Shown here: one piece after another, positions 1 through 64,000 of the stretch | How positions within the stretch are numbered: the first letter of the stretch is position 1 | Layout: the number at the start of each line of letters is the position of its first letter | Translations under genes and position numbers: made by a program | Notes under the pieces: generated by a model | What the model saw: the letters and a program-made list of their open reading frames with translations, nothing else | What the model was told of the DNA's origin: nothing | Databases searched by the model: none | Source of the DNA: a virus | Strand: one strand, 5' to 3' | Virus record (IMG/VR): IMGVR_UViG_3300047554_000536 | Coordinates: 1-64,000 of that record | Length of the DNA: 64,000 bases

Positions 1-11
1 CAAAAGGACAG

Positions 12-239
12 TTGGATGTATTAGAGAGCTTGATCCGTAAGGAGCTTGAAGCATACTTACGTGAGAACAAGATCAAATTCAAAAGATTGAACGAACTCGA
101 ATCGACAACCAATGCCGCTGATGATCAAAAGGTTGCAGCACTAAAACAAAAAAAAGCGGACCTAGAAAAAAAAGCTGCACAAAACGATGCTGAGATTGCA
201 AAAATCAAACAGCAGATTGACGCGATAGAGAAGAAGTAA
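12..239 (+). CDS. hypothetical coiled-coil protein, probably 5'-truncated by the window edge
   Basis: Frame is open back to the window start; K/A/Q-rich heptad C-terminus. Confidence 0.6.
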   Translation: MDVLESLIRKELEAYLRENKIKFKRLNELESTTNAADDQKVAALKQKKADLEKKAAQNDAEIAKIKQQIDAIEKK

Positions 240-242
240 TAA

Positions 243-623
243 ATGAGACCACAATTATTGTGCACATTCACGTACGTAGATAAGCTTACTGTTAGCATCG
301 GACAAATATACAAAGCGTATAATGCCGACGATGTTTCTAACATGAAGGTGTATTCCTATGTCCAAACACCAAACAACGTGATTTGTGTATACAATGTGTC
401 AACAAGTGAGAGAAGACTCAAAGACACAATATCGATAAACAGAAAGAAAGATACAAATACCTTTTATAGCATTAATGCACTTAACAGCTTAATTAGAGTT
501 CTAAATAACGGCGTACTAGATAAGTCGTTTGCGATCGAATGGCCAAACTACAAGGACACGCTCCTTTTAGCTGATGGTGAGTTCAACTGCAAGATGATTC
601 AAATAAAAGAGCTAGCAGTATAA
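243..623 (+). CDS. hypothetical phage protein
   Basis: 126 aa ORF tightly packed in the operon. Confidence 0.7.
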   Translation: MRPQLLCTFTYVDKLTVSIGQIYKAYNADDVSNMKVYSYVQTPNNVICVYNVSTSERRLKDTISINRKKDTNTFYSINALNSLIRVLNNGVLDKSFAIEWPNYKDTLLLADGEFNCKMIQIKELAV

Positions 624-782
624 GTTGCTTAATCGAGAAAGGTTGCGTATATTATATAACAGGTAAGGCTATAAGAGTCCAGGGAGGATTTAAAAAAGTT
701 AAGGCACGTAGTTGTCAGTTTGAGAAAAGTTCCCTATATTCGAAGAGTCAATTAAGTTAAACAATTAAAAACAAACAATGTT

Positions 783-1562
783 ATGGCGATCAATCTAGAC
801 GCAATCAAAGCAAAGCTACAAGCTATGCAACAAGCCAGCACTGGCGGGGGTGGAAACAAAGCAAACGAGTTTCTTTGGAAACCACCAGTAGGAAAATCCC
901 AAGTACGTATCGTACCCTACGCATTCGACAAAAACAATCCTTTCATTGAAATGTACTTCCACTACGAGATTGGGAAGCGCACAATGGTATCACCGGTTTC
1001 TTATGGCCGACCTGATCCTATTGTTGAGTTTGCTGAGAAGTTGAAGAAGTCTGGAGATAAAGACGATTGGAAGTTGGGAAAAAAGATCGAACCTAAATTC
1101 CGTGTGTATGTACCAGTAATCGTACGTGGTGCAGAACATGAGGGTGTTAAGTTCTGGTCATTCGGTAAGCAAATCTACACAGAGTTGTTATCTGTAATTG
1201 CTGATCCAGACTATGGTGATATCACAGACTTAATGAATGGTCGTGACTTAACTGTAGAGCACGTTGCTGCAGAGAAAGAGGGAGCCTTCCCATCATTCAC
1301 AGTGCGTGTGAAACCAAACACAACTCCAGCAACAACTGACAAAGAAATTGCGGAGATGATTGTAAACAACCAAAAGAACATCACAGAGTTGTTTACAGAA
1401 TTGAGCTACGAAGAAATGACTGAGGCTTTGCAGAAGTGGTTAGACCCTTCAAGTGAAACAGCTACAGATGGTACTAAGCCAGCTGCTGCAATCACTGGAG
1501 CAACTACTGCTACTAAAGCAGATGACATCACTTCAGCATTTGACTCACTATTTAATACCTAA
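783..1562 (+). CDS. single-stranded DNA-binding protein (T4 gp32-like)
   Basis: FLWKP..G...VRIVP motif, acidic D/F tail (DDITSAFDSLFNT), directly upstream of a RecA-like gene. Confidence 0.8.
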   Translation: MAINLDAIKAKLQAMQQASTGGGGNKANEFLWKPPVGKSQVRIVPYAFDKNNPFIEMYFHYEIGKRTMVSPVSYGRPDPIVEFAEKLKKSGDKDDWKLGKKIEPKFRVYVPVIVRGAEHEGVKFWSFGKQIYTELLSVIADPDYGDITDLMNGRDLTVEHVAAEKEGAFPSFTVRVKPNTTPATTDKEIAEMIVNNQKNITELFTELSYEEMTEALQKWLDPSSETATDGTKPAAAITGATTATKADDITSAFDSLFNT

Positions 1563-1567
1563 AACTT

Positions 1568-2716
1568 ATGGCAAAGCAGACTAATAAGACACCCGATGAA
1601 ATTTCGGGAAGGGACGAACTAGCTTCCTTACTAGCGGATAGCTTAAACAAAAAGTTCAAAGACTTTAAGGCTGCGCATTTCCTAAGTGGAGAGGAAGAAA
1701 CACCAACAGATTTAACAGAATGGGTCGGTACCGGCTCATCTCTGTTAGACCTGGCAATCTCAAACAGACCAGATGGAGGTTTTCCGGTTGGTCGTATTGT
1801 AGAGCTGCAAGGGATGGAAGCTTCCGGAAAGAGTTTAATTGTAGCTCACACATTAGCTAATACGCAGAAGAAAGGTGGACTTGCAGTCTACATTGATACT
1901 GAAAATGCATTAAGCGAAGAGTTCTTACGTGCAGTAGGCGTAGATGTTTCTAACATGCTATACGTACCGCTTGAGACTATTGAAGATGCATTCGAAGCAA
2001 TCGAAAACATTATCGAAACAGTTCGTAAGAGTTCAAAAGATCGATTAGTAACGATTGCACTAGACTCAGTATCAGCTGCAACTACAAAAGTAGAGCAGGA
2101 TGCGGATTACGAAAAAGATGGATGGGCAACTACAAAAGCTATCCTGATGTCAAAAGCAATGCGTAAGATTACAAACATCATTGCAAAGCAGAGAGTGTTA
2201 CTATTATGCACATCTCAGTTGCGTGAAAAGATGGGAGTAATGTTTGGAGACAAGTACACTACATCAGGTGGTAAGGCTTTAGGTTTCCATGCAAGCTGTC
2301 GCATTCGATTGAAGGGGGTTGGTAAACTAAAGAGTGGATCTGGAAAGACTGAGCAAATCATCGGAGTACAGACAGAAGCTCAAGTTATCAAGAACCGTAT
2401 GGGTCCTCCATTCAAGAAAGCTACATTCGATATCTATTTTAATTCTGGTATCGATGACTACAACAGTTGGTTAACGTTGATGAAAGATTATGGTGCATTG
2501 AAGCAAGCGGGAGCTTACTACACACTGGTCAACGAACTAACTGGTGAAGAGATTAAATTTATGTCTAAGGATTGGAGAGGTATGCTCGAAAATGACGAAG
2601 ACTTAAAACAATATTGTTACAAAAAAATCTGCGACATCTTCGTTATGAAGTACCGTGATCAAGATCACATTAACCCAGACGAGATTTCAGTAGATGATGA
2701 AGAGCTAACCGACTAA
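1568..2716 (+). CDS. recA: RecA/UvsX recombinase
   Basis: Walker A GMEASGKS, YIDTENA, DSVSA, SGGKALGFHASCRIRL, VIKNRMGPPFK. Confidence 0.95.
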   Translation: MAKQTNKTPDEISGRDELASLLADSLNKKFKDFKAAHFLSGEEETPTDLTEWVGTGSSLLDLAISNRPDGGFPVGRIVELQGMEASGKSLIVAHTLANTQKKGGLAVYIDTENALSEEFLRAVGVDVSNMLYVPLETIEDAFEAIENIIETVRKSSKDRLVTIALDSVSAATTKVEQDADYEKDGWATTKAILMSKAMRKITNIIAKQRVLLLCTSQLREKMGVMFGDKYTTSGGKALGFHASCRIRLKGVGKLKSGSGKTEQIIGVQTEAQVIKNRMGPPFKKATFDIYFNSGIDDYNSWLTLMKDYGALKQAGAYYTLVNELTGEEIKFMSKDWRGMLENDEDLKQYCYKKICDIFVMKYRDQDHINPDEISVDDEELTD

Positions 2717-3759
2717 TGATAAATAAGTACCAAGCATTAATAAACGAGCTCAAGTTACGACAGAATGAAAGTGAGGCCGTTCACAAAAACTCAAGAGTGT
2801 TGATTGTTGACGGCCTCAACACTTTCATTCGAGCCTATGCCGCAAGTCCAGTCACAAACACCAATGGTGAGCATGTAGGAGGAATCTCAGGATTTCTCCT
2901 AAGTGTAGGCCACGCTATCAAAGCAATCAACCCAACCCGATTGGTCGTTGTATTTGATGGTAAAGATGGCTCTGCTCGCAGGAAGTCGTTGTATCCTGAT
3001 TACAAAGGTAATCGTAAAGTTAAGATTCGATTGAACCGATCAGAGATAGTTGACAAAGAGGATAATCAGTTGCAGCAGTTAATGCGATTGACTGAGTACT
3101 TAGATGTCATGCCAGTAAAAACAATAGTTGTAGATCGTGCAGAAGCTGATGACGTTATTGCATATCTTTCTAATGACTATCTAGCCGACAAAGATTCCCA
3201 CGTATTCATTATGTCTTCCGATAAAGACTTTATGCAGCTGGTTGATGACCGGGTACATATTTGGAGTCCGACTAAGAAGCAGATGTTTTATCATGCGGAT
3301 GTTGTTGAGCAGTTTGGAATCATTCCAGAAAACTTTGCTTTGTATAGAGCTTTGACTGGAGATAACAGTGATAACATTCCAGGAGTGAATGGTGTTGGAA
3401 CGAAGACTTTGTTGGATAAGTTTCCTAAAGTAGCCGACACACCAATGACTGTGGATGAGTTTCTAGATTACACTAGAGAGCTGCAAGCTACCAACAAAGC
3501 AAAGGTCTATGAGAAGGTATTACAATCTGAAACGGAATTGCGACTCTACTTCGAGATTGTTCAGTTAGGTGTGAGTAACATCAATACGAGTAATAAGATG
3601 AAGATCATGGATATGATGGAACAGCCGGTGGATAGATTGGCTAAGATGAAATTTCATCAGATGCTTGTACTTGATGGTATGACTAACGCAATTAAGAGTG
3701 TTGAAATGTGGCTTCGCGAAACAACTTCGAAACTTGATCAATATTGTTTGCAAGATTAG
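2716..3759 (+). CDS. 5'-3' exonuclease / flap endonuclease (PolI N-terminal, T4 RNase H-like)
   Basis: LIVDGLN, YKGNR, EADDVIA, SSDKDFMQL, GDNSDNIPGVNGVGTKT (H3TH). Confidence 0.93.
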   Translation: MINKYQALINELKLRQNESEAVHKNSRVLIVDGLNTFIRAYAASPVTNTNGEHVGGISGFLLSVGHAIKAINPTRLVVVFDGKDGSARRKSLYPDYKGNRKVKIRLNRSEIVDKEDNQLQQLMRLTEYLDVMPVKTIVVDRAEADDVIAYLSNDYLADKDSHVFIMSSDKDFMQLVDDRVHIWSPTKKQMFYHADVVEQFGIIPENFALYRALTGDNSDNIPGVNGVGTKTLLDKFPKVADTPMTVDEFLDYTRELQATNKAKVYEKVLQSETELRLYFEIVQLGVSNINTSNKMKIMDMMEQPVDRLAKMKFHQMLVLDGMTNAIKSVEMWLRETTSKLDQYCLQD

Positions 3760-3782
3760 AAAAAATTTCGTAAGGTTATAGT

Positions 3783-5150
3783 ATGCAAGTAGAAGATACA
3801 TTACAATTTTATGGATCAGCGTTTCAAAACAAAGTCCTATCCATATTAATCAAAGACAGAACTTTCTTACAGCAGGTTCATGATATTATCGATCCTCGAT
3901 TCTTTTCGTCAGAGTCTGCTCAATGGCTTGCGAAGACTACCTTAGAGTATTTCAATACATACAAGTCGCCACCTACCTTAGAGGTATTGAAGGTGGAGTT
4001 GGATAAAGTCGATGTCGACTTATTAAAGACAACTGTCGTAGAGAACATTAGAGAGGTTTTGAAATTCGCAGATGCAGAAGATAGTGATTACATTAAAGAT
4101 AAAACACTAGACTTCTGCAAGAATCAAAAACTAAAAGCAGCTATCTTGAAATCTGTCGAACTTCTCAAGTCAGGGAAGTACGATGAGATTAAGAGTGGTA
4201 TTGATGAAGCAATGAAGGCAGGTGCTGATAAGAATATCGGTCACGATTATATTGATGACATTGCTTTACGTTTTGTTGAGAATAAGAGAAACACTATCGA
4301 GACACCGTGGGATGTAATTAATGAGATTATGGATGGTGGATTGGGTACTGGTGAGATGGGAGTGTTTGTAGCTCCGGCTGGTATTGGTAAGTCGATGGCA
4401 TTAGTAAACATTGCTGCTTATGCAGCTAAGAAAGGGCTGAATGTCATTTACTATACGCTAGAGCTTTCTGAGACTTATGTAGGAGCTCGCTTTGACTCTC
4501 ACTACTCAGGTATTCCTTCTCAAGACTTGAAGTATCATCAGGAAGAGGTTATTGAAGCTATCAAAGGAGTTAAGGGTAAATTAGTTGTAAAGTATTACCC
4601 AACTAAGACTGCATCAGTTAATACAATATCAGCACATCTAGATAAGTGTATCATGCAGGGTATTAAACCAGATGTTGTTCTTGTTGACTACGCTGACTTG
4701 TTGAGAGATACTGGTGTGAAGGGGTCGGTACGAAATGACATCATGCTAGGAAACATTTATGAAGAGTTGCGTGGATTAGCTGGAACATATCAAGTACCTT
4801 TGTATACAGCATCGCAAGCAAACCGATCAGCTCTTGAAGAGGATGTTATTGAAGCAGATAAGATTGCTGAATCGTATGCTAAGGTGATGGTTGCTGACTT
4901 TGTAGTATCGCTATCTCGTAAGACGGCTGATAAGATTAGCGGTACTGGTAGATGGCACGTTATCAAGAATCGATTCGGACCAGATGGATTGACCTTCCCA
5001 AGTAAGATGAATATGGCTACAGCTAAGATTGATATCTATGCGGAAAACACAGTAATGGGTAAAGAAGCTAAGCAATTGATGCAGAACGAAGATGAGGTAG
5101 TAAGAAAAGCCTTGGCCAATAAATTTTCTGAATTAAACACGTTAATTTGA
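3783..5150 (+). CDS. replicative DNA helicase (DnaB / T4 gp41-like)
   Basis: Walker A APAGIGKS, YTLELSE, VDYADLL, TASQANR, KNRFGPDG. Confidence 0.92.
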   Translation: MQVEDTLQFYGSAFQNKVLSILIKDRTFLQQVHDIIDPRFFSSESAQWLAKTTLEYFNTYKSPPTLEVLKVELDKVDVDLLKTTVVENIREVLKFADAEDSDYIKDKTLDFCKNQKLKAAILKSVELLKSGKYDEIKSGIDEAMKAGADKNIGHDYIDDIALRFVENKRNTIETPWDVINEIMDGGLGTGEMGVFVAPAGIGKSMALVNIAAYAAKKGLNVIYYTLELSETYVGARFDSHYSGIPSQDLKYHQEEVIEAIKGVKGKLVVKYYPTKTASVNTISAHLDKCIMQGIKPDVVLVDYADLLRDTGVKGSVRNDIMLGNIYEELRGLAGTYQVPLYTASQANRSALEEDVIEADKIAESYAKVMVADFVVSLSRKTADKISGTGRWHVIKNRFGPDGLTFPSKMNMATAKIDIYAENTVMGKEAKQLMQNEDEVVRKALANKFSELNTLI

Positions 5151-5182
5151 GAAAAAAACGCATTGAGACACATTTTTCGCAA

Positions 5183-5190
5183 TATTTATA
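5183..5190 (+). promoter_or_regulatory. TATTTATA motif, putative phage-specific promoter (also at 8171, 19522, 23992, 40101, 45732)
   Basis: Same octamer found in six intergenic gaps, 4-65 nt before start codons. Confidence 0.55.
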
Positions 5191-5221
5191 CACATACTAA
5201 TTTATACAACATTCAAAATCT

Positions 5222-7081
5222 ATGATGACATTATCTAACGAGATCCTTAGTGAGATCACGGTTTTTATGAAATACGCCAAGTACATTCCTGAGCTACAAC
5301 GAAGAGAGACATGGGAAGAGTTGGTAACACGCAACAAGAACATGCACCTTAAAAAATATCCCAACCTAGCGGAAGAGATAGAAGAGGTTTACAAAATGGT
5401 GTATGCTAAAAAGATTTTGCCATCAATGAGGTCTATGCAGTTTGCAGGAAAGCCAATTGAGATTTCTCCTAACAGAGTTTACAATTGCGCTTACTTGCCA
5501 ATCGATGACTATCGTGCATTTGGTGAAGCAATGTTCCTATTACTTGGAGGAACAGGTGTTGGGTACTCAGTACAAAAACACCACGTAGAAGCTCTTCCAG
5601 AGATTCGCAAACCAAGTAGCAAGCGTACAAAACGATTCTTAATTGCTGACTCTATCGAAGGATGGGCAGATGCAGTTAAGGCTCTTATCAAAAGTTACTT
5701 TCACGGAACATCTCGTATGGAGTTTGACTTTTCAGACATTCGTCCAAAAGGTGCTCGTCTAGTCACATCTGGCGGTAAAGCTCCAGGTGCACAACCGCTA
5801 AAAGAGTGTCTTGTGAAGGTTCAAGGTATTTTAGATGCAAAAGAAAATGGAGACAAATTATCACCAATTGAAGTACATGACATCGTATGTCATATTGCGG
5901 ATGCAGTCCTTGCCGGAGGTATTCGTAGAGCAGCTCTTATTAGCTTGTTTAGTGCTGACGACGATGAAATGATCGCTTGCAAATCAGGTAACTGGTGGGA
6001 AACCAATCCACAACGTGGACGTGCAAACAACTCAGCTGTATTGATGAGACACAAACTTACCAAAGAGTTCTTTATGGATATCTGGAAGCGTGTTGAATTA
6101 TCAGGAGCAGGAGAGCCAGGTATCTATTTGACTAACGACAAAGACTGGGGAACTAACCCATGCTGTGAGATTGCACTACGTCCATTCCAATTCTGTAACT
6201 TGTGTGAGGTAAACGTATCGGATATTGAATCACAAGAAGACTTGAATGCTCGTGTAAAAGCAGCGTCATTTATTGGAACACTGCAAGCAGGCTACACAAA
6301 CTTCCACTACCTACGTGACGTATGGAGACGTACAACTGAGAAGGATGCATTAATCGGAGTGTCTATGACTGGTATCGGATCTGGTACAGTATTAGGATAC
6401 AACATGAAAGAAGCAGCTAAAGTTGTTAAGGAAGAAAACATTCGTGTAGCAGAGTTGATCGGTATCAACAAGTCAGCTCGTACGACAACTGTTAAACCAG
6501 CTGGTACTACATCACTAACATTAGGAACAAGCTCAGGTATTCACGCATGGCATAACGACTTCTACATCCGTCGTATTCGCGTAGGAAAGAATGAAGCAAT
6601 TTATAGCTACCTTGCAATCAATCACCCAGAGTTAGTTGAAGATGAGTACTTCCGTCCACATGACACAGCAGTAATCTCTATTCCACAAAAAGCACCAGAA
6701 GGAGCGATCCTAAGAACAGAATCACCTTTCCAATTGCTAGAGCGTATTAAGAAAGTACATTTGGAGTGGGTTAAACCAGGACATCGTTCAGGAAACAATA
6801 CACACAACGTATCTGCTACAGTATCATTAAGAGATGAGGAGTGGGATATGGCTGGTGAGTGGATGTGGGAGAACCGCGATCACTACAACGGTCTATCAGT
6901 ATTACCTTTCAATGGTGGTACATATACTCAAGCTCCTTTCGAAGATTGTACGGAGGAAGTTTACGAAGAGATGATGAAATCATTGCACAGCATTGACTTA
7001 TCCAAAGTGATTGAGTTAGATGACACAACAGACCTTAAAGGTGAGGCAGCTTGTGCAGGTGGTGCATGCGAAATCGTGTAA
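5222..7081 (+). CDS. nrdJ: class II (adenosylcobalamin-dependent) ribonucleotide reductase
   Basis: NCAY, GGTGVGYS, GTNPCCEI, TTVKPAGT, C-terminal ACAGGACEIV; no beta subunit nearby. Confidence 0.9.
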   Translation: MMTLSNEILSEITVFMKYAKYIPELQRRETWEELVTRNKNMHLKKYPNLAEEIEEVYKMVYAKKILPSMRSMQFAGKPIEISPNRVYNCAYLPIDDYRAFGEAMFLLLGGTGVGYSVQKHHVEALPEIRKPSSKRTKRFLIADSIEGWADAVKALIKSYFHGTSRMEFDFSDIRPKGARLVTSGGKAPGAQPLKECLVKVQGILDAKENGDKLSPIEVHDIVCHIADAVLAGGIRRAALISLFSADDDEMIACKSGNWWETNPQRGRANNSAVLMRHKLTKEFFMDIWKRVELSGAGEPGIYLTNDKDWGTNPCCEIALRPFQFCNLCEVNVSDIESQEDLNARVKAASFIGTLQAGYTNFHYLRDVWRRTTEKDALIGVSMTGIGSGTVLGYNMKEAAKVVKEENIRVAELIGINKSARTTTVKPAGTTSLTLGTSSGIHAWHNDFYIRRIRVGKNEAIYSYLAINHPELVEDEYFRPHDTAVISIPQKAPEGAILRTESPFQLLERIKKVHLEWVKPGHRSGNNTHNVSATVSLRDEEWDMAGEWMWENRDHYNGLSVLPFNGGTYTQAPFEDCTEEVYEEMMKSLHSIDLSKVIELDDTTDLKGEAACAGGACEIV

Positions 7082-7082
7082 G

Positions 7083-7277
7083 ATGGTTTCGCCGAGTGAG
7101 GACTGGATCTTCCAGCTATATGTAGAGAAGCTTTCAAAGCCAAAACTACAACCTGACGATTTCTACTATGAAGATGGTAGAATGGTGATGACAGAAACAT
7201 ATCATAAACGTAGAGGACGGTGCTGCAACAATGGTTGCAGACACTGCCCCTACAAAGTAAATAAAACAGAACAATGA
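7083..7277 (+). CDS. small Cys-rich protein (DUF5522-like)
   Basis: DFYYEDGRMVMTETYHKRRGRCCNNGCRHCPY; ATG at 7083 follows the nrdJ stop. Confidence 0.7.
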   Translation: MVSPSEDWIFQLYVEKLSKPKLQPDDFYYEDGRMVMTETYHKRRGRCCNNGCRHCPYKVNKTEQ

Positions 7278-7558
7278 TACTAGGAATGACAGAAGGACCA
7301 CTTGTAACCGAGTTGCAAGCCAAATTAAATGTAGAAGCCAATGGGTCGTACGATAGAGCTACACAGTTAGCTGTATTGGGTTGGCAGTTATCAATGGGAT
7401 GGCCAGCAAATGGTCTAGTAGATGAAGCGATGTGGATCGAATTATTTGGATCACTTCCTTCAACAAAAACAAAATTTAATCCTAACGCAAAGGACTCGGA
7501 TGGTGATGGTAAAGTACAAGAAGGAACACCCTTTGAAAGACCAGCAACCGAAAAATGA
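7274..7558 (+). CDS. peptidoglycan-binding-domain-like protein
   Basis: GPLVTELQAKL..ANGSYDRATQLAVLGWQ..ANGLVD pattern of PG_binding_1. Confidence 0.6.
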   Translation: MILGMTEGPLVTELQAKLNVEANGSYDRATQLAVLGWQLSMGWPANGLVDEAMWIELFGSLPSTKTKFNPNAKDSDGDGKVQEGTPFERPATEK

Positions 7559-7746
7559 GAGACGCAGTCCCTTTAATAGGTAAGCACGTCGTAGTCGGCG
7601 AGACCTTATTTAGAATTGAGGATTTTTACTACGTGCCAGGAAACAAAGAAACCTATGTCAAGTTGTACAACGAGAAAGGTAAGTACTGGCTGAATTACGA
7701 GTTATCAAAACTTAGAGAGTTTATAGAAGATCAAATCACTTTATGA
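7555..7746 (+). CDS. hypothetical protein
   Basis: ATGA overlaps with both neighbours. Confidence 0.6.
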   Translation: MRDAVPLIGKHVVVGETLFRIEDFYYVPGNKETYVKLYNEKGKYWLNYELSKLREFIEDQITL

Positions 7747-8168
7747 AAGTAGCAGTTAAAAAATTACACCCCAACGCAGTCATACCAACATATGCTAAAC
7801 CAGGAGACGCTGGATTAGACTTAACAGCAGTAGAGGTTATCAACGATGAGGGATTCCAAATCACATACAAAACTGGATTGGCATTTGAAATCCCATTAGG
7901 TTATGTTGGATTAATCTTTCCAAGAAGTTCAGTACGCAATCAGCAAATAATGCTATCAAATTGTGTAGGAGTTATTGACTCAGGGTACCGAGGAGAGATA
8001 GAGTTTACGTTTAATAAATTGTCTGGCATTCCATCAAGACGTTATGGCGTTGGCGATAGAGTGGGTCAGATGATCATCATGCCTTATCCAGATATTGAGT
8101 TGGTAGAGATGGATGCATTATCTGAGACTGAGCGAGGTGAAGGTGGCTTTGGATCTTCTGGAAACTAG
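7743..8168 (+). CDS. dut: trimeric dUTPase
   Basis: AGLDL, PRSS, GVIDSGYRGEI, RGEGGFGSSG. Confidence 0.95.
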   Translation: MKVAVKKLHPNAVIPTYAKPGDAGLDLTAVEVINDEGFQITYKTGLAFEIPLGYVGLIFPRSSVRNQQIMLSNCVGVIDSGYRGEIEFTFNKLSGIPSRRYGVGDRVGQMIIMPYPDIELVEMDALSETERGEGGFGSSGN

Positions 8169-8191
8169 ACTATTTATATTAAACATAAGAA

Positions 8192-8734
8192 ATGGAATTA
8201 CCACAATCAACAGTAGTAAAAGTGACATCCGAACAATCACAAGTTCTTTTACCAAAGACGCTTAACGAGGATGTTGTCAATGCTTTGAATAGCACATTAG
8301 GTGAGGAATATGCAGCACATTATTTTTATAGAAACGCTGCTAACTGGTGTAAAGGAGTTGCTTATCTAAAAGCAGCTGCCTTCTTTGAAGCTGAAGCTAA
8401 TGCAGAATTAGAGCACGCTGTAAAGATTCAAAACTACTTAGTAGATTGGAATGCAAATCCAGTAATACCAGCAGTCAAATTCTCAGGTAAGTTTGATGGT
8501 TTAATTGACGTTGTCAATAAAGCTTACAACATGGAGTTTGATTTAGGAGATAAGTACAATAAAATCTCCACGGCTATGTTTACAGCTCACTTACCTACGT
8601 TCGATTTCTTAACAGAGTTTAGAACTATCCAGGTTCAATCAATAGCTGAATACTCAGATTTACTAAATGCTGCACAATTAGTTGATGTATCAAATAAACT
8701 AGACTTACTACATTATGAAGAGAGATACTTCTAA
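8192..8734 (+). CDS. ferritin
   Basis: EEYAAHYFY, FFEAEANAELEHA ferroxidase-type helices, 180 aa. Confidence 0.8.
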   Translation: MELPQSTVVKVTSEQSQVLLPKTLNEDVVNALNSTLGEEYAAHYFYRNAANWCKGVAYLKAAAFFEAEANAELEHAVKIQNYLVDWNANPVIPAVKFSGKFDGLIDVVNKAYNMEFDLGDKYNKISTAMFTAHLPTFDFLTEFRTIQVQSIAEYSDLLNAAQLVDVSNKLDLLHYEERYF

Positions 8735-10091
8735 CCAATCTATCATAGATTTAGACTTACACCTTAGGACACGCAAACCGTCGAAGATTGAAACTAAGAT
8801 AAAAGATTTTAGTGCACCATCCATCGATTGGGATGACGTTCTATTGGAGTGGTCTTTTAGGTTACCAAAGGGTTATCCTACAATGGTGGATGGAGTATTC
8901 TCAAGCAAAAGTGAACTACAGATATTGCAGGAGGTGCTAGCAGAGAGAGGTATTACAGATGTACCTGATTTCGCTAACATGGCACCAGTAAAAGCAAAAA
9001 AAGCAGAGCCAATTCAAGAAGAGGCTGGATTTAGTAAGGATGAGTTGATTAAGATAATTAAAACAACAGACCTATCCGAAAGAGACTTGGTTCGTATAAC
9101 TCGAATCGTAGATTCACTATCATCAGAGGATGGTATCTTAGACCTTCTTGCATCGCAGAAAAACTTCGATAAGACAAGTAGTACGCAGATATTTCGTATG
9201 GCTACAGAGTCTGGTGACTACAGACAGTTGTTAGAGTTGCTAAACGATACAGCAAAGCAGGTTGATGTAGATTCATTACCACAAACTGGAAACATTATCG
9301 ATATGATTAAGGATAGTGGTGTATCACGAGAGTTTGCTAAAGAGATGTCAAACATGGTTCCATACACTTCTGTGAAGATGGGACGCTACGAGATGTTCTT
9401 GAGATTGTTTCTACGAGGTGGGCAATCGCCAACAGTAAAGGGTGACGTAGAGGTTAATGGTAAAGAGATGGAGGTTAAGTCAACTATCTCAAAAGGGTCT
9501 GGATTCCGTTTAAGAGGTAACTCCGGTTATGGTAACGGAAAGCAAGTTCAGTTGAGTTTCATGAAGCAGTTGGTTGCACTCTACGGAGTTGGTGGTCCTA
9601 ATCATGGTGGATCACAAAATATACCAAAATTTATTCTAGAAGCCTATAAACAACAGAACGGTCAAATGTGGTATGGTACTAAGGATAGTTGGGCTGTGTT
9701 AGCTAATAAGGAATTGATTGATAGTGGTCTTGCAACTAAGGAAGATCTAATCAATATGTGGGGAACAGCTTTATCCGATCTATATCCAAATACAACACCT
9801 GAATCAGTGGGTAAGTTCATTGGACCAGCCTTTGGTGATGATGGTAGTGTTGATATGAAAAGTGTAGCTTCTAGATTGGCAGCTTATGAGTTTACAATCT
9901 ATCGAATGAAAGAGGGCTTTGATTACTTTATTGCTCTCAACTACCAAGACAACTATGGATTCATTTCTCCAGAACTTACGGGAGAAGGTTTGGTAAAATT
10001 GTTTGCCAACGAGTTCAAAGTAGTGTCATTACCAAACACTAAGAACAACTCAACGCCACAAGATTCAATGTGTGCCATAGAGTTGGCATAA
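8715..10091 (+). CDS. hypothetical protein with possible PD-(D/E)xK nuclease-like motif
   Basis: 458 aa; KGDVEVNGKEMEVKS resembles D...ExK. Confidence 0.55.
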   Translation: MKRDTSNQSIIDLDLHLRTRKPSKIETKIKDFSAPSIDWDDVLLEWSFRLPKGYPTMVDGVFSSKSELQILQEVLAERGITDVPDFANMAPVKAKKAEPIQEEAGFSKDELIKIIKTTDLSERDLVRITRIVDSLSSEDGILDLLASQKNFDKTSSTQIFRMATESGDYRQLLELLNDTAKQVDVDSLPQTGNIIDMIKDSGVSREFAKEMSNMVPYTSVKMGRYEMFLRLFLRGGQSPTVKGDVEVNGKEMEVKSTISKGSGFRLRGNSGYGNGKQVQLSFMKQLVALYGVGGPNHGGSQNIPKFILEAYKQQNGQMWYGTKDSWAVLANKELIDSGLATKEDLINMWGTALSDLYPNTTPESVGKFIGPAFGDDGSVDMKSVASRLAAYEFTIYRMKEGFDYFIALNYQDNYGFISPELTGEGLVKLFANEFKVVSLPNTKNNSTPQDSMCAIELA

Positions 10092-10110
10092 TAAAAAAAA
10101 ATAAAACAGA

Positions 10111-10137
10111 AAAGGCTTGCTAACGCGAGCCTTTTTT
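10111..10137 (+). terminator. intrinsic terminator
   Basis: aaaggcttgc-taac-gcgagccttt followed by a T tract. Confidence 0.75.
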
Positions 10138-10167
10138 AGTATATTTGTATTCACATACAACATACAC

Positions 10168-10638
10168 ATGAGTCGTTTCAATTGGTGGAGAAGGGGAAGA
10201 AAGAAGCCACTTCTCAAAAGAAAAGATGCCCTTAAAGGCAGATCGTTTTTGTTACAACAAATAGAGCATGGTGACTTTGACCATAGCGACTACCTACGTC
10301 AAGCAAAGTACGAGTTAACTTTATGTAAACAAGAGCAGAAGAAAGTGACCAGTAAATGGGTTGCTAGTGCTGAGAGTTTGCAAGAAAAGCTGATTGAAGT
10401 TGAACGCAAATATATAAAGCGTTACAACAAACTGATGGAAGACTATCACGAAGAGGAGACTAAATTATTAGCCCTTCTTGCAGAAAGATTAGCAATCGAG
10501 TTTGGTGTTGATTGTTGGGATGAAGCTTTAGCAGCTGACCCGAATCAAGACTTAATTCAACTCTATCACAATTACAAAAAAATCGCAAATAAAAAGTTAC
10601 AATATGCACAACATCAAACACAAAAATGTAGTAATTGA
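10168..10638 (+). CDS. hypothetical protein (start moved to ATG 10168)
   Basis: The TTG start at 10117 lies within the terminator/promoter; ATG 10168 has an A-rich leader. Confidence 0.65.
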   Translation: MSRFNWWRRGRKKPLLKRKDALKGRSFLLQQIEHGDFDHSDYLRQAKYELTLCKQEQKKVTSKWVASAESLQEKLIEVERKYIKRYNKLMEDYHEEETKLLALLAERLAIEFGVDCWDEALAADPNQDLIQLYHNYKKIANKKLQYAQHQTQKCSN

Positions 10639-10840
10639 CCCAGAGAAGGTTATACAAGTACCACCACGTGAGGTACGAGAAGATTTCAAACACCCCGATC
10701 CAAAAAAGCATCAGTTAGTGAGTTTCGTTAAGTCGGCAATTCGTATTGTTGGATACGTCGCAATACCTTTTAATTTAGGTTTAGCTGTAGGATTGTTGGT
10801 AGTTTCAGAATTAGTTGGTATATTTGAAGAATTAGTTTAA
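10604..10840 (+). CDS. small membrane protein
   Basis: HQLVSFVKSAIRIVG...SELVGIFEELV hydrophobic C-terminus. Confidence 0.65.
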   Translation: MHNIKHKNVVIDPEKVIQVPPREVREDFKHPDPKKHQLVSFVKSAIRIVGYVAIPFNLGLAVGLLVVSELVGIFEELV

Positions 10841-10843
10841 GAT

Positions 10844-11314
10844 ATGAGCACAGGAAAATTTCAATCAACAAAATTATTTGACGGATACTCTGCATGTTTT
10901 CGTCAGTGGAAAGCAGATGGAACACACTGCAAGTTTCTTCACGGGTATGCTGTATCATTCAGAGTGTGGTTCGAAGGAGAGTTGGATCATAGAAACTGGG
11001 TATTCGACTTTGGTGGGATGAAGCGAGCAAAGAATTTAATAGAGGGTAGATCGCCTAAGGATTACTTTACGTACCTATTAGACCACACTACGATAGTTGC
11101 TCAAGATGATCCGTATTTGGAAAACTTCAAACAAATGGATAGAGATGGAATCATTCAGTTGAGAATCTTACCAAACGTAGGATGTGAGAAGTTTGCTGAG
11201 CACTTATATGGTGTTCTCAATGACTTCCTATTTGAAGAAACTGAAGGAAGGGTTAGAGCAACTCGAGTACAAGTTTATGAACACGAAAGAAATTCAGCAT
11301 CATATGGAGAATGA
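10844..11314 (+). CDS. queD: 6-carboxy-5,6,7,8-tetrahydropterin synthase
   Basis: HCKFLHGY (CxxxHGY), WVFDFG, LDHTT, GCEKFAE, VYEHERNSASY. Confidence 0.9.
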   Translation: MSTGKFQSTKLFDGYSACFRQWKADGTHCKFLHGYAVSFRVWFEGELDHRNWVFDFGGMKRAKNLIEGRSPKDYFTYLLDHTTIVAQDDPYLENFKQMDRDGIIQLRILPNVGCEKFAEHLYGVLNDFLFEETEGRVRATRVQVYEHERNSASYGE

Positions 11315-11567
11315 TCAAACAATGTTTGCTGACGGCTTTGATGAAGCTGTCATAGGAATCACTTACACAAACGGTACTCGTAAGGTAGTGTACGATGCGA
11401 GTAGGATGATAACAATCCTAATGCAGCGTGATGAAATGACTGAGGAGGATGCTATTGAGTATCTAGAATACAATGTCTGGAACACTTATATAGGAGAAGG
11501 AACACCAATCTATATCCACAGAGGGTCTTATACGGAAGTTTTGGAGTATATTGAAGAAAATAGTTAA
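11304..11567 (+). CDS. hypothetical phage protein
   Basis: ADGFDEAVIG..VVYD..EDAIEYLEYN..GEGTPI; start moved to ATG 11304. Confidence 0.7.
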   Translation: MENDQTMFADGFDEAVIGITYTNGTRKVVYDASRMITILMQRDEMTEEDAIEYLEYNVWNTYIGEGTPIYIHRGSYTEVLEYIEENS

Positions 11568-11584
11568 AATAAAAAACACAGGTT

Positions 11585-11827
11585 ATGGAATTTAGATCAC
11601 TTTACGAATACCTAGGACATGCAGCAGGTTCAGACCTAGGTAAAAGAGTAGCAACAGCAGCAGTAGCTCAAGGAGTTGCTATACAAACACAAGAAATTAG
11701 TAATCCAAAATACAGCGGAACAGTGATGATGTATCCGGTAGACTTTCTGGATCAGTACTTTGGTAAAGATGCTCAACCAGAGCAACCAACAGTGCAAGAC
11801 ATTTTAGACGACGAATTACCATTTTAA
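11585..11827 (+). CDS. hypothetical protein
   Basis: 80 aa ending DDELPF. Confidence 0.65.
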   Translation: MEFRSLYEYLGHAAGSDLGKRVATAAVAQGVAIQTQEISNPKYSGTVMMYPVDFLDQYFGKDAQPEQPTVQDILDDELPF

Positions 11828-11828
11828 T

Positions 11829-12611
11829 ATGAAAGCAGGAAGAATTACAGATTACGATAAGAAACTGCCAATAGTAGAACTATACTATTGTGTGCAGAGC
11901 GAAGGCTCCAGAGCGGGCTTTCCAACAGTAGCAGTCAGAACAACCGGATGTACTCACAGATGTTGGTTTGGTGAAGGTGGTTGGTGCGACTCTTGGTATA
12001 CAAGTATCCATCCAGAGAAGGGTGGTTTTACTTTTAACGATATCATCAAGATGTATGACGAACGTCCAGACATTAAGGAGATGATGTTGACGGGTGGATC
12101 ACCAACAATGCACCCAGATTTAGTTAACGAATTAACCCACCTAGCAAATGAAAGAGGTATTGTTATTACGATGGAGACAGAAGGTAGTCACTTCATTGAA
12201 ACAGATTACCCAATCGGTCTCATATCTCTCAGTCCTAAGTTTAGCAATAGCGTACCTAAGTTGGGAGTACTTACACCGAAAGGTATCGCAGTTGATCAAA
12301 AGATGATCGACAAGCATAACAGCTTACGTTTGAATTACGAAGCCATGAAGCAATCAATCGCATACCATACGAACTACCATTTCAAGCCGGTATGTAATCC
12401 AGTTGAGATGCCAGAGATTTGGGAACAGATTGAAGCATTCAGAGTTGAGCTTGGTATTCCTAAGAATAAAACTTGGATCATGCCTCCAGGAGATAACCGT
12501 GAGGAATTGGTCAGAGTCTATCCAATGGTGATTGACTTCTGCACAGAGAATGGATATAATTTTACCGGTCGTGAGCACATCATTGCATTCGACACAAAAC
12601 GAGGAGTATAA
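11829..12611 (+). CDS. queE: 7-carboxy-7-deazaguanine synthase (radical SAM)
   Basis: VQSEGSRAG.P.V.VRTTGCTHRC...WCDS, LTGGSP, METEGS, SLSPK. Confidence 0.9.
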   Translation: MKAGRITDYDKKLPIVELYYCVQSEGSRAGFPTVAVRTTGCTHRCWFGEGGWCDSWYTSIHPEKGGFTFNDIIKMYDERPDIKEMMLTGGSPTMHPDLVNELTHLANERGIVITMETEGSHFIETDYPIGLISLSPKFSNSVPKLGVLTPKGIAVDQKMIDKHNSLRLNYEAMKQSIAYHTNYHFKPVCNPVEMPEIWEQIEAFRVELGIPKNKTWIMPPGDNREELVRVYPMVIDFCTENGYNFTGREHIIAFDTKRGV

Positions 12612-12778
12612 TGCACGAAATACTACACTTTATAGGATTATGTCCAGATAGCTTTGCTCACTTCGATCTACTAGACTTGTTTGTTGCAAACTATCCAAAT
12701 TTATCCTATATTAATTTAAACACAATTAAATACTATGTTACAGAACGCATTTCAAGTAGAGGAGCTACTACAAACTAA
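12611..12778 (+). CDS. small hypothetical protein, 55 aa (not in ORF track)
   Basis: TAATG-coupled to queE; MHEILHFIGLCPDSFAHFDLLD... Confidence 0.45.
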   Translation: MHEILHFIGLCPDSFAHFDLLDLFVANYPNLSYINLNTIKYYVTERISSRGATTN

Positions 12779-13217
12779 CGATAAAGGCTCAAGAGCTCAG
12801 GTAGGGTATGACCTTACTCTGAAAGGTGTGAAACGAATTATGGGTGGAGCTGTTATGTCAGATAAGACGGCAGTAGAAGATTACCACGAAGTAGCGCCAA
12901 TGATTAATGCAGATGGGAAGTTTATTTACAAACTTAGTGCAGGAGCTTATTCATTAACCTTTGAACAGGGTTGTAAGCTACCAAACAACATGACAGCTTT
13001 TATTCGTCATCGTTCTAGCGTACTTCGTTGCGGAGCTATCATTACCTCAGGTGTATATGATCCAGGATTTGAAGTTGATGAGATGGGTGGTGTAATGATC
13101 GTTACTGAACCTATTATCATTGAGAAGGGTGCTCGTGTAGCTCAAATCATTATGTTTGAGAACAATGAGGCAGAATTGTATAACGGCCAATGGCAAGGTA
13201 ACAAAGACTTAAAGTAA
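12735..13217 (+). CDS. dCTP deaminase / dUTPase-family protein
   Basis: GYDLTL, RSSVLRCG, SGVYDPGF, ARVAQII, YNGQWQG. Confidence 0.75.
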   Translation: MLQNAFQVEELLQTNDKGSRAQVGYDLTLKGVKRIMGGAVMSDKTAVEDYHEVAPMINADGKFIYKLSAGAYSLTFEQGCKLPNNMTAFIRHRSSVLRCGAIITSGVYDPGFEVDEMGGVMIVTEPIIIEKGARVAQIIMFENNEAELYNGQWQGNKDLK

Positions 13218-13558
13218 TGAGGAAGTTCGTAGAAGTTCGTTTAGATATTGAAGGTCTGCATAACTGGCCTGATTGCAATCTACCACACGTAGAGTACTTA
13301 GCACATCTACATCGTCACACATTCCAGATCCTTTGTCGAGCAGAGGTATCGCACGGAAATCGTGACATTGAGTTTATTGATCTCAAACACAAAATCAAAC
13401 AACACATTGCAAAGACTTGGTATGATCCAGCTTATGGATGTTGTAACTTTGGAGCAATGAGTTGCGAAATGATCGCAGAAGATTTATTAAACTACTTTGG
13501 TTTGTGTAGATGTTCTGTATCAGAAGATGGAGAATTCTTTGGAATTGTTGAGATTTAG
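13217..13558 (+). CDS. QueD-like T-fold protein, DpdL-like (putative CDG decarboxylase)
   Basis: YLAHLHRHTF (LxxxHRHxF), RDIEFI, SCEMIAE, VSEDGE. Confidence 0.7.
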   Translation: MRKFVEVRLDIEGLHNWPDCNLPHVEYLAHLHRHTFQILCRAEVSHGNRDIEFIDLKHKIKQHIAKTWYDPAYGCCNFGAMSCEMIAEDLLNYFGLCRCSVSEDGEFFGIVEI

Positions 13559-13573
13559 TCGTATATTCGTATC

Positions 13574-14041
13574 ATGTTAAAGACAAAGAGAATCGTTTTA
13601 CTATTTGGTAAAATCTGTAGTGGCAAAAGTACTTACGCAGATGCTTTATGTTATATCACAAAAGCAAAGCGAATTACTGTGTCGGACATTGTAAAAAGAG
13701 TTTCGGGTAAGAATACTCGTAGCGAATTGCAAAACACACAGAACCTTGATATGCAGATTGCTCAGGAGCTAATCGCTGAGATTGAAAAGTATGAGAGAGT
13801 TGTTGTTGATGGTATCCGTCAGGCAAGTATTGTATGGGGTCTAGTAAACGAATTTGGCTTTGACAACATTGATATGATTTGGCTAGAAGCTGCTGACGAT
13901 GTTCGTAAGTATAGATTCTACGATCGATCAATCGCAAAGGATGATTTAAGTTTTGAAGAAGCAGATGCAAGAGATGAAGAGTTAGGTCTTGGAGGTGTTG
14001 CAAAAGCGTTTGAGAATTGGTATATTAAAGTAAATAACTAA
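13574..14041 (+). CDS. P-loop nucleotide monophosphate kinase-like protein
   Basis: LLFGKICSGKST, VVVDGIRQ. Confidence 0.7.
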   Translation: MLKTKRIVLLFGKICSGKSTYADALCYITKAKRITVSDIVKRVSGKNTRSELQNTQNLDMQIAQELIAEIEKYERVVVDGIRQASIVWGLVNEFGFDNIDMIWLEAADDVRKYRFYDRSIAKDDLSFEEADARDEELGLGGVAKAFENWYIKVNN

Positions 14042-14047
14042 TAAGAG

Positions 14048-14695
14048 ATGGAGTTAATTAAAAAAGCAAATGGAAACATTCCTCGTACAGAAGAGGAAAA
14101 AAAGCAGATGATTGAGAAAGCTGCTGAGTATTATGGTGGTTTCTTAACAGCTTTAGGCTTCGATTGGAAAGCGGATCCACACAGTGATCGTACACCACAT
14201 CGTGTAGCTAAAGCTTGGGTAAACGATTTGATCGCAGGATCAATCTCACCAGAACCTGAGATTACAGCATTCCCTAATGATGAGGGTTATACCGGATTGA
14301 TCTGTCAAACACGCATTCCAGTAATGAGTATGTGTGCACATCACAACCTAACATTCTCAGGAGTAGCTCACGTAGCATATATTCCAGGTAAGGAGAAAGA
14401 TGATATGGTTGTTGGATTAAGTAAGTTGAATCGTATTGTAGATTTCTACTCACGTCGTCCAAACATTCAAGAGTCTTTAACTAAGCAGATTCATGACCAC
14501 ATCGATCGTTTGTGTATTGGTAATCGTGGAGTAGCTGTAGTTATTGAATCTCAACACAATTGTGTTAAGTGTCGTGGTATCAAACATGAGTCAGTAATGA
14601 AGACATCTCAAATGTCAGGTTACTTCTGGACTAACGAGATTGGAACAAGACAAGAATTTTTTAACCTTATAGATCAAAGTCGTTATGGAGCCTAA
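14048..14695 (+). CDS. folE: GTP cyclohydrolase I
   Basis: RTPHRVAKAW, SMCAHHNL, GLSKLNRIV, RRPNIQE, HNCVKCRG. Confidence 0.95.
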   Translation: MELIKKANGNIPRTEEEKKQMIEKAAEYYGGFLTALGFDWKADPHSDRTPHRVAKAWVNDLIAGSISPEPEITAFPNDEGYTGLICQTRIPVMSMCAHHNLTFSGVAHVAYIPGKEKDDMVVGLSKLNRIVDFYSRRPNIQESLTKQIHDHIDRLCIGNRGVAVVIESQHNCVKCRGIKHESVMKTSQMSGYFWTNEIGTRQEFFNLIDQSRYGA

Positions 14696-15029
14696 AATTC
14701 ACTATGGAACCACTAGTGACCTCACTAGCGGTTGCACAATCACTACCACCCCAAATTGGTACAACGGAACCACGATCATTAGTGGTGGTTCAAGTAGTTC
14801 ACTAGTCTTTAATCCAGATAACAATATGAGTAAACAACAAGTAAAAGTAGCAGTGTTCCGAGTAACACGTGATGAGTTTGGTAACATCGAATCTTCTCAA
14901 TTTTTAGAAGAGATGTGGATCGAACAAACACCAGGAAAATCTATTGACTTCGCTGTAGCAAAACAGCTTGAGGAAGATGTAGAAGCAGATGAAATCGTAA
15001 TCAAACAACTACAATCGGTTACTCTCTAA
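14685..15029 (+). CDS. hypothetical protein
   Basis: Overlap-coupled ORF inside the cluster; true start could be the internal Met. Confidence 0.55.
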   Translation: MEPKIHYGTTSDLTSGCTITTTPNWYNGTTIISGGSSSSLVFNPDNNMSKQQVKVAVFRVTRDEFGNIESSQFLEEMWIEQTPGKSIDFAVAKQLEEDVEADEIVIKQLQSVTL

Positions 15030-15823
15030 TGATGGACGTATACGTTATATCGCCCTTGAGTAATTTAGAGCCGATGAAGCTTGGCGATAGGTTGTTTGTA
15101 TTAGCTCACTTGTGGGTGCAATCACCAGAGTATAGACAGTTCATCTATGATCAGATTGATGAGGATCTTGATCGCTGGATCACACTAGACAACTCAGCAG
15201 CTGAGCGAGCCTTAGTAACTGAAGATGTGTTGATCAACGTAGTAAAAGAGTTAGCACCAAGCGAAGTAATTGCACCAGATGTGCTATTTGATAAAGACGC
15301 TACAATTGCAAATGCAATCAAGTTTCGAGATCGAATGGAAGCAGAGGGTTTACTAGATAGCACAGAAATCTTCTTCTGTCCGCAAGGTAAAACTAAAGAG
15401 GATTGGCTAGAAGCTTACAAATGGGGATTAGAGCAAGATTGGATTAGCACAATTGGTTTCTCTAAGATTGCAATTCCTCAGGCGTGGTTAGTAGACTTCA
15501 AAGATGATCAAGGTATTAAGGAAGCTCGTCATATGGCCTATGACTACTTGAAAGAGCACAACCTATTACTGAAACCGATCCACTGTTTAGGTCAAGGTGA
15601 TCCAACCGAGTTCTCTTACTACGATCATCCAGCAATGCGCAGCACAGATTCAGTATTCCCAGTACTAGCGGCTGCACATGGTCAGGACTTTAGAGTAGAT
15701 CATACTACTCGGATTCCAACTCCACACAACTTCCTAGAGACATACGACATGAGTAATGTTGATATGGAGCTAGTAAAGAAGAATGTGCAGTACTTGCGAC
15801 TAAGTTGCATGACCGGTAAATAA
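15029..15823 (+). CDS. TGT/DpdA-like TIM-barrel protein (7-deazaguanine insertion)
   Basis: ITLDNSAAE, APDVL, PQG, IHCLG, RSTDS resemble TGT/DpdA motifs; gene context. Confidence 0.6.
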   Translation: MMDVYVISPLSNLEPMKLGDRLFVLAHLWVQSPEYRQFIYDQIDEDLDRWITLDNSAAERALVTEDVLINVVKELAPSEVIAPDVLFDKDATIANAIKFRDRMEAEGLLDSTEIFFCPQGKTKEDWLEAYKWGLEQDWISTIGFSKIAIPQAWLVDFKDDQGIKEARHMAYDYLKEHNLLLKPIHCLGQGDPTEFSYYDHPAMRSTDSVFPVLAAAHGQDFRVDHTTRIPTPHNFLETYDMSNVDMELVKKNVQYLRLSCMTGK

Positions 15824-15844
15824 GCTGACCTCTACCCTGTCAAG

Positions 15845-15874
15845 AAGCCAACCATAAAAAGTTGGCTTTTTTTT
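15845..15874 (+). terminator. intrinsic terminator ending the deazaguanine cluster
   Basis: aagccaac-cataaaaa-gttggctt followed by a long T tract. Confidence 0.8.
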
Positions 15875-15891
15875 ATTTTTTTTTTGTCAAA

Positions 15892-15930
15892 CTGTTGCAA
15901 ATACGAAATATCCGCCTGACCTTTAGGTAT
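15892..15930 (+). promoter_or_regulatory. Bacteroidota sigma70-type promoter, with a near-duplicate at 16551-16590
   Basis: ctgttgcaaatacgaaat...gacctttaggtata occurs twice. Confidence 0.6.
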
Positions 15931-15944
15931 AAAGAAAAAGAGAT

Positions 15945-16214
15945 ATGACACACAAGGAATTTAAATTAACAGTTAAGAATGAAATCCTCGAAGATGCAGG
16001 ACTTGGTAGAACAGCAGTACATTATCATCCTGGTGATGTAATGATAGTTGATGAGGAGATGTTTAATATGATCCAGTTAGGAAACACTATTGAAAGACCG
16101 ACTCGAGAAGGTTGGATTACATTTGATAAGTATAACTTTGAGAATGAGGTTGCAGTCACAGCTGTTACCGTTGATTATAGTATTCGCAAATTAGGACAAC
16201 GTAAAAATAAATAG
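15945..16214 (+). CDS. hypothetical protein
   Basis: ORF downstream of a promoter motif. Confidence 0.65.
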   Translation: MTHKEFKLTVKNEILEDAGLGRTAVHYHPGDVMIVDEEMFNMIQLGNTIERPTREGWITFDKYNFENEVAVTAVTVDYSIRKLGQRKNK

Positions 16215-16219
16215 GAGCT

Positions 16220-16531
16220 ATGACAAAAGTATTTTATATTGACCATGTACAAAGAAATAATGGCACAACCATTTTAAAATGTTATGCAGTAAAAGCAGAA
16301 ACCTTCGAAGAGGCTGTTGCTTTGCATAATAGTGATTGGGAAAATTTGGTAGGTAGGGCAAAATTTCCACCGGAGATAGCACATATGGCAGAAAAATTTA
16401 TAGATGGCTGGAGTATTCGACGTATAGAAGAGTTAAAACCAGCTCGCACACCAGACCGAAAAGAAAATGGTATTGACGATGAGACCGAAGAGCGTTGTGA
16501 TTGTGATGCGTGTTGTTGTGATGAATTTTAA
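16220..16531 (+). CDS. hypothetical protein with Cys-rich tail
   Basis: Ends RCDCDACCCDEF. Confidence 0.6.
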   Translation: MTKVFYIDHVQRNNGTTILKCYAVKAETFEEAVALHNSDWENLVGRAKFPPEIAHMAEKFIDGWSIRRIEELKPARTPDRKENGIDDETEERCDCDACCCDEF

Positions 16532-16602
16532 ATAAAAAAGTTTTGCACAACTGTTGCAAATACGAAATTAAGTGACGACCTTTAGGTATAAGATTAAGAG
16601 AT

Positions 16603-16818
16603 ATGATAAATACATTTAAAACCCGCGAAGAGATTATCAACGCACTAGTTACCGAGTTTAATGAGAAACCAGGTAGTTTTAATAACAACGAGAAAACTAA
16701 ATCTCGAGAGAAGTTCTGGACTTACAATCGTCTGTTGAACTACTACTTCAAAAAGAAGAACGCTGCTATACCAGTGTTACGATTCGGTCGTCGGACACAT
16801 GCTACTAAATTATTCTAA
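16603..16818 (+). CDS. hypothetical protein
   Basis: ORF after the duplicated promoter. Confidence 0.6.
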   Translation: MINTFKTREEIINALVTEFNEKPGSFNNNEKTKSREKFWTYNRLLNYYFKKKNAAIPVLRFGRRTHATKLF

Positions 16819-17015
16819 AAACAAAATAAGCTATGGAAATTTTTCACTTAATTAACAACACGTACCAAGTAGTAGATTTATCAACCAACTCTGTGTTATT
16901 CCAGGGTACGCACGAAGAGTGTGTTCACTATCAGGAAGATGCTTTATATGAGATGTTTCTCAGTATGGCTGGCTTTTAAGTTGGTTTTTTGAAAAAAAGG
17001 TTGTATCTTTACTTT

Positions 17016-17282
17016 ATGATAGGAAAGAAAAGAGAGATTGATTTCTCACAACGCCCTAGCGCATTTGTACCACTCAAGGATTGGTGTACATTCTCTATGG
17101 GTAAAGAAGCCGAGCGAGGAGATTTTCTTGAAGTTACAGAGTGGTCTAACGGAGAGGGTTATGAAGTTACTATTAACTTCAATCACCGGGAGACTAAATT
17201 TGATTTAACTTACGGTCAGTTAGAAGCTTTAATCGCATGTCAAAAACAGATAGAAACACACATTAATGGAGAAAACGTATAA
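17016..17282 (+). CDS. hypothetical protein
   Basis: DFLEVTEWSNGEGYEV; start moved to ATG 17016. Confidence 0.6.
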   Translation: MIGKKREIDFSQRPSAFVPLKDWCTFSMGKEAERGDFLEVTEWSNGEGYEVTINFNHRETKFDLTYGQLEALIACQKQIETHINGENV

Positions 17283-19506
17283 AATTATCACAGACATGGC
17301 TGGTGTTGTCGAACTAGCCAATTACATTAAGAACGGAAACATTATCGCATACGATATTGAGACAACTAGTGTCAATCCTCGAACAGGAATGATCATTGGT
17401 TTCTCTGTATCTGCAAATATCGATGAGGGTTATTACTTCCCAACACGATACTGGGATACTGATAGTCAGGCATTGGTAGATTCTTACATTGATGGTAAGA
17501 GTTGTGATGAGGTCGCTAAGCAACTAATCAACTTACTTAAAGGTAAAAAGTTAGTGATGCATAACGGATCGTTCGATATTCGGTTCACGAAGAACTTCTA
17601 TGGCATTGATCTTCGTGATGATCTCTACTGCGATACGATGTTGCTGCGACATACTCTTAAAGAGGATGGTCCATTCGGTTTGAAAGATATTGCAATCGAA
17701 TTACAAGCTGAACTTGGTATTAATGCTGAGAAAGAAGCCAACGAGGAGCAGATCCTAATGAAGGAGAATATCAAAGCTAATGGTGGTAGTACTACAAAAG
17801 ACAACTATGAGATTTACAAAGCAGATATGCAGCTACTAGGAAACTATGCAGCAGCCGATACTGACTTAACTCTTCGTGTGATGACTTACTACCTACCAAT
17901 CCTAAAAGAGCAGGAGTTGTGGGACTTCTTCTTTGTTGATGAGGTGATGCCTCTATACAAGACTGTTACTATTCAGATGGAAGAGAAGGGTACTGAGCTT
18001 GATATGGAATTGATTCAAAAGACTAAGAACGATATCACCATCGAGCTTGCTAAACTTGAGCAAGAGATTATATCTGACCTGATGACTATTCCAGCTGCTA
18101 AGCAGTGGGTAATGTTCAAAGCAACAAAGTCGTTTCCACCTAAGAAGCGAGGTAACTATGCTGAACGATTGAAAAAGTATGAGAATCCAGAGAACCCGGA
18201 TGGTGTAGCTCGATTCTTATCTACTGGTGATCCAGCTGACTTAGATACTAGAGATGCTGTTAAGATTAGTTTGGATATGTGGAAAGAGAAAGAAGGAAAC
18301 TATCTCAACATTAGTAGTAAGCAGCAGTTAGCAGAGATTGTATTTAAGTATATGAAGATCAAACCTATGAGTCAGACTCGCAAAGGTACCGATCAATTCA
18401 ACGATGATATGATTGAGCATCTTAGTAAAGATCATTCATGGGCTGCAAAGTTGCGTGACTACAACAAACTGACCAAGATTAACTCAGCATACATTGATCG
18501 ATTCTTAGATGGGAACGAGAACGGTCGTTACTATTGGTACTTTAAACAGCATGGTACAACATCAGGACGATTTAGCTCTGACTGTCAACAAATGCCACGT
18601 GTATTGGAACCAGGTGAGGTGAGTGATTTAGTATTGAAGTACAATAACATTCTACGAAGCTTCTTGAAAGCAGAGGATGATCGTCGATTGATTATTTGTG
18701 ACCAATCTTCACTAGAGCCACGAGTGTTTGCATCTGTGAGTAATGACCCTAATCTAATCAATGTATTCTTAGAGAACGAGGACCTTTATAGTCGTGTTGC
18801 TATTCAAGCATTCAAACTAAAAGGAATGTCAGCTAAGAAGAGTGATCCTAACTTCGTGAAGACTTTGCGTCCTGAGTTGAGACAGAGAGCTAAAGGTATT
18901 GCACTTGCAATTCCTTATGGAGCTGGAGCTTGGCAGATTGGTCAATCTCTCAACATCAACATGAATGAAGCACAGAAGTTGATCGATGGTTATCTTGAGG
19001 GTTTTCCTGAGCTAGCTAAGTGGATGAGTGATACTCACTTGCGTGCTCAATCGTTTGGGTATATCAAGAACAAGACTGGACGTATTCGTCACTTGGATCG
19101 TGTGAAGCAGATTTATGAGAAGTTCGAGGACAACTTGATTGAACCTAGATCGTTTAAGATGATGAAGAGTATGTGTAAGACTCCTGAGCAGACTCAGAAG
19201 ATTATGCAACTACGTATGGAGTATAAGAACGGTCTTAACAACTCAAAGAACTTCCAGATTCAATCACTAGCTGCATCTATTATGAACCGATCAGCTATTG
19301 CAATCCACAAAGAGTTTAAAGAGAAGGGATTGGATGCATACATCATGTTGCAGATTCATGATGAGTTTGTTGTGAATGCTCCAGTAGAGATTGCTGAAGA
19401 GGTAGCTAAGATCGTTAAGCATCACATGGAGAACACAGTAACTATTCCAACTGGATTGATCGCTGAGCCAAACATTGCATTAAATTTTGGAGAGGGGCAC
19501 GTTTAA
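17266..19506 (+). CDS. polA: family A DNA polymerase with 3'-5' exonuclease
   Basis: ExoI YDIETT, HNGSFD, YAAAD, TTSGRFSS, motif A DQSSLEPR, motif B RQRAKGIALAIPYG, motif C QIHDE. Confidence 0.95.
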   Translation: MEKTYKIITDMAGVVELANYIKNGNIIAYDIETTSVNPRTGMIIGFSVSANIDEGYYFPTRYWDTDSQALVDSYIDGKSCDEVAKQLINLLKGKKLVMHNGSFDIRFTKNFYGIDLRDDLYCDTMLLRHTLKEDGPFGLKDIAIELQAELGINAEKEANEEQILMKENIKANGGSTTKDNYEIYKADMQLLGNYAAADTDLTLRVMTYYLPILKEQELWDFFFVDEVMPLYKTVTIQMEEKGTELDMELIQKTKNDITIELAKLEQEIISDLMTIPAAKQWVMFKATKSFPPKKRGNYAERLKKYENPENPDGVARFLSTGDPADLDTRDAVKISLDMWKEKEGNYLNISSKQQLAEIVFKYMKIKPMSQTRKGTDQFNDDMIEHLSKDHSWAAKLRDYNKLTKINSAYIDRFLDGNENGRYYWYFKQHGTTSGRFSSDCQQMPRVLEPGEVSDLVLKYNNILRSFLKAEDDRRLIICDQSSLEPRVFASVSNDPNLINVFLENEDLYSRVAIQAFKLKGMSAKKSDPNFVKTLRPELRQRAKGIALAIPYGAGAWQIGQSLNINMNEAQKLIDGYLEGFPELAKWMSDTHLRAQSFGYIKNKTGRIRHLDRVKQIYEKFEDNLIEPRSFKMMKSMCKTPEQTQKIMQLRMEYKNGLNNSKNFQIQSLAASIMNRSAIAIHKEFKEKGLDAYIMLQIHDEFVVNAPVEIAEEVAKIVKHHMENTVTIPTGLIAEPNIALNFGEGHV

Positions 19507-19593
19507 AACGTATCCCCTCCCTATTTATATACAGACCTGAGGGCAAGCTCAGTTACGAATTTTATTAATTAACCATCTAAGGAGGTAAACATT

Positions 19594-20004
19594 ATGAACA
19601 CAGAAGTCACTTTTGACGTCCTATTCCGGGACCTATTTAACGCACATTCGCGTTTCGGATCTATTTCAGAGATCAAAATTCCACACCCAGTAGACATTTA
19701 TGAACATTCAGACGGTCTTGTATTTGAGATCGCTTGTACTGGTTTGAGTAAAGATGAAGTCGATATTGATATCGAACTTGATGTACTCAAAGTGTCCTAC
19801 AACAAACCAAAGCAGCATGACGGAGAAGAAGAAGCTCGCACATATCAGTGCAGAGGCATTGCTCGTCGATCATTTAATCTAGCTTACAAAATCTCACCAA
19901 AGTACACTCTATCAGAGAGTACAGCGGCTATGGAGAATGGTCTATTGATCATCACTATTCCATTTGCAGAAGAAGCTAAACCAAAAAAGTTACAAATTAA
20001 ATAA
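19594..20004 (+). CDS. small heat shock protein (Hsp20/IbpA family)
   Basis: PVDIYE, RGIARRSFN, AAMENGLLIITIP, KPKKLQIK. Confidence 0.92.
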   Translation: MNTEVTFDVLFRDLFNAHSRFGSISEIKIPHPVDIYEHSDGLVFEIACTGLSKDEVDIDIELDVLKVSYNKPKQHDGEEEARTYQCRGIARRSFNLAYKISPKYTLSESTAAMENGLLIITIPFAEEAKPKKLQIK

Positions 20005-20064
20005 ACCAACGCTTGCTCTTGGGTCTTTTTTTCGTATATTAATTAAAACAACAGTTATATAATT

Positions 20065-20361
20065 ATGAGTAGTGTATTCGAACCTATTAGCGATAAGCTA
20101 GTATGCAAACCTGTCGAACAGGATGAAATTAGCTCAGGTGGTATCTTATTGCCTGAAGTGGATGATCAAAAAACATTAAAAGCAGAGGTAGTGGAAGCCG
20201 GTAAAGGTTTCTGGGCAGCTCCTAGTCTGTTTGTGGAAACAACCTGCAAACCTGGAGACATTGTAATCTATCAGCGCTTCGCAGCCCAAGTAATGGAGTA
20301 TGATGGTGTAGACTATCATATCGTACAAGAGCGCGACTTACTAACAAAAATCAAAAAGTAA
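20065..20361 (+). CDS. groES: co-chaperonin GroES
   Basis: EPISDKLVCKP, SSGGILLP, VVEAGKG, KPGDIVIY. Confidence 0.9.
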   Translation: MSSVFEPISDKLVCKPVEQDEISSGGILLPEVDDQKTLKAEVVEAGKGFWAAPSLFVETTCKPGDIVIYQRFAAQVMEYDGVDYHIVQERDLLTKIKK

Positions 20362-20363
20362 AT

Positions 20364-21971
20364 ATGAGCAAGACAAAGGTTTTAAGTTTCAATTCAGAAG
20401 CGCGCGACAAAGTGCGTAGTGGTGTTAATCAGTTATCATCTGCAGTTCAAGCAACACTAGGGCCAAAAGGTCGTAACGTGATGATTGAGCGTGAGCATGG
20501 TGGTCCAGTTATCACAAAGGATGGTGTATCAGTAGCTAAGGAGATTTATCTAAAAGATCCAGTAGAGAATGCAGGTGCACAAGCCTTAAAAGAGGTTTCA
20601 ATGAAAGCAGCTAAGATGGCTGGTGATGGTACAACTACCGCAACCGTATTGGCAGCTTATATGTACAACGAAGGTTTGAAAGCAATCAATGCTGGTCACA
20701 ATCCTATCGAGCTTAAGCGTGGTATGGATAAGGCGTCAGCAGCAGTTATTGATAATCTTCGTGAGATGAGTCGTGACGTAGTCACAAATGAAGAAATCCA
20801 ACAAGTAGCAACAATCTCAGCAAACAACGATTCAACAATCGGAGCAATCATTGCTGAGGCTATGGAAAGTGTTGGTAAGAATGGTGTGATCCAGGTGGAC
20901 GAGTCTAAGACTTCGGAGACTACATTGGAGATTGTTGAGGGTATGCAGATTGAGCGTGGATTTGTTTCACCTTACTTTGCAACAAACAATAACACAATGA
21001 CAACTACATTGGAGAATCCGTACATCTTGATCTACGACCGTAAGATTAGCTCTGTTAAAGACATCTTACCATTGTTGGAGACTTGTAGTAAGCAAAACAA
21101 ACCACTCGTAATTATCGCTGATGATGTTGATGGTGAAGCTTTAGCTGCACTAGTACTTAACAAAGCTCGTGGTATCTTGAATGTAGTAGCAATCAAAGCT
21201 CCAGGATTTGGTGATCGTAAGATTCACAACCTAGAAGACATTGCTATCCTAACTGGTGGTACTGTTGTAGCACAGCAAAAGGCAATGAAGTTGGAGAAAC
21301 TGACAATCGAGATGTTAGGTACGTCACGTACTGTCACAGTTTCTCAAAATGAAACTATCATTGTGGATGGTGCTGGTGATTCAGAGGCTATTAAGGCTCG
21401 TATCGAAGAAATCAAAGCTCAGTATGAAAAAGCTGATAGCGATTACGAGAAACAATTCTTGAAAGAGCGTATGAGTAAATTGATTGGTGGTGTTGCAGTG
21501 TTAAACATTGGAGCAGCAACAGAGATTGAACTCAAAGAAAAGAAAGACCGCGTTGACGATGCATTGCATGCAACACGTGCAGCTGTTGAAGAAGGAATTG
21601 TTCCAGGTGGTGGTATTGCTCTATACAATGCATCACAAATTGATGTCGAGGTTGAGAACGAAGACCAAGAAGTTGGAGTTAAGATTGTTAAGAGAGCATG
21701 CTTTGCACCATTTAAAGCAATCGTAGAGAATGCAGGAAAGAGTGCTGAAGCTTTAGTAGCAAACATTGACAGCGATACTTGGGGTTATGATGCTCGTAAT
21801 GATCGCTTTGTTGATATGTTTGTAGCTGGTATTATCGATCCAACTAAAGTTACACGTACAGCAATCGAATTAGCTACATCAGCAGCTAGTACACTATTAA
21901 CAACTGAGTGTGTTATCAGTTTTGATCCTGAAGAGAAGGATGAGAAAGGGTCCGCACCAGCTTATTACTAA
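20364..21971 (+). CDS. groEL: chaperonin GroEL
   Basis: TLGPKGRNV, ITKDGVSVA, AGDGTTTATVLA, GIVPGGG, GIIDPTKVTR. Confidence 0.97.
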   Translation: MSKTKVLSFNSEARDKVRSGVNQLSSAVQATLGPKGRNVMIEREHGGPVITKDGVSVAKEIYLKDPVENAGAQALKEVSMKAAKMAGDGTTTATVLAAYMYNEGLKAINAGHNPIELKRGMDKASAAVIDNLREMSRDVVTNEEIQQVATISANNDSTIGAIIAEAMESVGKNGVIQVDESKTSETTLEIVEGMQIERGFVSPYFATNNNTMTTTLENPYILIYDRKISSVKDILPLLETCSKQNKPLVIIADDVDGEALAALVLNKARGILNVVAIKAPGFGDRKIHNLEDIAILTGGTVVAQQKAMKLEKLTIEMLGTSRTVTVSQNETIIVDGAGDSEAIKARIEEIKAQYEKADSDYEKQFLKERMSKLIGGVAVLNIGAATEIELKEKKDRVDDALHATRAAVEEGIVPGGGIALYNASQIDVEVENEDQEVGVKIVKRACFAPFKAIVENAGKSAEALVANIDSDTWGYDARNDRFVDMFVAGIIDPTKVTRTAIELATSAASTLLTTECVISFDPEEKDEKGSAPAYY

Positions 21972-21981
21972 TCCGTTAGAT

Positions 21982-22004
21982 GGGGGCTACGGCCCCCTTT
22001 TTTT
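21982..22004 (+). terminator. intrinsic terminator after groEL
   Basis: gggggc-tacg-gccccc followed by 7 T. Confidence 0.85.
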
Positions 22005-22009
22005 GATTT

Positions 22010-22228
22010 ATGCAAAACTTACAACAACAAATAGATTTTTCTCAAGCAGATACATACACATGCGAAGAGTGTGGTAATGAGAAGTTCGTAGTGAATTACC
22101 TTATTAAGAGGTTTTCACCAATCGTATCGCCAACCGGACAGGAGATGTTAACTCCAGTACAAGCATTTGCTTGTGCTAAGTGCGGTCACATTAATAAAGA
22201 CTTCTTGCCAGAAAACGATACACTCTAG
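22010..22228 (+). CDS. zinc-ribbon protein
   Basis: CEECG...CAKCGH. Confidence 0.7.
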   Translation: MQNLQQQIDFSQADTYTCEECGNEKFVVNYLIKRFSPIVSPTGQEMLTPVQAFACAKCGHINKDFLPENDTL

Positions 22229-22263
22229 TTGCTAGATTAAAATTAATTTAGTATCTTTATTGT

Positions 22264-23145
22264 ATGGCAAAGAAGACAGTTTCATATTCACAATTCTCTT
22301 TATACGCGAATTGTCCTAGAAGATGGAAACTTGATTATATCGACGGTCTTAGAAAGTATGAGCAAACCATTAACACTTGTTTTGGTACTGCCTTTCACAA
22401 AACCGTCCAAGATTATTTACAAGTTTTATACTTCAAGTCAGTCAAAGAGGCTGACTCAATAGATTTAGAGGAAGCGCTTAAGCAAGCGTTATTCGAAGAG
22501 TATAAAGAGTCACTCACCAAGAATGGTGGAGTGCATTATTCAACACCGCAAGAGCTAGCTCAGTTCTATATGGAGGGTGCAGCTATTCTCAAGTATTTTC
22601 AACGACATCGTAGAGTGTACTTTAGTACTAAGAATACGGAGTTAGTTGGTATTGAGATTCCGCTAAACCAAGCCTTGATCAATAACATCGAGTTCAATGG
22701 ATTCATTGATATTGTTATTAAAGAGACTACCACAGGACGATACAAGATAATCGACTTGAAGACTAGTAATCAAGGATGGAACAAGTATCAGAAAGCTGAT
22801 CAAACAAAGACAGCTCAGCTGATCCTATATAAGGAGTTCTATGCAAAGCAGTTGGGTATTGATCCTGAGTTGATTGATGTAGAGTACCTAATTGTACGTC
22901 GAAACATCAATGAGAATAGCGACTTCCCAATGAAGCGTATTCAGACATTTGTTCCAGCTAGTGGTAAACCTACAAGAAATAAGATTGGTAAGATGTTTAT
23001 TGATTTTGTGCAGAGTGCGTTCACTGAGGATGGAACCTACAACACGGAAGGTCAGTATCCAGCAATCGCATGCTCAGCTTGTAAGTATTGTCCATATGCG
23101 AGTGAGGAGGTTTTATGTCCTAAAAAGGAGAGACTTAAATCATGA
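22264..23145 (+). CDS. PD-(D/E)xK exonuclease (RecB/Cas4-like)
   Basis: SYSQ..CPRRW, FGTAFH, GFIDIV, IIDLKTS, QLILY, CKYCPY. Confidence 0.85.
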   Translation: MAKKTVSYSQFSLYANCPRRWKLDYIDGLRKYEQTINTCFGTAFHKTVQDYLQVLYFKSVKEADSIDLEEALKQALFEEYKESLTKNGGVHYSTPQELAQFYMEGAAILKYFQRHRRVYFSTKNTELVGIEIPLNQALINNIEFNGFIDIVIKETTTGRYKIIDLKTSNQGWNKYQKADQTKTAQLILYKEFYAKQLGIDPELIDVEYLIVRRNINENSDFPMKRIQTFVPASGKPTRNKIGKMFIDFVQSAFTEDGTYNTEGQYPAIACSACKYCPYASEEVLCPKKERLKS

Positions 23146-23615
23146 GTACGTTGCTAGATGTTTCAATGCAGCGAATCAATACATTGAATACTAAATTGAT
23201 TCCATCAGCAACGAGAGTGTTTGAGCGCTGCCATAAAGAAAAGATCCCAGTCTATGTTGTTTGGGGTAGTCGTACTGTAGAACAGCAAGATGTGTTGTTC
23301 CGGTTAGGACGAACTGCTCCGGGACCGCTTCAAACAACAAAGAGGGGTGGCTTTAGCGCTCACAATTATGGACTAGCTTTGGACTTTTGTCTACTATTCG
23401 ATGGTGCGATAATGAGTTGGGAAGATTGTTATCCAAGAGACTATTGGCGCAACAAGTGGTTAAAGGTGGTAAGGTACTTTGAGGAAGAAGGTTGGGAATC
23501 AGGATGGCGCTGGCCAAGTTTTGAGCCAGGTCACGTACAAAATTTATTAGGATATTCAGTTCTAGATTTATATGAGCAAGCTAGTAATAGGAATTACGGG
23601 AACAAAGACGTTTGA
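23142..23615 (+). CDS. M15-family (L-Ala-D-Glu) peptidase, endolysin-like
   Basis: RTVEQQDVLF..GRT, SAHNYGLALD, GWESGWRW..FEPGHVQ. Confidence 0.8.
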   Translation: MSTLLDVSMQRINTLNTKLIPSATRVFERCHKEKIPVYVVWGSRTVEQQDVLFRLGRTAPGPLQTTKRGGFSAHNYGLALDFCLLFDGAIMSWEDCYPRDYWRNKWLKVVRYFEEEGWESGWRWPSFEPGHVQNLLGYSVLDLYEQASNRNYGNKDV

Positions 23616-23991
23616 GAATAAATCAATGATCAAGACGTTTATACACAAACTGAAAGAGCACATTGCACCAGAAGATGAGCTTGTTATTGTTGGTTTGGGA
23701 GACTTGAATGGAGCAGATAAGTATGTTAAGAAGTATGCTTTGGAGTTGGGTTATACCTATCGTGAGATGAACGCACCACATACTAATAAGAATCTGTATA
23801 GTCTAATGTCAGAGGGTTATTATGCACAGCCGTATAGTCATAAGAATATGTTTTTACGTAACACTATCTTTTGTCAGTATGTGAATAAGTGTGTAGTGTT
23901 TGATGACTCAAATACCACAGATAAGAAGGTTGTTAACCTAATTAAACAGCTTACTAAGGCTAGAAAAAAGGCGATCATTCTAACTCCGTGA
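23572..23991 (+). CDS. SLOG/YspA-like (DUF2493-like) protein
   Basis: IGITGTKTF, GADKYVKKYA, FLRNTIF. Confidence 0.55.
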   Translation: MSKLVIGITGTKTFENKSMIKTFIHKLKEHIAPEDELVIVGLGDLNGADKYVKKYALELGYTYREMNAPHTNKNLYSLMSEGYYAQPYSHKNMFLRNTIFCQYVNKCVVFDDSNTTDKKVVNLIKQLTKARKKAIILTP

Positions 23992-24003
23992 TATTTATAT
24001 CAA

Positions 24004-24414
24004 ATGACCGATCCAGAATTAAACATATTACGCGAGTGCCTTGGTGACCTAACCATGTACATGGGAGGTAACGGTGTATCCGTTGATCCAGCGCCTAGAG
24101 TAATCTTGAACAAGCAACCACAAGACATTGAGCAACCGATGTTTAATCCTACAGCTCACTACAGTCCGGTAGATAAGTCGATCACACTATACACTCACGG
24201 AAGACACATCAAAGACATCTTACGCAGCTTTGCTCATGAGATGATCCACCACGACCAGAACATGAATGGTCTATTGAAGATGGAATTAGTGGGTGATGCT
24301 AGTGATCCTAAGTACGCTCAGAATAATGATCATCTTAGAAAGCTTGAAGAAGATGCTTACCTACGTGGTAACATGATGTTCAGGGATTGGGCTGACAATA
24401 GAAAATATAAGTAA
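24004..24414 (+). CDS. HExxH zincin-like protein
   Basis: DILRSFAHEMIHHDQ...LEEDAY. Confidence 0.6.
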   Translation: MTDPELNILRECLGDLTMYMGGNGVSVDPAPRVILNKQPQDIEQPMFNPTAHYSPVDKSITLYTHGRHIKDILRSFAHEMIHHDQNMNGLLKMELVGDASDPKYAQNNDHLRKLEEDAYLRGNMMFRDWADNRKYK

Positions 24415-24842
24415 TGAAACTTAGAAAACTACTAGAAAACATCGCAGGTTATCCTCAGCAACAACAGCATGATGACCATGAAGCGTCAATGGCGCTTACA
24501 GATTTACGATCAATTGCTCAGAGAGCTCAGGAGTTAGCTGATCATCTTGAAAAAGAGGGTGTCACACAGCTAGAAGGCTGGGTACAATCTAAGATCACTA
24601 AGTCAGCTGATTACATTAACGCTGTATACGATGAGCATATGTTTGGTGGTCAGCATCAAGGATGTGCTGATTGTGGTCACGAGAGAGAGGAAGAAGATGA
24701 TGAGGAGGATTTAGATGAATCAAAACCTAACCCAAACAGCACTTGCTGTGGTCGTTGTGGACGATTCCATGTGAAAGGAACTCCTTGCCGTAAGCCATTC
24801 CTAACTGGGGATAAGCATTGCAGCAGAAGACCAAGAAAATAG
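24414..24842 (+). CDS. hypothetical phage protein with C-terminal Cys/His cluster
   Basis: LEGWVQSKITKSADY motif; CCGRCGRFH..GTPC. Confidence 0.6.
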   Translation: MKLRKLLENIAGYPQQQQHDDHEASMALTDLRSIAQRAQELADHLEKEGVTQLEGWVQSKITKSADYINAVYDEHMFGGQHQGCADCGHEREEEDDEEDLDESKPNPNSTCCGRCGRFHVKGTPCRKPFLTGDKHCSRRPRK

Positions 24843-24904
24843 TTACAATAAATGTGGGATAGCTCCCAAAAAAGTTTTATATTAAAGTTATATCTAAAAA
24901 CAAC

Positions 24905-26395
24905 ATGAGAGAAGGTTACATTCCAAAAGCGGATCGCAAAACGATTCTATTTCTTGCCGATGATATGCGTTTGCCTAGCGGTATCGGTACAATGACACGA
25001 GAATTAATTTTAGGCAATGCACATCGCTATAACTTCGTCCACATTGGTGGAGCAGTTCAACATCCAGAAGCTGGCCAGATCATGGACCTCAGTGAGGAGA
25101 TTAGCAAAAACTTTGATATTGAAGATCCGAGTGTATTAATCTATCCAACAAACGGGTATGGTGATCCAGACCTAGTACGATTGATTATTGAGCGTCATAG
25201 TGTAGATGCTATTGTGCATTTCACAGACCCACGCTATTGGATTTGGTTGTATCGTATGTCAGCAGAATTGAGACAGCGAGTTCCAATCTTCTATTATCAT
25301 ATCTGGGATGATCTTCCAGCTCCACACTACAACCGTCCTTATTATGAGTCTTGCGACTTGTTGATGGGGATCAGTAAGCAGTCCGATAATATCGCTAAGT
25401 TGGTATTGGGTGAGGGTAATTATATTGACTTAGATGCTAATCCGGCTAATGAGTTGATTGCTAAGGCACTACCAAAAACTTCATATGTTCCTCACGGAAT
25501 TAATCACGAAGTGTTCTTTCCAATTGATAGAGAGGATGAGCGTGTAGTGGAGATGCGTAAAAAGATGTTCGGTGAGGATAATCCTGACTATGTGGTATTC
25601 TACAACAACCGAAACATCCGTCGTAAGATGACATCAGATGCTATTTTAGCTTTCAAGATGTTCTACGATAAAATAACTGAGTCAGGCTATAGAGATGATG
25701 TACGTTTTGTACTACACACCCAACCTATTGACGAAAATGGTACAGACTTACCTGCAGTAATTGATGCTATCTGTCCAGAGTTGGTTGATAAGATTTTAAT
25801 TACAGATGCACGACTATCACCAGAAGACATGAATGTATTGTATAATTGCTGTGATACAGTAATCAACATTGCATCTAATGAAGGATGGGGATTAAGTAGT
25901 ACTGAGGCATTGATGACAGGTCGTACATTAATCAACAACGTGACCGGTGGTCTGCAGGATCAGTGTCGCTTTGAGGATCAAGATGGTAACTGGATTAAGT
26001 TTGATGAGAACTTTGCTAGTAATCATGGAGGTAAATATACTAAGTGTGGTATTTGGGTGAAACCAGTATTCCCAGCAGCAATCAACTTGCAAGGATCGAT
26101 TCCTACTCCATATATCTTTGACGATAGGTGTGATATTCGAGATGTAGCAGAAGCCATGATGTATTGGTTCTCAATGTCTCCAGCTGATCGTAAGAAGTGT
26201 GGTGACGCCGGTCGTGAATGGGCTACTAATCCTGAATCAGGTTTTACAGCTGAAAGGATGTCTAATAAGTTTGCTGAGTGTGTTAACACCGTACTAGAAA
26301 ACTGGACACCACCAAAGCGCTTTACTATATACAACGTAAAGAATCAAGTCAATAAACACAACAATAAGAAATCAGGAATCAGCATTAAGCTATAA
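24905..26395 (+). CDS. glycosyltransferase (GT4-like)
   Basis: YVPHGI, NNRNIRRK, SNEGWGLSSTEA. Confidence 0.85.
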   Translation: MREGYIPKADRKTILFLADDMRLPSGIGTMTRELILGNAHRYNFVHIGGAVQHPEAGQIMDLSEEISKNFDIEDPSVLIYPTNGYGDPDLVRLIIERHSVDAIVHFTDPRYWIWLYRMSAELRQRVPIFYYHIWDDLPAPHYNRPYYESCDLLMGISKQSDNIAKLVLGEGNYIDLDANPANELIAKALPKTSYVPHGINHEVFFPIDREDERVVEMRKKMFGEDNPDYVVFYNNRNIRRKMTSDAILAFKMFYDKITESGYRDDVRFVLHTQPIDENGTDLPAVIDAICPELVDKILITDARLSPEDMNVLYNCCDTVINIASNEGWGLSSTEALMTGRTLINNVTGGLQDQCRFEDQDGNWIKFDENFASNHGGKYTKCGIWVKPVFPAAINLQGSIPTPYIFDDRCDIRDVAEAMMYWFSMSPADRKKCGDAGREWATNPESGFTAERMSNKFAECVNTVLENWTPPKRFTIYNVKNQVNKHNNKKSGISIKL

Positions 26396-26398
26396 GTT

Positions 26399-27703
26399 AT
26401 GAATAAGCCAGTTTTACTATTAATGGCACCAGTTGCCACACTATCAGGTTACGGAGCACGATCACGAGACATTGCATACTCAATCATTAAGTCAGATAAG
26501 TATGATGTTAAGATTTGGAATACCCGTTGGGGAGGAACTCCTATGAATGCTCTAGATCCGAATAACGAAAAACATCAAGCAATCCTAAGCTGTCTTTTAA
26601 CAGAGCCACAGCTAGCAAATCAACCTGATGTATTTATTCAAATCACAGTACCAAATGAGTTTCAGCGTTTAGGTAAGTATAATATCGGTATCACAGCTGG
26701 TATTGAAACAACTATTGCAGCAGCTCCTTGGATTGAGGGTTGTAATAGAATGGATTTAGTACTTACGTCATCTGAGCACTCTAAGAAGGTACTAGAAGAG
26801 TCTGTATGGATGCGTCACAATCAACAAACAAAACAACCAGAGGGTGAGTTAAAACTAACAACACCAATTGAAGTGTTGATTGAAGGTGTTGATTTAGACA
26901 TCTACAACAGCACCAATAAAATCAACAAGACTGTAGATGATCAGTTGAAAGAGGTAAAGGAAGATTCTGCATTTTTGTTTGTAGGACACTGGTTGCAGGG
27001 AGATTTTGGTGAAGATCGTAAAAACGTATCAGGCTTAATCAGAGTTTTCTTGGAAGCATTTAAAAATAAGATGCCAAAAAACCAACCAGCACTAATCTTG
27101 AAGACATCGTCTGCCGACTTTAGTCCACTTGATCGTGATGAGATTTGTAACAAGATCAATCAAATCATCAAATCGGTTAAGTCTAGTAACGTACCTAACG
27201 TGTATTTGATACATGGTGATTTGACTGATGAGGAGATGAACTCCCTATACAACCACCCTAAGGTAAAGGCACACATTACGTTTACTAAGGGTGAAGGTTT
27301 TGGTAGACCATTAGCTGAAGCTAGTTTATCACTAAAACCAGTCATTGCACCTAACTGGTCTGGTCATATTGACTTCTTGAAAGAAGCGGTATTACTTCCT
27401 GGTCAGCTAACAAATGTACATCCATCGGCTGCTTGGCAAGACGTAATCTTACAAGAGTCTCAATGGTTTACTGTGGATTATGGTTATGCCGTGAATGTTA
27501 TGCGTGATGTATTTGAAAACCCTAAAAACTATAAAGACGGGTCCAAGAAGCAAGCATACTTTACAAAAACCAACTTTAGCTTAGCCAATATGGATAAGCA
27601 ACTTAGCGATCTTATGGAGAAGTACGTTAAGTTTACACCTAGCAATACACCAATTCTAAAAAAGATTGAATTACCAAAACTTAAAAAAGTAGAAAATGAA
27701 TAA
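26399..27703 (+). CDS. glycosyltransferase (GT4-like)
   Basis: SGYGARSR, FLFVGHW, RKNV, KGEGFGRPLAEA. Confidence 0.85.
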   Translation: MNKPVLLLMAPVATLSGYGARSRDIAYSIIKSDKYDVKIWNTRWGGTPMNALDPNNEKHQAILSCLLTEPQLANQPDVFIQITVPNEFQRLGKYNIGITAGIETTIAAAPWIEGCNRMDLVLTSSEHSKKVLEESVWMRHNQQTKQPEGELKLTTPIEVLIEGVDLDIYNSTNKINKTVDDQLKEVKEDSAFLFVGHWLQGDFGEDRKNVSGLIRVFLEAFKNKMPKNQPALILKTSSADFSPLDRDEICNKINQIIKSVKSSNVPNVYLIHGDLTDEEMNSLYNHPKVKAHITFTKGEGFGRPLAEASLSLKPVIAPNWSGHIDFLKEAVLLPGQLTNVHPSAAWQDVILQESQWFTVDYGYAVNVMRDVFENPKNYKDGSKKQAYFTKTNFSLANMDKQLSDLMEKYVKFTPSNTPILKKIELPKLKKVENE

Positions 27704-27929
27704 TCAACACATCAGGTACAACCTAATTACGCACTCAGCGTATTCGCACACCTTCCTTATCCAGGAACTCACATCACGTAACATAGAGTTTCGTTTTGAA
27801 AAGCTTGAAAATGAAGAATCTTATAGCCGCTTTGAGGTTTATAGTGACTCAGAAGCTTACAAATTGTTGAGAGAGATTGTAGAACTTAATAACGGAACAT
27901 CAATAACTTTGCAATATGGAGCCTATTAA
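27696..27929 (+). CDS. hypothetical protein
   Basis: Overlap-coupled ORF. Confidence 0.55.
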   Translation: MNNQHIRYNLITHSAYSHTFLIQELTSRNIEFRFEKLENEESYSRFEVYSDSEAYKLLREIVELNNGTSITLQYGAY

Positions 27930-28386
27930 AGTGGAATGCCCACACTGTGGGTCGCATGAATGTTTTACGGAGGTAGAGCAACTATCTGATGGAACAGTGG
28001 TTGACAGCTCTATGTGTTTAGAGTGTGGTTATACCACAACTACCTTGAATGTTGAAGGATCTGCAGTTGTTCAGCAAATCGAAGAGAGTACTGCTGAATT
28101 AATCAAAGACTTGCGTTGGGTAGATACAAAAACTAATTTGGTGTGGTATCCAATTGTACTCAACTTTCCATCATTCGGTATCATCTTTCCTGATGGGACT
28201 AGTAAAGATAGTTGGGGTTGGAGAGCAGCACCTGCTGTAGAGATTTCGGCTGAGGATCGAGAGAAGTACCCAATCCCAGGTCAACCAGGAGAGTTTTATA
28301 CTAAGAGAGTTGATATGGGTCAGGGGCAGTTATTTGCATCCGAAGACTTTTACACAGCTTGTAAATTTTTAGGATTTATACAATAA
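27916..28386 (+). CDS. zinc-ribbon hypothetical protein
   Basis: CPHCG...CLECGY. Confidence 0.65.
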   Translation: MEPIKVECPHCGSHECFTEVEQLSDGTVVDSSMCLECGYTTTTLNVEGSAVVQQIEESTAELIKDLRWVDTKTNLVWYPIVLNFPSFGIIFPDGTSKDSWGWRAAPAVEISAEDREKYPIPGQPGEFYTKRVDMGQGQLFASEDFYTACKFLGFIQ

Positions 28387-28387
28387 T

Positions 28388-29020
28388 ATGAAGATAAGTT
28401 ACGCTATTACGGTTTGCAATGAGTTCGTTGAAATTCAACGACTCATTACATTCTTATTAAAAAATAAAAGACCACAAGATGAGATAGTAGTATTGGTCGA
28501 TATGACTAAGAACGAACCAACATCGGAGTTGCTAGGTTACTTACATAGACTGAGTAGCAGTAACTATATCACTCTTTCGGAGCATAATTTCAATAACCAC
28601 TTTGCTGATTGGAAGAACTTGCTTACAAAATCGTGCAAGGGAGATTACATCTTTCAAATTGATGCAGATGAAATACCTAATGAGTTGTTGATTAGTCATC
28701 TTCCTGATGTATTAGAGCTTAATCCAGATAATGAAGTGTATTTAGTGCCTCGTGCCAATACTGTAGAAGGGTTAACTCAAGAGCACATCAATAAGTGGGG
28801 TTGGCATGTAATGGCTAATGGACATATAAACTGGCCAGACTATCAATGGAGGATTTGGAAAAACAAACCTGAGATCAAATGGGTCAATAAAGTCCATGAA
28901 AAGCTTGAAGGATTTAAGACATACGCAATGCTCCCAGCCGATACACAAGCTTTCTGCTTATATCACCCAAAGACAATCGAGAAACAAGAGAAGCAAAACG
29001 CCTACTACGATACACTATGA
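28388..29020 (+). CDS. glycosyltransferase family 2
   Basis: ISYAITVCNE, YIFQIDADE, WPDYQWRI, VHEKL. Confidence 0.85.
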   Translation: MKISYAITVCNEFVEIQRLITFLLKNKRPQDEIVVLVDMTKNEPTSELLGYLHRLSSSNYITLSEHNFNNHFADWKNLLTKSCKGDYIFQIDADEIPNELLISHLPDVLELNPDNEVYLVPRANTVEGLTQEHINKWGWHVMANGHINWPDYQWRIWKNKPEIKWVNKVHEKLEGFKTYAMLPADTQAFCLYHPKTIEKQEKQNAYYDTL

Positions 29021-29985
29021 AGAAAGCTCTTATCACAGGAATAAATGGACAGGATGGTTCTTACCTATCTGAATTTTTATTGGGTAAGGGTTATGAGGTG
29101 TGGGGAACATTAAAACGAAATTCGGTAGCTGAGAACCAAACGTCAAGATTAGGGGAGTCCTATAATAACGTAAAACTAGTGTATGCTGATTTAACAGATT
29201 TAGCATCACTGATAAAGGTACTATCGACTGTCCAGCCTGACGAGGTATACAACCTTGCAGCACAATCGCATGTTAGAATTAGCTTCGATCAACCTTTGTA
29301 CACAGCAAACGCTACTGGCATTGGTGCTCTTAATGTACTAGAGGCTGTTAGATTAGTATCACCACACTCTAAGGTATATCAAGCGAGTAGTTCGGAAATG
29401 TTTGGTAATACAATAGATGCTGATGGGTATCAAAGAGAGACTACTCCTATGAACCCAGTATCACCTTATGGATGCGCAAAAGTGTTTGCCTATAACATAA
29501 GCCGAAACTACAGACACTCCTACAATATGTTTGTCTCCAATGGCATATTGTTTAATCATGAATCACCAAGAAGAGGAACAAACTTCGTAACCAATAAAGT
29601 GGTTAAAGAAGCTGTTAAGATTAAGCTAGGTTTATCTAGTGAGTTACGATTGGGTAATCTTAGTGCAACTCGAGATTGGGGACATGCAGAGGATTATGTC
29701 AAAGCAATGTGGATGATTCTGCAGATAGAACAGCCAGATGATTTTGTGTGTTCGACCGGAGTATCTCATTCAGTTCAAGATTTGTGTGAGTATGTGTTTG
29801 ATTATCTCGATCTCAATTGGAGGGAGTATGTGAAAGCTGATGCTAAATTCTTTAGACCTGAGGAGTTGCATAATCTCAAAGGAGATTCTACCAAACTGCG
29901 TAACGCAACTGGTTGGGTTCCTGAGCATACCTTCGAAACAATGTTAGATGAAATGATTCAATATTGGTTAAACTATTACAAATAA
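29017..29985 (+). CDS. gmd: GDP-mannose 4,6-dehydratase
   Basis: ITGINGQDGSYL, NLAAQSHV, QASSSEMFG, SPYGCAK, NHESPRRG, RDWGHA. Confidence 0.95.
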   Translation: MKKALITGINGQDGSYLSEFLLGKGYEVWGTLKRNSVAENQTSRLGESYNNVKLVYADLTDLASLIKVLSTVQPDEVYNLAAQSHVRISFDQPLYTANATGIGALNVLEAVRLVSPHSKVYQASSSEMFGNTIDADGYQRETTPMNPVSPYGCAKVFAYNISRNYRHSYNMFVSNGILFNHESPRRGTNFVTNKVVKEAVKIKLGLSSELRLGNLSATRDWGHAEDYVKAMWMILQIEQPDDFVCSTGVSHSVQDLCEYVFDYLDLNWREYVKADAKFFRPEELHNLKGDSTKLRNATGWVPEHTFETMLDEMIQYWLNYYK

Positions 29986-30885
29986 ATGAATATATTGGTT
30001 ACGGGAGGTTCAAGTACAGTAGGAAAGCATCTCAAACAAATACTACCACAAGCCACTTTTTTAAGTAGCGCTGATTGTGATTTGACCGATTACAATCAAA
30101 CTCGAGACTATTTTCAGAGCAGCAAACCTGATGTAGTGATACATCTTGCAGCTTTGGTGGGTGGAATTGTTGACAACATACAACGTCCAGTGGACTATCT
30201 ACAGCAAAACCTGCTTATCAATACAAACACAATAAGGGCTAGCTATGAGTGTGGTACTAGAAAGCTAATCGCTCTATCTAGCACCTGCACATACCCAGAT
30301 CAAGTAAACTCCTACCCAATGAAGGAGGAAGATATGTTTGCTGGTCCACCTACACCAACAAACTTTGAGTATGCATATGCAAAGAGGTGTATGGTTGCGT
30401 TGATTGAAGCGTACAATAAACAATATGGAATGCAATATTGTTACATCACACCATCCAATTTATACAGTGAGTTAGATACACATAAAGGTGGAAGAGCTCA
30501 CTACGTAGCTTCTCTTTTAGATAAGATTATTGAGCAGGATAGCTTAGGTGGTAACAGCATTAAGCTACTCGGCACAGGAAGTCCGTTAAGACAATTTACT
30601 CATGCTGGTGATATTGCTCTAGTGATTAAGACAATGATTGACAATAATGTATGGGTATCTTTTAATGTATCTAATCCAGAAAACTACAGCATTCATGAAC
30701 TAGCACGAATAACTTTAGACGTAAATGGTAAGTCCGATTGGACGATAGATTACTCACAACCTCACATGAATGGTCAAGCTAGAAAGGACGTCAGCATTGA
30801 TAAGTTTTTACAATACTTTCCAGAATTTGTGTTTACAAAATTTGCTGATGGGATAAAAAAAGTGTATATTGATAAAACAAAATAA
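29986..30885 (+). CDS. fcl: GDP-L-fucose synthase
   Basis: HLAALVGGI, SSTCTYP, YAYAKR, GTGSPLRQF. Confidence 0.85.
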   Translation: MNILVTGGSSTVGKHLKQILPQATFLSSADCDLTDYNQTRDYFQSSKPDVVIHLAALVGGIVDNIQRPVDYLQQNLLINTNTIRASYECGTRKLIALSSTCTYPDQVNSYPMKEEDMFAGPPTPTNFEYAYAKRCMVALIEAYNKQYGMQYCYITPSNLYSELDTHKGGRAHYVASLLDKIIEQDSLGGNSIKLLGTGSPLRQFTHAGDIALVIKTMIDNNVWVSFNVSNPENYSIHELARITLDVNGKSDWTIDYSQPHMNGQARKDVSIDKFLQYFPEFVFTKFADGIKKVYIDKTK

Positions 30886-30889
30886 AGTT

Positions 30890-32236
30890 ATGAACGACAA
30901 AAAACAAGAGATTTTAAAGGCTGTGCAAGATTATATTGCACAGAAGGATGCGTCCAAAACATGGAAACCTGGAGAAGACTGGATTCAATACTCAGGTCCC
31001 TTTTTCAACAGCAACGAGTATGTTGCAGCTGTAGATACGCTACTTAACGGGTGGTTTATCTTAGGAGAAAAGGGTCGTGAGTTCGAACGTAAGTTTGCTC
31101 CTTACTTAGGTAAAAGTGATGGTGTGATTGTGAACTCAGGTAGTTCAGCAAACCTGATTATGATATCTATGTTGAAGTCTAAACGAGGAGGCGCACTTCC
31201 AGTTGGCAGTAAGTTCATTACACCAGTAGTATGTTTCCCAACAACAATTAACCCATTGATTCAAAACGGTTTTGAGCCAGTGTTCGTTGATGTTGAGTTA
31301 CCAAACCTCAATCTTAACTTGGATCAAGTTGAGAAGCTTTTGGAAGAAGATACCAACAAAGAGATTAAAGGTATCATTTTCGCACACGTATTGGGTAATC
31401 CTCCAAACATGGATCGTCTTATGGCTATTGTAGAGAAGTATAACTTGATCTTCTTAGAGGATTGTTGTGATGCTTTAGGCTCTACATGGGATGGAAAACC
31501 ATTAGGATCATTTGGTCAGATTTCAACATGCTCATTCTTCCCAGCACACCACATGACGACTGGAGAAGGTGGTTTTGTGGCAGTAGGTAAGGGTATGCAT
31601 AGATTGTTAGCTGCATCACTTCGTGACTGGGGTCGTGCATGTTATTGCAACACTGCAAAACCTGGAAACGTAACTTGTGGTACGGCATGTGGTATGCGTA
31701 TGAATAATTGGTTTAAAGCCTATCCTGAATTAACTTATGATCACCGTTATGTGTTCGAAGAGATTGGATACAACCTCAAACCTACCGAAATGCAAGCTGC
31801 AATTGGTTTATCTCAAATCGAGAAGTTGGATGAGATGCATGGACGACGTAAGGAAAACTTTAAGCGATTGTACAGCATCTTTAAGAAGTATGAGCATTGG
31901 TTCCACTTACCACAATCGTTAGATAAAGCTGATACTAGTTGGTTTGGATTCCTATTAACTCTGAGAGATGGTGCACCATTCGAAAAGAATGATCTAGTAG
32001 ATACTCTTGAAGCAGCTAAGATTCAGACACGATCATACTTCACCGGTAACGCTTTATTTCATCCAGCATATTGCGATCTACCAATGTTTGCTCACTATAC
32101 AGATCCAAAAGGAATGTTCCCAGTGGCTACTAAAACTACAAAAGATACATTCTTCTTAGGGGTTTATCCTGGAATCACTGACGAACAATTAGATTACATT
32201 GAACAAATTGTTGACAGATTCTTTGAAAACCTATAA
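30890..32236 (+). CDS. rfbH: NDP-4-keto-6-deoxyglucose 3-dehydrase (RfbH/DdhC, E1)
   Basis: VNSGSSANL, EDCCDALG, SFFPAHHMTTGEGG (His replacing the PLP Lys), RDWGRACYC..TCG Fe-S cysteines. Confidence 0.9.
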   Translation: MNDKKQEILKAVQDYIAQKDASKTWKPGEDWIQYSGPFFNSNEYVAAVDTLLNGWFILGEKGREFERKFAPYLGKSDGVIVNSGSSANLIMISMLKSKRGGALPVGSKFITPVVCFPTTINPLIQNGFEPVFVDVELPNLNLNLDQVEKLLEEDTNKEIKGIIFAHVLGNPPNMDRLMAIVEKYNLIFLEDCCDALGSTWDGKPLGSFGQISTCSFFPAHHMTTGEGGFVAVGKGMHRLLAASLRDWGRACYCNTAKPGNVTCGTACGMRMNNWFKAYPELTYDHRYVFEEIGYNLKPTEMQAAIGLSQIEKLDEMHGRRKENFKRLYSIFKKYEHWFHLPQSLDKADTSWFGFLLTLRDGAPFEKNDLVDTLEAAKIQTRSYFTGNALFHPAYCDLPMFAHYTDPKGMFPVATKTTKDTFFLGVYPGITDEQLDYIEQIVDRFFENL

Positions 32237-33075
32237 TGAGTTATATCACATTTAAGACGATTGGTGGTGCTGGTGATTTAGGATCACAAATACAGCAATA
32301 TGCGTCACTCTATGCTGTGGCAAAGGCTTCTGGGAAGACAATAGTTTTCCCAGAGTCTTCTTTAAAGTTAGACTATGGTTTCAAGTTTGCAAACCTACTC
32401 GATATACCTATTGAGACTAAACCCGATGACTTCTTCAAGGATTTCATCGATATTAGACCGGATGATCAGCAGATAGTAGACTCTAGTGTGTTTCAACTAC
32501 AACCAAACAAAAACTACAACATAGTTAACAGATTCGATCTATACAAATACTGGCACCCAACCTATGCAGAGGATGTTTTGCAGTGGTCTTGGAATAAAGA
32601 TCATGAACAAGCAGCTAAGCGTATGATGGAATCAATTGCACAGCCAGGAAAAGAGTTAGTAGCTATTCATGTTCGTAGAGGTGATTATTTACTACCACAG
32701 CATGACCATTTTTGTAAATTGAATACAGACTACTATGGTGAGGCTATTAAACCATACATCGATGAGTTAGAGAAGTACCATTTCGTAATCTTCTCAAATG
32801 ACATTGAATGGTGTAAGGAGAGTTTGATTGAGGGTGATATGGTTACCTTTGTTGAACCTGGTTTGGATTATGTTGACATGATTGCTATGAGTATGTGTAA
32901 TCACTTTATCGTAGCAAATAGTTCGTACAGCTGGTGGGCAGCTTTTAGAAGTAAAAACCCAAACAAAAAGGTGACGTGTCCTATAAACTATCTAAAGAGT
33001 TATAGTCCATGGTCACACATTAATGGAAATTATTATCCATCCGAATGGAATGGAATACACAACAATTCAATATGA
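32236..33075 (+). CDS. alpha-1,2-fucosyltransferase (GT11)
   Basis: HVRRGDY, FSNDIEWCK, CNHFIVANSSYSWWAA. Confidence 0.88.
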   Translation: MSYITFKTIGGAGDLGSQIQQYASLYAVAKASGKTIVFPESSLKLDYGFKFANLLDIPIETKPDDFFKDFIDIRPDDQQIVDSSVFQLQPNKNYNIVNRFDLYKYWHPTYAEDVLQWSWNKDHEQAAKRMMESIAQPGKELVAIHVRRGDYLLPQHDHFCKLNTDYYGEAIKPYIDELEKYHFVIFSNDIEWCKESLIEGDMVTFVEPGLDYVDMIAMSMCNHFIVANSSYSWWAAFRSKNPNKKVTCPINYLKSYSPWSHINGNYYPSEWNGIHNNSI

Positions 33076-34040
33076 AGAGAGTAGTTTACGTAACGGGTTG
33101 TCTAGGGTTTATTGGATCCTACATAACGATGAAGTGTTTAGATCGAGGATGGTATGTTAAGGGTGTTGATAAGATTACATACGCATCTAATAAAAAAATG
33201 CTAAAGGTTTTTGAATCACATCCAAATTTCTCATTTGTTCATTGTGATATAAATGACTTGAAGTTTTTGTACGATTGTGACTTTGTAATCAACACAGCAG
33301 CAGAGACTCACGTAGGGAATAGTATTGCTAGCAGTCAGGAGTTTGTGAAGTCTAACGTAGATGGGGTACACAACCTACTAGAGTTGATTAGGAATCATAG
33401 AGGGGAGAATGCGCAAAAGCCTACACTCATTCATTTCAGTACTGATGAGGTATATGGTGATATCGAGGACGGTGCTCATACAGAGGAGCATCTACTGAAG
33501 CCAAGTAATCCATACTCAGCTACAAAAGCTGCAGCTGATATGTTAATCATGGCTTGGGGTAGAACTCACAAAGTACCTTATATGATTGTTAGACCAACTA
33601 ACAACTACGGTATTGGTCAGTATGTTGAAAAGTTAATCCCAAAAGCGGTTAAGCTATTGAGTTTAGGACGTAAGATTCCACTACACAATAACGGAACACC
33701 ATATCGAAATTGGCTACATGCTAACGATACGGCAGAAGCTATTATCACGTTGATGGAAAAGGGACAAAGTGGTGAGATATACAATATTGCAGGTGGCTTT
33801 GAGCAATCAAACATCGACACAATCAAACAAGTTATTACAGAGTTTGTAGAGATTGTGAATTGGGAAGACTTTCACGGAATCGACCAGTATGTAGATTTCA
33901 CGTACAGTAGACCTGGCCAAGATGTCCGCTATGCATTAGATGATTCTAAACTACGTCAATTAGGTTGGGAGCCTAAGAAGTTGTTTTCTGAAGAAATTAG
34001 TGGTATAGTAAAGTATTACAAGGAAGGTTATATATGGTAA
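33072..34040 (+). CDS. rfbB: dTDP-glucose 4,6-dehydratase-like
   Basis: TGCLGFIGS, DKITYA, AAETHV, STDEVYG, PSNPYSATKAA, RPGQDVRYA. Confidence 0.88.
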   Translation: MKRVVYVTGCLGFIGSYITMKCLDRGWYVKGVDKITYASNKKMLKVFESHPNFSFVHCDINDLKFLYDCDFVINTAAETHVGNSIASSQEFVKSNVDGVHNLLELIRNHRGENAQKPTLIHFSTDEVYGDIEDGAHTEEHLLKPSNPYSATKAAADMLIMAWGRTHKVPYMIVRPTNNYGIGQYVEKLIPKAVKLLSLGRKIPLHNNGTPYRNWLHANDTAEAIITLMEKGQSGEIYNIAGGFEQSNIDTIKQVITEFVEIVNWEDFHGIDQYVDFTYSRPGQDVRYALDDSKLRQLGWEPKKLFSEEISGIVKYYKEGYIW

Positions 34041-35785
34041 AAATCAGTGAAGCAATTAAGAACTATCTAGTTGCTAATAAGGTAGAAGTTGTATTCGGTA
34101 TAATTGGATCTGCAAACTCACACATATACGATTCCTTAATCGATTGTGAGAGTATAAAGGTCGTTCCAACTCATCATGAGCAAGCTGCTGTAATGGCAAT
34201 GGGTGCTTATTATAGAGCTACCGGAAAGCTATCAGCTGCGTTAGTTACAGCTGGAGGAGGATCTTCTAATGCATTCACTGGAATACTATCCAATTGGGCT
34301 GACTCAATTCCAGGTATTATCATATCAGGACAGGAGCAATCCTACTACATTGATGAGTATTCTGATATGCGTATGTATGGTATTCAGGGATACGATTCTG
34401 TAAAAACCTATGCAGGGCATGTAAAGATGTCTGTGAGGTTAACAAAGGATAATGTCCATGACATCTTACCAAAAGCTTTTGCGGAGACTAAGCAGGGAAG
34501 ACCTGGACCAGTATACATCGAAGTTCCGTTCGATACACAGAGCCAATTGGTTGAAGATGTGGTAGTAGATACACCATCACAAGACTATGCTAATGTACGC
34601 TCAGAAGCGGAGTATATAGTGGAAAGGCTTAATCAAGCAAAACGTCCTTTGGTGTTAGGTGGACATGGTGTTAAGCTATCGGAAGCAGAGGATTTATTTA
34701 GATCCTTTGTGAGAACTCACAGCCTACCTACAGTGTTAAGCTGGTCAGCGGTAGACCTATTACCGACAAACGATCCACAGAACTTTGGTCGTCCAGGAGT
34801 ACAAGGTCAGAGAGCTGCTAATTTTATTGTACAAAATAGTGATTTGATTATAGTATTAGGAAGTCGATTATCTTTGTTGCAGACTGGCTACTCTAGGAAG
34901 GACTTTGCACCTGGTGCAGAGATCATTCATGTGGATATTGATCCAAAAGAGACTAGAAAGTTTAATGGAGCTAACTTCAACATCGATGTTTACAACTTAC
35001 TGTATCAACTAAGAAAGATGCAGTTGAACATTAGTGTCAATGTTCCTGAGTGGGTATCCTATTGCAACACTATTAGGAATCGATATCCATTAGTGATGCC
35101 AGAGCATCTAGCAGACCCTACAAACTCATACACATTTATTGATCACCTATCCAATCAGTTACCAGATAACTACACAATCGTAACCGATATGGGAACAGCT
35201 TTACTGAGTGGCTTTTATGGTTTTAATATCAAAGAGAATCAAAAGATGTTCACCTCATTAGGTTTAGGTGAGATGGGGTACGGTCTTGCAGCAGCAGTTG
35301 GTGCTGGTTTTGGAGATAAGCCAGTTCTATGTTTGAATTGTGATGGTGGTATGATGATGAACCTACAAGAGCTTCAGACAATCAAAACACACAACCTTCC
35401 AGTTAAGATTGTCATCTTTAACAATGATGGTTATTTGATGATCAAGCATACACAAAAGATGTTATTCAAAGGTCGTAAGACTTGTGTAGATTCTAACACA
35501 GGAGTAACTCTTCCAGATTACGAAAAAGTTGCAAAAGCGTTTGATTTTCCGTATTATACAGAAGAGCAGATGGATAGTTTCCTAAGTGATCCAGGATGCG
35601 GTATTATGGAGGTGTTTATGCATCCAGAGCAAGAGTTTATTCCAAAGGTCAAAGGAATGGTACAACCGGATGGTTCTATTAAAGCAGGATTACTAGAGGA
35701 GATGTCACCATTACTACCATTGGAAAGTGTTGAGCAAGCCATGATTGTAGGAATTAACGAACGAAGTAAACAAGCAGTAAGATGA
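34034..35785 (+). CDS. thiamine-diphosphate-dependent enzyme (acetolactate-synthase-like, YerE-type carboligase)
   Basis: HHEQAAVMA, GRPGPVYIEVPFD, GLGEMGYGL, CDGGMMMNLQEL..IFNNDGY. Confidence 0.85.
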   Translation: MVKISEAIKNYLVANKVEVVFGIIGSANSHIYDSLIDCESIKVVPTHHEQAAVMAMGAYYRATGKLSAALVTAGGGSSNAFTGILSNWADSIPGIIISGQEQSYYIDEYSDMRMYGIQGYDSVKTYAGHVKMSVRLTKDNVHDILPKAFAETKQGRPGPVYIEVPFDTQSQLVEDVVVDTPSQDYANVRSEAEYIVERLNQAKRPLVLGGHGVKLSEAEDLFRSFVRTHSLPTVLSWSAVDLLPTNDPQNFGRPGVQGQRAANFIVQNSDLIIVLGSRLSLLQTGYSRKDFAPGAEIIHVDIDPKETRKFNGANFNIDVYNLLYQLRKMQLNISVNVPEWVSYCNTIRNRYPLVMPEHLADPTNSYTFIDHLSNQLPDNYTIVTDMGTALLSGFYGFNIKENQKMFTSLGLGEMGYGLAAAVGAGFGDKPVLCLNCDGGMMMNLQELQTIKTHNLPVKIVIFNNDGYLMIKHTQKMLFKGRKTCVDSNTGVTLPDYEKVAKAFDFPYYTEEQMDSFLSDPGCGIMEVFMHPEQEFIPKVKGMVQPDGSIKAGLLEEMSPLLPLESVEQAMIVGINERSKQAVR

Positions 35786-36642
35786 AAATAAAAGTAGCCA
35801 TTCTAGGTACCGGAAACATTGGTACCGACTTATTACTAAAAGCCTTGCGATCAGACTTTATCGACGTGGTTGCGTTTGTAGGTCGTAGGTTGGATTCTGA
35901 TGGTATGGGTATAGCTAAATCAAAGGGTGTATTCATATCGGATCAGGGTATAGAGTATTTCAAAAGCAATCCTAACTGCTGTGATGTGGTTTACGATTGT
36001 ACTAGTGCAGCAGATGCTAGAGAGCATGCAAAGGTATTCAAAGAGCAGGGTATCAAAGTAGTTGATTTGACCCCAGCTAAGGTAGGTGATATGTGTGTAC
36101 CGGATGTGAATGCATCAATGATACTCACTGACGATAATGTGAATATGATTACTTGTGGTGGTCAGGCTTCAATGCCAATGCTACATCTAATAGCTAAGCG
36201 TTGTACTGGATTGGAGTATGTAGAGATTGTATCACAGATCGCATCAAAGAGTGCTGGAATGGCTACGAGAATTAATGTAGACAACTACATTAAGACTACA
36301 CGTAAAGCAATTACAAAATTCACAGGGTGTAAGAATACAAAAGTGATTCTCAATCTTAATCCAGCCGAGCCTTGTGTAGATATGCAAACCACCATATTCA
36401 TCAAGACTAAGGACCTCAACTCCACTGGATTGGTAGAAGAGATTGCTGAGAAGATCGAAGAATTAAAGACCTATATACCACACTACGAATTAGTACTTCC
36501 ACCTACCAAAAATGAGAGCGGAGTAATAGTACTCAGTATCAAGGTTAAGGGAGCAGGCGACTATCTCCCAGAGTATGCAGGAAATTTAGATATCATTAAC
36601 TGTGCTGCCATCAAGGTTACACAAAAACTAGCAGAAGCATGA
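35782..36642 (+). CDS. mhpF: acetaldehyde dehydrogenase, acylating (DmpF/MhpF family)
   Basis: AILGTGNIGTDL, DLTPA, NVNMITCGGQA, GDYLPEYAGNLDII. Confidence 0.92.
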   Translation: MKIKVAILGTGNIGTDLLLKALRSDFIDVVAFVGRRLDSDGMGIAKSKGVFISDQGIEYFKSNPNCCDVVYDCTSAADAREHAKVFKEQGIKVVDLTPAKVGDMCVPDVNASMILTDDNVNMITCGGQASMPMLHLIAKRCTGLEYVEIVSQIASKSAGMATRINVDNYIKTTRKAITKFTGCKNTKVILNLNPAEPCVDMQTTIFIKTKDLNSTGLVEEIAEKIEELKTYIPHYELVLPPTKNESGVIVLSIKVKGAGDYLPEYAGNLDIINCAAIKVTQKLAEA

Positions 36643-37637
36643 AAAACATTATCATAACTGATTCAAGTCTACGCGATGGGAATCACAGCGTAAAACATAC
36701 AATAAGTCTGGATAGTATTGAGAGGTACTGTCAATTTGCAGATCAGGCAGGAATACCAATTGTAGAGGTAGGACATGGTAATGGATTAGCAGCTTCCTCC
36801 TTATTGATTGGAAAGTCTCCAAGCACAGATAAGGAGATGCTTACTACGGCTAGGAAGTATCTGAAGAATTCTAAACTAGGTATCCATACTATTCCAGGAC
36901 TATCGACAATTGATGATGCTATGGCTGCTGCAGATTATGGTGTGGATGTGTTCCGCGTAGCCACTCACTGTACTGAAGCAACTCTTTCTAAATCTCACAT
37001 CGAGTATCTAGCAAAAGCAGGTAAAGAGGTTTATGGAGTATTAATGATGAGTGCACTGATCTCTGAAGGAGAGCTTGTAGAGCAAGCTAAGATCATGGAG
37101 GATTATGGTGCACAAGCGATTATCATTATGGATTCAACCGGTACATATCTTCCTAGTGACGTACAACGTAGAGTAGCGTTTCTTAAAGCCTTTACCAACG
37201 TTAAAATTGGATTCCATGCTCACAACAACTTAGGATGTGCAGTAGCTAATTCGTTAGCTGCAGTTGAGGAGGGTGCAGATATGATTGATGCATGTATAAG
37301 AGGTTTTGGAGCAGGAGCAGGCAACGCACCACTAGAATTAATACTACCAGTATTTGAAAAGAGTGGTTATGCAACTGGTATTAGTTTTGAAGAAGTGATT
37401 AAGGAAGCTGATCGAGTAATGGATTACCTAGTACCTGAGGCACCAATCACAACACCAATCAATGTATTAACTGGTTTAACCAAGCTGTTCTCAGGATTCG
37501 AGAAGCCAATCATTAAAGCTTCGAAGCTATATGGTGTAGAATACTCTTCTCTTATCTTTGAATTAGGTAACAGAAAGTTAGTTGCTGGTCAGGAAGATTT
37601 GATTCTAGAAGTTGCACAAAAGCTAAAGAATAAATGA
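36639..37637 (+). CDS. mhpE: 4-hydroxy-2-oxovalerate aldolase (DmpG/MhpE family)
   Basis: DSSLRDGNH, EVGHGNGL, RVATHCTEA, GFHAHNNLG, GAGAGN. Confidence 0.92.
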   Translation: MKNIIITDSSLRDGNHSVKHTISLDSIERYCQFADQAGIPIVEVGHGNGLAASSLLIGKSPSTDKEMLTTARKYLKNSKLGIHTIPGLSTIDDAMAAADYGVDVFRVATHCTEATLSKSHIEYLAKAGKEVYGVLMMSALISEGELVEQAKIMEDYGAQAIIIMDSTGTYLPSDVQRRVAFLKAFTNVKIGFHAHNNLGCAVANSLAAVEEGADMIDACIRGFGAGAGNAPLELILPVFEKSGYATGISFEEVIKEADRVMDYLVPEAPITTPINVLTGLTKLFSGFEKPIIKASKLYGVEYSSLIFELGNRKLVAGQEDLILEVAQKLKNK

Positions 37638-38401
37638 AAATCCTAATCACTGGAGGTAATGGGTATATCGGAAAAAGCATATATTCCGCTTTATATGGTA
37701 AATATGATATAACAGTGGTCACTAAGCAAGATTTCGATCTTGCAGACTACGTAGCCACTTCTGAGTTCTTTAAAGGAAAGTACTTTGATGTAGTAATTCA
37801 TACAGCTGTATCAGGAGGGCATAGGTTGTTAGTCGATAGTGGTGGAACAATCCGCAACAACATTAATATGTTTTGGAATCTTGTCGACAATCAAGAACAC
37901 TTTGGTAGATTCATTACATTTGGATCAGGAGCTGAGATATACGATTCAAGACAGCCATATGGTTTGAGTAAAAGAGTTATAGCAGATGCGATGGAGGGAA
38001 GAGATGAGTACTACAATCTAAGAATCTATGCAGTGTTTGATGAAAACGAATTGGATACAAGGTTCATTAAGAGTAACATTGTTAGGTACATCGATGGTGA
38101 GGATATGGTGATACACCAGGATAAGTACATGGACTTCTTTTATATGGAGGATCTAGTGTCGCTAGTGGATTACTACATCACCGCAAAAGATCCAGTTCAG
38201 ACTGTGGATTGTTGCTACCTACAGAAGTATAAGCTAAGCGATATAGCTAGAATGATCAACGGATTGAACAAGTATAGGATTGGAGTCATGGTAGATGAGG
38301 AAGGATTGGGACCAGATTATACCGGCAACTATGTTGGTCTGCCAATTAAACTGATAGGATTAGAGCAAGGAATTAGAAACACGTATAGCAAATTAAAATG
38401 A
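37634..38401 (+). CDS. NAD-dependent epimerase/reductase (extended SDR)
   Basis: ITGGNGYIG, FGSGAE, YGLSK. Confidence 0.85.
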   Translation: MKILITGGNGYIGKSIYSALYGKYDITVVTKQDFDLADYVATSEFFKGKYFDVVIHTAVSGGHRLLVDSGGTIRNNINMFWNLVDNQEHFGRFITFGSGAEIYDSRQPYGLSKRVIADAMEGRDEYYNLRIYAVFDENELDTRFIKSNIVRYIDGEDMVIHQDKYMDFFYMEDLVSLVDYYITAKDPVQTVDCCYLQKYKLSDIARMINGLNKYRIGVMVDEEGLGPDYTGNYVGLPIKLIGLEQGIRNTYSKLK

Positions 38402-39702
38402 TAAGACCAATTACATTCTGTATTAATACAGCTAACAATGAGAGAGACTATGTCCTATTACTACTCAAGTCTCTGAAGGATCACACCCAAATAGATATGC
38501 ATGAGGTATTGGTGTTTGTCGATACAGATAACCAAAACACATACGAGGCACTACTTGATATGAAGAAGGAGATTGCAAACCTTCGCGTATGCAAAAACCC
38601 AAATCCACATCCAGTATGGTGTCAACGCAACATCTCAATCTTATTCGATCAAGCAAAGAATGACTTGATTTGTTACTTACAATCTGACATGGTTGTTGGT
38701 TTAGAGTTTGATAAGCACATCTGCGAAAACATGCAATCTGAGAATACTGTATTATGTTGTGCTAGAATAGAACCACCACTACATCCTGAGTCTCCGGAGA
38801 AGATTACTAAGAGCTTTGGATCATCTCCAGAAGATTTCTTATATGAGGAGTTTAATACCTTCGTAGCTGACTTACAGAAAGAGAATAGACCTAATATGTG
38901 GGGACACTTTGCTCCGTTTGTTGTTTACAAGTCAACTTGGATCAATAAGCTTGGTGGGTTTGATACTCAGTTTAGATCCTCACGCGAAGACTCTGATTTG
39001 ATTATTCGAATGGGATTGTGTGGGTTAGATTTAGTGCAGTCATGGAACGCTTGCGTATATCACTTCACTTGCGTATCAAGTCGTGGTAAGGATTGGTTCA
39101 CTGATCAGAAAGCAGCACAGATCAAGAACGAGTTGCAGAGTCAAGCGGATATCCAAGAGCTAAAGAGGTTTATTCGAAAGTGGGGCTTCTTTGGACATCA
39201 TGGTAAGCCAATCTACGATGTGACCTTTGAGATTGAATTAGATCGCTATGCAGATATAGGTTTACTGAAATTCTTAGAACCTTACTGCCAGCATCTAGTG
39301 CTATCTGACAAAGCTGTAGTTGATAGATTAGTATCGGATATTTCGTTCGAAGCTAGCTACTACAACAACTTACGATGGGGGTACACATACGACTACTGGC
39401 TAAAGAATGAGCATCTATTCAATCCAACAGACTTCTCCAAAAGAATAATTCACAGTACTGATAAGTTACCTGGTGATGTAATTGTTAGAATGAAGTACTC
39501 TGATTTAGTTGATCAGTGGAGCGATGATGTACGTCGTGTTATTGAAAGTATTAATGAGGTAGTTGATGCTAACGATTTAGGTGACTTTGAGTTTGGTCCA
39601 TTCAAGATTAGTATCATACGAAAGAACAATCTTATGCACAGCTACGAGCGAATCAACAACCTAGACCTAATAGTAAACGAGCAAGAATTTAACTTTATCT
39701 AA
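38398..39702 (+). CDS. glycosyltransferase family 2
   Basis: YLQSDMV, EPPLHP, GGFDTQF..SREDSD, YHFTCVSSRG. Confidence 0.8.
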   Translation: MIRPITFCINTANNERDYVLLLLKSLKDHTQIDMHEVLVFVDTDNQNTYEALLDMKKEIANLRVCKNPNPHPVWCQRNISILFDQAKNDLICYLQSDMVVGLEFDKHICENMQSENTVLCCARIEPPLHPESPEKITKSFGSSPEDFLYEEFNTFVADLQKENRPNMWGHFAPFVVYKSTWINKLGGFDTQFRSSREDSDLIIRMGLCGLDLVQSWNACVYHFTCVSSRGKDWFTDQKAAQIKNELQSQADIQELKRFIRKWGFFGHHGKPIYDVTFEIELDRYADIGLLKFLEPYCQHLVLSDKAVVDRLVSDISFEASYYNNLRWGYTYDYWLKNEHLFNPTDFSKRIIHSTDKLPGDVIVRMKYSDLVDQWSDDVRRVIESINEVVDANDLGDFEFGPFKISIIRKNNLMHSYERINNLDLIVNEQEFNFI

Positions 39703-39947
39703 TGCAGTACTTCTTATTAATGCCAGGTGATACAGAGCAAGATGCTCTTAATGAAGCAAACCTACTAGGAGAGTCCTCGTTTGGAGTTTTCTGGGGAGGT
39801 CAAGCATTGAAGACCTTAATGTCAATCATCGATAGCAACCCAGAGCTCTTAGTTATTGCTAAGGTGAAGACTGATACAAACAAGTCTCTAACCTTAGAAC
39901 AATTCTTAACAGATATACAAAAATTACAAGTAAGATATTCAAGATGA
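39702..39947 (+). CDS. hypothetical protein
   Basis: TAATG-coupled ORF. Confidence 0.6.
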   Translation: MQYFLLMPGDTEQDALNEANLLGESSFGVFWGGQALKTLMSIIDSNPELLVIAKVKTDTNKSLTLEQFLTDIQKLQVRYSR

Positions 39948-40099
39948 AATACTACCACTATTACTCAAGAACCGATAGAGACAAGGAGCCAATTTTCAAA
40001 GTATTTGCTCTATCACGATACAAAGCAGCAACACACTTTGCTCAGGTCAAGCGTCTCAGTCTAAAACAATTTCTAGAACTCTATGTTGTCAGCAGGTAA
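39944..40099 (+). CDS. small hypothetical protein, 51 aa (not in ORF track)
   Basis: ATGA-coupled; MKYYHYYSRTDRDKEPIFKV... Confidence 0.5.
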   Translation: MKYYHYYSRTDRDKEPIFKVFALSRYKAATHFAQVKRLSLKQFLELYVVSR

Positions 40100-40122
40100 C
40101 TATTTATATAAAAGAAAGCGTT

Positions 40123-40605
40123 ATGAAGATAATAGTGCTGTCTGCAGGCAAGAAGAAGAAGACCTATGTGGTAGAGGTTCTCGATGGTACAAACACTATT
40201 CATAGTGAGACTGTCAAGAGTGTTCACGATCGAGATGAGTTAGTGTGGAAACTAGCTGACCTATACAACGTAGATGATATTGAGATAAAAGATATACAGC
40301 AGGAGATAGACACATTCAAGTACTCAGAGATTCCATCTATCCCGGTATTGGAGGAAGATGAAGCCGACGAGTTTTTTGAAAGCAATAGTGAGTATGTGTA
40401 CGATCGTATATTACAAGCAGTAGCTGAGGGAGTTGTGCAGAATACCGATTCTATTAGACTATTTGAACTCAATGGTACTGGTGTATATATAACGTCGAAG
40501 AGAGCTGATTGGAGGAATGGTGTACAGCAAGCTCAAGACTACTTTGTTACAGTAGAGCAATATGACAAATGTATTATAGCTAGGCAGTTACTGCTGAAAC
40601 TATAA
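40123..40605 (+). CDS. hypothetical protein
   Basis: Preceded by a TATTTATA motif. Confidence 0.65.
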   Translation: MKIIVLSAGKKKKTYVVEVLDGTNTIHSETVKSVHDRDELVWKLADLYNVDDIEIKDIQQEIDTFKYSEIPSIPVLEEDEADEFFESNSEYVYDRILQAVAEGVVQNTDSIRLFELNGTGVYITSKRADWRNGVQQAQDYFVTVEQYDKCIIARQLLLKL

Positions 40606-40618
40606 AGCGAATAAGGTT

Positions 40619-41251
40619 ATGAGAAAAGCAAGAACAACAATCCTATTACAATCGCAGATTGAACAAGCGATGAAGGTAACTCGCAGCAACAAGTCAGCTG
40701 CAGAGTATCTTCGAGTAAGCTATGGACTATACAAGCGATTCGCAAAGCTATATAAGAATGCGGATGGCGTTAGCTTATTTGACGCTCACCTAAACCAATC
40801 GGGATTAGGTATATCAAAGACACACGTATCCAAAAAGAGATTCCAGCTAGATGATATTCTATTAGGAAAGTATCCGCAATATCCTAAGGATAAGTTGCTA
40901 CGTAGAATGATTATTAGTGGATACATTGAAGAGAAGTGTAATCACTGTGGGTACTGTACAAAGAGACCAACCGATCTCAAAACACCACTCATACTAAACC
41001 ACCTTAATGGCAATACAACAGACCACAATAGAGAGAACCTAGAGGTGCTGTGTTACAATTGCTACTTTGTGTTGGTTGGTGATATTAGTAGAAAGGACTT
41101 CAAGACAACATCTTATGATCGTCCAGAAGACTATCGTAACACATTAGATGAAATGATGACAAGTGAGGAGCATGCACAAGCTCTCAGCTCATTAGATTTA
41201 TTAACCGAGGAAGAGAAACAACAACTATTAAAAGGATTACACGACATATGA
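40619..41251 (+). CDS. HNH endonuclease-like protein with N-terminal HTH
   Basis: CNHCG...LNHLNGNTTDHNRENLEVLCYNC. Confidence 0.75.
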   Translation: MRKARTTILLQSQIEQAMKVTRSNKSAAEYLRVSYGLYKRFAKLYKNADGVSLFDAHLNQSGLGISKTHVSKKRFQLDDILLGKYPQYPKDKLLRRMIISGYIEEKCNHCGYCTKRPTDLKTPLILNHLNGNTTDHNRENLEVLCYNCYFVLVGDISRKDFKTTSYDRPEDYRNTLDEMMTSEEHAQALSSLDLLTEEEKQQLLKGLHDI

Positions 41252-41679
41252 AAATAGGACAATGGATTGCAAAGCAAGAGCGTAAGTACTTGCCAAGCTT
41301 GAGGAGAAACAAACGATATAAATTTGCAAAGGCAGTTATACTAGCACCTTTATTAGTGCCACTGTATTACTTGCAAGTGGGTATAGTGAAGTTGAAATCT
41401 AAACGTATATCACAGTCAGCAATCTTTACAAAGATGCAACACATTGTGGATGGGTGGACAAACCTAATCATTGAGGATCCAGTAGCTGAAGAGATAGCAT
41501 TGAGTCGAGCTTCGATTTGTGCTGGATGTCCTTTTGCTGAGATGTCTACTGGATTGCATACAGTGGTGGTTGATAACAAGACAAAACAGATTCGAGGTAT
41601 GAAGTGTGGTAAATGTGGATGTCCACTTAGCGCAAAGGTGAGAAGTCTAAACGATCACTGCCCGGAAGGAAAATGGTAA
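41248..41679 (+). CDS. Cys-rich hypothetical protein
   Basis: RASICAGCP...CGKCGCPLSAKVRS...CPEGKW. Confidence 0.65.
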   Translation: MKIGQWIAKQERKYLPSLRRNKRYKFAKAVILAPLLVPLYYLQVGIVKLKSKRISQSAIFTKMQHIVDGWTNLIIEDPVAEEIALSRASICAGCPFAEMSTGLHTVVVDNKTKQIRGMKCGKCGCPLSAKVRSLNDHCPEGKW

Positions 41680-41927
41680 GAAAGAAGTCTACTCAAGTGG
41701 CCTTAGTGGTTTATCACCATGAACTCAATCAACTAGAGCTTGTAGCAGAGGTGATTAAGTATTGTCTAGGTTATGAGGATACACAAGCATTCAACTGTGC
41801 TCACATGGTAGTTAATCGTGGTGAGTATGTGGTTAAGACTTTTAAAGTATCTGAGATTGAGAAGGCTAGAATGATAGTACAACTATTTATAGATCAGGAG
41901 GTTCCTGCTAAACTATTACCAATATGA
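41673..41927 (+). CDS. ClpS-like protease adaptor
   Basis: LVVYHHELN..V...I..CLGY...QAFNCAHMVVNRGEYVVK resembles Bacteroidota ClpS. Confidence 0.6.
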   Translation: MVRKKSTQVALVVYHHELNQLELVAEVIKYCLGYEDTQAFNCAHMVVNRGEYVVKTFKVSEIEKARMIVQLFIDQEVPAKLLPI

Positions 41928-42514
41928 AAAAACTACTATTACTACTACTATTAATTCCAACACTGGTCTTTGGACAAAAACCTTTAAGAGACTCAGTCAA
42001 AGTCAAAACATCTATCTATGAGGTTATGTACAGCGAAAAGCTAGAAAGCCCATTGTGGGTTAAGTACACTGTACAATGCCCAACTGGTACCGCATCACGA
42101 TCTGGAATGGATTTCTATGTGTGTGACTCTATCAAGACATCTGACAATGCTGACTACGCTAACAATGTATACGATAAAGGTCACATGGCTCCGGCTGCTG
42201 ACTTCAATTGTACTACACCAATGCTACGTCAAACCTTTAGCTATCTAAACTGCGCACTGCAAGATCAATATTTAAACAGAGGTGTGTGGCGTATGCTGGA
42301 GATACAAGAGCGTGAGTGGGCAAAGGTAGAACCAGTATCGGTTAAGATTGTAGTTGTATTCGATAAGACATCAAAGAAGCTACCTACTGGAGCTACAATA
42401 CCAGCTGGATTCTATAAAATAATCACTTTGGAGAAGTCTAAGAAGACTTACAAGTACTACTTTCCAAATGTGAAACCAACCAAAGCAAAATTTTCTGACT
42501 ACCTTGTTGCATAA
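41924..42514 (+). CDS. secreted DNA/RNA non-specific endonuclease
   Basis: Signal peptide MKKLLLLLLL; YDKGHMAPAADF, TFSYLNCALQ..LNRGVW. Confidence 0.9.
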   Translation: MKKLLLLLLLIPTLVFGQKPLRDSVKVKTSIYEVMYSEKLESPLWVKYTVQCPTGTASRSGMDFYVCDSIKTSDNADYANNVYDKGHMAPAADFNCTTPMLRQTFSYLNCALQDQYLNRGVWRMLEIQEREWAKVEPVSVKIVVVFDKTSKKLPTGATIPAGFYKIITLEKSKKTYKYYFPNVKPTKAKFSDYLVA

Positions 42515-42541
42515 TCGAAGATAAGACCGTATCTTTACGGT

Positions 42542-43459
42542 ATGAATCTAGGTTATGCATGTATCAATACGGAGCTACGCAAGCAGAATATCTTTGCTGG
42601 GCGTACCTGCCGTAAGTCTAAGTTCGACGAGAAGGGCTTAGAATATGTAGGTGAGTTAGGGTTACAGAACCTACGAGACTTACTACAAATTGTTCAATGG
42701 AATGAGCGTAATGGTATTAAATTCTACCGTATCGGCTCTGACATATTCCCTTGGAGTAGCGAATATGAGTATGAGGACTTACCTCAGTACGATAAGATCA
42801 AACTATACTGCAAGGTCATAGGTGATTATGTTACTAAGGTTGGTCAACGACTAACATTCCATCCAGGTCCATTCAACATTCTAGGATCTTCTAATCCCGA
42901 TGTCATTAGACGTACTATGATCGATCTACGACATCATTCAGAGTTATTTGACTTGATGGGATTTGAACCTAGCGTATACAACAAGATTAATATTCACGTT
43001 GGTGCAGCATACAATGACAAGAACGCTGTACTAGATAAATGGTGCGAAAGCTATGAGAAACTTGATCCGAACACTAAGAAAAGACTTACAATCGAAAATG
43101 ACGATAAGCAAAGCCTTTACACTACTTACGATTTGTATCATGGCATACATAGGATGGTTGGTGTTCCTATTGTTTTCGATTATCACCACCATAGTTGCCA
43201 TCCTGGTGATTTATCCCATGCTGAAGCTTTGGAGCTTGCTATCTCCACGTGGCCGGAAGGCATTAAGCCGGTGGTCCATTATTCGTCTGCGAGACAAATA
43301 GAAGACGCAACAGCTAAGATCCAAGCACATGCTGACTACATCTATGAGAGCATTGACACATACGGACATGATGTCGATGTGATGTTAGAATGTAAAGCAA
43401 AAGAAGCAGCTCTGTTGCAATATCGCAAAAAACAGAGTATATTAATAGAAACAATTTAA
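42542..43459 (+). CDS. uvsE: UV damage endonuclease
   Basis: LGYACIN, FYRIGSDIFPW, RLTFHPG, INIHVG, IENDD, VFDYHHH, MLECKAKE. Confidence 0.92.
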   Translation: MNLGYACINTELRKQNIFAGRTCRKSKFDEKGLEYVGELGLQNLRDLLQIVQWNERNGIKFYRIGSDIFPWSSEYEYEDLPQYDKIKLYCKVIGDYVTKVGQRLTFHPGPFNILGSSNPDVIRRTMIDLRHHSELFDLMGFEPSVYNKINIHVGAAYNDKNAVLDKWCESYEKLDPNTKKRLTIENDDKQSLYTTYDLYHGIHRMVGVPIVFDYHHHSCHPGDLSHAEALELAISTWPEGIKPVVHYSSARQIEDATAKIQAHADYIYESIDTYGHDVDVMLECKAKEAALLQYRKKQSILIETI

Positions 43460-43469
43460 TCAATATAAT

Positions 43470-43697
43470 ATGAACTACACAGTAGCAGTCAAAGTAAAAT
43501 TTGAAGACGACAAAGGAAAAGTGAAAACTAAAACAGAGCGTTACTTAGTTGATGCAATGTCAGTAACGGAAGCAGAAACCCGTGTTGTAAAATTCATGGA
43601 AGGCACAATGGCAGATTTCGAAATCAGCTCAGCAAGCCAATCTCGCATCGTAGAGGTTATTCACCCAGCAACTACTCCTGACGTTTATGGCAAGTAA
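43470..43697 (+). CDS. DUF4494-like protein
   Basis: TERYLVDAMSVTEAETRV. Confidence 0.7.
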   Translation: MNYTVAVKVKFEDDKGKVKTKTERYLVDAMSVTEAETRVVKFMEGTMADFEISSASQSRIVEVIHPATTPDVYGK

Positions 43698-44028
43698 GAA
43701 TGTCACTGAACTAAAAGAGAAGTACCCTGAAATCGCTCAAGAGTTTGAGCGTATCGTTGCCGAGCAGTATGATCTGTTTGCAGGCAAGATGATTGACTAT
43801 GGGAAAGGAAACATTAGTGTTGGCACTAATCTAGAAACTCCCGAGGAAGTTAAGTTATCACTTACGGGGTTATGGTTCCGAATGAATGATAAGATGAATC
43901 GTTTGAAGAATCTTGTATTACTGAACCAAAACCCTAAAGTGACTACTGAGTCTACTCAGGACACTTTCCAGGACCTATCAATCTATGGTATCATTGCACA
44001 GATTGTGCAGAACGGTAAATGGAAGTAA
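43687..44028 (+). CDS. nucleotide-modification-associated helical domain (DUF1599-like)
   Basis: KMIDYG, RMNDKMNRLKNL, ESTQDTFQDLSIYGII. Confidence 0.7.
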   Translation: MASKNVTELKEKYPEIAQEFERIVAEQYDLFAGKMIDYGKGNISVGTNLETPEEVKLSLTGLWFRMNDKMNRLKNLVLLNQNPKVTTESTQDTFQDLSIYGIIAQIVQNGKWK

Positions 44029-44099
44029 TTTTTTATAGCTGTTGTCTATTTAAGATTATGGTCGTATCTTTGGCCTAACATTTAAAAAACACATAGCAT

Positions 44100-44327
44100 A
44101 TGAAGAATTGTAAAGTTTGCGGAATTGAAATTCCAGCTGGAAGATTGAAAGCATTACCAACAGCAACTACTTGCGTGGAGCATTCAACCACATCAAGGTT
44201 TGGTCATAACATAGTACAAGTTGGTAATCTAGAAGATGACGGATATCAAGAAGTTGAAGTAATCCGTGATCCGAAAGCTTTGGAGACACTTAATCAGTAT
44301 AAACAACAACAAGGCAATTACAAGTAA
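44100..44327 (+). CDS. DksA/TraR-type zinc-finger protein
   Basis: CKVCGIEIPAGRLKALPTATTCVEH. Confidence 0.75.
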   Translation: MKNCKVCGIEIPAGRLKALPTATTCVEHSTTSRFGHNIVQVGNLEDDGYQEVEVIRDPKALETLNQYKQQQGNYK

Positions 44328-44548
44328 TGGCTGACGATAGACACGAAGCGTACCGAATGCTGTTTGGAACAACTGAACTCAGTAGATTGTTTAGTAAGTA
44401 TGGTGAGTCTTATCCAACCGGATACATAGCGTATCGGTTACTAGAGATAAAGCATGAACACCCAGACAGCTCAGTAGCTCATATCATTCAGTTAGCTATC
44501 AAATTTTTTGAAGATGAGCGAACTGCAAGAAAGGATAACCAGAATTGA
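44327..44548 (+). CDS. hypothetical protein
   Basis: TAATG-coupled ORF. Confidence 0.55.
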   Translation: MADDRHEAYRMLFGTTELSRLFSKYGESYPTGYIAYRLLEIKHEHPDSSVAHIIQLAIKFFEDERTARKDNQN

Positions 44549-44879
44549 ACCAGTCTACGACTTTGATAAAGTTGCTGGAGGCTATTTCAAAATCTATTAC
44601 GGAGTGGAGACAGATGCTACAATCAAACTCAGCTTCGTACCTTTCCTAGATAATCGCATTCGTCAAAGTGATGAGTTGTTTAAGTATCTGAAGAAGACTT
44701 CAAAGGACAAAACCGTATCGCATGCAATATACGATTTGTATGACATAGGTTTTCCGGTCGATGAGTGGGTTGAAGAGTATATAGAAACTGCAAAGAATAG
44801 TGCAAATGCTGAACTCTTCAACGCACTCATTCACTTCTACAATCACATCAAAAATTTTAACACAGGAAGTATAGAATAA
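44508..44879 (+). CDS. hypothetical protein
   Basis: Operon-packed ORF. Confidence 0.6.
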   Translation: MKMSELQERITRIEPVYDFDKVAGGYFKIYYGVETDATIKLSFVPFLDNRIRQSDELFKYLKKTSKDKTVSHAIYDLYDIGFPVDEWVEEYIETAKNSANAELFNALIHFYNHIKNFNTGSIE

Positions 44880-45286
44880 TGGGATCAATATCAGATTACA
44901 TCGATTGTCCAAAGTGCGGTAACGAAGCACATCAGGAGTTTCAGTATAAGACTGGAGAAGAACATATCTTATGTTTGCATTGTGGTTACAGCCGCAAGTT
45001 CTACATATCGAATTGGGATGCGAAAGAGAGTGAGGGTGATGACTGGACTCCTAAGTATGAGCTAGAAGAGCTTGTTGGTCATGGAGCTTACAGAATCCGT
45101 GCAAAGGGTTTCAATGCATATGAGGTTGGTAGCTTTGCTAGTGAGGAAGAGATTGAGAGCTACAAGCAGATGGTTGAAGCTCGCAAGGAAGAGATTGCTC
45201 ACGCAGAGTATACTACAGTAGGTGAAGACGGCACATCATACGTAACAATCTTAATCCAAGGTGATATAGAAAGTTTTGAAGAATAG
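44879..45286 (+). CDS. zinc-ribbon hypothetical protein
   Basis: CPKCG...CLHCGY. Confidence 0.65.
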   Translation: MGSISDYIDCPKCGNEAHQEFQYKTGEEHILCLHCGYSRKFYISNWDAKESEGDDWTPKYELEELVGHGAYRIRAKGFNAYEVGSFASEEEIESYKQMVEARKEEIAHAEYTTVGEDGTSYVTILIQGDIESFEE

Positions 45287-45337
45287 CTGTTGCCTAAACG
45301 AAAATAAGGTAGTATATTTAAAGAAATAAACAAACAT

Positions 45338-45490
45338 ATGGCAGGTAACTGGAAATTAAAAATTGAATGTCTTGATCAGTGGATGAAGGCAACAACTGGA
45401 AAAGGGTTGTTTCGTGAGAAGTCGGAAAAACCGAAGACTGAAGTGAAATTTGGTAAACCAAATAGAACGAAATTCAACAAACAACGTTAA
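45338..45490 (+). CDS. small basic protein, 50 aa (not in ORF track)
   Basis: Follows the promoter at 45288-45320; TAATG-coupled to the next ORF. Confidence 0.55.
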   Translation: MAGNWKLKIECLDQWMKATTGKGLFREKSEKPKTEVKFGKPNRTKFNKQR

Positions 45491-45690
45491 TGGCTAAAAA
45501 AAGGGAAGAACCGGTCTTTGAGAAGTTTACAAGGATTTATGAGGATGAGGATACTAAGACAGTTTGGACATATGATTACTCAGTCACAAAGACCGGTCCC
45601 GTTAGTGTAGAGATCACTTACAAAAATCTCCCAAAGGTAGAAAGAAAAAAGAAAAAAACAAAAATAACTAGAAAAACTGTTGCAAAATAG
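45490..45690 (+). CDS. small basic hypothetical protein
   Basis: 66 aa, Lys-rich tail. Confidence 0.6.
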   Translation: MAKKREEPVFEKFTRIYEDEDTKTVWTYDYSVTKTGPVSVEITYKNLPKVERKKKKTKITRKTVAK

Positions 45691-45712
45691 GATTTTCTAG
45701 AGTATATTTAAA
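45677..45712 (+). promoter_or_regulatory. Bacteroidota-type promoter of the leader/tRNA operon (a TATTTATA motif follows at 45732)
   Basis: ctgttgca-aaataggattttctagag-tatattta matches the recurrent consensus. Confidence 0.65.
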
Positions 45713-45744
45713 GAAAGAAAGAAAACGAGTATATTTATATAAGC

Positions 45745-45867
45745 ATGAAAGCAAACCTTAGACATATAGCATCTTGTAATTATCGCCTAGAGCAATCGAT
45801 TCCGGCAGGAATGGGCTTTACGTGGGTGGATAGCAAATGCAAGTCCGAGGTTCACAAACTCATGTAA
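45745..45867 (+). CDS. putative attenuator leader peptide containing all 20 amino acids (MKANLRHIASCNYRLEQSIPAGMGFTWVDSKCKSEVHKLM)
   Basis: Translated by hand; A-rich start context; all 20 residues occur by codon 29; codons 34-37 carry the antiterminator arm. Confidence 0.8.
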   Translation: MKANLRHIASCNYRLEQSIPAGMGFTWVDSKCKSEVHKLM

Positions 45868-45910
45868 GGTAATGTAAAACAAACAAACCTAAATATAGAT
45901 GAACCTCGGA
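45844..45910 (+). promoter_or_regulatory. antiterminator helix of the tRNA-operon attenuator
   Basis: tccgaggttca (45844-45854) is the exact reverse complement of tgaacctcgga (45900-45910), the terminator's 5' arm. Confidence 0.8.
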
Positions 45911-45936
45911 TCCAAAAGATACCGAGGTTTTTTTTT
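45902..45936 (+). terminator. intrinsic terminator (attenuator) upstream of the tRNA array
   Basis: aacctcgg-atc-caaaa-gat-a-ccgaggtt followed by 7 further T. Confidence 0.88.
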
Positions 45937-45943
45937 GGGTTAA

Positions 45944-45955
45944 TGTTCTTTGAAA
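45944..45955 (+). promoter_or_regulatory. boxA-like antitermination element
   Basis: tgttctttgaaa resembles rrn boxA (TGCTCTTTAACA; GTTCTTTGA variants), just before the first tRNA. Confidence 0.55.
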
Positions 45956-45971
45956 TGTTGGATACAAAAAC

Positions 45972-46043
45972 GTATTAGTAGCTCAGTGGTAGAGCAGGCG
46001 GCTGTTAACCGTCAGGTCGTAGGTTCGAATCCTTCCTAGTACG
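45972..46043 (+). tRNA. tRNA-Asn(GTT)
   Basis: Cloverleaf; ggcgg-ctGTTaa-ccgtc. Confidence 0.92.
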
Positions 46044-46049
46044 CAATAT

Positions 46050-46124
46050 TGCGGGATGCGTAGAAGTTGGTTATCTCGTCAGTCTCATAAGCTGAAGTCC
46101 CCGGTTCGAGTCCGGGTCCCGCAA
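46050..46124 (+). tRNA. tRNA-Met(CAT), initiator-like acceptor stem
   Basis: tgcggga/tcccgca; tcagt-ctCATaa-gctga; lacks the three consecutive G-C anticodon-stem pairs of canonical fMet. Confidence 0.8.
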
Positions 46125-46130
46125 CATAAT

Positions 46131-46204
46131 GATCTCGTAGCTCAGTTGGATAGAGCACCTCACTTTTAATGAGGGAGTCGATGGTTCGAGCCCATCCGGG
46201 ATCA
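46131..46204 (+). tRNA. tRNA-Lys(TTT)
   Basis: cctca-ctTTTaa-tgagg. Confidence 0.93.
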
Positions 46205-46210
46205 CTTAAT

Positions 46211-46281
46211 ACGTCTGTGGTGAAATGGTATCATGCCGGTCTCCAAAACCGTTGTTGAGGGTTCGAATCCTTCCAGTCGTG
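46211..46281 (+). tRNA. tRNA-Trp(CCA)
   Basis: cggt-ctCCAaa-accg. Confidence 0.9.
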
Positions 46282-46286
46282 CAATT

Positions 46287-46359
46287 GCCTTCGTAGCTCA
46301 ATTGGCAGAGCACCGCACTTGTAATGCGGGGGTTGTAGGTTCGACTCCTATCGAAGGCT
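46287..46359 (+). tRNA. tRNA-Thr(TGT)
   Basis: ccgca-ctTGTaa-tgcgg. Confidence 0.93.
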
Positions 46360-46366
46360 CAAAAAT

Positions 46367-46440
46367 ATTGGTATAGCTCAATTGGTCAGAGCATTCGCCT
46401 GATACGCGAAAGGTTTCAAGTTCGAGTCTTGATATCAATA
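46367..46440 (+). tRNA. tRNA-Ile(GAT)
   Basis: ttcgc-ctGATac-gcgaa. Confidence 0.9.
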
Positions 46441-46446
46441 CTACAA

Positions 46447-46519
46447 CTAGGTGTGGGAAAGTTGGTAATCCGCGGCATTTGGGATGCTGAGATCGCAGGT
46501 TCGAGTCCTGCCACTTAGA
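46447..46519 (+). tRNA. tRNA-Pro(TGG)
   Basis: cggca-ttTGGga-tgctg. Confidence 0.9.
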
Positions 46520-46524
46520 CAAAC

Positions 46525-46598
46525 GGTCCTTTAGCTCAGTTGGTTAGAGCAGCTCGCTCATAACGAGAAGGTCTCAGGTTCGAGCCCTGAATGGACCA
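46525..46598 (+). tRNA. tRNA(CAT), probably Ile2 (lysidine) rather than elongator Met
   Basis: ctcg-ctCATaa-cgag; 5' GGTCCTTTAGCTCAG resembles ileX-type tRNAs. Confidence 0.8.
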
Positions 46599-46600
46599 CA

Positions 46601-46720
46601 AAGGAAGTGCAAGAGAGTCCTTAATGCGCAAAGAAGATCCTTGCTGTACAGTGTGGAAAGACATACAAAATAGTTTTAACGGGGGCTCCGGTTCTATTCA
46701 AAAACGCGATTAGCCTTCAC
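46601..46720 (+). ncRNA. candidate structured RNA in tRNA spacer 1
   Basis: Helices gcaag/cttgc, tgta/taca, aatag/ctatt; possible pseudoknot taatgcgc/gcgatta. Confidence 0.4.
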
Positions 46721-46722
46721 CA

Positions 46723-46795
46723 CTTTCCTTAGCTCAGTTGGTAGAGCGTTGCCCTTACATGGCAAAAGTCGTTGGTTCGAGTCCAGCAGGGAAGA
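46723..46795 (+). tRNA. tRNA-Val(TAC)
   Basis: ttgcc-ctTACat-ggcaa. Confidence 0.92.
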
Positions 46796-46865
46796 CAAGG
46801 AGTTCTCGATCTCAAGTGCTGGTTAGTGAAACATCTAATCGATGAGCCCATCAAAATCAGAATAG

Positions 46866-46947
46866 GCCTGTATCGCATAGCGGCAATTGCAGCTGACTGT
46901 AAATCAGCTCCCTAACGGGTTCGGAGGTTCGAGTCCTTCTGCAGGCA
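46866..46947 (+). tRNA. tRNA-Tyr(GTA)
   Basis: gctga-ctGTAaa-tcagc, long variable arm. Confidence 0.92.
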
Positions 46948-46955
46948 CAAAAAAT

Positions 46956-47028
46956 GGACCGGTAGCTCAGTTGGTAGAGCGTTGGCCTGAAGAGCCAAGC
47001 GTCGGGGGTTCGAATCCCTCCCGGTCCA
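46956..47028 (+). tRNA. tRNA-Phe(GAA)
   Basis: ttggc-ctGAAga-gccaa. Confidence 0.93.
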
Positions 47029-47037
47029 CAATAATAA

Positions 47038-47110
47038 GCAGGTGTCGTATAATGGCTTATTACTCCAGTCTTCCAAACTGGAGATGAGAGTTCGATTCTC
47101 TCCACCTGCT
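47038..47110 (+). tRNA. tRNA-Gly(TCC)
   Basis: ccagt-ctTCCaa-actgg. Confidence 0.93.
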
Positions 47111-47113
47111 CAA

Positions 47114-47194
47114 AAGACAGATACCCGACGGGGAACGTAGAAGCGCCGGAATGAATTAGCACTGTAGGTCCGGGACGTGTGCAAAGTCTGTCTT
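47114..47194 (+). ncRNA. candidate structured RNA in tRNA spacer 3
   Basis: 9-bp closing stem aagacagat/gtctgtctt; inner ccgga/tccgg and acgt/acgt. Confidence 0.5.
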
Positions 47195-47199
47195 ATCTT

Positions 47200-47272
47200 G
47201 GGGTTGTAGCTCAACTGGCTGAGCGTTACATTTGCAATGTAAAGGATGAGGGTTCGAATCCCTTCAGCTCCA
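47200..47272 (+). tRNA. tRNA-Ala(TGC)
   Basis: ttaca-ttTGCaa-tgtaa; G3-U70 pair. Confidence 0.93.
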
Positions 47273-47277
47273 CAATC

Positions 47278-47349
47278 GGTCCATTGGTGTAATGGTTAAC
47301 ATGCGGCACTGTCTATGCTGCGCTACGAGTTCGATTCTCGTATGGACCG
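47278..47349 (+). tRNA. tRNA-Asp(GTC)
   Basis: cggca-ctGTCta-tgctg. Confidence 0.9.
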
Positions 47350-47355
47350 CTATCT

Positions 47356-47426
47356 TGTCCTGTAGTGAAATGGCATCACACGGCGTTTTGGCCGCTGGGT
47401 TAGAGGTTCGAATCCTCTCGGGACAA
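47356..47426 (+). tRNA. tRNA-Gln(TTG)
   Basis: cggcg-ttTTGgc-cgctg. Confidence 0.9.
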
Positions 47427-47431
47427 CAATT

Positions 47432-47517
47432 GGAAGAGTAACTGCAGCGGCCTGCAGCACTGTCTTGAAAACAGCTGGTACCTTGACCGGTATGGGGATC
47501 GACACCTCACTCTTCCG
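47432..47517 (+). tRNA. tRNA-Ser(TGA)
   Basis: ctgt-ctTGAaa-acag, long variable arm, atypical T-loop (atcgaca). Confidence 0.82.
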
Positions 47518-47524
47518 CTTATAT

Positions 47525-47598
47525 GGTGTCTATAGCTCAGTAGGTAGAGCAAAGGGTTGTGGTCCCTTGTGCCGTGAGTTCGATTCTCACTAGTCACC
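47525..47598 (+). tRNA. tRNA-His(GTG)
   Basis: aaggg-ttGTGgt-ccctt; encoded G-1 opposite C73. Confidence 0.9.
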
Positions 47599-47603
47599 CA
47601 ATT

Positions 47604-47687
47604 GGAGAGTAAAGCAGTCAGGGCACTGTCACCGCCTGCTAAGCGAGTGGTACTTTCGAGTATGAATTTCGATTATTCTGCTCTCCG
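47604..47687 (+). tRNA. tRNA-Ser(GCT)
   Basis: cgc-ctGCTaa-gcg, long variable arm, divergent D and T arms. Confidence 0.78.
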
Positions 47688-47692
47688 CAAAT

Positions 47693-47764
47693 GCCTCTAT
47701 CGTTCAATGGATAGGACACGGCCCTTCTAAGGCTGTTATTGGGGTTCGAGTCCCTATAGAGGTA
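47693..47764 (+). tRNA. tRNA-Arg(TCT)
   Basis: cggcc-ctTCTaa-ggctg. Confidence 0.92.
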
Positions 47765-47766
47765 CT

Positions 47767-47897
47767 AGGTGATAAAAAAGCGTAGGTTGGTAGACGTGGA
47801 GAGACGTGTCGCAAGGGTACACACTTAGCAGCTCTATTATGGTGTGTGAAGCACTGCTCAGCAGATCCCAGATTCCTGATAAAGCCAACCATCACCT
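47767..47897 (+). ncRNA. candidate structured RNA in tRNA spacer 4
   Basis: aggtgat/atcacct stacked on ggttgg/ccaacc; inner tacacac/gtgtgtg. Confidence 0.55.
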
Positions 47898-47902
47898 TTC
47901 AT

Positions 47903-47974
47903 GCTCTGTTAGTTCAACGGATAGAACACTTGACTACGGATCAAGAGATAGGAGTTCGAATCTCTTACGGAGTA
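47903..47974 (+). tRNA. tRNA-Arg(ACG)
   Basis: cttga-ctACGga-tcaag. Confidence 0.92.
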
Positions 47975-47981
47975 CTAATAA

Positions 47982-48051
47982 GGTCAGTTTAGTCGTGGAG
48001 GCTGGTAGGTCTGCAAAACCTATGGAGTTGGTTCGATTCCAACATTGACCT
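47982..48051 (+). tRNA. tRNA-Cys(GCA)
   Basis: taggt-ctGCAaa-accta; shortened D arm. Confidence 0.85.
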
Positions 48052-48067
48052 CAAAAAAACAAAAGCT

Positions 48068-48523
48068 ATGAAGACGTTTAGAAGTTTAACAAACAGAAAG
48101 GAAGTAGATTTAATTCCTTACGTATCCAACTTTATCAAAGAAAATGATGACACAGTATTGTATGTTGGTTGTGACTCTCAGAACGTCCGCGACAATACAA
48201 ACTACGCTGTCGTGATCGTTTTGTATAATCCTGGAAAGGGTGGGCACGTATTGTATTCAAGAACCACAATGCCAAAGATTGAAGACCGTTACACTAAGTT
48301 GTGGAATGAGGTTGAGTATTCAATCGAGGTAGCAGAGTACTTAACTAACAATGGTATCCAACGTCCAAGCTATATTGACTTAGACTTGAATCCAGATCCA
48401 AAATACAAAAGCAATCAAATTTTGAGAGCTGCGCTTGGATATGTGGAGAGTATGGGGTATATTGCTAGATGTAAACCTAATGCAATGGTAGCATCTCACG
48501 TAGCAGATGCCTTATGTAAATAA
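48068..48523 (+). CDS. RNase H-like YkuK (DUF458) family protein
   Basis: LYVGCDSQ, YAVVIVL..PGKGG, KLWNEVEYSIEVA, IDLDLN, KPNAMVASHVAD. Confidence 0.8.
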   Translation: MKTFRSLTNRKEVDLIPYVSNFIKENDDTVLYVGCDSQNVRDNTNYAVVIVLYNPGKGGHVLYSRTTMPKIEDRYTKLWNEVEYSIEVAEYLTNNGIQRPSYIDLDLNPDPKYKSNQILRAALGYVESMGYIARCKPNAMVASHVADALCK

Positions 48524-48534
48524 GTTATCAACAG

Positions 48535-48570
48535 CTGTTGTCTAGGTGAACAAAAGTTCCTATCTTTACT
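48535..48570 (+). promoter_or_regulatory. Bacteroidota-type promoter for the second tRNA block
   Basis: ctgttgtc...tatcttta. Confidence 0.6.
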
Positions 48571-48580
48571 GTATAGAAAT

Positions 48581-48658
48581 GCCCCTTTGGCGGAATTGGT
48601 AGACGCGCTAGACTTAGGATCTAGTCTTCGGGTGAGAGTTCGAGTCTCTCAGGGGGTA
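48581..48658 (+). tRNA. tRNA-Leu(TAG)
   Basis: ctaga-ctTAGga-tctag. Confidence 0.92.
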
Positions 48659-48663
48659 CAAAT

Positions 48664-48749
48664 GCTACTGTGGTGAAATAGGTAGACACGAGGGACTTAA
48701 AATCCCTTGGCCAGTGATGGTCGTGCCGGTTCGATTCCGGCCAGTAGTA
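48664..48749 (+). tRNA. tRNA-Leu(TAA)
   Basis: aggga-ctTAAaa-tccct, long variable arm. Confidence 0.93.
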
Positions 48750-48764
48750 CTAAATTAATTACAT

Positions 48765-48983
48765 ATGTGGAGTAAAGTGTTAAAGTTTGCAACCAATTTT
48801 TTATATTGGTTTTTAGGTTTCTCAATGATGGCATTGGGTGCAGAGCTTTTATTGATATGGCTCAAAGAAGATGGTTTTAGTATTACTGGTTTTATTCTAG
48901 GATTCATGGGTTACCTAATCCTACGACCAGCAGCTGAGTACTGGAAAGATCAACTCCTTAGTGTTTGGAAATCTAAAGAATAA
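48765..48983 (+). CDS. small membrane protein
   Basis: Two hydrophobic segments. Confidence 0.65.
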   Translation: MWSKVLKFATNFLYWFLGFSMMALGAELLLIWLKEDGFSITGFILGFMGYLILRPAAEYWKDQLLSVWKSKE

Positions 48984-49001
48984 GTTGTATATTCAAACAA
49001 T

Positions 49002-49073
49002 GGCCCGTTAGTCTATCGGTTAGGACGCATCCCTTTCACGGATGAGAGACGAGTTCGATTCTCGTACGGGCTA
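49002..49073 (+). tRNA. tRNA-Glu(TTC)
   Basis: catcc-ctTTCac-ggatg. Confidence 0.92.
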
Positions 49074-49088
49074 CTAAAATTAAAACAA

Positions 49089-49343
49089 ATGAAAAGGTTA
49101 CAAATCATCACATTGGCACTTTTAACAGCAGCTGCAACAATCACCTCTTGTACAGACAATCAACGTGCAAAGAATTGGGGTGGAACCGAAACAATCACAC
49201 TAAAACCAAACGAGCGAGTGCTTAACGTCACTTGGAAAGAGACTGAGATGTGGATTTGCACTCAGGATACTACTACCGGAGTTGTGTACTTCCGCGAGAA
49301 GTCTAACTGGGGTATGATGGAAGGTACGGTTATTTTGAAGTAA
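49089..49343 (+). CDS. lipoprotein
   Basis: Signal peptide with lipobox ITSC; CTDNQRAKNWGG. Confidence 0.75.
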   Translation: MKRLQIITLALLTAAATITSCTDNQRAKNWGGTETITLKPNERVLNVTWKETEMWICTQDTTTGVVYFREKSNWGMMEGTVILK

Positions 49344-49351
49344 CCGACCAT

Positions 49352-49459
49352 AGTCAGGTGGCGGAATTGGTAGACGCTGCGCTTTATATCAGGTGTATAA
49401 AGGTGAATCTTGGTCGAAAGATTGCAACAAGAATACAGGTTCAAATCCTGTCCTGACTA
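49352..49459 (+). ncRNA. tRNA-like RNA with Leu-type D arm and intact acceptor/T arms but a replaced anticodon arm
   Basis: agtcagg/cctgact, tggcggaattggtagacgc, acagg-ttcaaat-cctgt; centre holds two hairpins instead of an anticodon arm. Confidence 0.7.
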
Positions 49460-49503
49460 CAAATAATGCAGGTTCTTTGACATATTCAAAAAAAGGAAAC
49501 GAT

Positions 49504-49836
49504 ATGGAAACACTATCATTTGCTTTTGGAGTGTTAACAATGGTGGGAGTGGCATTTGCTGCTCTTATTATTGTGAGCATTGTAAAGGCGTACAAGCAAC
49601 AAACACGTATTCAACAACTAGAGGAATGGCTCTTGAATGTTGATAGAGATTATCACTACCAAGATAACGAAGTCTATAAAGCTATTGACGATCGAATCAG
49701 GGGTGTGAATGATCAAATCACTGATTCAGTTACTCAATGTAACTCCTATACAGATAAACGAATCGACAAGCTGATCGATACCTACTTTATGGTAAAAGAA
49801 GCTGAAAAACAAACCAAGAAACAGTTAAACGGATAA
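49504..49836 (+). CDS. membrane-anchored coiled-coil protein (start moved to ATG 49504)
   Basis: METLSFAFGVLTMVGV.. TM helix; the upstream extension in the ORF track overlaps the tRNA-like RNA. Confidence 0.7.
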   Translation: METLSFAFGVLTMVGVAFAALIIVSIVKAYKQQTRIQQLEEWLLNVDRDYHYQDNEVYKAIDDRIRGVNDQITDSVTQCNSYTDKRIDKLIDTYFMVKEAEKQTKKQLNG

Positions 49837-49877
49837 ACTAACCCGTCATAAGAACCTGCATTTAATTTTTGAAGACT

Positions 49878-50321
49878 ATGGAAAAATATTACATTTATTT
49901 AGATGACCTACGCACACCACGCCAAGAGGAGTTGGTAGATAGGCCACAATGGACAGTCGTAAGAAACTACGATGAGTTTGTAAACAAGATCACTGAGGTT
50001 GGTTTGGAGAATGTTGAACTCATCTCACTAGATCACGACTTAGGTGAGTCTGCGATGCAAGAGTGGCACACTAACGTATACCACAACTACACCTTAGATT
50101 ACAACAACATTACTGAGAAGACTGGAATGGATTGTACTAAGTGGTTGGTAGAGCAATGGTTGAATGGTGCACCAGTATGTCGTGTTATGGTTCATTCAGC
50201 AAATGCTGTTGGAAGTGCGAACATGATGGGGTATATTAACAACTACAAGCACATCCACCGCTTACCACAAGACTGCGCTAGATGGGTAGTGCCTCATGAT
50301 ATTGAAACAATTATAGGATAA
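49878..50321 (+). CDS. cyclic-phosphate-processing receiver-domain protein
   Basis: IYLDDLRTP, VVRNYDEF, ISLDHDLG, TGMDCTKWL, VHSANAVG. Confidence 0.75.
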   Translation: MEKYYIYLDDLRTPRQEELVDRPQWTVVRNYDEFVNKITEVGLENVELISLDHDLGESAMQEWHTNVYHNYTLDYNNITEKTGMDCTKWLVEQWLNGAPVCRVMVHSANAVGSANMMGYINNYKHIHRLPQDCARWVVPHDIETIIG

Positions 50322-50587
50322 TGGAAGCAATCGTAGTAGCATTAATGGCACTTGTGTTCTTGTTAGGTCTAGGCTTGACCTCAGCAATAATTCACATACG
50401 AGCTATACAAAAGGAGTTAGAAGCTCTTAGTGAAGTTGATGAGGAGCAAGATGAGATGATCACTAAAGTACTCGAATACAATAGGGATTTAGCTTTAGCT
50501 ATTAGAGAACTTCAGAATCACGTAATACAACAACAATCACAATCATTTCCGACATACCCGTATGGAGGACCAATAGGAGAAGCATAA
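50321..50587 (+). CDS. membrane-anchored hypothetical protein
   Basis: N-terminal TM helix plus coiled coil. Confidence 0.6.
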   Translation: MEAIVVALMALVFLLGLGLTSAIIHIRAIQKELEALSEVDEEQDEMITKVLEYNRDLALAIRELQNHVIQQQSQSFPTYPYGGPIGEA

Positions 50588-50590
50588 GTT

Positions 50591-51214
50591 ATGAAGGTAA
50601 AAGCAGCAGATACATTCTTCGATAGTGTTGAACGAATGATCAATAGACAAAGATGGTACTGGAAGTCTTGGGACTTCTTGAGATATGATATGCCTAGATT
50701 TTTTAAGAATCTCTGGTTGTTCAGAAAAGACCTATACAAGTATCGCTGGTATAGTGGTGATGATGCAGTACTTCCTTTCATGAGGACAGCTTTGATGGAT
50801 ATGGCTAAAAACATTGATGAGCGTGGCTTAGAAGTGGATGTGACTAGAAAGAAGAAAGTCGCTAAGATGTATCGTGCTGTATTCTTGATGGAACGATTCC
50901 TTGAAGATGACTTTGTTGAGATGGCTGAAAAAGAATTAGGAGAGCTTCAGAATACAAAAGTCGAATTTGAACCAGCGGATGAAGAAGGTTACTGGAGACT
51001 AAAGGATTCAGATACTCCAGAGCAGCAAGCTCACAATCGTAAAGTGTTTGCTCGAGCTCGTGAGATTGAAAGCCAAATGTGGACTGAGCTGTGGACTATT
51101 CTAGAAGGTCAGAAGGCATCACACTTTGATGTGTTTCTAGATAAAGCTGAGGATAAGAATGGTGCGTGGAACAATTGGTTCGATGGTTCAGGATTAAGAG
51201 GTTGGTGGGATTAA
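50591..51214 (+). CDS. hypothetical phage protein
   Basis: 207 aa ending GLRGWWD. Confidence 0.7.
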   Translation: MKVKAADTFFDSVERMINRQRWYWKSWDFLRYDMPRFFKNLWLFRKDLYKYRWYSGDDAVLPFMRTALMDMAKNIDERGLEVDVTRKKKVAKMYRAVFLMERFLEDDFVEMAEKELGELQNTKVEFEPADEEGYWRLKDSDTPEQQAHNRKVFARAREIESQMWTELWTILEGQKASHFDVFLDKAEDKNGAWNNWFDGSGLRGWWD

Positions 51215-51483
51215 GCTATGACGACGGAGGAGATATACCAAAGAGTCTGTGAGATATCAGAACTACTGTCATCTCGAGGTCTTACCGATTGGGAGCAAGA
51301 TGAGCTTTGTGAAGAACTTGATCAGATGATTGCAATACTGGAAACACAAATTCATAAAAACATACAAGATGAACAAAGTTAACAAATTTATCGATTTGAT
51401 TCGATACCGACTATTTGAAGTCCAATTATACTTGGAGCTATCCTATGACAAACTAAAAGGTTTCTTTAAACGCAAGAGTTAAT

Positions 51484-52830
51484 ATGAATAGACTTGATAA
51501 ACAATATCAATCATTACTAAAAGACATTCTGGATAACGGAACACATAAAATGGATCGTACTGGTACTGGTACGATTTCCGTTTTTGGTAGGCAGATTCGT
51601 CACAAGATGAGTACTGGGTTTCCATTGCTGACTACAAAGAAGATGCCGTTCAAGACTATCGCTACAGAGCTTATCTGGTTCTTGCGTGGTGATACTAATA
51701 TCAAGTACCTTGTTGATAACAACTGTCATATTTGGGATGGAGATGCCTACAAGAATTATGAGAAGTGGTACGAGAATATGGCAAAGACTACGCCATTCAC
51801 TGTTCCTAGAAAGTTTACACAAGAAGAACTAATCCAAGCTATAAAGCTAGACGATAAACATGCTGAACTGTTTGGCGAGTTAGGACCAATTTATGGTGCA
51901 CAGTGGAGAGAGTGGGTAACACAAACTGCAATACCTACAACATTAAGAGTTGATGATGGTGATGATACTGAACCTTTATTTGTTAGAGGTACGAGGTACA
52001 TTGATCAAATCGAAAACCTAATCCGTGATCTTAAAACAAATCCAGACTCAAGACGATTAATGGTTAGTGCTTGGAATGTAAGTGAATTAGACCAAATGGT
52101 ACTTCCACCTTGTCATTATGGATTTCAAGTTTATACAAGAGAGTTGAGTTTAAATGAAAGAGGTGAAGTTTTCAAAAAAACATATCCTGATAAATCTGTA
52201 TCTGATTTTGCACCAGGTGGAATGGAAGTCCAATCTCTTAGTCACCAACTAACTGCGAGATATAATAACGCTAAAATCCCAACACGAGCAATCTCTTTAA
52301 TGTGGAATCAACGTTCAGTAGATACATTTTTAGGTTTACCATTTAACATTGCGTCTTATGGATTGTTATTAGAAATCATTGCTAAAGCAGTGAATATGGT
52401 TCCAGATGAATTGATTGGTAACTTGGGAGACGTTCATCTATACTCTAACCATATTGAACAAGCTAAGGAGCAGATCGGAAGAAGATTTACTCCGGAGGAG
52501 CGTCAAGAGAAGCTAATGGCAGCTATGGGTATTGATGCATATAAGCATGCTCTATCTGAGTTGATGCCATTTGGTGGTGGAATGTCTCACCATTACGATT
52601 GGCATGAAATACCATACTACACTAGAGAACCATACGCACTACCAAGACTAAACATCAATACAGAGTTTTGGCCAACTGAGAGTGGTGAGTGTGGAGTAGG
52701 TCCAATTGATGCTGTAGCCTTCTTTAATGGATTTACAAACGACAACTTCTGCAAGTGCTTGCTGGAGGATGATTTGCAACTGAGTGGTTACAAGTCACAC
52801 CCTACCATCAAAGCACCGCTATCAAACTAA
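51484..52830 (+). CDS. thyA: thymidylate synthase with large insertions
   Basis: DRTGTGT, FPLLTTKK, ELGPIYGAQWR, SRRLMVSAWN, LPPCH, NQRSVD.FLGLPFNIASY, GDVHLYSNH. Confidence 0.95.
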   Translation: MNRLDKQYQSLLKDILDNGTHKMDRTGTGTISVFGRQIRHKMSTGFPLLTTKKMPFKTIATELIWFLRGDTNIKYLVDNNCHIWDGDAYKNYEKWYENMAKTTPFTVPRKFTQEELIQAIKLDDKHAELFGELGPIYGAQWREWVTQTAIPTTLRVDDGDDTEPLFVRGTRYIDQIENLIRDLKTNPDSRRLMVSAWNVSELDQMVLPPCHYGFQVYTRELSLNERGEVFKKTYPDKSVSDFAPGGMEVQSLSHQLTARYNNAKIPTRAISLMWNQRSVDTFLGLPFNIASYGLLLEIIAKAVNMVPDELIGNLGDVHLYSNHIEQAKEQIGRRFTPEERQEKLMAAMGIDAYKHALSELMPFGGGMSHHYDWHEIPYYTREPYALPRLNINTEFWPTESGECGVGPIDAVAFFNGFTNDNFCKCLLEDDLQLSGYKSHPTIKAPLSN

Positions 52831-52954
52831 CAACTATGAGATTACTAAACGGAATGGCAGCCTTTATTGTTGGATCACTCAACCTCATACTAACCGCTTT
52901 TGTGGGTTTGTATGAAGTGTTGTTTAATCGAAAATAAGGTATTATATTTAACAC

Positions 52955-53707
52955 ATGAAAATTACATTAATATCAGATACACATACGAGACATCGTCATT
53001 GTGAGCAAGACTTACCAGGTGGTGACTTGCTGATCCACGCAGGAGACTTTATGAACTCTGGATATAGTCCATACGAGGCAGAAGAATTCTTCAAGTGGTT
53101 TGATGCAATTGAGCATTATGATACAAAAGTATTCATTGCAGGTAATCATGATCGTATAATGGAGAATGATCCTGAATGGGCTAGAGGTGTATTGACTGGG
53201 TATAAGACTATTGAGTATCTACAAGATGAGAGTCTAACGCTATACTACGATGGTCCTAATGGCGATCATCCAGAAGACAACGTTCGTATTTGGGGTGCAC
53301 CTTGGCAACCTGAGTTTTACAATTGGGCTTTCAATCTTCCTCGCAATGGTGAAGAGTTACGGGAGAAGTGGTCTTTGATTCCATCAAATACAGATATCCT
53401 CATTACACACGGTCCTGCTCAGACGTATCTAGATACATCAGGTGCTCCATACAACACACCGCTACTTGGGTGTGAGTTATTGAAAGAGCGTATTGAATCA
53501 ATTAGACCTAAGATCCATGTGTGTGGCCATATTCACGGTGGTCATGGTTACTACTTTAATGGGCACACTCACTTTTTCAATGCATCGATACTGGATGAGA
53601 GGTACAATTACGCCAATCTTCCATTCATGTTTACCTGGGATCAAGTAACAAATCAAATTATTTGGGATGAACCTGTTGCAAAAACGAAAAAGAGGTTGTA
53701 TATTTAG
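52955..53707 (+). CDS. metallophosphoesterase (calcineurin-like)
   Basis: ISDTH, HAGD, IAGNHD, ITHGP, CGHIH. Confidence 0.9.
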   Translation: MKITLISDTHTRHRHCEQDLPGGDLLIHAGDFMNSGYSPYEAEEFFKWFDAIEHYDTKVFIAGNHDRIMENDPEWARGVLTGYKTIEYLQDESLTLYYDGPNGDHPEDNVRIWGAPWQPEFYNWAFNLPRNGEELREKWSLIPSNTDILITHGPAQTYLDTSGAPYNTPLLGCELLKERIESIRPKIHVCGHIHGGHGYYFNGHTHFFNASILDERYNYANLPFMFTWDQVTNQIIWDEPVAKTKKRLYI

Positions 53708-53733
53708 GATAAATTAATAAACACACAAAGGTT

Positions 53734-54087
53734 ATGACAAATTATCCACAAGCAATCGAGGAGAAGCTCGATTTTATTGTCGAGGCAGTCTTAGAGACCA
53801 TCGACGATCAGTATCCAATCAGAGAAGAGTTTGTAAGAGAAGTCTTCGGAGAGGTATTATTTCAGCACTGGCTCACAGGTAGTGATGAACCACCGGTGGA
53901 TGAGGAAGGCTTTGAAAGACTCATGAAGATAGCTGTAGCTAAGAGTATTTTCCAAGAGCTCCAGGATCGAGGTTTTATTGATAGCATCGAGGGTGACGAC
54001 GATATTGAGTATGTCTTCGTTACGGCTAAAGGTAAAGAGAAGATCAAAGATCGTACAGATGAGTTATTTAACATTAATCTAAACTAA
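53734..54087 (+). CDS. hypothetical protein
   Basis: Acidic 117 aa ORF after a promoter motif. Confidence 0.65.
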   Translation: MTNYPQAIEEKLDFIVEAVLETIDDQYPIREEFVREVFGEVLFQHWLTGSDEPPVDEEGFERLMKIAVAKSIFQELQDRGFIDSIEGDDDIEYVFVTAKGKEKIKDRTDELFNINLN

Positions 54088-54088
54088 G

Positions 54089-54481
54089 ATGAGAGTGGAA
54101 GAAAAGTTTTCTAAGTATTTCAGAGATAGTATCTCAGTAGGTGATGATTTGTGGTTAGTGTTTGAGCGTGATCAGTATCATAAAGGTACTAAGTCAGATG
54201 CAGTAGAAGTTAGGTTGCATGATAATCACACTCACTCAACTACAAGACTAGCTACATTCCATAACGGACGATGGACATCTCCCAACTCTCGCAATGCTGA
54301 ATTGTATTGGTCGTATGTTAAAGCTTACCAGTATCAGAGTACAGTACGTCGAATATTAGAACGACTAACTTGTTCCGTAAGAGACCTTGCTCCAGTTGCA
54401 ATCGAATGGAATTGTCTCACTCGCAGATTCAAATTACAATCAATCAAAGTATCACGTAAAATCAAAAAAGCAATAAATTAA
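54089..54481 (+). CDS. hypothetical protein
   Basis: Operon-packed ORF. Confidence 0.55.
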   Translation: MRVEEKFSKYFRDSISVGDDLWLVFERDQYHKGTKSDAVEVRLHDNHTHSTTRLATFHNGRWTSPNSRNAELYWSYVKAYQYQSTVRRILERLTCSVRDLAPVAIEWNCLTRRFKLQSIKVSRKIKKAIN

Positions 54482-54492
54482 AAACCAAAGTT

Positions 54493-54825
54493 ATGAAAAA
54501 CACAATTAACTCAGAAAAAGTAAAGAACTTCTTTAGTAAATTCCTTAACAACTTACTCATTGTTGTTGCTCTAGGACTCGGTTTCACGATTGGCTACTAT
54601 ACTTATATGTTCAAAAGCAAAGAGCATGTGAGTAAGGATACCAATCCCTATCACAACGTCAAGTACCCACAAACAATCTCTGTAGCTGTCAATGACGCTA
54701 ACGAGATGTTGATCATCGATCGAAGTACTGGCAGTTATCAAGTTTACTCAGATTCGGTTGGTATGATGATCTTCAAGCTCTATGCAGGAAAGATTTATCA
54801 GAATGTTAACGAATCCGGGAAGTAA
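54493..54825 (+). CDS. single-TM membrane protein
   Basis: LLIVVALGLGFTIGYY; coupled to the transglycosylase gene. Confidence 0.65.
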   Translation: MKNTINSEKVKNFFSKFLNNLLIVVALGLGFTIGYYTYMFKSKEHVSKDTNPYHNVKYPQTISVAVNDANEMLIIDRSTGSYQVYSDSVGMMIFKLYAGKIYQNVNESGK

Positions 54826-55346
54826 TGAATAAAGTAAAACTATTGGGATTGCTAGCCGCAGCTTTATGCGCGCTAGCTTTCTCCCAGACCATCAACGAAA
54901 GCGCTACTACTGAGATATCCCAATTGGATAATCATAGAAGCGTACAGCCAAATGATCCGCCTTGTTTGCAGATGTACCATCACATAGAGCAGTATGCTGA
55001 TAGTTTCAACATACCAAAAAAATATGCTTATGGTATCGCTTATGCTGAAACGAGATACAGAGGTCCATTCCATTGGAAGTATAATCACAAACAGACCTCG
55101 AGTGCTGGTGCAGTAGGACCAATGCAGATCATGCCATCTACAGCAGACTACATTAATAAGGAACACATATCTACAAATGAGCTGCGTAGCGATATAGAAT
55201 ATAATGTTAGAACTAGTATGAAGTTACTGCGCAACCTATATGACAAGTACGGTGATTGGAAGACTGTGTTTGGTTGTTACAATACTGGACGTCCTTGCGT
55301 CAATGGTTATGCTGTAGCAGTATACAATTTTGAACCAACCTGGTAA
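54825..55346 (+). CDS. lytic transglycosylase (SLT domain) with signal/anchor
   Basis: IAYAETRY, SSAGAVGPMQIMPSTA, YNTG. Confidence 0.88.
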   Translation: MNKVKLLGLLAAALCALAFSQTINESATTEISQLDNHRSVQPNDPPCLQMYHHIEQYADSFNIPKKYAYGIAYAETRYRGPFHWKYNHKQTSSAGAVGPMQIMPSTADYINKEHISTNELRSDIEYNVRTSMKLLRNLYDKYGDWKTVFGCYNTGRPCVNGYAVAVYNFEPTW

Positions 55347-55347
55347 T

Positions 55348-55650
55348 ATGTCAGCAGATTATGATCAATTAATGAGATCCATCGAGTATGGTAAATCTCT
55401 CAGTCCAGTCATCTACGGAGAAGATGCTGCGATATTAAAAGAACGAATGCAGGGTTATCCTGACCACTCAGATAACTCAGTACTACAATGGGTATTCGAT
55501 ACACTCGATCCCATTACACTAGATAATGAGTGGGCATACAATGATGTGCAAGCCATCTTAGATAGTTGGTTGTTAGAAGAGCTAACTCCTGCTCAAGCTC
55601 GTCAGAAGCTAAAGGAGGTTTGGGAAGAATATTTTGATTTTGGATGCTAA
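55348..55650 (+). CDS. hypothetical protein
   Basis: ATG 55348 follows the previous stop. Confidence 0.55.
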   Translation: MSADYDQLMRSIEYGKSLSPVIYGEDAAILKERMQGYPDHSDNSVLQWVFDTLDPITLDNEWAYNDVQAILDSWLLEELTPAQARQKLKEVWEEYFDFGC

Positions 55651-56129
55651 TGGATACAGAGAAGTTGTTAGAAGGTTTAGAGTTGATAAAGCAATTCTGT
55701 GATGAGAATGGAATAGGTGATGTGTTGTATAATCAGAAGTACTTAGAACTACTAGCAGCTGAGAAACATGGTGTATCCTATAATCCAGAACCACAAGGTC
55801 CAGATGCCTACAATCCAATCACAAAAGGTCACATTGAGATCAAATGTTGTAGAGAGGGTGGTAGTTGGCAGTTTCATTGGCTATCAAATAACAAGATGCA
55901 GAAACTTAGAGATACTGAGCAGATGATTCTAGCTATACATGATGGTTATCGTATTGTCAGAAGTTATCAGCTAATGCCATCTGAGTGTAGTAAGTTGAAA
56001 AGCCTGATTGAATCAAAAGCGACTGGTACAACGAGTATCAGTGGTCATAAGAGTTTTTCGGAGAAACAGCTCAAGAAAATAGGTCTAATAAGCGATTCGC
56101 TCATTATTAGTGGAACTCTAACTAACTGA
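55650..56129 (+). CDS. PD-(D/E)xK restriction-endonuclease-like protein
   Basis: QGPDAYN...HIEIKC..SWQFH. Confidence 0.5.
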   Translation: MDTEKLLEGLELIKQFCDENGIGDVLYNQKYLELLAAEKHGVSYNPEPQGPDAYNPITKGHIEIKCCREGGSWQFHWLSNNKMQKLRDTEQMILAIHDGYRIVRSYQLMPSECSKLKSLIESKATGTTSISGHKSFSEKQLKKIGLISDSLIISGTLTN

Positions 56130-56234
56130 TAATCAGTCAGTTACATTTTTTTAAAAAATATTTGCCTAAACTGTTGCAAAAACGGTTTTGTGGTTGTATC
56201 TTTACACTGTTAAAGAAACACAATCACACACACT

Positions 56235-57203
56235 ATGGCATATCAAATGGCCGGTTCAGCTTACCGCACAAAAAGCTACAATAGACAACAAGTTCAGAAA
56301 CCAAGAGTACCTGTACAGATTCAGGTCCCAGCTCACATGAACGAGGCTCATGCCTGGTTGATGAAGTATAATGGGATGTTTGACCTATTACTTGACCTAC
56401 GTAATAAGTTGTTGAAGTATGGTCAGCTGTCAGACAAGCAGTGGGGTGCAATCGATAGATGTAAGAGACGTGAGGAGCTTACTAAGAAGGCTGCAGATCC
56501 AACTACAGTGTTAGTTAACTCATGTCATGTTCCTATTGTAGTTAGTCCTACCTCAGCTCGTTACATTGCTAAGGTGCATAAGTGGCCAATGAACCCATGT
56601 ACATTAACTGTTACTCAGATCAAGTCTGTTGATCATCGTGGAATGACTCTACGAGTGAAGCCTGACTGGGATAGTAACGTATCGGTATGCCGTTGTTGTG
56701 CAAAGTCATTAACTGACTGGAGGTCTCAAGCTACTGGTGTAGGTCCAATCTGTGTGAAAGGTACTGGTATTAGTTATGTACGTAACCAAGCCGATGTAGC
56801 TCGCTTCCAGCAGGAGATTAAACAGCTTGCTGCTAATATGGGTGAGGTTGAAGTTTATATCAAGAAGTGGCACTTGAAGGAGGGTATGAATGGTCTTAAC
56901 CACCTCGTTCAGAATGCTACACCTTCTAAGATAGAGCTTCCAACTATATCGGAAGATCATATCATTCCTTTCCAGCATTTCGATTGGAATCCAACTCTCA
57001 GAGTACTTAGCATTCCATCGTTTAAGGTTCCATTCTTTACACCAATCATGAACGAGATGCCACTTGTTATAGGAGTGCGCAGTTTACGTACTGGAACCGT
57101 AGCCAACTTCTTCTTACATACTGCGGTTAGAACTGATGGCATTATGCTCTACACCTCTACTAATCTAGAGGATCCAATCAAAGTCGAAATTCAGGTAAAA
57201 TAA
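56235..57203 (+). CDS. DUF6011-like zinc-finger domain protein
   Basis: CRCCAKSLTDWRSQATGVGPIC; YGQLSDKQWGA. Confidence 0.65.
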   Translation: MAYQMAGSAYRTKSYNRQQVQKPRVPVQIQVPAHMNEAHAWLMKYNGMFDLLLDLRNKLLKYGQLSDKQWGAIDRCKRREELTKKAADPTTVLVNSCHVPIVVSPTSARYIAKVHKWPMNPCTLTVTQIKSVDHRGMTLRVKPDWDSNVSVCRCCAKSLTDWRSQATGVGPICVKGTGISYVRNQADVARFQQEIKQLAANMGEVEVYIKKWHLKEGMNGLNHLVQNATPSKIELPTISEDHIIPFQHFDWNPTLRVLSIPSFKVPFFTPIMNEMPLVIGVRSLRTGTVANFFLHTAVRTDGIMLYTSTNLEDPIKVEIQVK

Positions 57204-57472
57204 TTTAAAAAAGTTTGCCTAACTGTTGCAAACACGGAAATAAGGTATGACCTTTACAGAGTAAAAGAGAAACAATTAACACACACAATATGAAAAACGA
57301 AGTTTTAGAAATGTTCAGAGTTCTTAACGAGGCTCGCAAAGAAGATCCGAAAGAGTTTTATAGCAGCATTGCTTTCATGGTATTATTGTTCGGTGGCTTT
57401 TATGCTGCAGTTTGGATTGATGCCATCATCAACGGTCGAGTTTAATTTTTGTAATCAATAAATAATAGATAT

Positions 57473-57850
57473 ATGTCACACACATTAGAATCAAATTCAG
57501 TATCAGAATTGAAGAGTTTAGTTTGGAAACTCAAACGCGAAAACATGAGACAGTACATTCACAACTTATTGTTGCGTTTCATGAAAGAAAAGTCTAACAA
57601 CAAAGTTAAGCTCCATGAGTTTAAGAAGTGGCTTAATGAGGAGCGTAAGTCTGGAAATCCTCGAGTGTTGGAAGCACAAAGTTACTACGTGGATTCGGGG
57701 TTCACTGGTAGTGGTTGGAACTCAGGTCCTTGGTGCAATGCTCCTTACTTCTTTTGGGAGTTTGATCGTCTCAATCGTTGGTTGGCTAATGTGCCTACTC
57801 TAACAATGAGCAAAGAAAATAATCGTATCATGTTAACTCAAGCTATATAA
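57473..57850 (+). CDS. hypothetical protein
   Basis: ORF with A-rich leader. Confidence 0.6.
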   Translation: MSHTLESNSVSELKSLVWKLKRENMRQYIHNLLLRFMKEKSNNKVKLHEFKKWLNEERKSGNPRVLEAQSYYVDSGFTGSGWNSGPWCNAPYFFWEFDRLNRWLANVPTLTMSKENNRIMLTQAI

Positions 57851-57851
57851 T

Positions 57852-58040
57852 ATGTCAGAAAATAAATCATCAAGTAACGGAATAGGTCTAGGGACTGTAT
57901 TATTTTTAATCTTCTTAACCTTAAAGCTGGCTGAGGTTGGTCCAGTGCAATATTGGTCATGGTGGTGGGTGTTTGCTCCACTTTGGATTCCATTGGTCAT
58001 GGTATTAATCATAGTTGGTATTATTGCAATCCTGAAGTAA
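57852..58040 (+). CDS. small membrane protein
   Basis: GIGLGTVLFLIFLTLKL..WSWWWVFAPLWIP, a common phage family. Confidence 0.75.
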   Translation: MSENKSSSNGIGLGTVLFLIFLTLKLAEVGPVQYWSWWWVFAPLWIPLVMVLIIVGIIAILK

Positions 58041-58276
58041 TGAGTGATATCGTTTTAGACATAAAGAACAAGATGTTGGAGTGTGGCTACGAAGAGAGCC
58101 AACTCCAATTCTGGATGAAGGGTGACATACTCTACATGAGAATAGGTTTCTGGAATGAGATTGATCCTGATGCACATTTCAAACTAGCTAATGCTGGTAT
58201 TGTGTTCTACGAAGATCGTTACGAAGACGACGACTGCAAGCCACGATACTCATACGAGTTGAACATCGGTTCATAA
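58040..58276 (+). CDS. hypothetical protein (start moved to ATG 58040)
   Basis: TAATG coupling. Confidence 0.55.
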   Translation: MSDIVLDIKNKMLECGYEESQLQFWMKGDILYMRIGFWNEIDPDAHFKLANAGIVFYEDRYEDDDCKPRYSYELNIGS

Positions 58277-58378
58277 CTTGTTCATAACTTTGAAAAAAAA
58301 TCAAAGGAATAGTTGCAAACTCGAGAAATTGGTAGGACCTTTACAAAGTAAAAGGGAAACAATTAAAACACACACAAT

Positions 58379-59191
58379 ATGAAAACTATGGAATTAACAA
58401 ACGCAGAATTAGAGATGATCGCTAAACAACGTCAGGCAGAAGCTGAACTCGAAGCTAAGAAACAAGAAGCTGTTGAGACTATGTTCAGTAAAGAAAAGCT
58501 TGCTGCTGATAGTCGTGTTGCTAAGATTGTCGGTCAAGGTAACGCTCAGGTAGAAGCTGCTAAAGAATTTGCTGCTGCACTAGGTTCTGGTTACACTCTT
58601 AAAACTGAGATGAGAACTGCTAGTGAAAAAGCTTACAAACGTGACTACAACTCACGTGAGATTTTGGAGGAATATGAAGCTACTTGTGAGTATCCTTTCG
58701 CTGAGATTGTTCGTGCAGGTTATACCATCAGAGTTCAAGAACACGTATCTTATGCTGGCTGGTCACGTCATGGTAAGAGCCATGGATACAAGATGTATGT
58801 GAGTGGTGCTGGTATTGACTACAAGACTTCGAATCGTGGTTACAAGAACACCAAGAAGGTTGATGAGTTAATTACTGAAACTATCGAAGCTATCGAAGCT
58901 AAGAAAGCTCACGAGAATAAACAAAAGAGTGCTGTGGAGCAGGTTGTTGCTGAGTTGTCTGCACAATTCCCAACAGCTGAAGTTACTTCAGGTAGAAACT
59001 ATCGCTACAATCAATATGCTAGTCGCAACCGTCAGTATACTGAGTATGATGCGGTTGTTGTTAAGTTGGAGAATGGTATCAGTATGGAGTACCGAGTGTA
59101 TGCTGATAAGAGTCTGGAGCGAATGAAGATTGAGTATCCTAAAACAAGCGCTGTCGAGTTAATAAACCAGTTAAACACTTTAAAATTTTAA
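58379..59191 (+). CDS. hypothetical protein
   Basis: 270 aa after a promoter motif. Confidence 0.7.
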   Translation: MKTMELTNAELEMIAKQRQAEAELEAKKQEAVETMFSKEKLAADSRVAKIVGQGNAQVEAAKEFAAALGSGYTLKTEMRTASEKAYKRDYNSREILEEYEATCEYPFAEIVRAGYTIRVQEHVSYAGWSRHGKSHGYKMYVSGAGIDYKTSNRGYKNTKKVDELITETIEAIEAKKAHENKQKSAVEQVVAELSAQFPTAEVTSGRNYRYNQYASRNRQYTEYDAVVVKLENGISMEYRVYADKSLERMKIEYPKTSAVELINQLNTLKF

Positions 59192-59290
59192 TATGAAAAA
59201 AGACGATTTAAAAATAGCTTTGCTAGTCATTGGTTGGTTCATTGTCATTGGAATCATTGCCTCATTATTTGCTTAATAAATTAATACAAT

Positions 59291-59548
59291 ATGCCATACT
59301 TTAACACAGAAATAGATATCGATGTTGATGAGTTCCTAGATGAGTGTACTCCAGGTGACATCCATGATGTAATTCAATACCTTCGTGAGGAGGGTCACCT
59401 TAGCAGTGAGAACTCAATTCCAACTCAAGAGATGAATGTCTTGGATCTTGAATGGGCTGAGGTAATCAATAAGTTGAGTGGTAATGCTCGCTTGTCGCTG
59501 ACTACTGAGGAAGAGGATTTAATCAGAAAAATTGCAAATAGGTTATGA
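59291..59548 (+). CDS. hypothetical protein
   Basis: Acidic 85 aa ORF. Confidence 0.65.
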   Translation: MPYFNTEIDIDVDEFLDECTPGDIHDVIQYLREEGHLSSENSIPTQEMNVLDLEWAEVINKLSGNARLSLTTEEEDLIRKIANRL

Positions 59549-60153
59549 TAGATAACACTGAACAAATAAGATCGCTGCTGAACTTTGAAGAGGATTACTT
59601 CTACTTCATTCAGATCATTCAGCGTAAGAAAGAGGTTCCGGATCTAGGATCCAACAATAGAATCATACGTTCGTATAACATTAGCAGCCTTGAGAAGTTC
59701 GATAAGAATATCGAAGAGATTAAGTTGCTGTGTAAGACTTTCAACGCACGAGCATACATCCATTTGAATAGACGTAAGTGGAGTAGAATCGCTCTAGAGT
59801 GTTTGAGACACAATGCAGAGCTTATTGCCTCAGGACAGCATGATGGAATTAAGTCCAGCTTCGAGACTGTCGTTGGTCGTAACAATTGTGAACCGACTGA
59901 GAGTAAGACTTGGATTGTCGATATCGATACTAAGGATGAGTTAGTCATTCATAGAATTGCTCATATCATTGATTCAGTTATGAAACCAGATGGACCGAAG
60001 ATCCTCTATTGTATACCAACTAAGAATGGCTACCACTTGATCACTAAGAAGTTTGATGTTATGTCGTTCAACAAGTACTTGTCATTACAAGGAGATGTTC
60101 CAGAAATTCACAAAGACAATCCAACAATTTTATTTGTCCCAGATGTTGTCTAA
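59545..60153 (+). CDS. hypothetical phage protein (possible primase/polymerase-like fold)
   Basis: WIVDIDTKD (DxD) ... PTKNGYHLIT. Confidence 0.55.
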   Translation: MIDNTEQIRSLLNFEEDYFYFIQIIQRKKEVPDLGSNNRIIRSYNISSLEKFDKNIEEIKLLCKTFNARAYIHLNRRKWSRIALECLRHNAELIASGQHDGIKSSFETVVGRNNCEPTESKTWIVDIDTKDELVIHRIAHIIDSVMKPDGPKILYCIPTKNGYHLITKKFDVMSFNKYLSLQGDVPEIHKDNPTILFVPDVV

Positions 60154-60180
60154 TCAAAACAAATGTAGTATCTTTACAAT

Positions 60181-60579
60181 ATGAAAGCTTTATATCTAGT
60201 CAGAGGAGTGCCTGGAGCAGGCAAGTCAACATTCGCTAAGTCATTAGGTGGTACACACTTTGAGACTGACGAGTTCTTTATGGACAAAGGTGAGTATAAG
60301 TTTGATCCAACCAAGATCAAAGAAGCACACCAGTCGTGTCAGAATTGGGTCAACACAGCTATGATTGTTAATCATACAACTGGAATGCATGAGACTATTG
60401 TAGTGTCTAACACATTCACTCAGGAGTGGGAGATGCAGCCTTACTATGATATGGCAAAGGCTTGGGGTTATAGAGTGTACTCTGTGATTGTTGAGAATCG
60501 TCATGAGGGTGTTAATCAGCATGGTGTTCCAGAAGAGAAGCTACAACAAATGAAAGATCGTTTTGAAGTAAAACTATAA
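60181..60579 (+). CDS. P-loop kinase (polynucleotide-kinase-like, AAA_33)
   Basis: LVRGVPGAGKSTFA, FETDEFF, VVSNTFTQEWE, HGVPEE. Confidence 0.8.
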   Translation: MKALYLVRGVPGAGKSTFAKSLGGTHFETDEFFMDKGEYKFDPTKIKEAHQSCQNWVNTAMIVNHTTGMHETIVVSNTFTQEWEMQPYYDMAKAWGYRVYSVIVENRHEGVNQHGVPEEKLQQMKDRFEVKL

Positions 60580-60582
60580 GAT

Positions 60583-60951
60583 ATGAACGGACCTAGAGAT
60601 AATATAAACAATATCAACTTTGGAAAGTATACAAACATTCCCGTTAAGGTTGAAAAAATTGAAGACACTAAATTCGATAACAATCATCCAAATGGATATA
60701 ATCCAGGATTTGTAATCGAGGCATGCATGGTCAGCTTACTGACTAGCAACCAGTATTGCTCTTTGTTTGTGACTTATGGAGACCGTTGGTTTGCTACTTC
60801 ACAAGTACAAAAGCAGGAAGAGTTTGAAGGTTATGATTTGCTACACACACTAAACTCAGTGTACAAAGTAACACCAATCTTCACAGCAATTCCAGGAGTG
60901 CAGGAGAAGTATTCATTAACACTAGAAACCGATGGCGAAGAGATTGACTAG
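60583..60951 (+). CDS. hypothetical protein
   Basis: NHPNGYN..FATSQV..HTLNSVYKV. Confidence 0.6.
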   Translation: MNGPRDNINNINFGKYTNIPVKVEKIEDTKFDNNHPNGYNPGFVIEACMVSLLTSNQYCSLFVTYGDRWFATSQVQKQEEFEGYDLLHTLNSVYKVTPIFTAIPGVQEKYSLTLETDGEEID

Positions 60952-61216
60952 AGAGCAAAAGCAAGAGCAAGCGGTTGTTGATCTTATCAACAAGATGTTT
61001 GAGATTGCTGGACATGAGGTTACTTACAATGACATCTTAGGGGTGGACAACTGGTTCCAACAGTACACAATGACTATGAAGCAGTCAGAGGAGTTTAGAG
61101 ATTGGGGTAAGAAGTATCTTGTTAAGACATTTCGAATGTCAGCCAAGAGAGCAGAGAACGAAATGATGTGGTTTAATTTACAATGGGGTTTAAAATATTC
61201 AGACTATGGAAAATAA
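60932..61216 (+). CDS. hypothetical protein
   Basis: Operon-packed ORF. Confidence 0.6.
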   Translation: MAKRLTREQKQEQAVVDLINKMFEIAGHEVTYNDILGVDNWFQQYTMTMKQSEEFRDWGKKYLVKTFRMSAKRAENEMMWFNLQWGLKYSDYGK

Positions 61217-62330
61217 TAATAGCGTATGTTACATTGGTACAATCGGAGAGATTCTACCAATAAGTGGAGCAGATAATATCGAGCTAGCGTTGGTCGGTGG
61301 CTGGCAAGCTATCATCAAGAAGGATGCATATGAGGTGAATGATTTAGTTATGATAGCTACTACAGATGCTATTATTCCACAAGCGCTTTCAGATGATATG
61401 AATGTCACTAGCTACCTACGCAAAGGTGGACGTGTGCGCACTGTTAAGTTGAGAGGTGTGTACTCAGAGTGCTTGATTATTCCAGTACAATACATTCCAT
61501 TCATGGATAACTACTACGATGGTAAGGACATGATGGACGTGATGGGTATCTACAAATACGAACCACCAGTACGTCAGGTACAATTATCATCAGGTCGTAA
61601 GATCCGATACCAAGATAATCCTAACTTCCATATCTACTACAAGTTTCCTAACCTAAAGAATGTAGCTGGAATGTTTACTGAGGGTGATTTAGTTGAGATT
61701 ACTAGAAAGATTCATGGTACAAATGCTCGCTATGGTATTGTGAAGAAGGCGAAGCTATCTTTGTGGGATAAGGTTAGAAAGTTCTTTACAAACAATCCAT
61801 GGATCGAGTATGAGTATGTGTACGGATCACATAACGTGGAGAAAGGTTCTGACTCTCAAGGATTCTACGATACTGATGTGTGGGCAACAATTGCAGAAAA
61901 GCATGATATTAAGAATGCATTGTGGGATTACGCTAAGACTCAAGGTCACAAAGCAATTGGTGAAGGTATTGTATTGTATGGAGAAATCTACGGAGCCGGT
62001 ATTCAAAAGAATTACGACTACGGACTGAGCCATACTGACTTCATGGGCTTTGATGTTAAGGTTAATGGTGAGTACGTCTCTACTTACAGAGCTTGGAAAA
62101 TTATTGAGCATCAGTTAAATTTGGAATATGTACCAATCTTACACTACGGTGAATGGTCTCAGGAGATCCAAGACAAGTACACATTCAACAACTATGTTGG
62201 AGATTCAAAGGTACCACACGAAGGTATTGTTATCAAATACTTCGACGGTTCACGTAACAAAGTAGCTAAGGTGATCAATCCAGATTACTTGATCTATGGA
62301 GAGAAGCATGACGTAGGAGATTCACACTAA
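61206..62330 (+). CDS. RNA ligase, DRB0094/Rnl5 family
   Basis: N-terminal OB domain (PISGADNIELA, VRTVKLRGVYSE), motif I RKIHGTN, GEIYG, FDV, HEGIVIK, KVINPDYL. Confidence 0.88.
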   Translation: MENNNSVCYIGTIGEILPISGADNIELALVGGWQAIIKKDAYEVNDLVMIATTDAIIPQALSDDMNVTSYLRKGGRVRTVKLRGVYSECLIIPVQYIPFMDNYYDGKDMMDVMGIYKYEPPVRQVQLSSGRKIRYQDNPNFHIYYKFPNLKNVAGMFTEGDLVEITRKIHGTNARYGIVKKAKLSLWDKVRKFFTNNPWIEYEYVYGSHNVEKGSDSQGFYDTDVWATIAEKHDIKNALWDYAKTQGHKAIGEGIVLYGEIYGAGIQKNYDYGLSHTDFMGFDVKVNGEYVSTYRAWKIIEHQLNLEYVPILHYGEWSQEIQDKYTFNNYVGDSKVPHEGIVIKYFDGSRNKVAKVINPDYLIYGEKHDVGDSH

Positions 62331-62356
62331 TAAGTTAAATAAGTAAATAAGTTACA

Positions 62357-63487
62357 ATGAGTATAATTCAATCAGGGCATCGCTTAACATTCACGGATGT
62401 AGATGCAACGTATGACCAGTTGCCAGCAGGTAACTACATGCTAAAGAGAGACCCACGCAGTGGAGAGTTCTATCTAGTACAGAAGGAAGACTTCGTAATG
62501 CCTAAGAAGGTGTATGGAGACCATTCGATTGTAGATCGATGGTTGGAGTCTTGGAAGCACAACAGCAACAAGAACCTAGGTATCTTACTAACGGGACTGA
62601 AAGGTACCGGTAAGACAATCACAGCACAGAAGTTCTGTATGGACTCTCAGCTGCCAGTGATCATTGTTGGTGAGCCTTATGAAGGTTCTGAGTTTGTGGA
62701 CTTCCTTACGAATCCTAAGTTGGGACAGTGCATCATCTTTATCGATGAGTTCGAGAAGGTGTACAATAGAGATAACCAATACGATATGTTATCGTTAATG
62801 GATGGTAACTATAGCACTCGATTGATCTTCTTACTGACGGTGAACGAGGAGCGTATCAACGAGTACTTGATCAACCGACTTAATCGAATCAAGTACCGCA
62901 AAGCGTATGGTGACTTAGAGTTCGAACTAGTCGATGAGGTGATTGACGATATGTTGATCAACAAAGACCACCGAGAGTCTATTCATCAATTCTTTGAGAA
63001 AGTGAACATGCGTACATTCGACTTGTTGACAAACCTCATCAAGGAGATGAATTTGTTCAATGAGGATGCGATTGCATGTGGACGACACCTGAATCTTAAA
63101 GCGGAGTCTAAGTACTACAATGTAGTCGAAGTCTTTGACGGGCATGAGTTTGAATGCTACCCAACAAGCTGGGTGCCTGGGAATGATATAGAGATTTCTC
63201 GTAAGGCTGTGGATCACGTTGAGGCGACTAGACCAGAGAAGAAGTCTAAGAAACTTAACGAAAAGCAGTCGGTGGTAGAGAGGCTATTGAGCGAGAGCGC
63301 AGAGCAGCCTATGCCACAAGAGAATCCAGAATTAGTTTTACCAGGTTATTGGGAGTTCTCGCTTGACCCACACGAGTACGATATCGTGGATCGCAAAGGC
63401 AAAACCATCGTGATTCAGCCTATTGGGTTTCCTAGAGTTCAGTATCGCTTGAAGGAGCAAGGCACAAGAGCTTCGTTAGTTTTTTAA
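62357..63487 (+). CDS. AAA+ ATPase
   Basis: GILLTGLKGTGKT, IFIDEFEK, LSLMDG, INRLNRI. Confidence 0.85.
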   Translation: MSIIQSGHRLTFTDVDATYDQLPAGNYMLKRDPRSGEFYLVQKEDFVMPKKVYGDHSIVDRWLESWKHNSNKNLGILLTGLKGTGKTITAQKFCMDSQLPVIIVGEPYEGSEFVDFLTNPKLGQCIIFIDEFEKVYNRDNQYDMLSLMDGNYSTRLIFLLTVNEERINEYLINRLNRIKYRKAYGDLEFELVDEVIDDMLINKDHRESIHQFFEKVNMRTFDLLTNLIKEMNLFNEDAIACGRHLNLKAESKYYNVVEVFDGHEFECYPTSWVPGNDIEISRKAVDHVEATRPEKKSKKLNEKQSVVERLLSESAEQPMPQENPELVLPGYWEFSLDPHEYDIVDRKGKTIVIQPIGFPRVQYRLKEQGTRASLVF

Positions 63488-63530
63488 CGAAGCTGTTGCA
63501 AAATCGAAATAAAGTTATTATCTTTAGGTT

Positions 63531-64000
63531 ATGAAATTAGTATTAGAAAAAGGACAAAGGTTATGGTTTACGAGTGATACTCACTACAACCACACAAACA
63601 TCTGCTCAGCCACTACTAAGTGGACTAATGCTCAACGATTGACCAGAGAGTTCAAATCCCTTAGTCATATGAACGATGCATTGGTGAATAACATCAATGC
63701 ATTGGTTGGGGAGAACGATATTTTGATTCACTTAGGTGATTGGTCGTTTGGTGGATTTGAGAGTATTGCTGAGTTTCGTAACAGATTGGTGTGTAAGAAT
63801 ATTCACTTGGTACTAGGAAACCACGATCATCACATTCAACGAAACAAAGAGGGTATACAAAGCTTATTCAGTTCAGTACACGAGTACTTGTATTTGAATG
63901 TTGTACGTCCTGGTGTCACTACAAAGTCTGCTATGGAGCGATATGATTTTGTTTGTATGCACTACCCGATTGCTAGTTGGAATAACATGAACAACGGAGT
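63531..64000 (+). CDS. metallophosphoesterase, truncated by the window end (not in ORF track)
   Basis: Hand translation: FTSDTHYNH, LIHLGDWSFGG, LVLGNHDHH, CMHYP. Confidence 0.85.
   Translation, partial: MKLVLEKGQRLWFTSDTHYNHTNICSATTKWTNAQRLTREFKSLSHMNDALVNNINALVGENDILIHLGDWSFGGFESIAEFRNRLVCKNIHLVLGNHDHHIQRNKEGIQSLFSSVHEYLYLNVVRPGVTTKSAMERYDFVCMHYPIASWNNMNNG

What the first reader, a model, noticed from the sequence alone, without database searches (positions are those of the whole stretch)
45677..48051. Pan-amino-acid translational attenuator controlling a phage tRNA array (candidate new system)
Seen: promoter motifs (45677-45739) are followed by a 40-codon ORF, 45745-45867, missing from the ORF track: atg aaa gca aac ctt aga cat ata gca tct tgt aat tat cgc cta gag caa tcg att ccg gca gga atg ggc ttt acg tgg gtg gat agc aaa tgc aag tcc gag gtt cac aaa ctc atg taa. 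All 20 amino acids appear within the first 29 codons; with equal frequencies the coupon-collector expectation is about 72 draws. Codons 34-37 (tccgaggttca, 45844-45854) are the exact 11-nt reverse complement of the 5' arm (45900-45910) of an intrinsic terminator (45902-45936). That terminator sits directly before 21 tandem tRNAs. Established: trp/his/thr-type attenuators use a leader peptide rich in one amino acid and mutually exclusive antiterminator and terminator helices. Inference: a ribosome stalled at any of codons 1-30 leaves 45844-45854 free, the antiterminator forms and the tRNA array is transcribed. A ribosome running to the stop codon occludes that arm and transcription terminates. 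The diverse codons end about 10 nt before the arm, close to a ribosome's downstream footprint. This would be a general sensor of charged-tRNA shortage, for example from starvation or host anticodon-nuclease defence, that triggers phage tRNA supply. I know of no described attenuator of this kind, but could not search for one.
Basis: partly seen in the sequence, partly recalled or inferred. Interest (0 to 1): 0.95.

Follow-up and report, generated by a model that had tools for sequence, protein, structure and literature searches.

The report
Leader-peptide attenuator gating phage tRNA genes
A tiny translated test gene that uses all 20 amino acids, wired to a stop/go RNA hairpin, sits in front of this lake phage's tRNA genes and probably lets the phage make more tRNA whenever ribosomes read any of those codons slowly.

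Summary
The 40-codon ORF 45745-45867 has all 20 amino acids in its first 29 codons. Its 3' end is an exact 11-nt complement of the 5' arm of the terminator at 45901-45936. That terminator precedes 21 tandem tRNA genes.

Loci from related uncultured freshwater and marine phages gave 38 distinct leaders of this build, in 22 clusters. Each is a short ATG ORF whose last codons can pair with the terminator's 5' arm, then a 20-36 nt spacer, the terminator, and tRNA genes.

Each leader's amino-acid set mirrors the tRNA genes downstream of it: 535 of 543 downstream tRNA kinds are present in their own leader. Leaders lack amino acids whose tRNA genes lie upstream or behind a different leader. Arg and Ser codon classes follow the isoacceptors. 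The window is the full-set case, 20 of 20.

I read it as a ribosome-mediated transcription attenuator giving feedback control of phage tRNA supply. Weak points: no translation or readthrough assay, a promoter after the terminator in some relatives, and a non-conserved 1:2 helix.

Six literature searches found no description. This scan has noted the same kind of element before on other DNA.

The parts
45680..45710 (+). Promoter-like site P1 (TTG, 20 nt, -7 box TATATTTA at 45703-45710), Bacteroidota type
   Evidence: Motif scan, coordinates. The same motif heads leaders and tRNA blocks in relatives. Consensus match only.
45730..45737 (+). Second -7 box (P2). A start about 6-8 nt downstream would give a leaderless or nearly leaderless leader mRNA.
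   Evidence: Aligns with the -7 box in front of the homologous ORF in L012, L013 and L018. Coordinates. The start site is inferred.
45745..45867 (+). Leader ORF, 40 codons, all 20 amino acids in codons 1-29
   Evidence: Homologous ORFs in L001, L005, L012, L013, L018, L007 and L083. Its 20 amino-acid kinds equal those of the downstream tRNAs.
45753..45764 (+). Region 1 (codons 3-7), can pair with region 2 (-10.8 kcal/mol)
   Evidence: MFE fold, duplex. A similar early region 1 occurs in L001, L012, L106 and L191 but not family-wide.
45842..45855 (+). Region 2 (codons 33-37), antiterminator arm. Ends 12 nt before the end of the stop codon.
   Evidence: -21.1 kcal/mol with region 3, p = 0.006 against shuffles.
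45899..45912 (+). Region 3, the terminator's 5' arm. Pairs with either region 2 or region 4.
45918..45936 (+). Region 4 (terminator 3' arm, 45918-45930) and the run of nine U (45928-45936)
   Evidence: RNA-library contigs of a close relative stop at 45932 in 2 of the 4 runs laid (weak hint).
45944..45955 (+). boxA-like box between terminator and first tRNA. Candidate NusB/S10 antitermination site.
   Evidence: Conserved 20-34 nt before the first tRNA in 7 of 25 clusters by regex, with variants in three more by eye. Resembles the rrn BoxA described in PMC3177189. The assignment is inferred.
45972..48052 (+). 21 tandem tRNA genes (Asn to Cys, including two tRNA-Ser found only at a relaxed threshold) gated by the terminator
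   Evidence: The only promoter-like motif between 45737 and 48538 lies inside tRNA-Ala.
48581..49074 (+). tRNA-Leu(tag), tRNA-Leu(taa) and tRNA-Glu behind the RNase H-like gene, preceded by a promoter-like motif at 48538-48568. They complete the set of 20 amino acids.

Best explanation
This is a ribosome-mediated (leader-peptide) transcription attenuator that gates the phage's tRNA array and acts as a feedback sensor of decoding capacity.

Proposed steps:
1. Transcription from P1/P2 produces the 40-codon leader mRNA.
2. If a ribosome translates it without delay and reaches the stop codon, it covers region 2 (45842-45855). Regions 3 and 4 then form the terminator and RNA polymerase stops at 45928-45936.
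3. If the ribosome is held up at any of codons 1-30 because the cognate charged tRNA is scarce, region 2 stays free. It pairs with region 3 (-21 against -15 kcal/mol for the terminator) and the polymerase reads on.
4. Readthrough passes a boxA-like site into the 21 tRNA genes.

Because the leader holds at least one codon for every amino acid whose tRNA lies downstream, a shortage of any of them raises tRNA synthesis, and ample supply shuts it down.

Shown: the anatomy, its conservation, the complementarity, and the match between leaders and tRNA sets. Inferred: translation of the leader, stalling, regulated readthrough, and the physiological trigger (codon-usage mismatch with the host, starvation, or tRNA-cleaving defence).
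For: 1. Anatomy in the window.

2. Homologous or analogous leaders in relatives. I found 65 leaders, 38 distinct peptides in 22 clusters after dropping 3 doubtful calls. They came from loci fetched through the neighbouring RNase H-like gene, not through the leader itself.

3. Geometry. The stop-to-terminator spacer is 20-36 nt in 22 of 22 clusters. Region 2 ends 0-21 nt before the end of the stop codon in 21 of 22.

4. Antiterminator pairing.
- 9 of 15 hand-collected instances gave p < 0.05 against shuffles, compared with 0 of 5 terminators after ordinary genes.
- A leader's own upstream region pairs with its arm at a mean of -14.1 kcal/mol. Other leaders' upstream regions give -8.6 with the same arm. 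The own partner is best in 14 of 22 (biased by my filter of -9 kcal/mol or better).

5. ORF enrichment. 57 of 96 terminators before tRNAs that do not follow a long ORF have an ATG ORF of 18-65 codons ending 3-75 nt upstream. Shuffles predict 24.7.

6. Leaders mirror the tRNA sets.
- Downstream tRNA amino-acid kinds missing from their own leader: 8 of 543 over 38 distinct leaders.
- Over all 25 clusters: 12 of 296 missing. Permuting the sets among leaders gives a mean of 54.7 and a minimum of 30 in 20,000 permutations. Fisher over clusters, window excluded, gives p = 5e-10 and 3e-8 under two nulls.
- Over 22 clusters: kinds with a downstream tRNA are present 265 and absent 3. Kinds whose tRNA lies only elsewhere in the array are present 51 and absent 39.
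- Control ORFs that failed the pairing filter miss 34 of 122.
- Arrays with several leaders partition their sets: L172 11/11, 5/5 and 6/6; L031 10/10 and 8/8.
- L179 lacks exactly A, K, P, V and Y, whose tRNAs lie upstream. L083 lacks only L, L213 only G and L144 only T, for the same reason.

7. Isoacceptor level. 26 of 29 tRNA-Arg and 20 of 20 tRNA-Ser have a cognate codon in their leader.

8. Position. 259 of 268 matched kinds are encoded upstream of region 2.

9. RNA-library contigs cover the leader in 4 of the 4 runs laid. Two stop in the U run and two continue into tRNA-Asn (weak hint only).
Against: - No experiment. Translation of the leader and regulated readthrough are inferred. The RNA evidence is assembled contigs of a relative, which cannot prove transcript ends or exclude DNA in the library.
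- In L001, L012, L013/L015 and L018 a promoter-like motif lies between the terminator and the first tRNA. There the array need not depend on readthrough. The window and L005 lack that motif.
- The 1:2 helix is not conserved in place or strength, -4.9 to -13.1 kcal/mol. The state without translation is therefore undefined.
- Most amino acids appear once in a leader, whereas classical attenuators use runs of regulatory codons. Sensitivity to mild shortage may be low (my knowledge; the model paper PMC1183508 was seen only as a search listing).
- Mismatches exist. Cys is missing from the leaders of L005, L012, L013 and L018 although tRNA-Cys is downstream; V, E, Q and R are each missing once. The window's tRNA-Leu(taa) has no cognate codon in the leader, and tRNA-Leu overall has a strict-wobble cognate codon in only 12 of 20 cases.
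- 39 of 96 terminators before tRNAs have no ATG ORF.
- Clusters are not phylogenetically independent, so the p-values are too small.
Confidence: 0.75

Rival explanations
1. It is a constitutive insulator. The terminator simply ends transcription of an upstream small gene. The tRNA array is driven by other promoters or by terminator leakiness, and the ORF and the complementarity have no regulatory role.
For: Five close relatives carry a promoter-like motif after the terminator. The terminator looks strong. 39 of 96 terminators before tRNAs lack an ATG ORF.
Against: It does not explain why the ORF's end is complementary to the terminator arm across clusters with unrelated sequences. It does not explain why leaders mirror the downstream tRNA sets. 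In the window the only promoter-like motif between 45737 and 48538 lies inside tRNA-Ala.
Confidence: 0.08
2. It is a general sensor of translation speed or activity, for example of ribosome availability, host shut-off or translation inhibitors. It uses the same RNA switch but has no specificity for the phage's tRNAs.
For: It has the same anatomy as the best explanation. One codon per amino acid suits a race between ribosome and polymerase better than sensing of a single amino acid. The 1:2 helix is weak.
Against: A non-specific sensor has no need to drop the amino acids whose tRNAs lie upstream or behind another leader (L172, L031, L179, L083, L213, L144). It also has no need to follow Arg and Ser isoacceptors.
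Confidence: 0.1
3. It is a gene for a functional small protein or a trans-acting small RNA, with its own promoter and terminator, that happens to lie in the tRNA array. T4's tRNA cluster also holds stable non-tRNA RNAs (recalled, from no call).
For: It has its own promoter and terminator. A semi-conserved N-terminal motif is shared by the window, L001, L012, L083, L106 and L189. The leader folds stably, z = -4.4. RNA-library contigs of the leader have higher word depth than those of neighbouring genes (a poor measure). Released attenuator RNAs can act in trans (PMC6614838; abstract seen in a search listing).
Against: No Pfam family was found and no Rfam family above threshold; the best was L10_leader at 24.6 bits against a cut-off of 44. 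Peptides of different clusters share composition rules, not sequence. Among L012, L013 and L018 I counted about 3 synonymous among 15 changed codons by hand, which argues against strong selection on the protein. A second, trans-acting role is not excluded.
Confidence: 0.05

Closest known systems
Leader-peptide transcription attenuators of amino-acid operons (trpL, hisL, leuL, pheL, thrL; multivalent ilv leaders)
   Same: A short translated ORF, mutually exclusive antiterminator and terminator helices, an intrinsic terminator before the regulated genes, and regulatory codons cognate to what the operon supplies. The logic is that ribosome stalling gives readthrough.
   Different: The regulated genes are tRNAs, not biosynthetic enzymes. 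The regulatory codons are not runs of one or a few amino acids but roughly one codon for each tRNA species downstream, up to all 20. The elements sit in phage genomes, often several per array. The 1:2 helix is not conserved. Knowledge of these classical systems is recalled; PMC3082878 and PMC1183508 were seen as search listings only.
T-box riboswitches
   Same: They sense the tRNA charging state and act through antiterminator/terminator switching.
   Different: T-boxes bind uncharged tRNA directly, without translation, and control synthetase or amino-acid genes. No T-box or other Rfam family reaches threshold here, and the element is an ORF.
Ribosome-stalling leader ORFs that sense translation inhibitors (erm, msrD, mef/mel and similar leaders)
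   Same: A leader ORF whose stalled ribosome remodels downstream RNA and relieves attenuation. It senses the state of translation rather than a metabolite.
   Different: Those respond to drug-bound ribosomes at specific peptide motifs and control resistance genes. Here the composition follows tRNA genes. PMC4335068 and PMC10314930 were seen as search listings only.
Leaderless polycysteine short ORFs acting as cysteine-responsive attenuators in mycobacteria (bioRxiv 10.1101/834739)
   Same: Short, possibly leaderless regulatory ORFs at the head of an operon whose codon content sets the signal.
   Different: A single amino acid, protein-coding targets and a different mechanism. Seen as a search listing and abstract start only.
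rrn boxA / Nus-factor antitermination
   Same: A boxA-like 12-mer lies between the terminator and the first tRNA in the window and several relatives. That fits a long untranslated transcript that needs protection from Rho.
   Different: It is only a sequence resemblance to the BoxA described in PMC3177189 (passages read). No boxB or boxC was looked for, binding was not tested, and the box is absent in many clusters.

Membership tests
Leader-peptide (ribosome-mediated) transcription attenuator | Short ORF with a start codon in the 5' leader of the regulated transcript | tested here: met
   ATG ORF 45745-45867. ORFs are enriched before tRNA-proximal terminators, 57 of 96 against 24.7 expected.
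Leader-peptide (ribosome-mediated) transcription attenuator | Intrinsic terminator between the leader ORF and the regulated genes | tested here: met
   Hairpin 45901-45930 at -15.0 kcal/mol plus nine U. tRNA-Asn starts 36 nt after the U run.
Leader-peptide (ribosome-mediated) transcription attenuator | An antiterminator helix that excludes the terminator and whose upstream arm is covered by a ribosome at the stop codon | tested here: met
   12-pair duplex at -21.1 kcal/mol, p = 0.006. The arm ends 12 nt before the end of the stop codon, and 0-21 nt before it in 21 of 22 clusters.
Leader-peptide (ribosome-mediated) transcription attenuator | Regulatory codons cognate to the product of the regulated genes | tested here: met
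   Met in a new form. The leaders contain 535 of 543 downstream tRNA amino-acid kinds, Arg and Ser codon classes follow the isoacceptors, and the window matches 20 of 20. There are no runs of one codon.
Leader-peptide (ribosome-mediated) transcription attenuator | A 1:2 pause or anti-antiterminator helix | tested here: inconclusive
   Present in the window (-10.8 kcal/mol) and some relatives. Place and strength vary from -4.9 to -13.1 kcal/mol.
Leader-peptide (ribosome-mediated) transcription attenuator | The leader is translated, and readthrough rises when the cognate charged tRNA is short | not testable with these tools
   The only data are RNA-library contigs that either stop in the U run or cross it. 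They are not a test.
T-box riboswitch | Match to the T-box covariance model (specifier loop, T-box sequence) | tested here: not met
   Rfam scan of 45300-49300 at E up to 1 gave no T-box. The only non-tRNA hit over the leader is L10_leader at 24.6 bits, below its cut-off of 44.
rrn-type boxA antitermination site | A boxA consensus 12-mer in the nascent RNA downstream of the promoter | tested here: inconclusive
   The box at 45944-45955 recurs before first tRNAs in relatives and resembles the BoxA of PMC3177189. Host boxA sequences were not compared, and NusB/S10 binding cannot be tested here.

The most novel reading that the evidence does not exclude
Phages that carry tRNA arrays run them under modular 'codon checklist' attenuators. 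Each block of tRNA genes is gated by a leader peptide written in the codons those very tRNAs read. The phage therefore measures, codon by codon, whether decoding is limiting, and transcribes only the tRNA block that is short. Limiting causes could be host codon-usage mismatch, starvation or tRNA-cleaving defence. This would be the first leader-peptide control of tRNA genes and a natural multi-input sensor of the whole decoding system.
Probability: 0.6. Interest if true: 0.9.

Novelty: new variant of a known kind. Interest (0 to 1): 0.85.

Why it matters
Why phages carry tRNA genes, and how they control them, is an open question. The proposals in the literature are compensation for codon usage and escape from tRNA-targeting defence.

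A leader that lists the codons of the tRNAs it gates would show that the phage measures decoding capacity directly and regulates tRNA supply by feedback. It extends leader-peptide attenuation from one-amino-acid sensors of biosynthetic operons to a sensor with up to 20 inputs that controls RNA genes.

It also makes the idea testable, because the rule predicts which single-tRNA depletions should open which block. It gives annotators a rule for finding small translated ORFs in tRNA arrays. And it offers a compact natural part for sensing translation stress.

Tried and rejected
- Reference phage collection, blastn and megablast: only tRNA-level matches, no relative of the leader.
- DNA pattern scan of viral contigs for the conserved 5' motif: 23 loci, of which only the 6 already known are true homologs. 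The other 17 are chance hits in coding DNA.
- nhmmer with the six-sequence alignment: beyond close relatives it found only terminator-level similarity. The more distant leaders were found by anatomy, not by sequence.
- MAFFT alignment A1: it misaligns the window's 3' half, so I ran no column-wise covariation count. I used duplex energies against shuffles and cross-pairing instead.
- Amino-acid diversity alone: apart from the window (p about 0.008 for the whole ORF) and L144 and L213, it is only mildly high in several leaders and ordinary in L031, L131, L149 and L042. I dropped 'pangram' as the family trait in favour of the tRNA-set match.
- Three automatic leader calls (L175:1596, L187:8018, L220:443) look spurious and were dropped from the later counts. 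They hold 9 of the 12 misses, where they are still included.
- L042's two elements (one without an ATG, one with a GTG start) were seen by eye but are in no statistic. My guessed coordinates for L042:10590 were wrong.
- GOLLD RNA: sought in the window and absent.
- Pfam on the leader peptide: nothing.
Parts of the array without RNA contig cover mean nothing.
- The search of earlier findings by place and by sequence: nothing.
That step was stopped and the count was redone from stored coordinates.

Full report
**What is in the window**

The record is a 72.5-kb fragment of an uncultured virus, with every ORF of 150 codons or more on the + strand. It encodes a UvsX-like recombinase, a DnaB helicase, ribonucleotide reductase, DNA polymerase, GroEL, thymidylate synthase and an RNA ligase.

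At 45745-45867 there is a 40-codon ATG ORF. All 20 amino acids occur in its first 29 codons. The chance of that is about 1.5e-4 under proteome, local-nucleotide or uniform nulls. None of the other 178 ATG ORFs of 30-60 codons in the window reaches 20 kinds within 40 residues.

Bases 45844-45854 are the exact reverse complement of 45900-45910. The duplex extends to 12 pairs at -21.1 kcal/mol. Shuffles of the upstream DNA average -10.9, p = 0.006.

Bases 45901-45930 form a -15.0 kcal/mol hairpin followed by nine U. tRNA-Asn starts at 45972.

Default ARAGORN finds 19 tRNAs up to 48052 and three more behind an RNase H-like gene. A relaxed threshold adds tRNA-Ser(tga) at 47432-47518 and tRNA-Ser(gct) at 47604-47688, both homologous to relatives' tRNA-Ser.

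Two Bacteroidota-type -7 boxes precede the ORF, and the second would give a nearly leaderless mRNA. The only promoter-like motif between 45737 and 48538 lies inside tRNA-Ala.

**Relatives**

I fetched related loci through the RNase H-like protein (PF04308, 48068-48523) that sits at the far end of the array. Collection was therefore blind to the leader.

Close relatives (L001, L005, L012, L013/L015, L018) carry a homologous 37-38-codon ORF between their first tRNA-Met and tRNA-Asn. L007, L008, L083 and L084 carry a 47-codon one before tRNA-Glu. In each, the ORF's end is complementary to the 5' arm of a following terminator, although the paired letters differ.

An automatic scan asked for four things:
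- a terminator hairpin with a T-rich tail;
- an ATG ORF of 18-65 codons ending 3-75 nt before the hairpin;
- a + strand tRNA within 260 nt;
- and then ORF-end/arm duplex energy of -9 kcal/mol or better.

It gave 65 leaders, which form 25 clusters at 50% identity with at least 3 tRNAs downstream. Three clusters look spurious and were dropped from later counts. That leaves 22 clusters and 38 distinct peptides.

**Is the switch real?**

- The spacer from stop codon to terminator is 20-36 nt in 22 of 22 clusters.
- The pairing arm ends 0-21 nt before the end of the stop codon in 21 of 22. A terminating ribosome would cover it there.
- In 15 hand-collected instances, pairing beat shuffles at p < 0.05 in 9. 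In 5 control terminators after ordinary genes it did so in none.
- A leader's own upstream region pairs with its arm at a mean of -14.1 kcal/mol, against -8.6 for other leaders' upstream regions. It is the best partner in 14 of 22. My energy filter favours this result.
- Of 96 non-redundant terminators before tRNAs that do not follow a long ORF, 57 have such an ORF. Shuffles predict 24.7, and 39 have none.
- A region 1 that can pair with region 2 exists in the window (45753-45764, -10.8 kcal/mol) and in some relatives. It is not conserved in place or strength.

**The decisive pattern: leaders mirror their tRNAs**

For each leader I listed the tRNA genes downstream, up to the next leader or a 2.5-kb gap.

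- Over the 25 clusters, only 12 of 296 downstream amino-acid kinds are missing from their own leader, and 9 of those 12 come from the three doubtful calls. Permuting the sets among leaders gives a mean of 54.7 and never fewer than 30 in 20,000 trials.
- Fisher's combination over clusters, window excluded, gives p = 5e-10 (proteome null) and 3e-8 (pooled leader composition).
- Over 38 distinct leaders, 8 of 543 are missing. Control small ORFs that failed the pairing filter miss 34 of 122.
- Kinds with a downstream tRNA are present 265 times and absent 3. Kinds whose tRNA lies only elsewhere in the same array are present 51 times and absent 39.
- The number of kinds in a leader follows the number of tRNA kinds behind it (Spearman 0.76).

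The clearest cases are the split arrays:
- L172 has three leaders, matching 11/11, 5/5 and 6/6 of their own blocks.
- L031 has two leaders, matching 10/10 and 8/8. Each lacks amino acids served by the other's block.
- L179's leader lacks exactly A, K, P, V and Y, whose tRNAs lie upstream of it.
- L083 lacks only Leu, L213 only Gly and the L144 group only Thr, for the same reason.

At the isoacceptor level, 26 of 29 tRNA-Arg and 20 of 20 tRNA-Ser have a cognate codon in their leader. For tRNA-Leu it is 12 of 20 under strict wobble.

Of 268 matched kinds, 259 are encoded upstream of the pairing arm and 245 at least 10 nt upstream.

**Mechanism**

The best reading is classical ribosome-mediated attenuation turned to a new target. 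A ribosome that reaches the stop codon masks region 2, the terminator forms, and transcription ends at 45928-45936. A ribosome delayed at any earlier codon leaves region 2 free. The stronger 2:3 helix then forms and the polymerase enters the tRNA genes.

Since the leader lists the codons served by the downstream tRNAs, the loop is a feedback on tRNA supply. All steps after the anatomy are inferred.

Between the terminator and tRNA-Asn lies a 12-mer (45944-45955) that recurs before first tRNAs in relatives. It resembles the rrn BoxA described in PMC3177189 (passages read). It may make readthrough complexes resistant to termination along the untranslated array. This too is inferred.

**Expression**

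Four metatranscriptome runs from four studies hold contigs of a close relative that cover the leader. Two contigs stop at 45932, in the U run. Two run on into tRNA-Asn, to 46036 and 46011. The relative lacks 45333-45721.

Contigs cannot prove transcript ends, and DNA may be present in such libraries. This is a weak hint that both terminated and readthrough forms exist.

**Against**

- Some close relatives have a promoter-like motif after the terminator.
- One codon per amino acid is unlike the codon runs of known attenuators.
- Cys is absent from four leaders whose arrays hold tRNA-Cys.
- The window's tRNA-Leu(taa) has no cognate leader codon.
- Clusters share ancestry, so the p-values overstate independence.

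**Known or new**

No Rfam family fits and no Pfam family fits.

Six full-text searches found no account of leader-peptide control of tRNA genes or phage tRNA arrays. The library lacks most subscription journals.

Notes of this scan report the same kind of element on other DNA: 77 notes in at least 71 genomes. I read them after reaching the same conclusion independently. They agree with it but are not independent evidence.

I rate it a new variant of a known kind: a known mechanism with a new target and a new sensor design.

Noticed in passing
L007:2779-3203; L001:7394-7817: GOLLD RNA (RF02032; 272 and 265 bits) lies inside or beside the tRNA arrays of relatives. In L007 it sits between tRNA-Leu and tRNA-Met, upstream of the leader. 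The window itself has none.
   Followed up: partly
window 46600-46722, 47112-47199, 47766-47902: Three gaps inside the tRNA array fold stably (-26.5, -24.0 and -36.2 kcal/mol) and match no Rfam family. By eye, 47112-47199 resembles the gap before tRNA-Asp in L018/L085, and 47766-47902 resembles L024 6060-6225. They are candidate conserved non-tRNA RNAs.
   Followed up: partly
window 47432-47518 and 47604-47688: Two tRNA-Ser genes (tga, gct) are missed by default ARAGORN and by the Rfam tRNA model. They are found at a relaxed threshold and are homologous to relatives' tRNA-Ser.
   Followed up: yes
window 49352-49459 and 49473-49484: The Rfam tRNA hit here is 108 nt long (39.7 bits), and relaxed ARAGORN calls tRNA-Leu(aag) at 49387-49460. 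It may be a tRNA with an insertion. A second boxA-like box follows directly at 49473.
   Followed up: no
L001 about 3190-3290; L005 about 3050-3170 (upstream of the array promoter): A tRNA-like element with an acceptor-like stem and a canonical T arm, but about 95-120 nt long, is not called by ARAGORN. It may be a tRNA with an intron or a long extra arm.
   Followed up: no
window 61206-62327: An RNA ligase gene (phrog_968, E = 4e-59) in the same phage. In T4 such ligases repair cleaved tRNA (recalled), which fits a phage invested in tRNA supply.
   Followed up: no
window 48068-48523: An RNase H-like protein (PF04308, E = 8e-27) is embedded at the 3' end of the tRNA array. It holds that place in well over a hundred related contigs. 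It might process the array transcript.
   Followed up: partly
window 45333-45721: A close relative seen in RNA-library contigs lacks these 389 bases, which hold two small ORFs and promoter P1. It has 10 other letters in their place, so the leader there keeps only the P2 box.
   Followed up: no

Follow-up and report, generated by a model that had tools for sequence, protein, structure and literature searches.

In enterobacteria, the trpL, hisL, leuL and pheL leaders combine a short translated ORF with alternative 1:2, 2:3 and 3:4 hairpins and an intrinsic terminator, and slow decoding of the regulatory codons frees the antiterminator. Some leaders are multivalent, such as that of ilvGMEDA with Ile, Leu and Val codons and that of thr with Thr and Ile codons, the amino acids in each case being linked by a shared pathway. 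For phage tRNAs, the proposed roles include codon-usage matching, the substitution of degraded host tRNAs and the evasion of anticodon nucleases, and both their control and their purpose are debated. The Salmonella leu leader is said to contain rare CUA control codons, reportedly described by Carter, Bartkus and Calvo in 1986. A literature search, with the supplementary files of papers outside its scope, found no publication on a leader attenuator of this type in front of phage tRNA genes.

The locus described here belongs to a lake phage, and the window analyzed is a stretch of 64,000 nt of its DNA. The host is probably of the Bacteroidota type, as suggested by promoter-like motifs and the lack of Shine-Dalgarno sequences. 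We interpret the ORF at 45745-45867 as a leader belonging to a trp-type, ribosome-mediated attenuator of transcription, which would gate read-through from an upstream promoter into a tRNA array and whose codons would test each tRNA species; from sequence comparison and modeling, the probability of this interpretation is estimated at roughly 0.7.

The leader ORF and the tRNA genes behind it

The ORF on the + strand (45745-45867) has 40 codons plus a stop codon and encodes the 40-aa peptide MKANLRHIASCNYRLEQSIPAGMGFTWVDSKCKSEVHKLM. Its putative sensing part, codons 1-30 (45745-45834, +), contains all 20 amino acids, the full set being reached by codon 29, together with a codon for each tRNA of the first downstream block, and codon runs are absent from the leader. 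Promoter-like motifs precede it at 45680-45738 (+), where a consensus scan gave two sites ending in TATATT, and AGTATATTTA is repeated just 5' of the leader at 45701 and 45728 (+); a motif search located exact + strand copies at 45311, 45701 and 45728. That the motifs at 45680-45738 function as a promoter is something we infer only from their sequence.

The first tRNA block (45972-48052, +) comprises 21 genes in the order Asn, CAT, Lys, Trp, Thr, Ile-GAT, Pro, CAT, Val, Tyr, Phe, Gly, Ala, Asp, Gln, Ser-TGA, His, Ser-GCT, Arg-TCT, Arg-ACG and Cys. Nineteen of them were called by ARAGORN at default settings, with Rfam matches at the identical 19 places. The remaining two, Ser(TGA) at 47432-47518 and Ser(GCT) at 47604-47688, were called by relaxed ARAGORN scoring only, a setting whose calls may contain false or degenerate genes, and had no Rfam match at E<=1; both align with normally called Ser tRNAs that occupy identical array slots in relatives. 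The CAT tRNA at 46050 looks initiator-like, and the one at 46525 could be either Ile2 or elongator Met, since alignment does not separate the two and array position argues weakly. Three distal tRNA genes follow on the + strand (ARAGORN): Leu-TAG (48581-48659), Leu-TAA (48664-48750) and Glu-TTC (49002-49074). The array also includes a 151-aa ORF (48068-48523, +; Pfam RNaseH_like PF04308, phrog_11311). Genes of RNA-repair type, encoding an RNA ligase and a cyclic-phosphate receiver domain, lie near the array. GOLLD RNA, which adjoins the arrays of loci L003, L007 and L009, is absent from the window.

Relatives were found with the 151-aa array ORF as a marker, and the survey set consists of 80 related loci, the window itself being excluded. 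Homologous or analogous ORFs are located 5' of the tRNA arrays in these relatives, so that the leader position is kept as an ORF, and ORFs of 22-60 codons occupy it in 50 units. A nucleotide search of a phage collection returned no relative, its sole match being a 44-nt tRNA stretch, and a DNA pattern derived from the conserved leader start gave 19 matches, among which only the 6 contigs already known were recovered. The leader reading frame is supported by the frame-specific placement of CpG dinucleotides, 31 of 45 of which fall at codon positions 2-3 in leaders, as compared with 21% in CDSs.

Predicted terminator and antiterminator and their covariation

The predicted intrinsic terminator (45901-45936, +) consists of a hairpin at 45901-45930 and nine T residues at 45928-45936; a simple terminator scan did not list it, and it was recognized from sequence and fold. 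Its 5' arm, region 3 (45900-45911, +), is predicted by folds and a duplex test to have an alternative partner in region 2 (45843-45854, +), the antiterminator 5' strand, which lies in codons 33-37 of the leader and carries a 9-nt exact complement of the arm. Region 1 (AACCTTAGAC, codons 4-7, 45754-45763, +) pairs with 45843-45852 in the MFE fold and may have a protective role; clades A and B conserve its motif at the nucleotide level. The predicted energies in the window are -23.3 kcal/mol for the helix of regions 2 and 3 and -15.3 kcal/mol for the terminator, and comparable pairs of folds were obtained in 8 other units. The protector 1:2 pairing appears in the MFE folds (start to region 2) of the window, clades A and B, L026 and L033_1, and is not clear in L009 and L068. 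Region 2 starts 8-24 nt before the stop codon in 8 of 9 units, a spacing that leaves its masking by a terminating ribosome uncertain; in the ninth, L068_1, the detector placed it 35 nt before the stop and the fold puts the helix right before the stop.

The same arrangement of leader, terminator and tRNA genes is seen in relatives. Terminator stems vary by lineage (CCTCGG, CCTCAAAC, CCTCGAGC, GCCCTGA, GCCCGAAC, CCCTGTCT and others), and the leader tails match them. Pairing of each leader tail with its own terminator arm had a mean energy of -11.3 kcal/mol versus -7.4 for permuted combinations (P=5e-5), and a duplex control using each leader's first 56 nt gave a mean of -4.1 kcal/mol. Judged by this comparison of sequences, the window ORF is probably the leader of a trp-type attenuator in which the tail pairing with the terminator arm co-varies across lineages. 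Throughout the whole 72.5-kb record the detector found only one such unit. Among the relatives, no leader-terminator unit was found in L044/L045 or in L034-L036. The L029-type unit, with a match of only 5 bp between regions 2 and 3, was found by eye, and a candidate "unit" in L066, with a 6-nt region 2 that includes a G-U pair, looks spurious and was set aside.

Between the terminator and the first tRNA gene lies a conserved motif, TCTTTGAAATGTTGGA (45947-45962, +), and similar motifs are present just 5' of the first tRNA in L003, L007, L014, L009 and L033. As this motif and, in some relatives, a promoter-like site are located downstream of the terminator, the attenuator may control only part of the tRNA transcription.

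A different explanation would be an untranslated ORF, or one for an ordinary small phage protein, with the hairpin being the terminator of the upstream operon and the complete set of amino acids a chance product of scanning many windows. The window leader shares an N-terminal motif (MK.T[LF]RH, YR, GF.W) with the leaders of clades A and B that is kept as peptide, as would be expected of a protein, and the iid probability of finding all 20 amino acids in 30 codons, 2.8e-4, is not negligible over a very large scan. However, an ORF together with a region 2 was detected at 50 of 83 terminators situated <=700 nt 5' of a same-strand tRNA and at only 5 of the 157 terminators elsewhere, and the leader tail changes with the terminator stem from lineage to lineage. 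All 20 amino acids are encoded by 16 of 42 distinct leader peptides, split arrays have block-specific leaders (see below), and the codon bias is specific to the reading frame; moreover, the leader clusters share little sequence yet keep these properties. A small protein or chance ORF is therefore regarded as the least probable of the explanations weighed here, with hardly any weight left to it.

Codon content of the leader and the tRNA supply

For this phage, the initial annotation had proposed that each of the 21 first-block tRNAs finds a readable codon within leader codons 1-30, and all 21 do, both under lax wobble (U34 reads four codons) and under strict wobble (U34 reads only A/G-ending codons). 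The split Arg (AGA, CGC) and Ser (TCG, AGC) families are represented on both sides, as had been described. For Ile, the presence of both ATT and ATA was correctly observed, and the further statement that both sides of the family are covered hinges on reading the CAT tRNA as Ile2; the total of 21 is the same under either identity, because the leader has an internal ATG as well as ATA. The codons CCG, ACG, TCG, CGC and GGC, which had looked uncommon, are indeed rare, with synonymous shares of 0.09, 0.08, 0.08, 0.10 and 0.07 in 95 phage ORFs, and the rare-codon bias of the leader has P=0.019 for codons 2-30 and P=0.0017 for codons 2-40. Comparable coverage, which if common in random windows would have refuted the proposal, was reached by none of the 17,585 30-codon windows of the phage CDSs, the best of which held 19 amino acids and codons for 20 (lax) or 19 (strict) of the 21 tRNAs.

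Given the peptide, synonymous resampling covered all 21 tRNAs with P=0.094 under lax and P=0.0084 under strict wobble. When the three distal tRNAs are counted as well, 21 of 22 non-CAT species are covered (P=0.17); altogether 23 of the 24 downstream tRNAs of the window have a leader codon, the miss being Leu(TAA). In the window alone, the codon-level part of the match is thus weak and not significant by the lax test or with the distal tRNAs included. The leader contains CTT, CTA, CTC and GAG and, as stated in the initial annotation, neither TTA nor TTG. The accompanying explanation, that tRNA-Leu(TAA) stands outside the block behind its own promoter motif at 48535, did not hold up: the consensus scan has no site there, the nearest being at 48436-48463, and the argument from position is inconsistent because Leu(TAG) (48581) and Glu(TTC) (49002) also lie outside the block, yet CTT, CTA and GAG occur in the leader. 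The sequence at 48535 is only a loose copy of a pre-tRNA motif.

Across relatives, the leaders contain 668 of the 682 amino-acid kinds represented in their own tRNA blocks. The expected correlation between leader and array is seen at the amino-acid level. Among phages with split arrays, L033, L068 and L121 have block-specific leaders: those of L033 and L068 are enriched for their own block (combined P 3.5e-9), swapped leader-block pairs lack the enrichment, and the L121 leaders exhibit the same complementary pattern. None of the 52 codons of the L009 leader is for Leu, and the two Leu tRNA genes of this phage are located upstream of the leader.

At the level of codons, the leaders represent 40 of the 41 Leu, Arg and Ser codon classes that have a tRNA in the block (null 31.8, P=2e-5), the one miss being Leu(TAA). 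Under strict wobble, 40 leaders cover 673 of 719 tRNA species, as compared with 611.9+-6.9 expected; since many leaders are homologous, counts over all leaders overstate independence, and the figures for one leader per 50% cluster are safer (160 of 171 covered versus 144.9+-3.6, with 10 of 10 clusters above the null mean). A null with uniform codon use is also exceeded in both sets (673 of 719 versus 620.5+-7.3, and 160 of 171 versus 146.2+-3.75), and another count of strict species coverage gave 153 of 162. These coverage counts leave out tRNAs with a CAT anticodon or an anticodon that is not three bases, as well as 2 of the 42 distinct leaders, which have <3 block tRNAs.

The match between leader and array is one of coverage and not of exclusivity. 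Avoidance of codon classes that lack a block tRNA was not seen for Leu, Arg and Ser (5/11, P=0.20) or with Ile added (7/21, P=0.60). The leaders of clades A and B are without Cys although their arrays encode tRNA-Cys, those of clade B hold ATA where no ATA-reading tRNA was called, and the L029-type leader includes all 20 amino acids though several tRNAs are missing from its visible array.

The choice of the third base is biased. NCG codons occur 123 times in leaders versus 26.0 expected, a 4.7-fold enrichment, and GTG codons 35 times versus 6.7, whereas NCC codons are not enriched (36 versus 31.5) and NCT codons are depleted (62 versus 132). In the window, the boxes for which the phage has a single U34 tRNA (Ser-TGA, Pro, Thr and Val) use the rare G-ending codon, which that tRNA reads by wobble. 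A generic enrichment of CpG or of rare codons was ruled out as the cause of the NCG excess, because the CpGs are frame-specific and no enrichment is seen for C-ending codons; the excess is specific to the G-ending wobble codons of phage-encoded U34 tRNAs. Such a codon would be expected to be the one most sensitive to the level of its U34 tRNA.

These data bear on the possibility that the attenuator senses amino acids or the general speed of translation, with the agreement between codons and tRNAs being a by-product of a preference for slow or diverse codons. Consistent with it are the general richness of leaders in rare codons, the lack of avoidance for classes without a block tRNA (5 of 11), the conditional test that was not significant in the window alone, and the gaps in coverage, namely Leu(TAA) in the window and Cys in clades A and B. 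A simple preference for slow codons does not explain why the C-ending codons of the same boxes, which are equally rare, show no enrichment next to the several-fold rise of the G-ending ones. The third-base pattern fits the decoding range of the phage U34 tRNAs instead, and coverage remains above the uniform-codon null, with nearly all classes present in the block covered (40 of 41). Sensing of amino acids or speed alone is therefore considered unlikely, though it is the strongest of the competing explanations, and the proposal of the initial annotation that the leader samples tRNA species, and not amino acids only, is supported by the relatives rather than by the window alone.

Proposed mode of action and relation to known attenuators

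The leader and the switchable terminator of the lake phage probably raise tRNA production when decoding is slow. According to the model, during smooth translation of the leader the ribosome would occupy region 2 while the polymerase makes regions 3 and 4, the terminator would form and few tRNA transcripts would result. If charged tRNA were scarce, the ribosome would stall anywhere in codons 1 to ~30, region 2 would be left free to form the 2:3 antiterminator, and the array would be transcribed. In a leader that is not translated, region 1 would sequester region 2. Phage tRNAs, as they accumulate, would cause the leader to be read faster and so exert negative feedback. The sensing part would test each downstream tRNA species and not just each amino acid. 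As the natural trigger we infer, from the model only, that loss or shortage of host tRNAs is probable, be it by nuclease attack, host shut-off or codon mismatch.

It is conceivable that translation of the leader acts by another route, for instance through Rho-dependent termination, precursor processing or stability, or nascent-peptide arrest, with the hairpins playing a minor part. The hairpin model assigns no role to the conserved N-terminal peptide or to the motif behind the terminator. In addition, an initiator-like tRNA is situated 21-54 nt (clades A and B) or ~110 nt (L009) before the leader, and because of this proximity RNA processing must create the 5' end of the leader there. On the other hand, leaders that are otherwise unrelated have the T-run terminator and the co-varying antiterminator as their most conserved features, and no arrest-type motif is common to the leader clusters; such a route is accordingly judged very unlikely, and the attenuator remains the preferred interpretation.

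For a close relative, two studies provide RNA-library contigs, which span 45722-45936 and 45722-46011 and attest to the presence of the RNA only, not to its strand, ends or level. One of them ends close to the T-run, with an additional 22 letters unaligned, and the other continues into tRNA-Asn. In contigs of close relatives, none of the 40 differences listed, out of 70, falls within 45745-45867.

A broader and more tentative proposal, for which the odds are slightly below even, is that such arrays are run by a closed-loop, codon-resolved homeostat, in which the ORF would present the weakest codon, a wobble or rare one, for each species and any single shortage would open the whole array. If this were true, the array would be an inducible counter-defence rather than a constitutive supplement to codon usage, called upon for example when a host anticodon nuclease or a tRNA-depleting defence fires, and the leader would work as a natural OR gate with many inputs that reads how much decoding capacity the infected cell has.

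If the attenuator interpretation is correct, phage tRNA output would be tied to the state of decoding in the infected cell, and a reporter placed behind the leader would reveal which tRNA becomes limiting during infection or after a defence has fired. Leader-peptide attenuation would be extended to RNA genes as targets, to a design by which the genetic code is sampled as a whole and, given the probable host, to a Bacteroidota-type setting without Shine-Dalgarno sequences. The wobble-codon rule, i.e. G-ending codons for U34 tRNAs, makes a specific prediction on codon-level sensitivity and may be useful for synthetic sensors of tRNA pools.

Among described systems, T-box riboswitches resemble the phage element in coupling translation-related genes to a specific tRNA by a terminator/antiterminator switch, but they bind uncharged tRNA directly and without translation, unlike the proposed phage leader. 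No T-box match was found in Rfam at E<=1 within 44000-51000, and in the whole window neither T-boxes nor other cis-regulatory Rfam families scored above the gathering threshold. Leaders of the ermC/cat type sense a global slowdown of translation (PMC2965389) and share with the phage leader an ORF that reports general translation speed. Such leaders control how translation of a resistance gene is initiated, and their signal is a drug-bound ribosome, not tRNA supply.

The trp, his and leu leaders are similar in having a leader ORF, alternative hairpins and regulatory codons that match the regulated product. The phage element differs from them in regulating tRNA genes instead of biosynthetic enzymes, and its leader carries, in place of a run of a single codon, one or a few codons each for almost all amino acids and tRNA species. 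Membership in the classical family of amino-acid-operon attenuators was rejected on these grounds, i.e. the downstream tRNA genes, the missing codon run and the presence of all 20 amino acids. With the ilvGMEDA and thr leaders it has in common that several amino acids are sensed by one leader; two or three are involved there, as compared with 20 amino acids and 23 of 24 downstream tRNA species here. The Salmonella leu leader is comparable in its use of rare, slowly decoded synonymous codons for sensitivity, a device that in the phage leaders takes the form of the G-ending wobble codon of each U34 tRNA, box by box and for many amino acids.

Genomic setting and anatomy of the leader unit

The IMG/VR virus contig analyzed here (72,496 bases, estimated completeness 43%) derives from a record found in freshwater metagenomes, and its genes encode DnaB, ribonucleotide reductase, DNA polymerase, thymidylate synthase, RNA ligase and a GroEL-type chaperonin (20364-21971; phrog_5725, E=8e-168). 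The leader ORF (45745-45867, + strand; product MKANLRHIASCNYRLEQSIPAGMGFTWVDSKCKSEVHKLM) is preceded by promoter-like motifs at 45680-45738 and separated by a 33-nt spacer from a G+C-rich hairpin (45901-45930) with a run of nine T. Three exact + strand copies of AGTATATTTA (45311, 45701 and 45728), located within 420 nt 5' of the leader and of a small ORF at 45338, may represent promoter elements of the -7 type for a Bacteroidota-like host. A conserved 16-nt TCTTTGAMATDTTGGA-like motif (45947-45962) lies past the terminator of the proposed attenuator and ahead of the tRNA array, which starts at 45972. The motif recurs at 49474-49489 and, in a looser form, ahead of Leu-TAG near 48550; it also directly precedes the first tRNA in the related phage loci L003, L007, L014, L009 and L033. 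A promoter-like site (TTTG, about 19 nt, TAnnTTTA) occupies the same interval in L003, L014, L015, L020 and L026, and therefore part of the tRNA transcription in these relatives may bypass the attenuator; either the motif or the promoter-like site may provide such attenuator-independent transcription.

Relatives were retrieved via the RNaseH-like ORF inside the array (PF04308; 48068-48523 in the window), yielding 44 and then 80 loci. Where arrays are syntenic, the clades share a homologous leader starting with MKQT[LF]RH, while more distant phages carry unrelated leaders at the same position, and a T-run terminator follows the leader in every case. The last leader codons contain a near-copy of the terminator 3' arm, and because of this the leader tail (region 2) can pair with the terminator 5' arm. 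Terminator stems vary by lineage and the leader tail varies along with them: tails pair with their own arm at a mean of -11.3 kcal/mol vs -7.4 for the arms of other units (P=5e-5), the own arm is the top-ranked partner in 6 of 10 units, and the first 56 nt of the leaders, used as a control, pair weakly with the arm (mean -4.1 kcal/mol). In seven of nine units, the predicted antiterminator equals or exceeds the terminator in stability (-23.3 vs -15.3 kcal/mol in the window). In several lineages, folding predicts that region 2 also pairs with a conserved stretch of codons 4-7, and this pairing would complete a four-region design of the trp type. A detector requiring a terminator and a 15-70-codon ORF with tail complementarity of at least 6 nt identified units at 50 of 83 terminators located up to 700 nt 5' of a same-strand tRNA, vs 5 of 157 other terminators. 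The whole 72.5-kb record contains one such unit, and no T-box or other regulatory RNA family was matched. Codon positions 2-3 account for 31 of 45 leader CpGs, vs 21% in phage CDSs; such frame dependence is hard to explain unless the reading frame matters. Two RNA libraries yielded contigs of the corresponding region from a close relative, which shows its presence only.

Composition of the tRNA array

With default ARAGORN settings, 19 tRNAs were called in 45972-48052, and Rfam matches fell at the same 19 places. The tRNA calls used here rest on relaxed scoring, which alone recovers Ser-TGA (47432-47518) and Ser-GCT (47604-47688); both genes align with, and share the array slots of, normally called Ser tRNAs in relatives. 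The assignment of the two CAT tRNAs of the block is tentative; coverage is the same either way because the leader holds ATA as well as an internal ATG. An initiator-like tRNA(CAT) in clades A and B of the related loci lies 21-54 nt 5' of the leader start codon (L007 3351, L014 1972, L020 2690), and in L009 (3222) about 110 nt 5' of it; this tRNA is therefore outside the gated block in these phages, an arrangement that would fit a design where initiation must not limit. Its window counterpart is the second gene within the block (46050-46125).

Several other elements adjoin or interrupt the arrays. GOLLD RNA (RF02032, 265-272 bits) is adjacent to tRNA arrays in L009 (2779-3203, between Leu-TAA and the initiator-like tRNA, directly 5' of the leader), L007 (7148-7567) and L003 (7394-7817), and none was found within the window. 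Three non-tRNA spacers of the window array are conserved, namely 46600-46722 (90-92% identity to the Ala-Val gap of clade B), 47112-47199 (82-84% identity to clade B) and 47766-47902 (72% identity to L026 6073-6209). All three fold into stems and had no match in an Rfam search; they could represent uncharacterized small RNAs or tRNAs in decay. At 49352-49459, an unusual tRNA-like gene of 108 nt scored 39.7 bits against the Rfam tRNA model and was called as tRNA-Phe(GAA) with a 30-nt intron when ARAGORN allowed introns; its 5' and 3' ends have repeated copies in L033, L066, L014, L036 and L009/L010. Besides the RNaseH-like ORF, genes with an RNA-processing or RNA-repair flavour within and near the array encode a cyclic-phosphate processing receiver domain (PF20274; 49869-50321), a calcineurin-like phosphoesterase (52955-53707) and an RNA ligase (PF09414; 61206-62330).

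Correspondence between leader and array

The initial annotation proposed that every tRNA of the first block has a readable codon within leader codons 1-30, and this was the case for 21 of 21 tRNAs under both lax and strict wobble rules, with all 20 amino acids reached by codon 29. The G/C-ending codons singled out there are indeed uncommon, with shares of 0.07-0.10 in phage ORFs. Comparable coverage was not seen in the phage's own genes: none of 17,585 30-codon windows from 95 phage ORFs contained 20 amino acids or covered the 21 tRNAs. For all 20 amino acids to be present, the iid probability is 2.8e-4. This signal sits mostly at the amino-acid level. When the peptide was fixed and synonymous codons were redrawn from phage usage, coverage of all three split families had P=0.094, and coverage of all 21 tRNAs with U34 limited to A/G-ending codons had P=0.0084. 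The absence of a codon for Leu(TAA) had been attributed to the position of this tRNA outside the block behind its own promoter motif at 48535; however, Leu(TAG) and Glu(TTC) are likewise outside, yet the leader has CTT, CTA and GAG, and a consensus scan detected no promoter-like site at that position. With distal genes counted, 21 of the 22 non-CAT downstream species are covered (P=0.17), and therefore the isoacceptor-level match is weak, suggestive at best, when judged from the window alone.

The correlation between leader and array is borne out among relatives. All 20 amino acids occur in 16 of the 42 distinct leader peptides and 19 occur in a further 12, and 668 of 682 amino acids of downstream block tRNAs were found in their own leader. 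As many leaders are homologous, only per-cluster figures are roughly independent, and with one leader per cluster 154 of 156 block amino acids were present, both misses being Cys, which the leaders of clades A and B lack. The L029-type array is incomplete as seen. In L009, Leu is absent from the 52-codon leader and both Leu tRNAs lie 5' of it (P about 0.012). Phages with split arrays offer the clearest test of the match, which is block-specific. The first leader of L033 has all ten amino acids of its block (Pro-Asn-Leu-Tyr-Glu-Asp-Met-Val-Gln-Ser) and lacks Ala, Cys, Phe, His, Lys and Trp; the second has all eleven of its own block (Ala-Ile-Phe-Lys-Cys-Trp-Arg-Ser-His-Met-Thr) and lacks Asp, Glu, Gly, Leu and Tyr. 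The split arrays of L068 and L121 behave in the same way, the complementary pattern in L121 being assessed by inspection; the combined binomial P for L033 and L068 is 3.5e-9, and swapped leader-block pairs from these two loci showed no enrichment.

The correspondence extends to tRNA species. In ten units curated by hand, leaders contained 40 of the 41 Leu, Arg and Ser codon classes that have a block tRNA, whereas synonymous resampling predicts 31.8 (P=2e-5); the sole missed class is Leu(TAA) of the window. In L033, Ser is written as AGT in leader 1, whose block has Ser-GCT as its only Ser tRNA, and as four TCN codons in leader 2, whose block has only Ser-TGA; the second leader of L068 encodes Arg as AGA only with Arg-TCT alone in its block. 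Classes without a block tRNA are not avoided (5/11, P=0.20, in the ten curated units), and clade B leaders have ATA codons without an ATA-reading tRNA; the match is one of coverage, not exclusivity. For non-CAT species under strict wobble, coverage was 153/162 vs 136.0+-3.6 in the ten units, 673/719 vs 611.9+-6.9 in 40 automatically found leaders, and 160/171 vs 144.9+-3.6 when each 50%-identity cluster contributed a single leader (10/10 above the null mean); a uniform-codon null gave a similar outcome. The proposal that the leader samples tRNA species and not only amino acids is supported by the relatives collectively and is suggestive at best for the window by itself.

Third-base counts in 43 leaders point to the wobble rule involved. 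NCG codons of the Ser, Pro, Thr and Ala boxes were observed 123 times (expected 26.0) and GTG 35 times (6.7), vs 36 for NCC (31.5) and 62 for NCT (132); C-ending codons are as rare in CDSs, yet they are not enriched in leaders. Each of these boxes is served by a single U34 tRNA among those carried by the phages; we infer that the favoured codon is the one this tRNA reads via U-G wobble, while the disfavoured codons are those typically read by G34 tRNAs, a type that the phages do not provide. The window obeys the rule (TCG, CCG, ACG, GTG). The wobble decoding rules on which this reading draws are well established.

Proposed mechanism and comparison with known attenuators

The anatomy, the alternative pairings with their covariation, and the compositional match are all shown computationally. 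In the mechanism we propose, an undelayed ribosome on the leader would cover region 2 at the time when the polymerase synthesizes the terminator, and transcription would stop ahead of the tRNAs. If any one charged tRNA were short, the ribosome would stall within codons 1 to about 30, leaving region 2 free to form the antiterminator, and the array would be transcribed. As phage tRNAs build up, the leader would be read faster and the gate would shut. What triggers array induction, for example tRNA damage, is speculative; the nearby RNA ligase and cyclic-phosphate receiver-domain protein are compatible with a phage facing such damage.

Full-text searches of the open-access literature and passages of an attenuation survey (PMC2965389) yielded no account of tRNA genes controlled by leader-peptide attenuation. 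The codon-level result adds the wobble-codon rule to the compositional match. The phage element shares its logic with the trp, his and leu attenuators. The leu leader uses rare control codons, and in this respect the phage leader resembles it. The phage element differs from these attenuators in that it regulates tRNA genes, has a leader that spans the entire code, and shows a codon choice that tracks what the phage's own tRNAs can decode.
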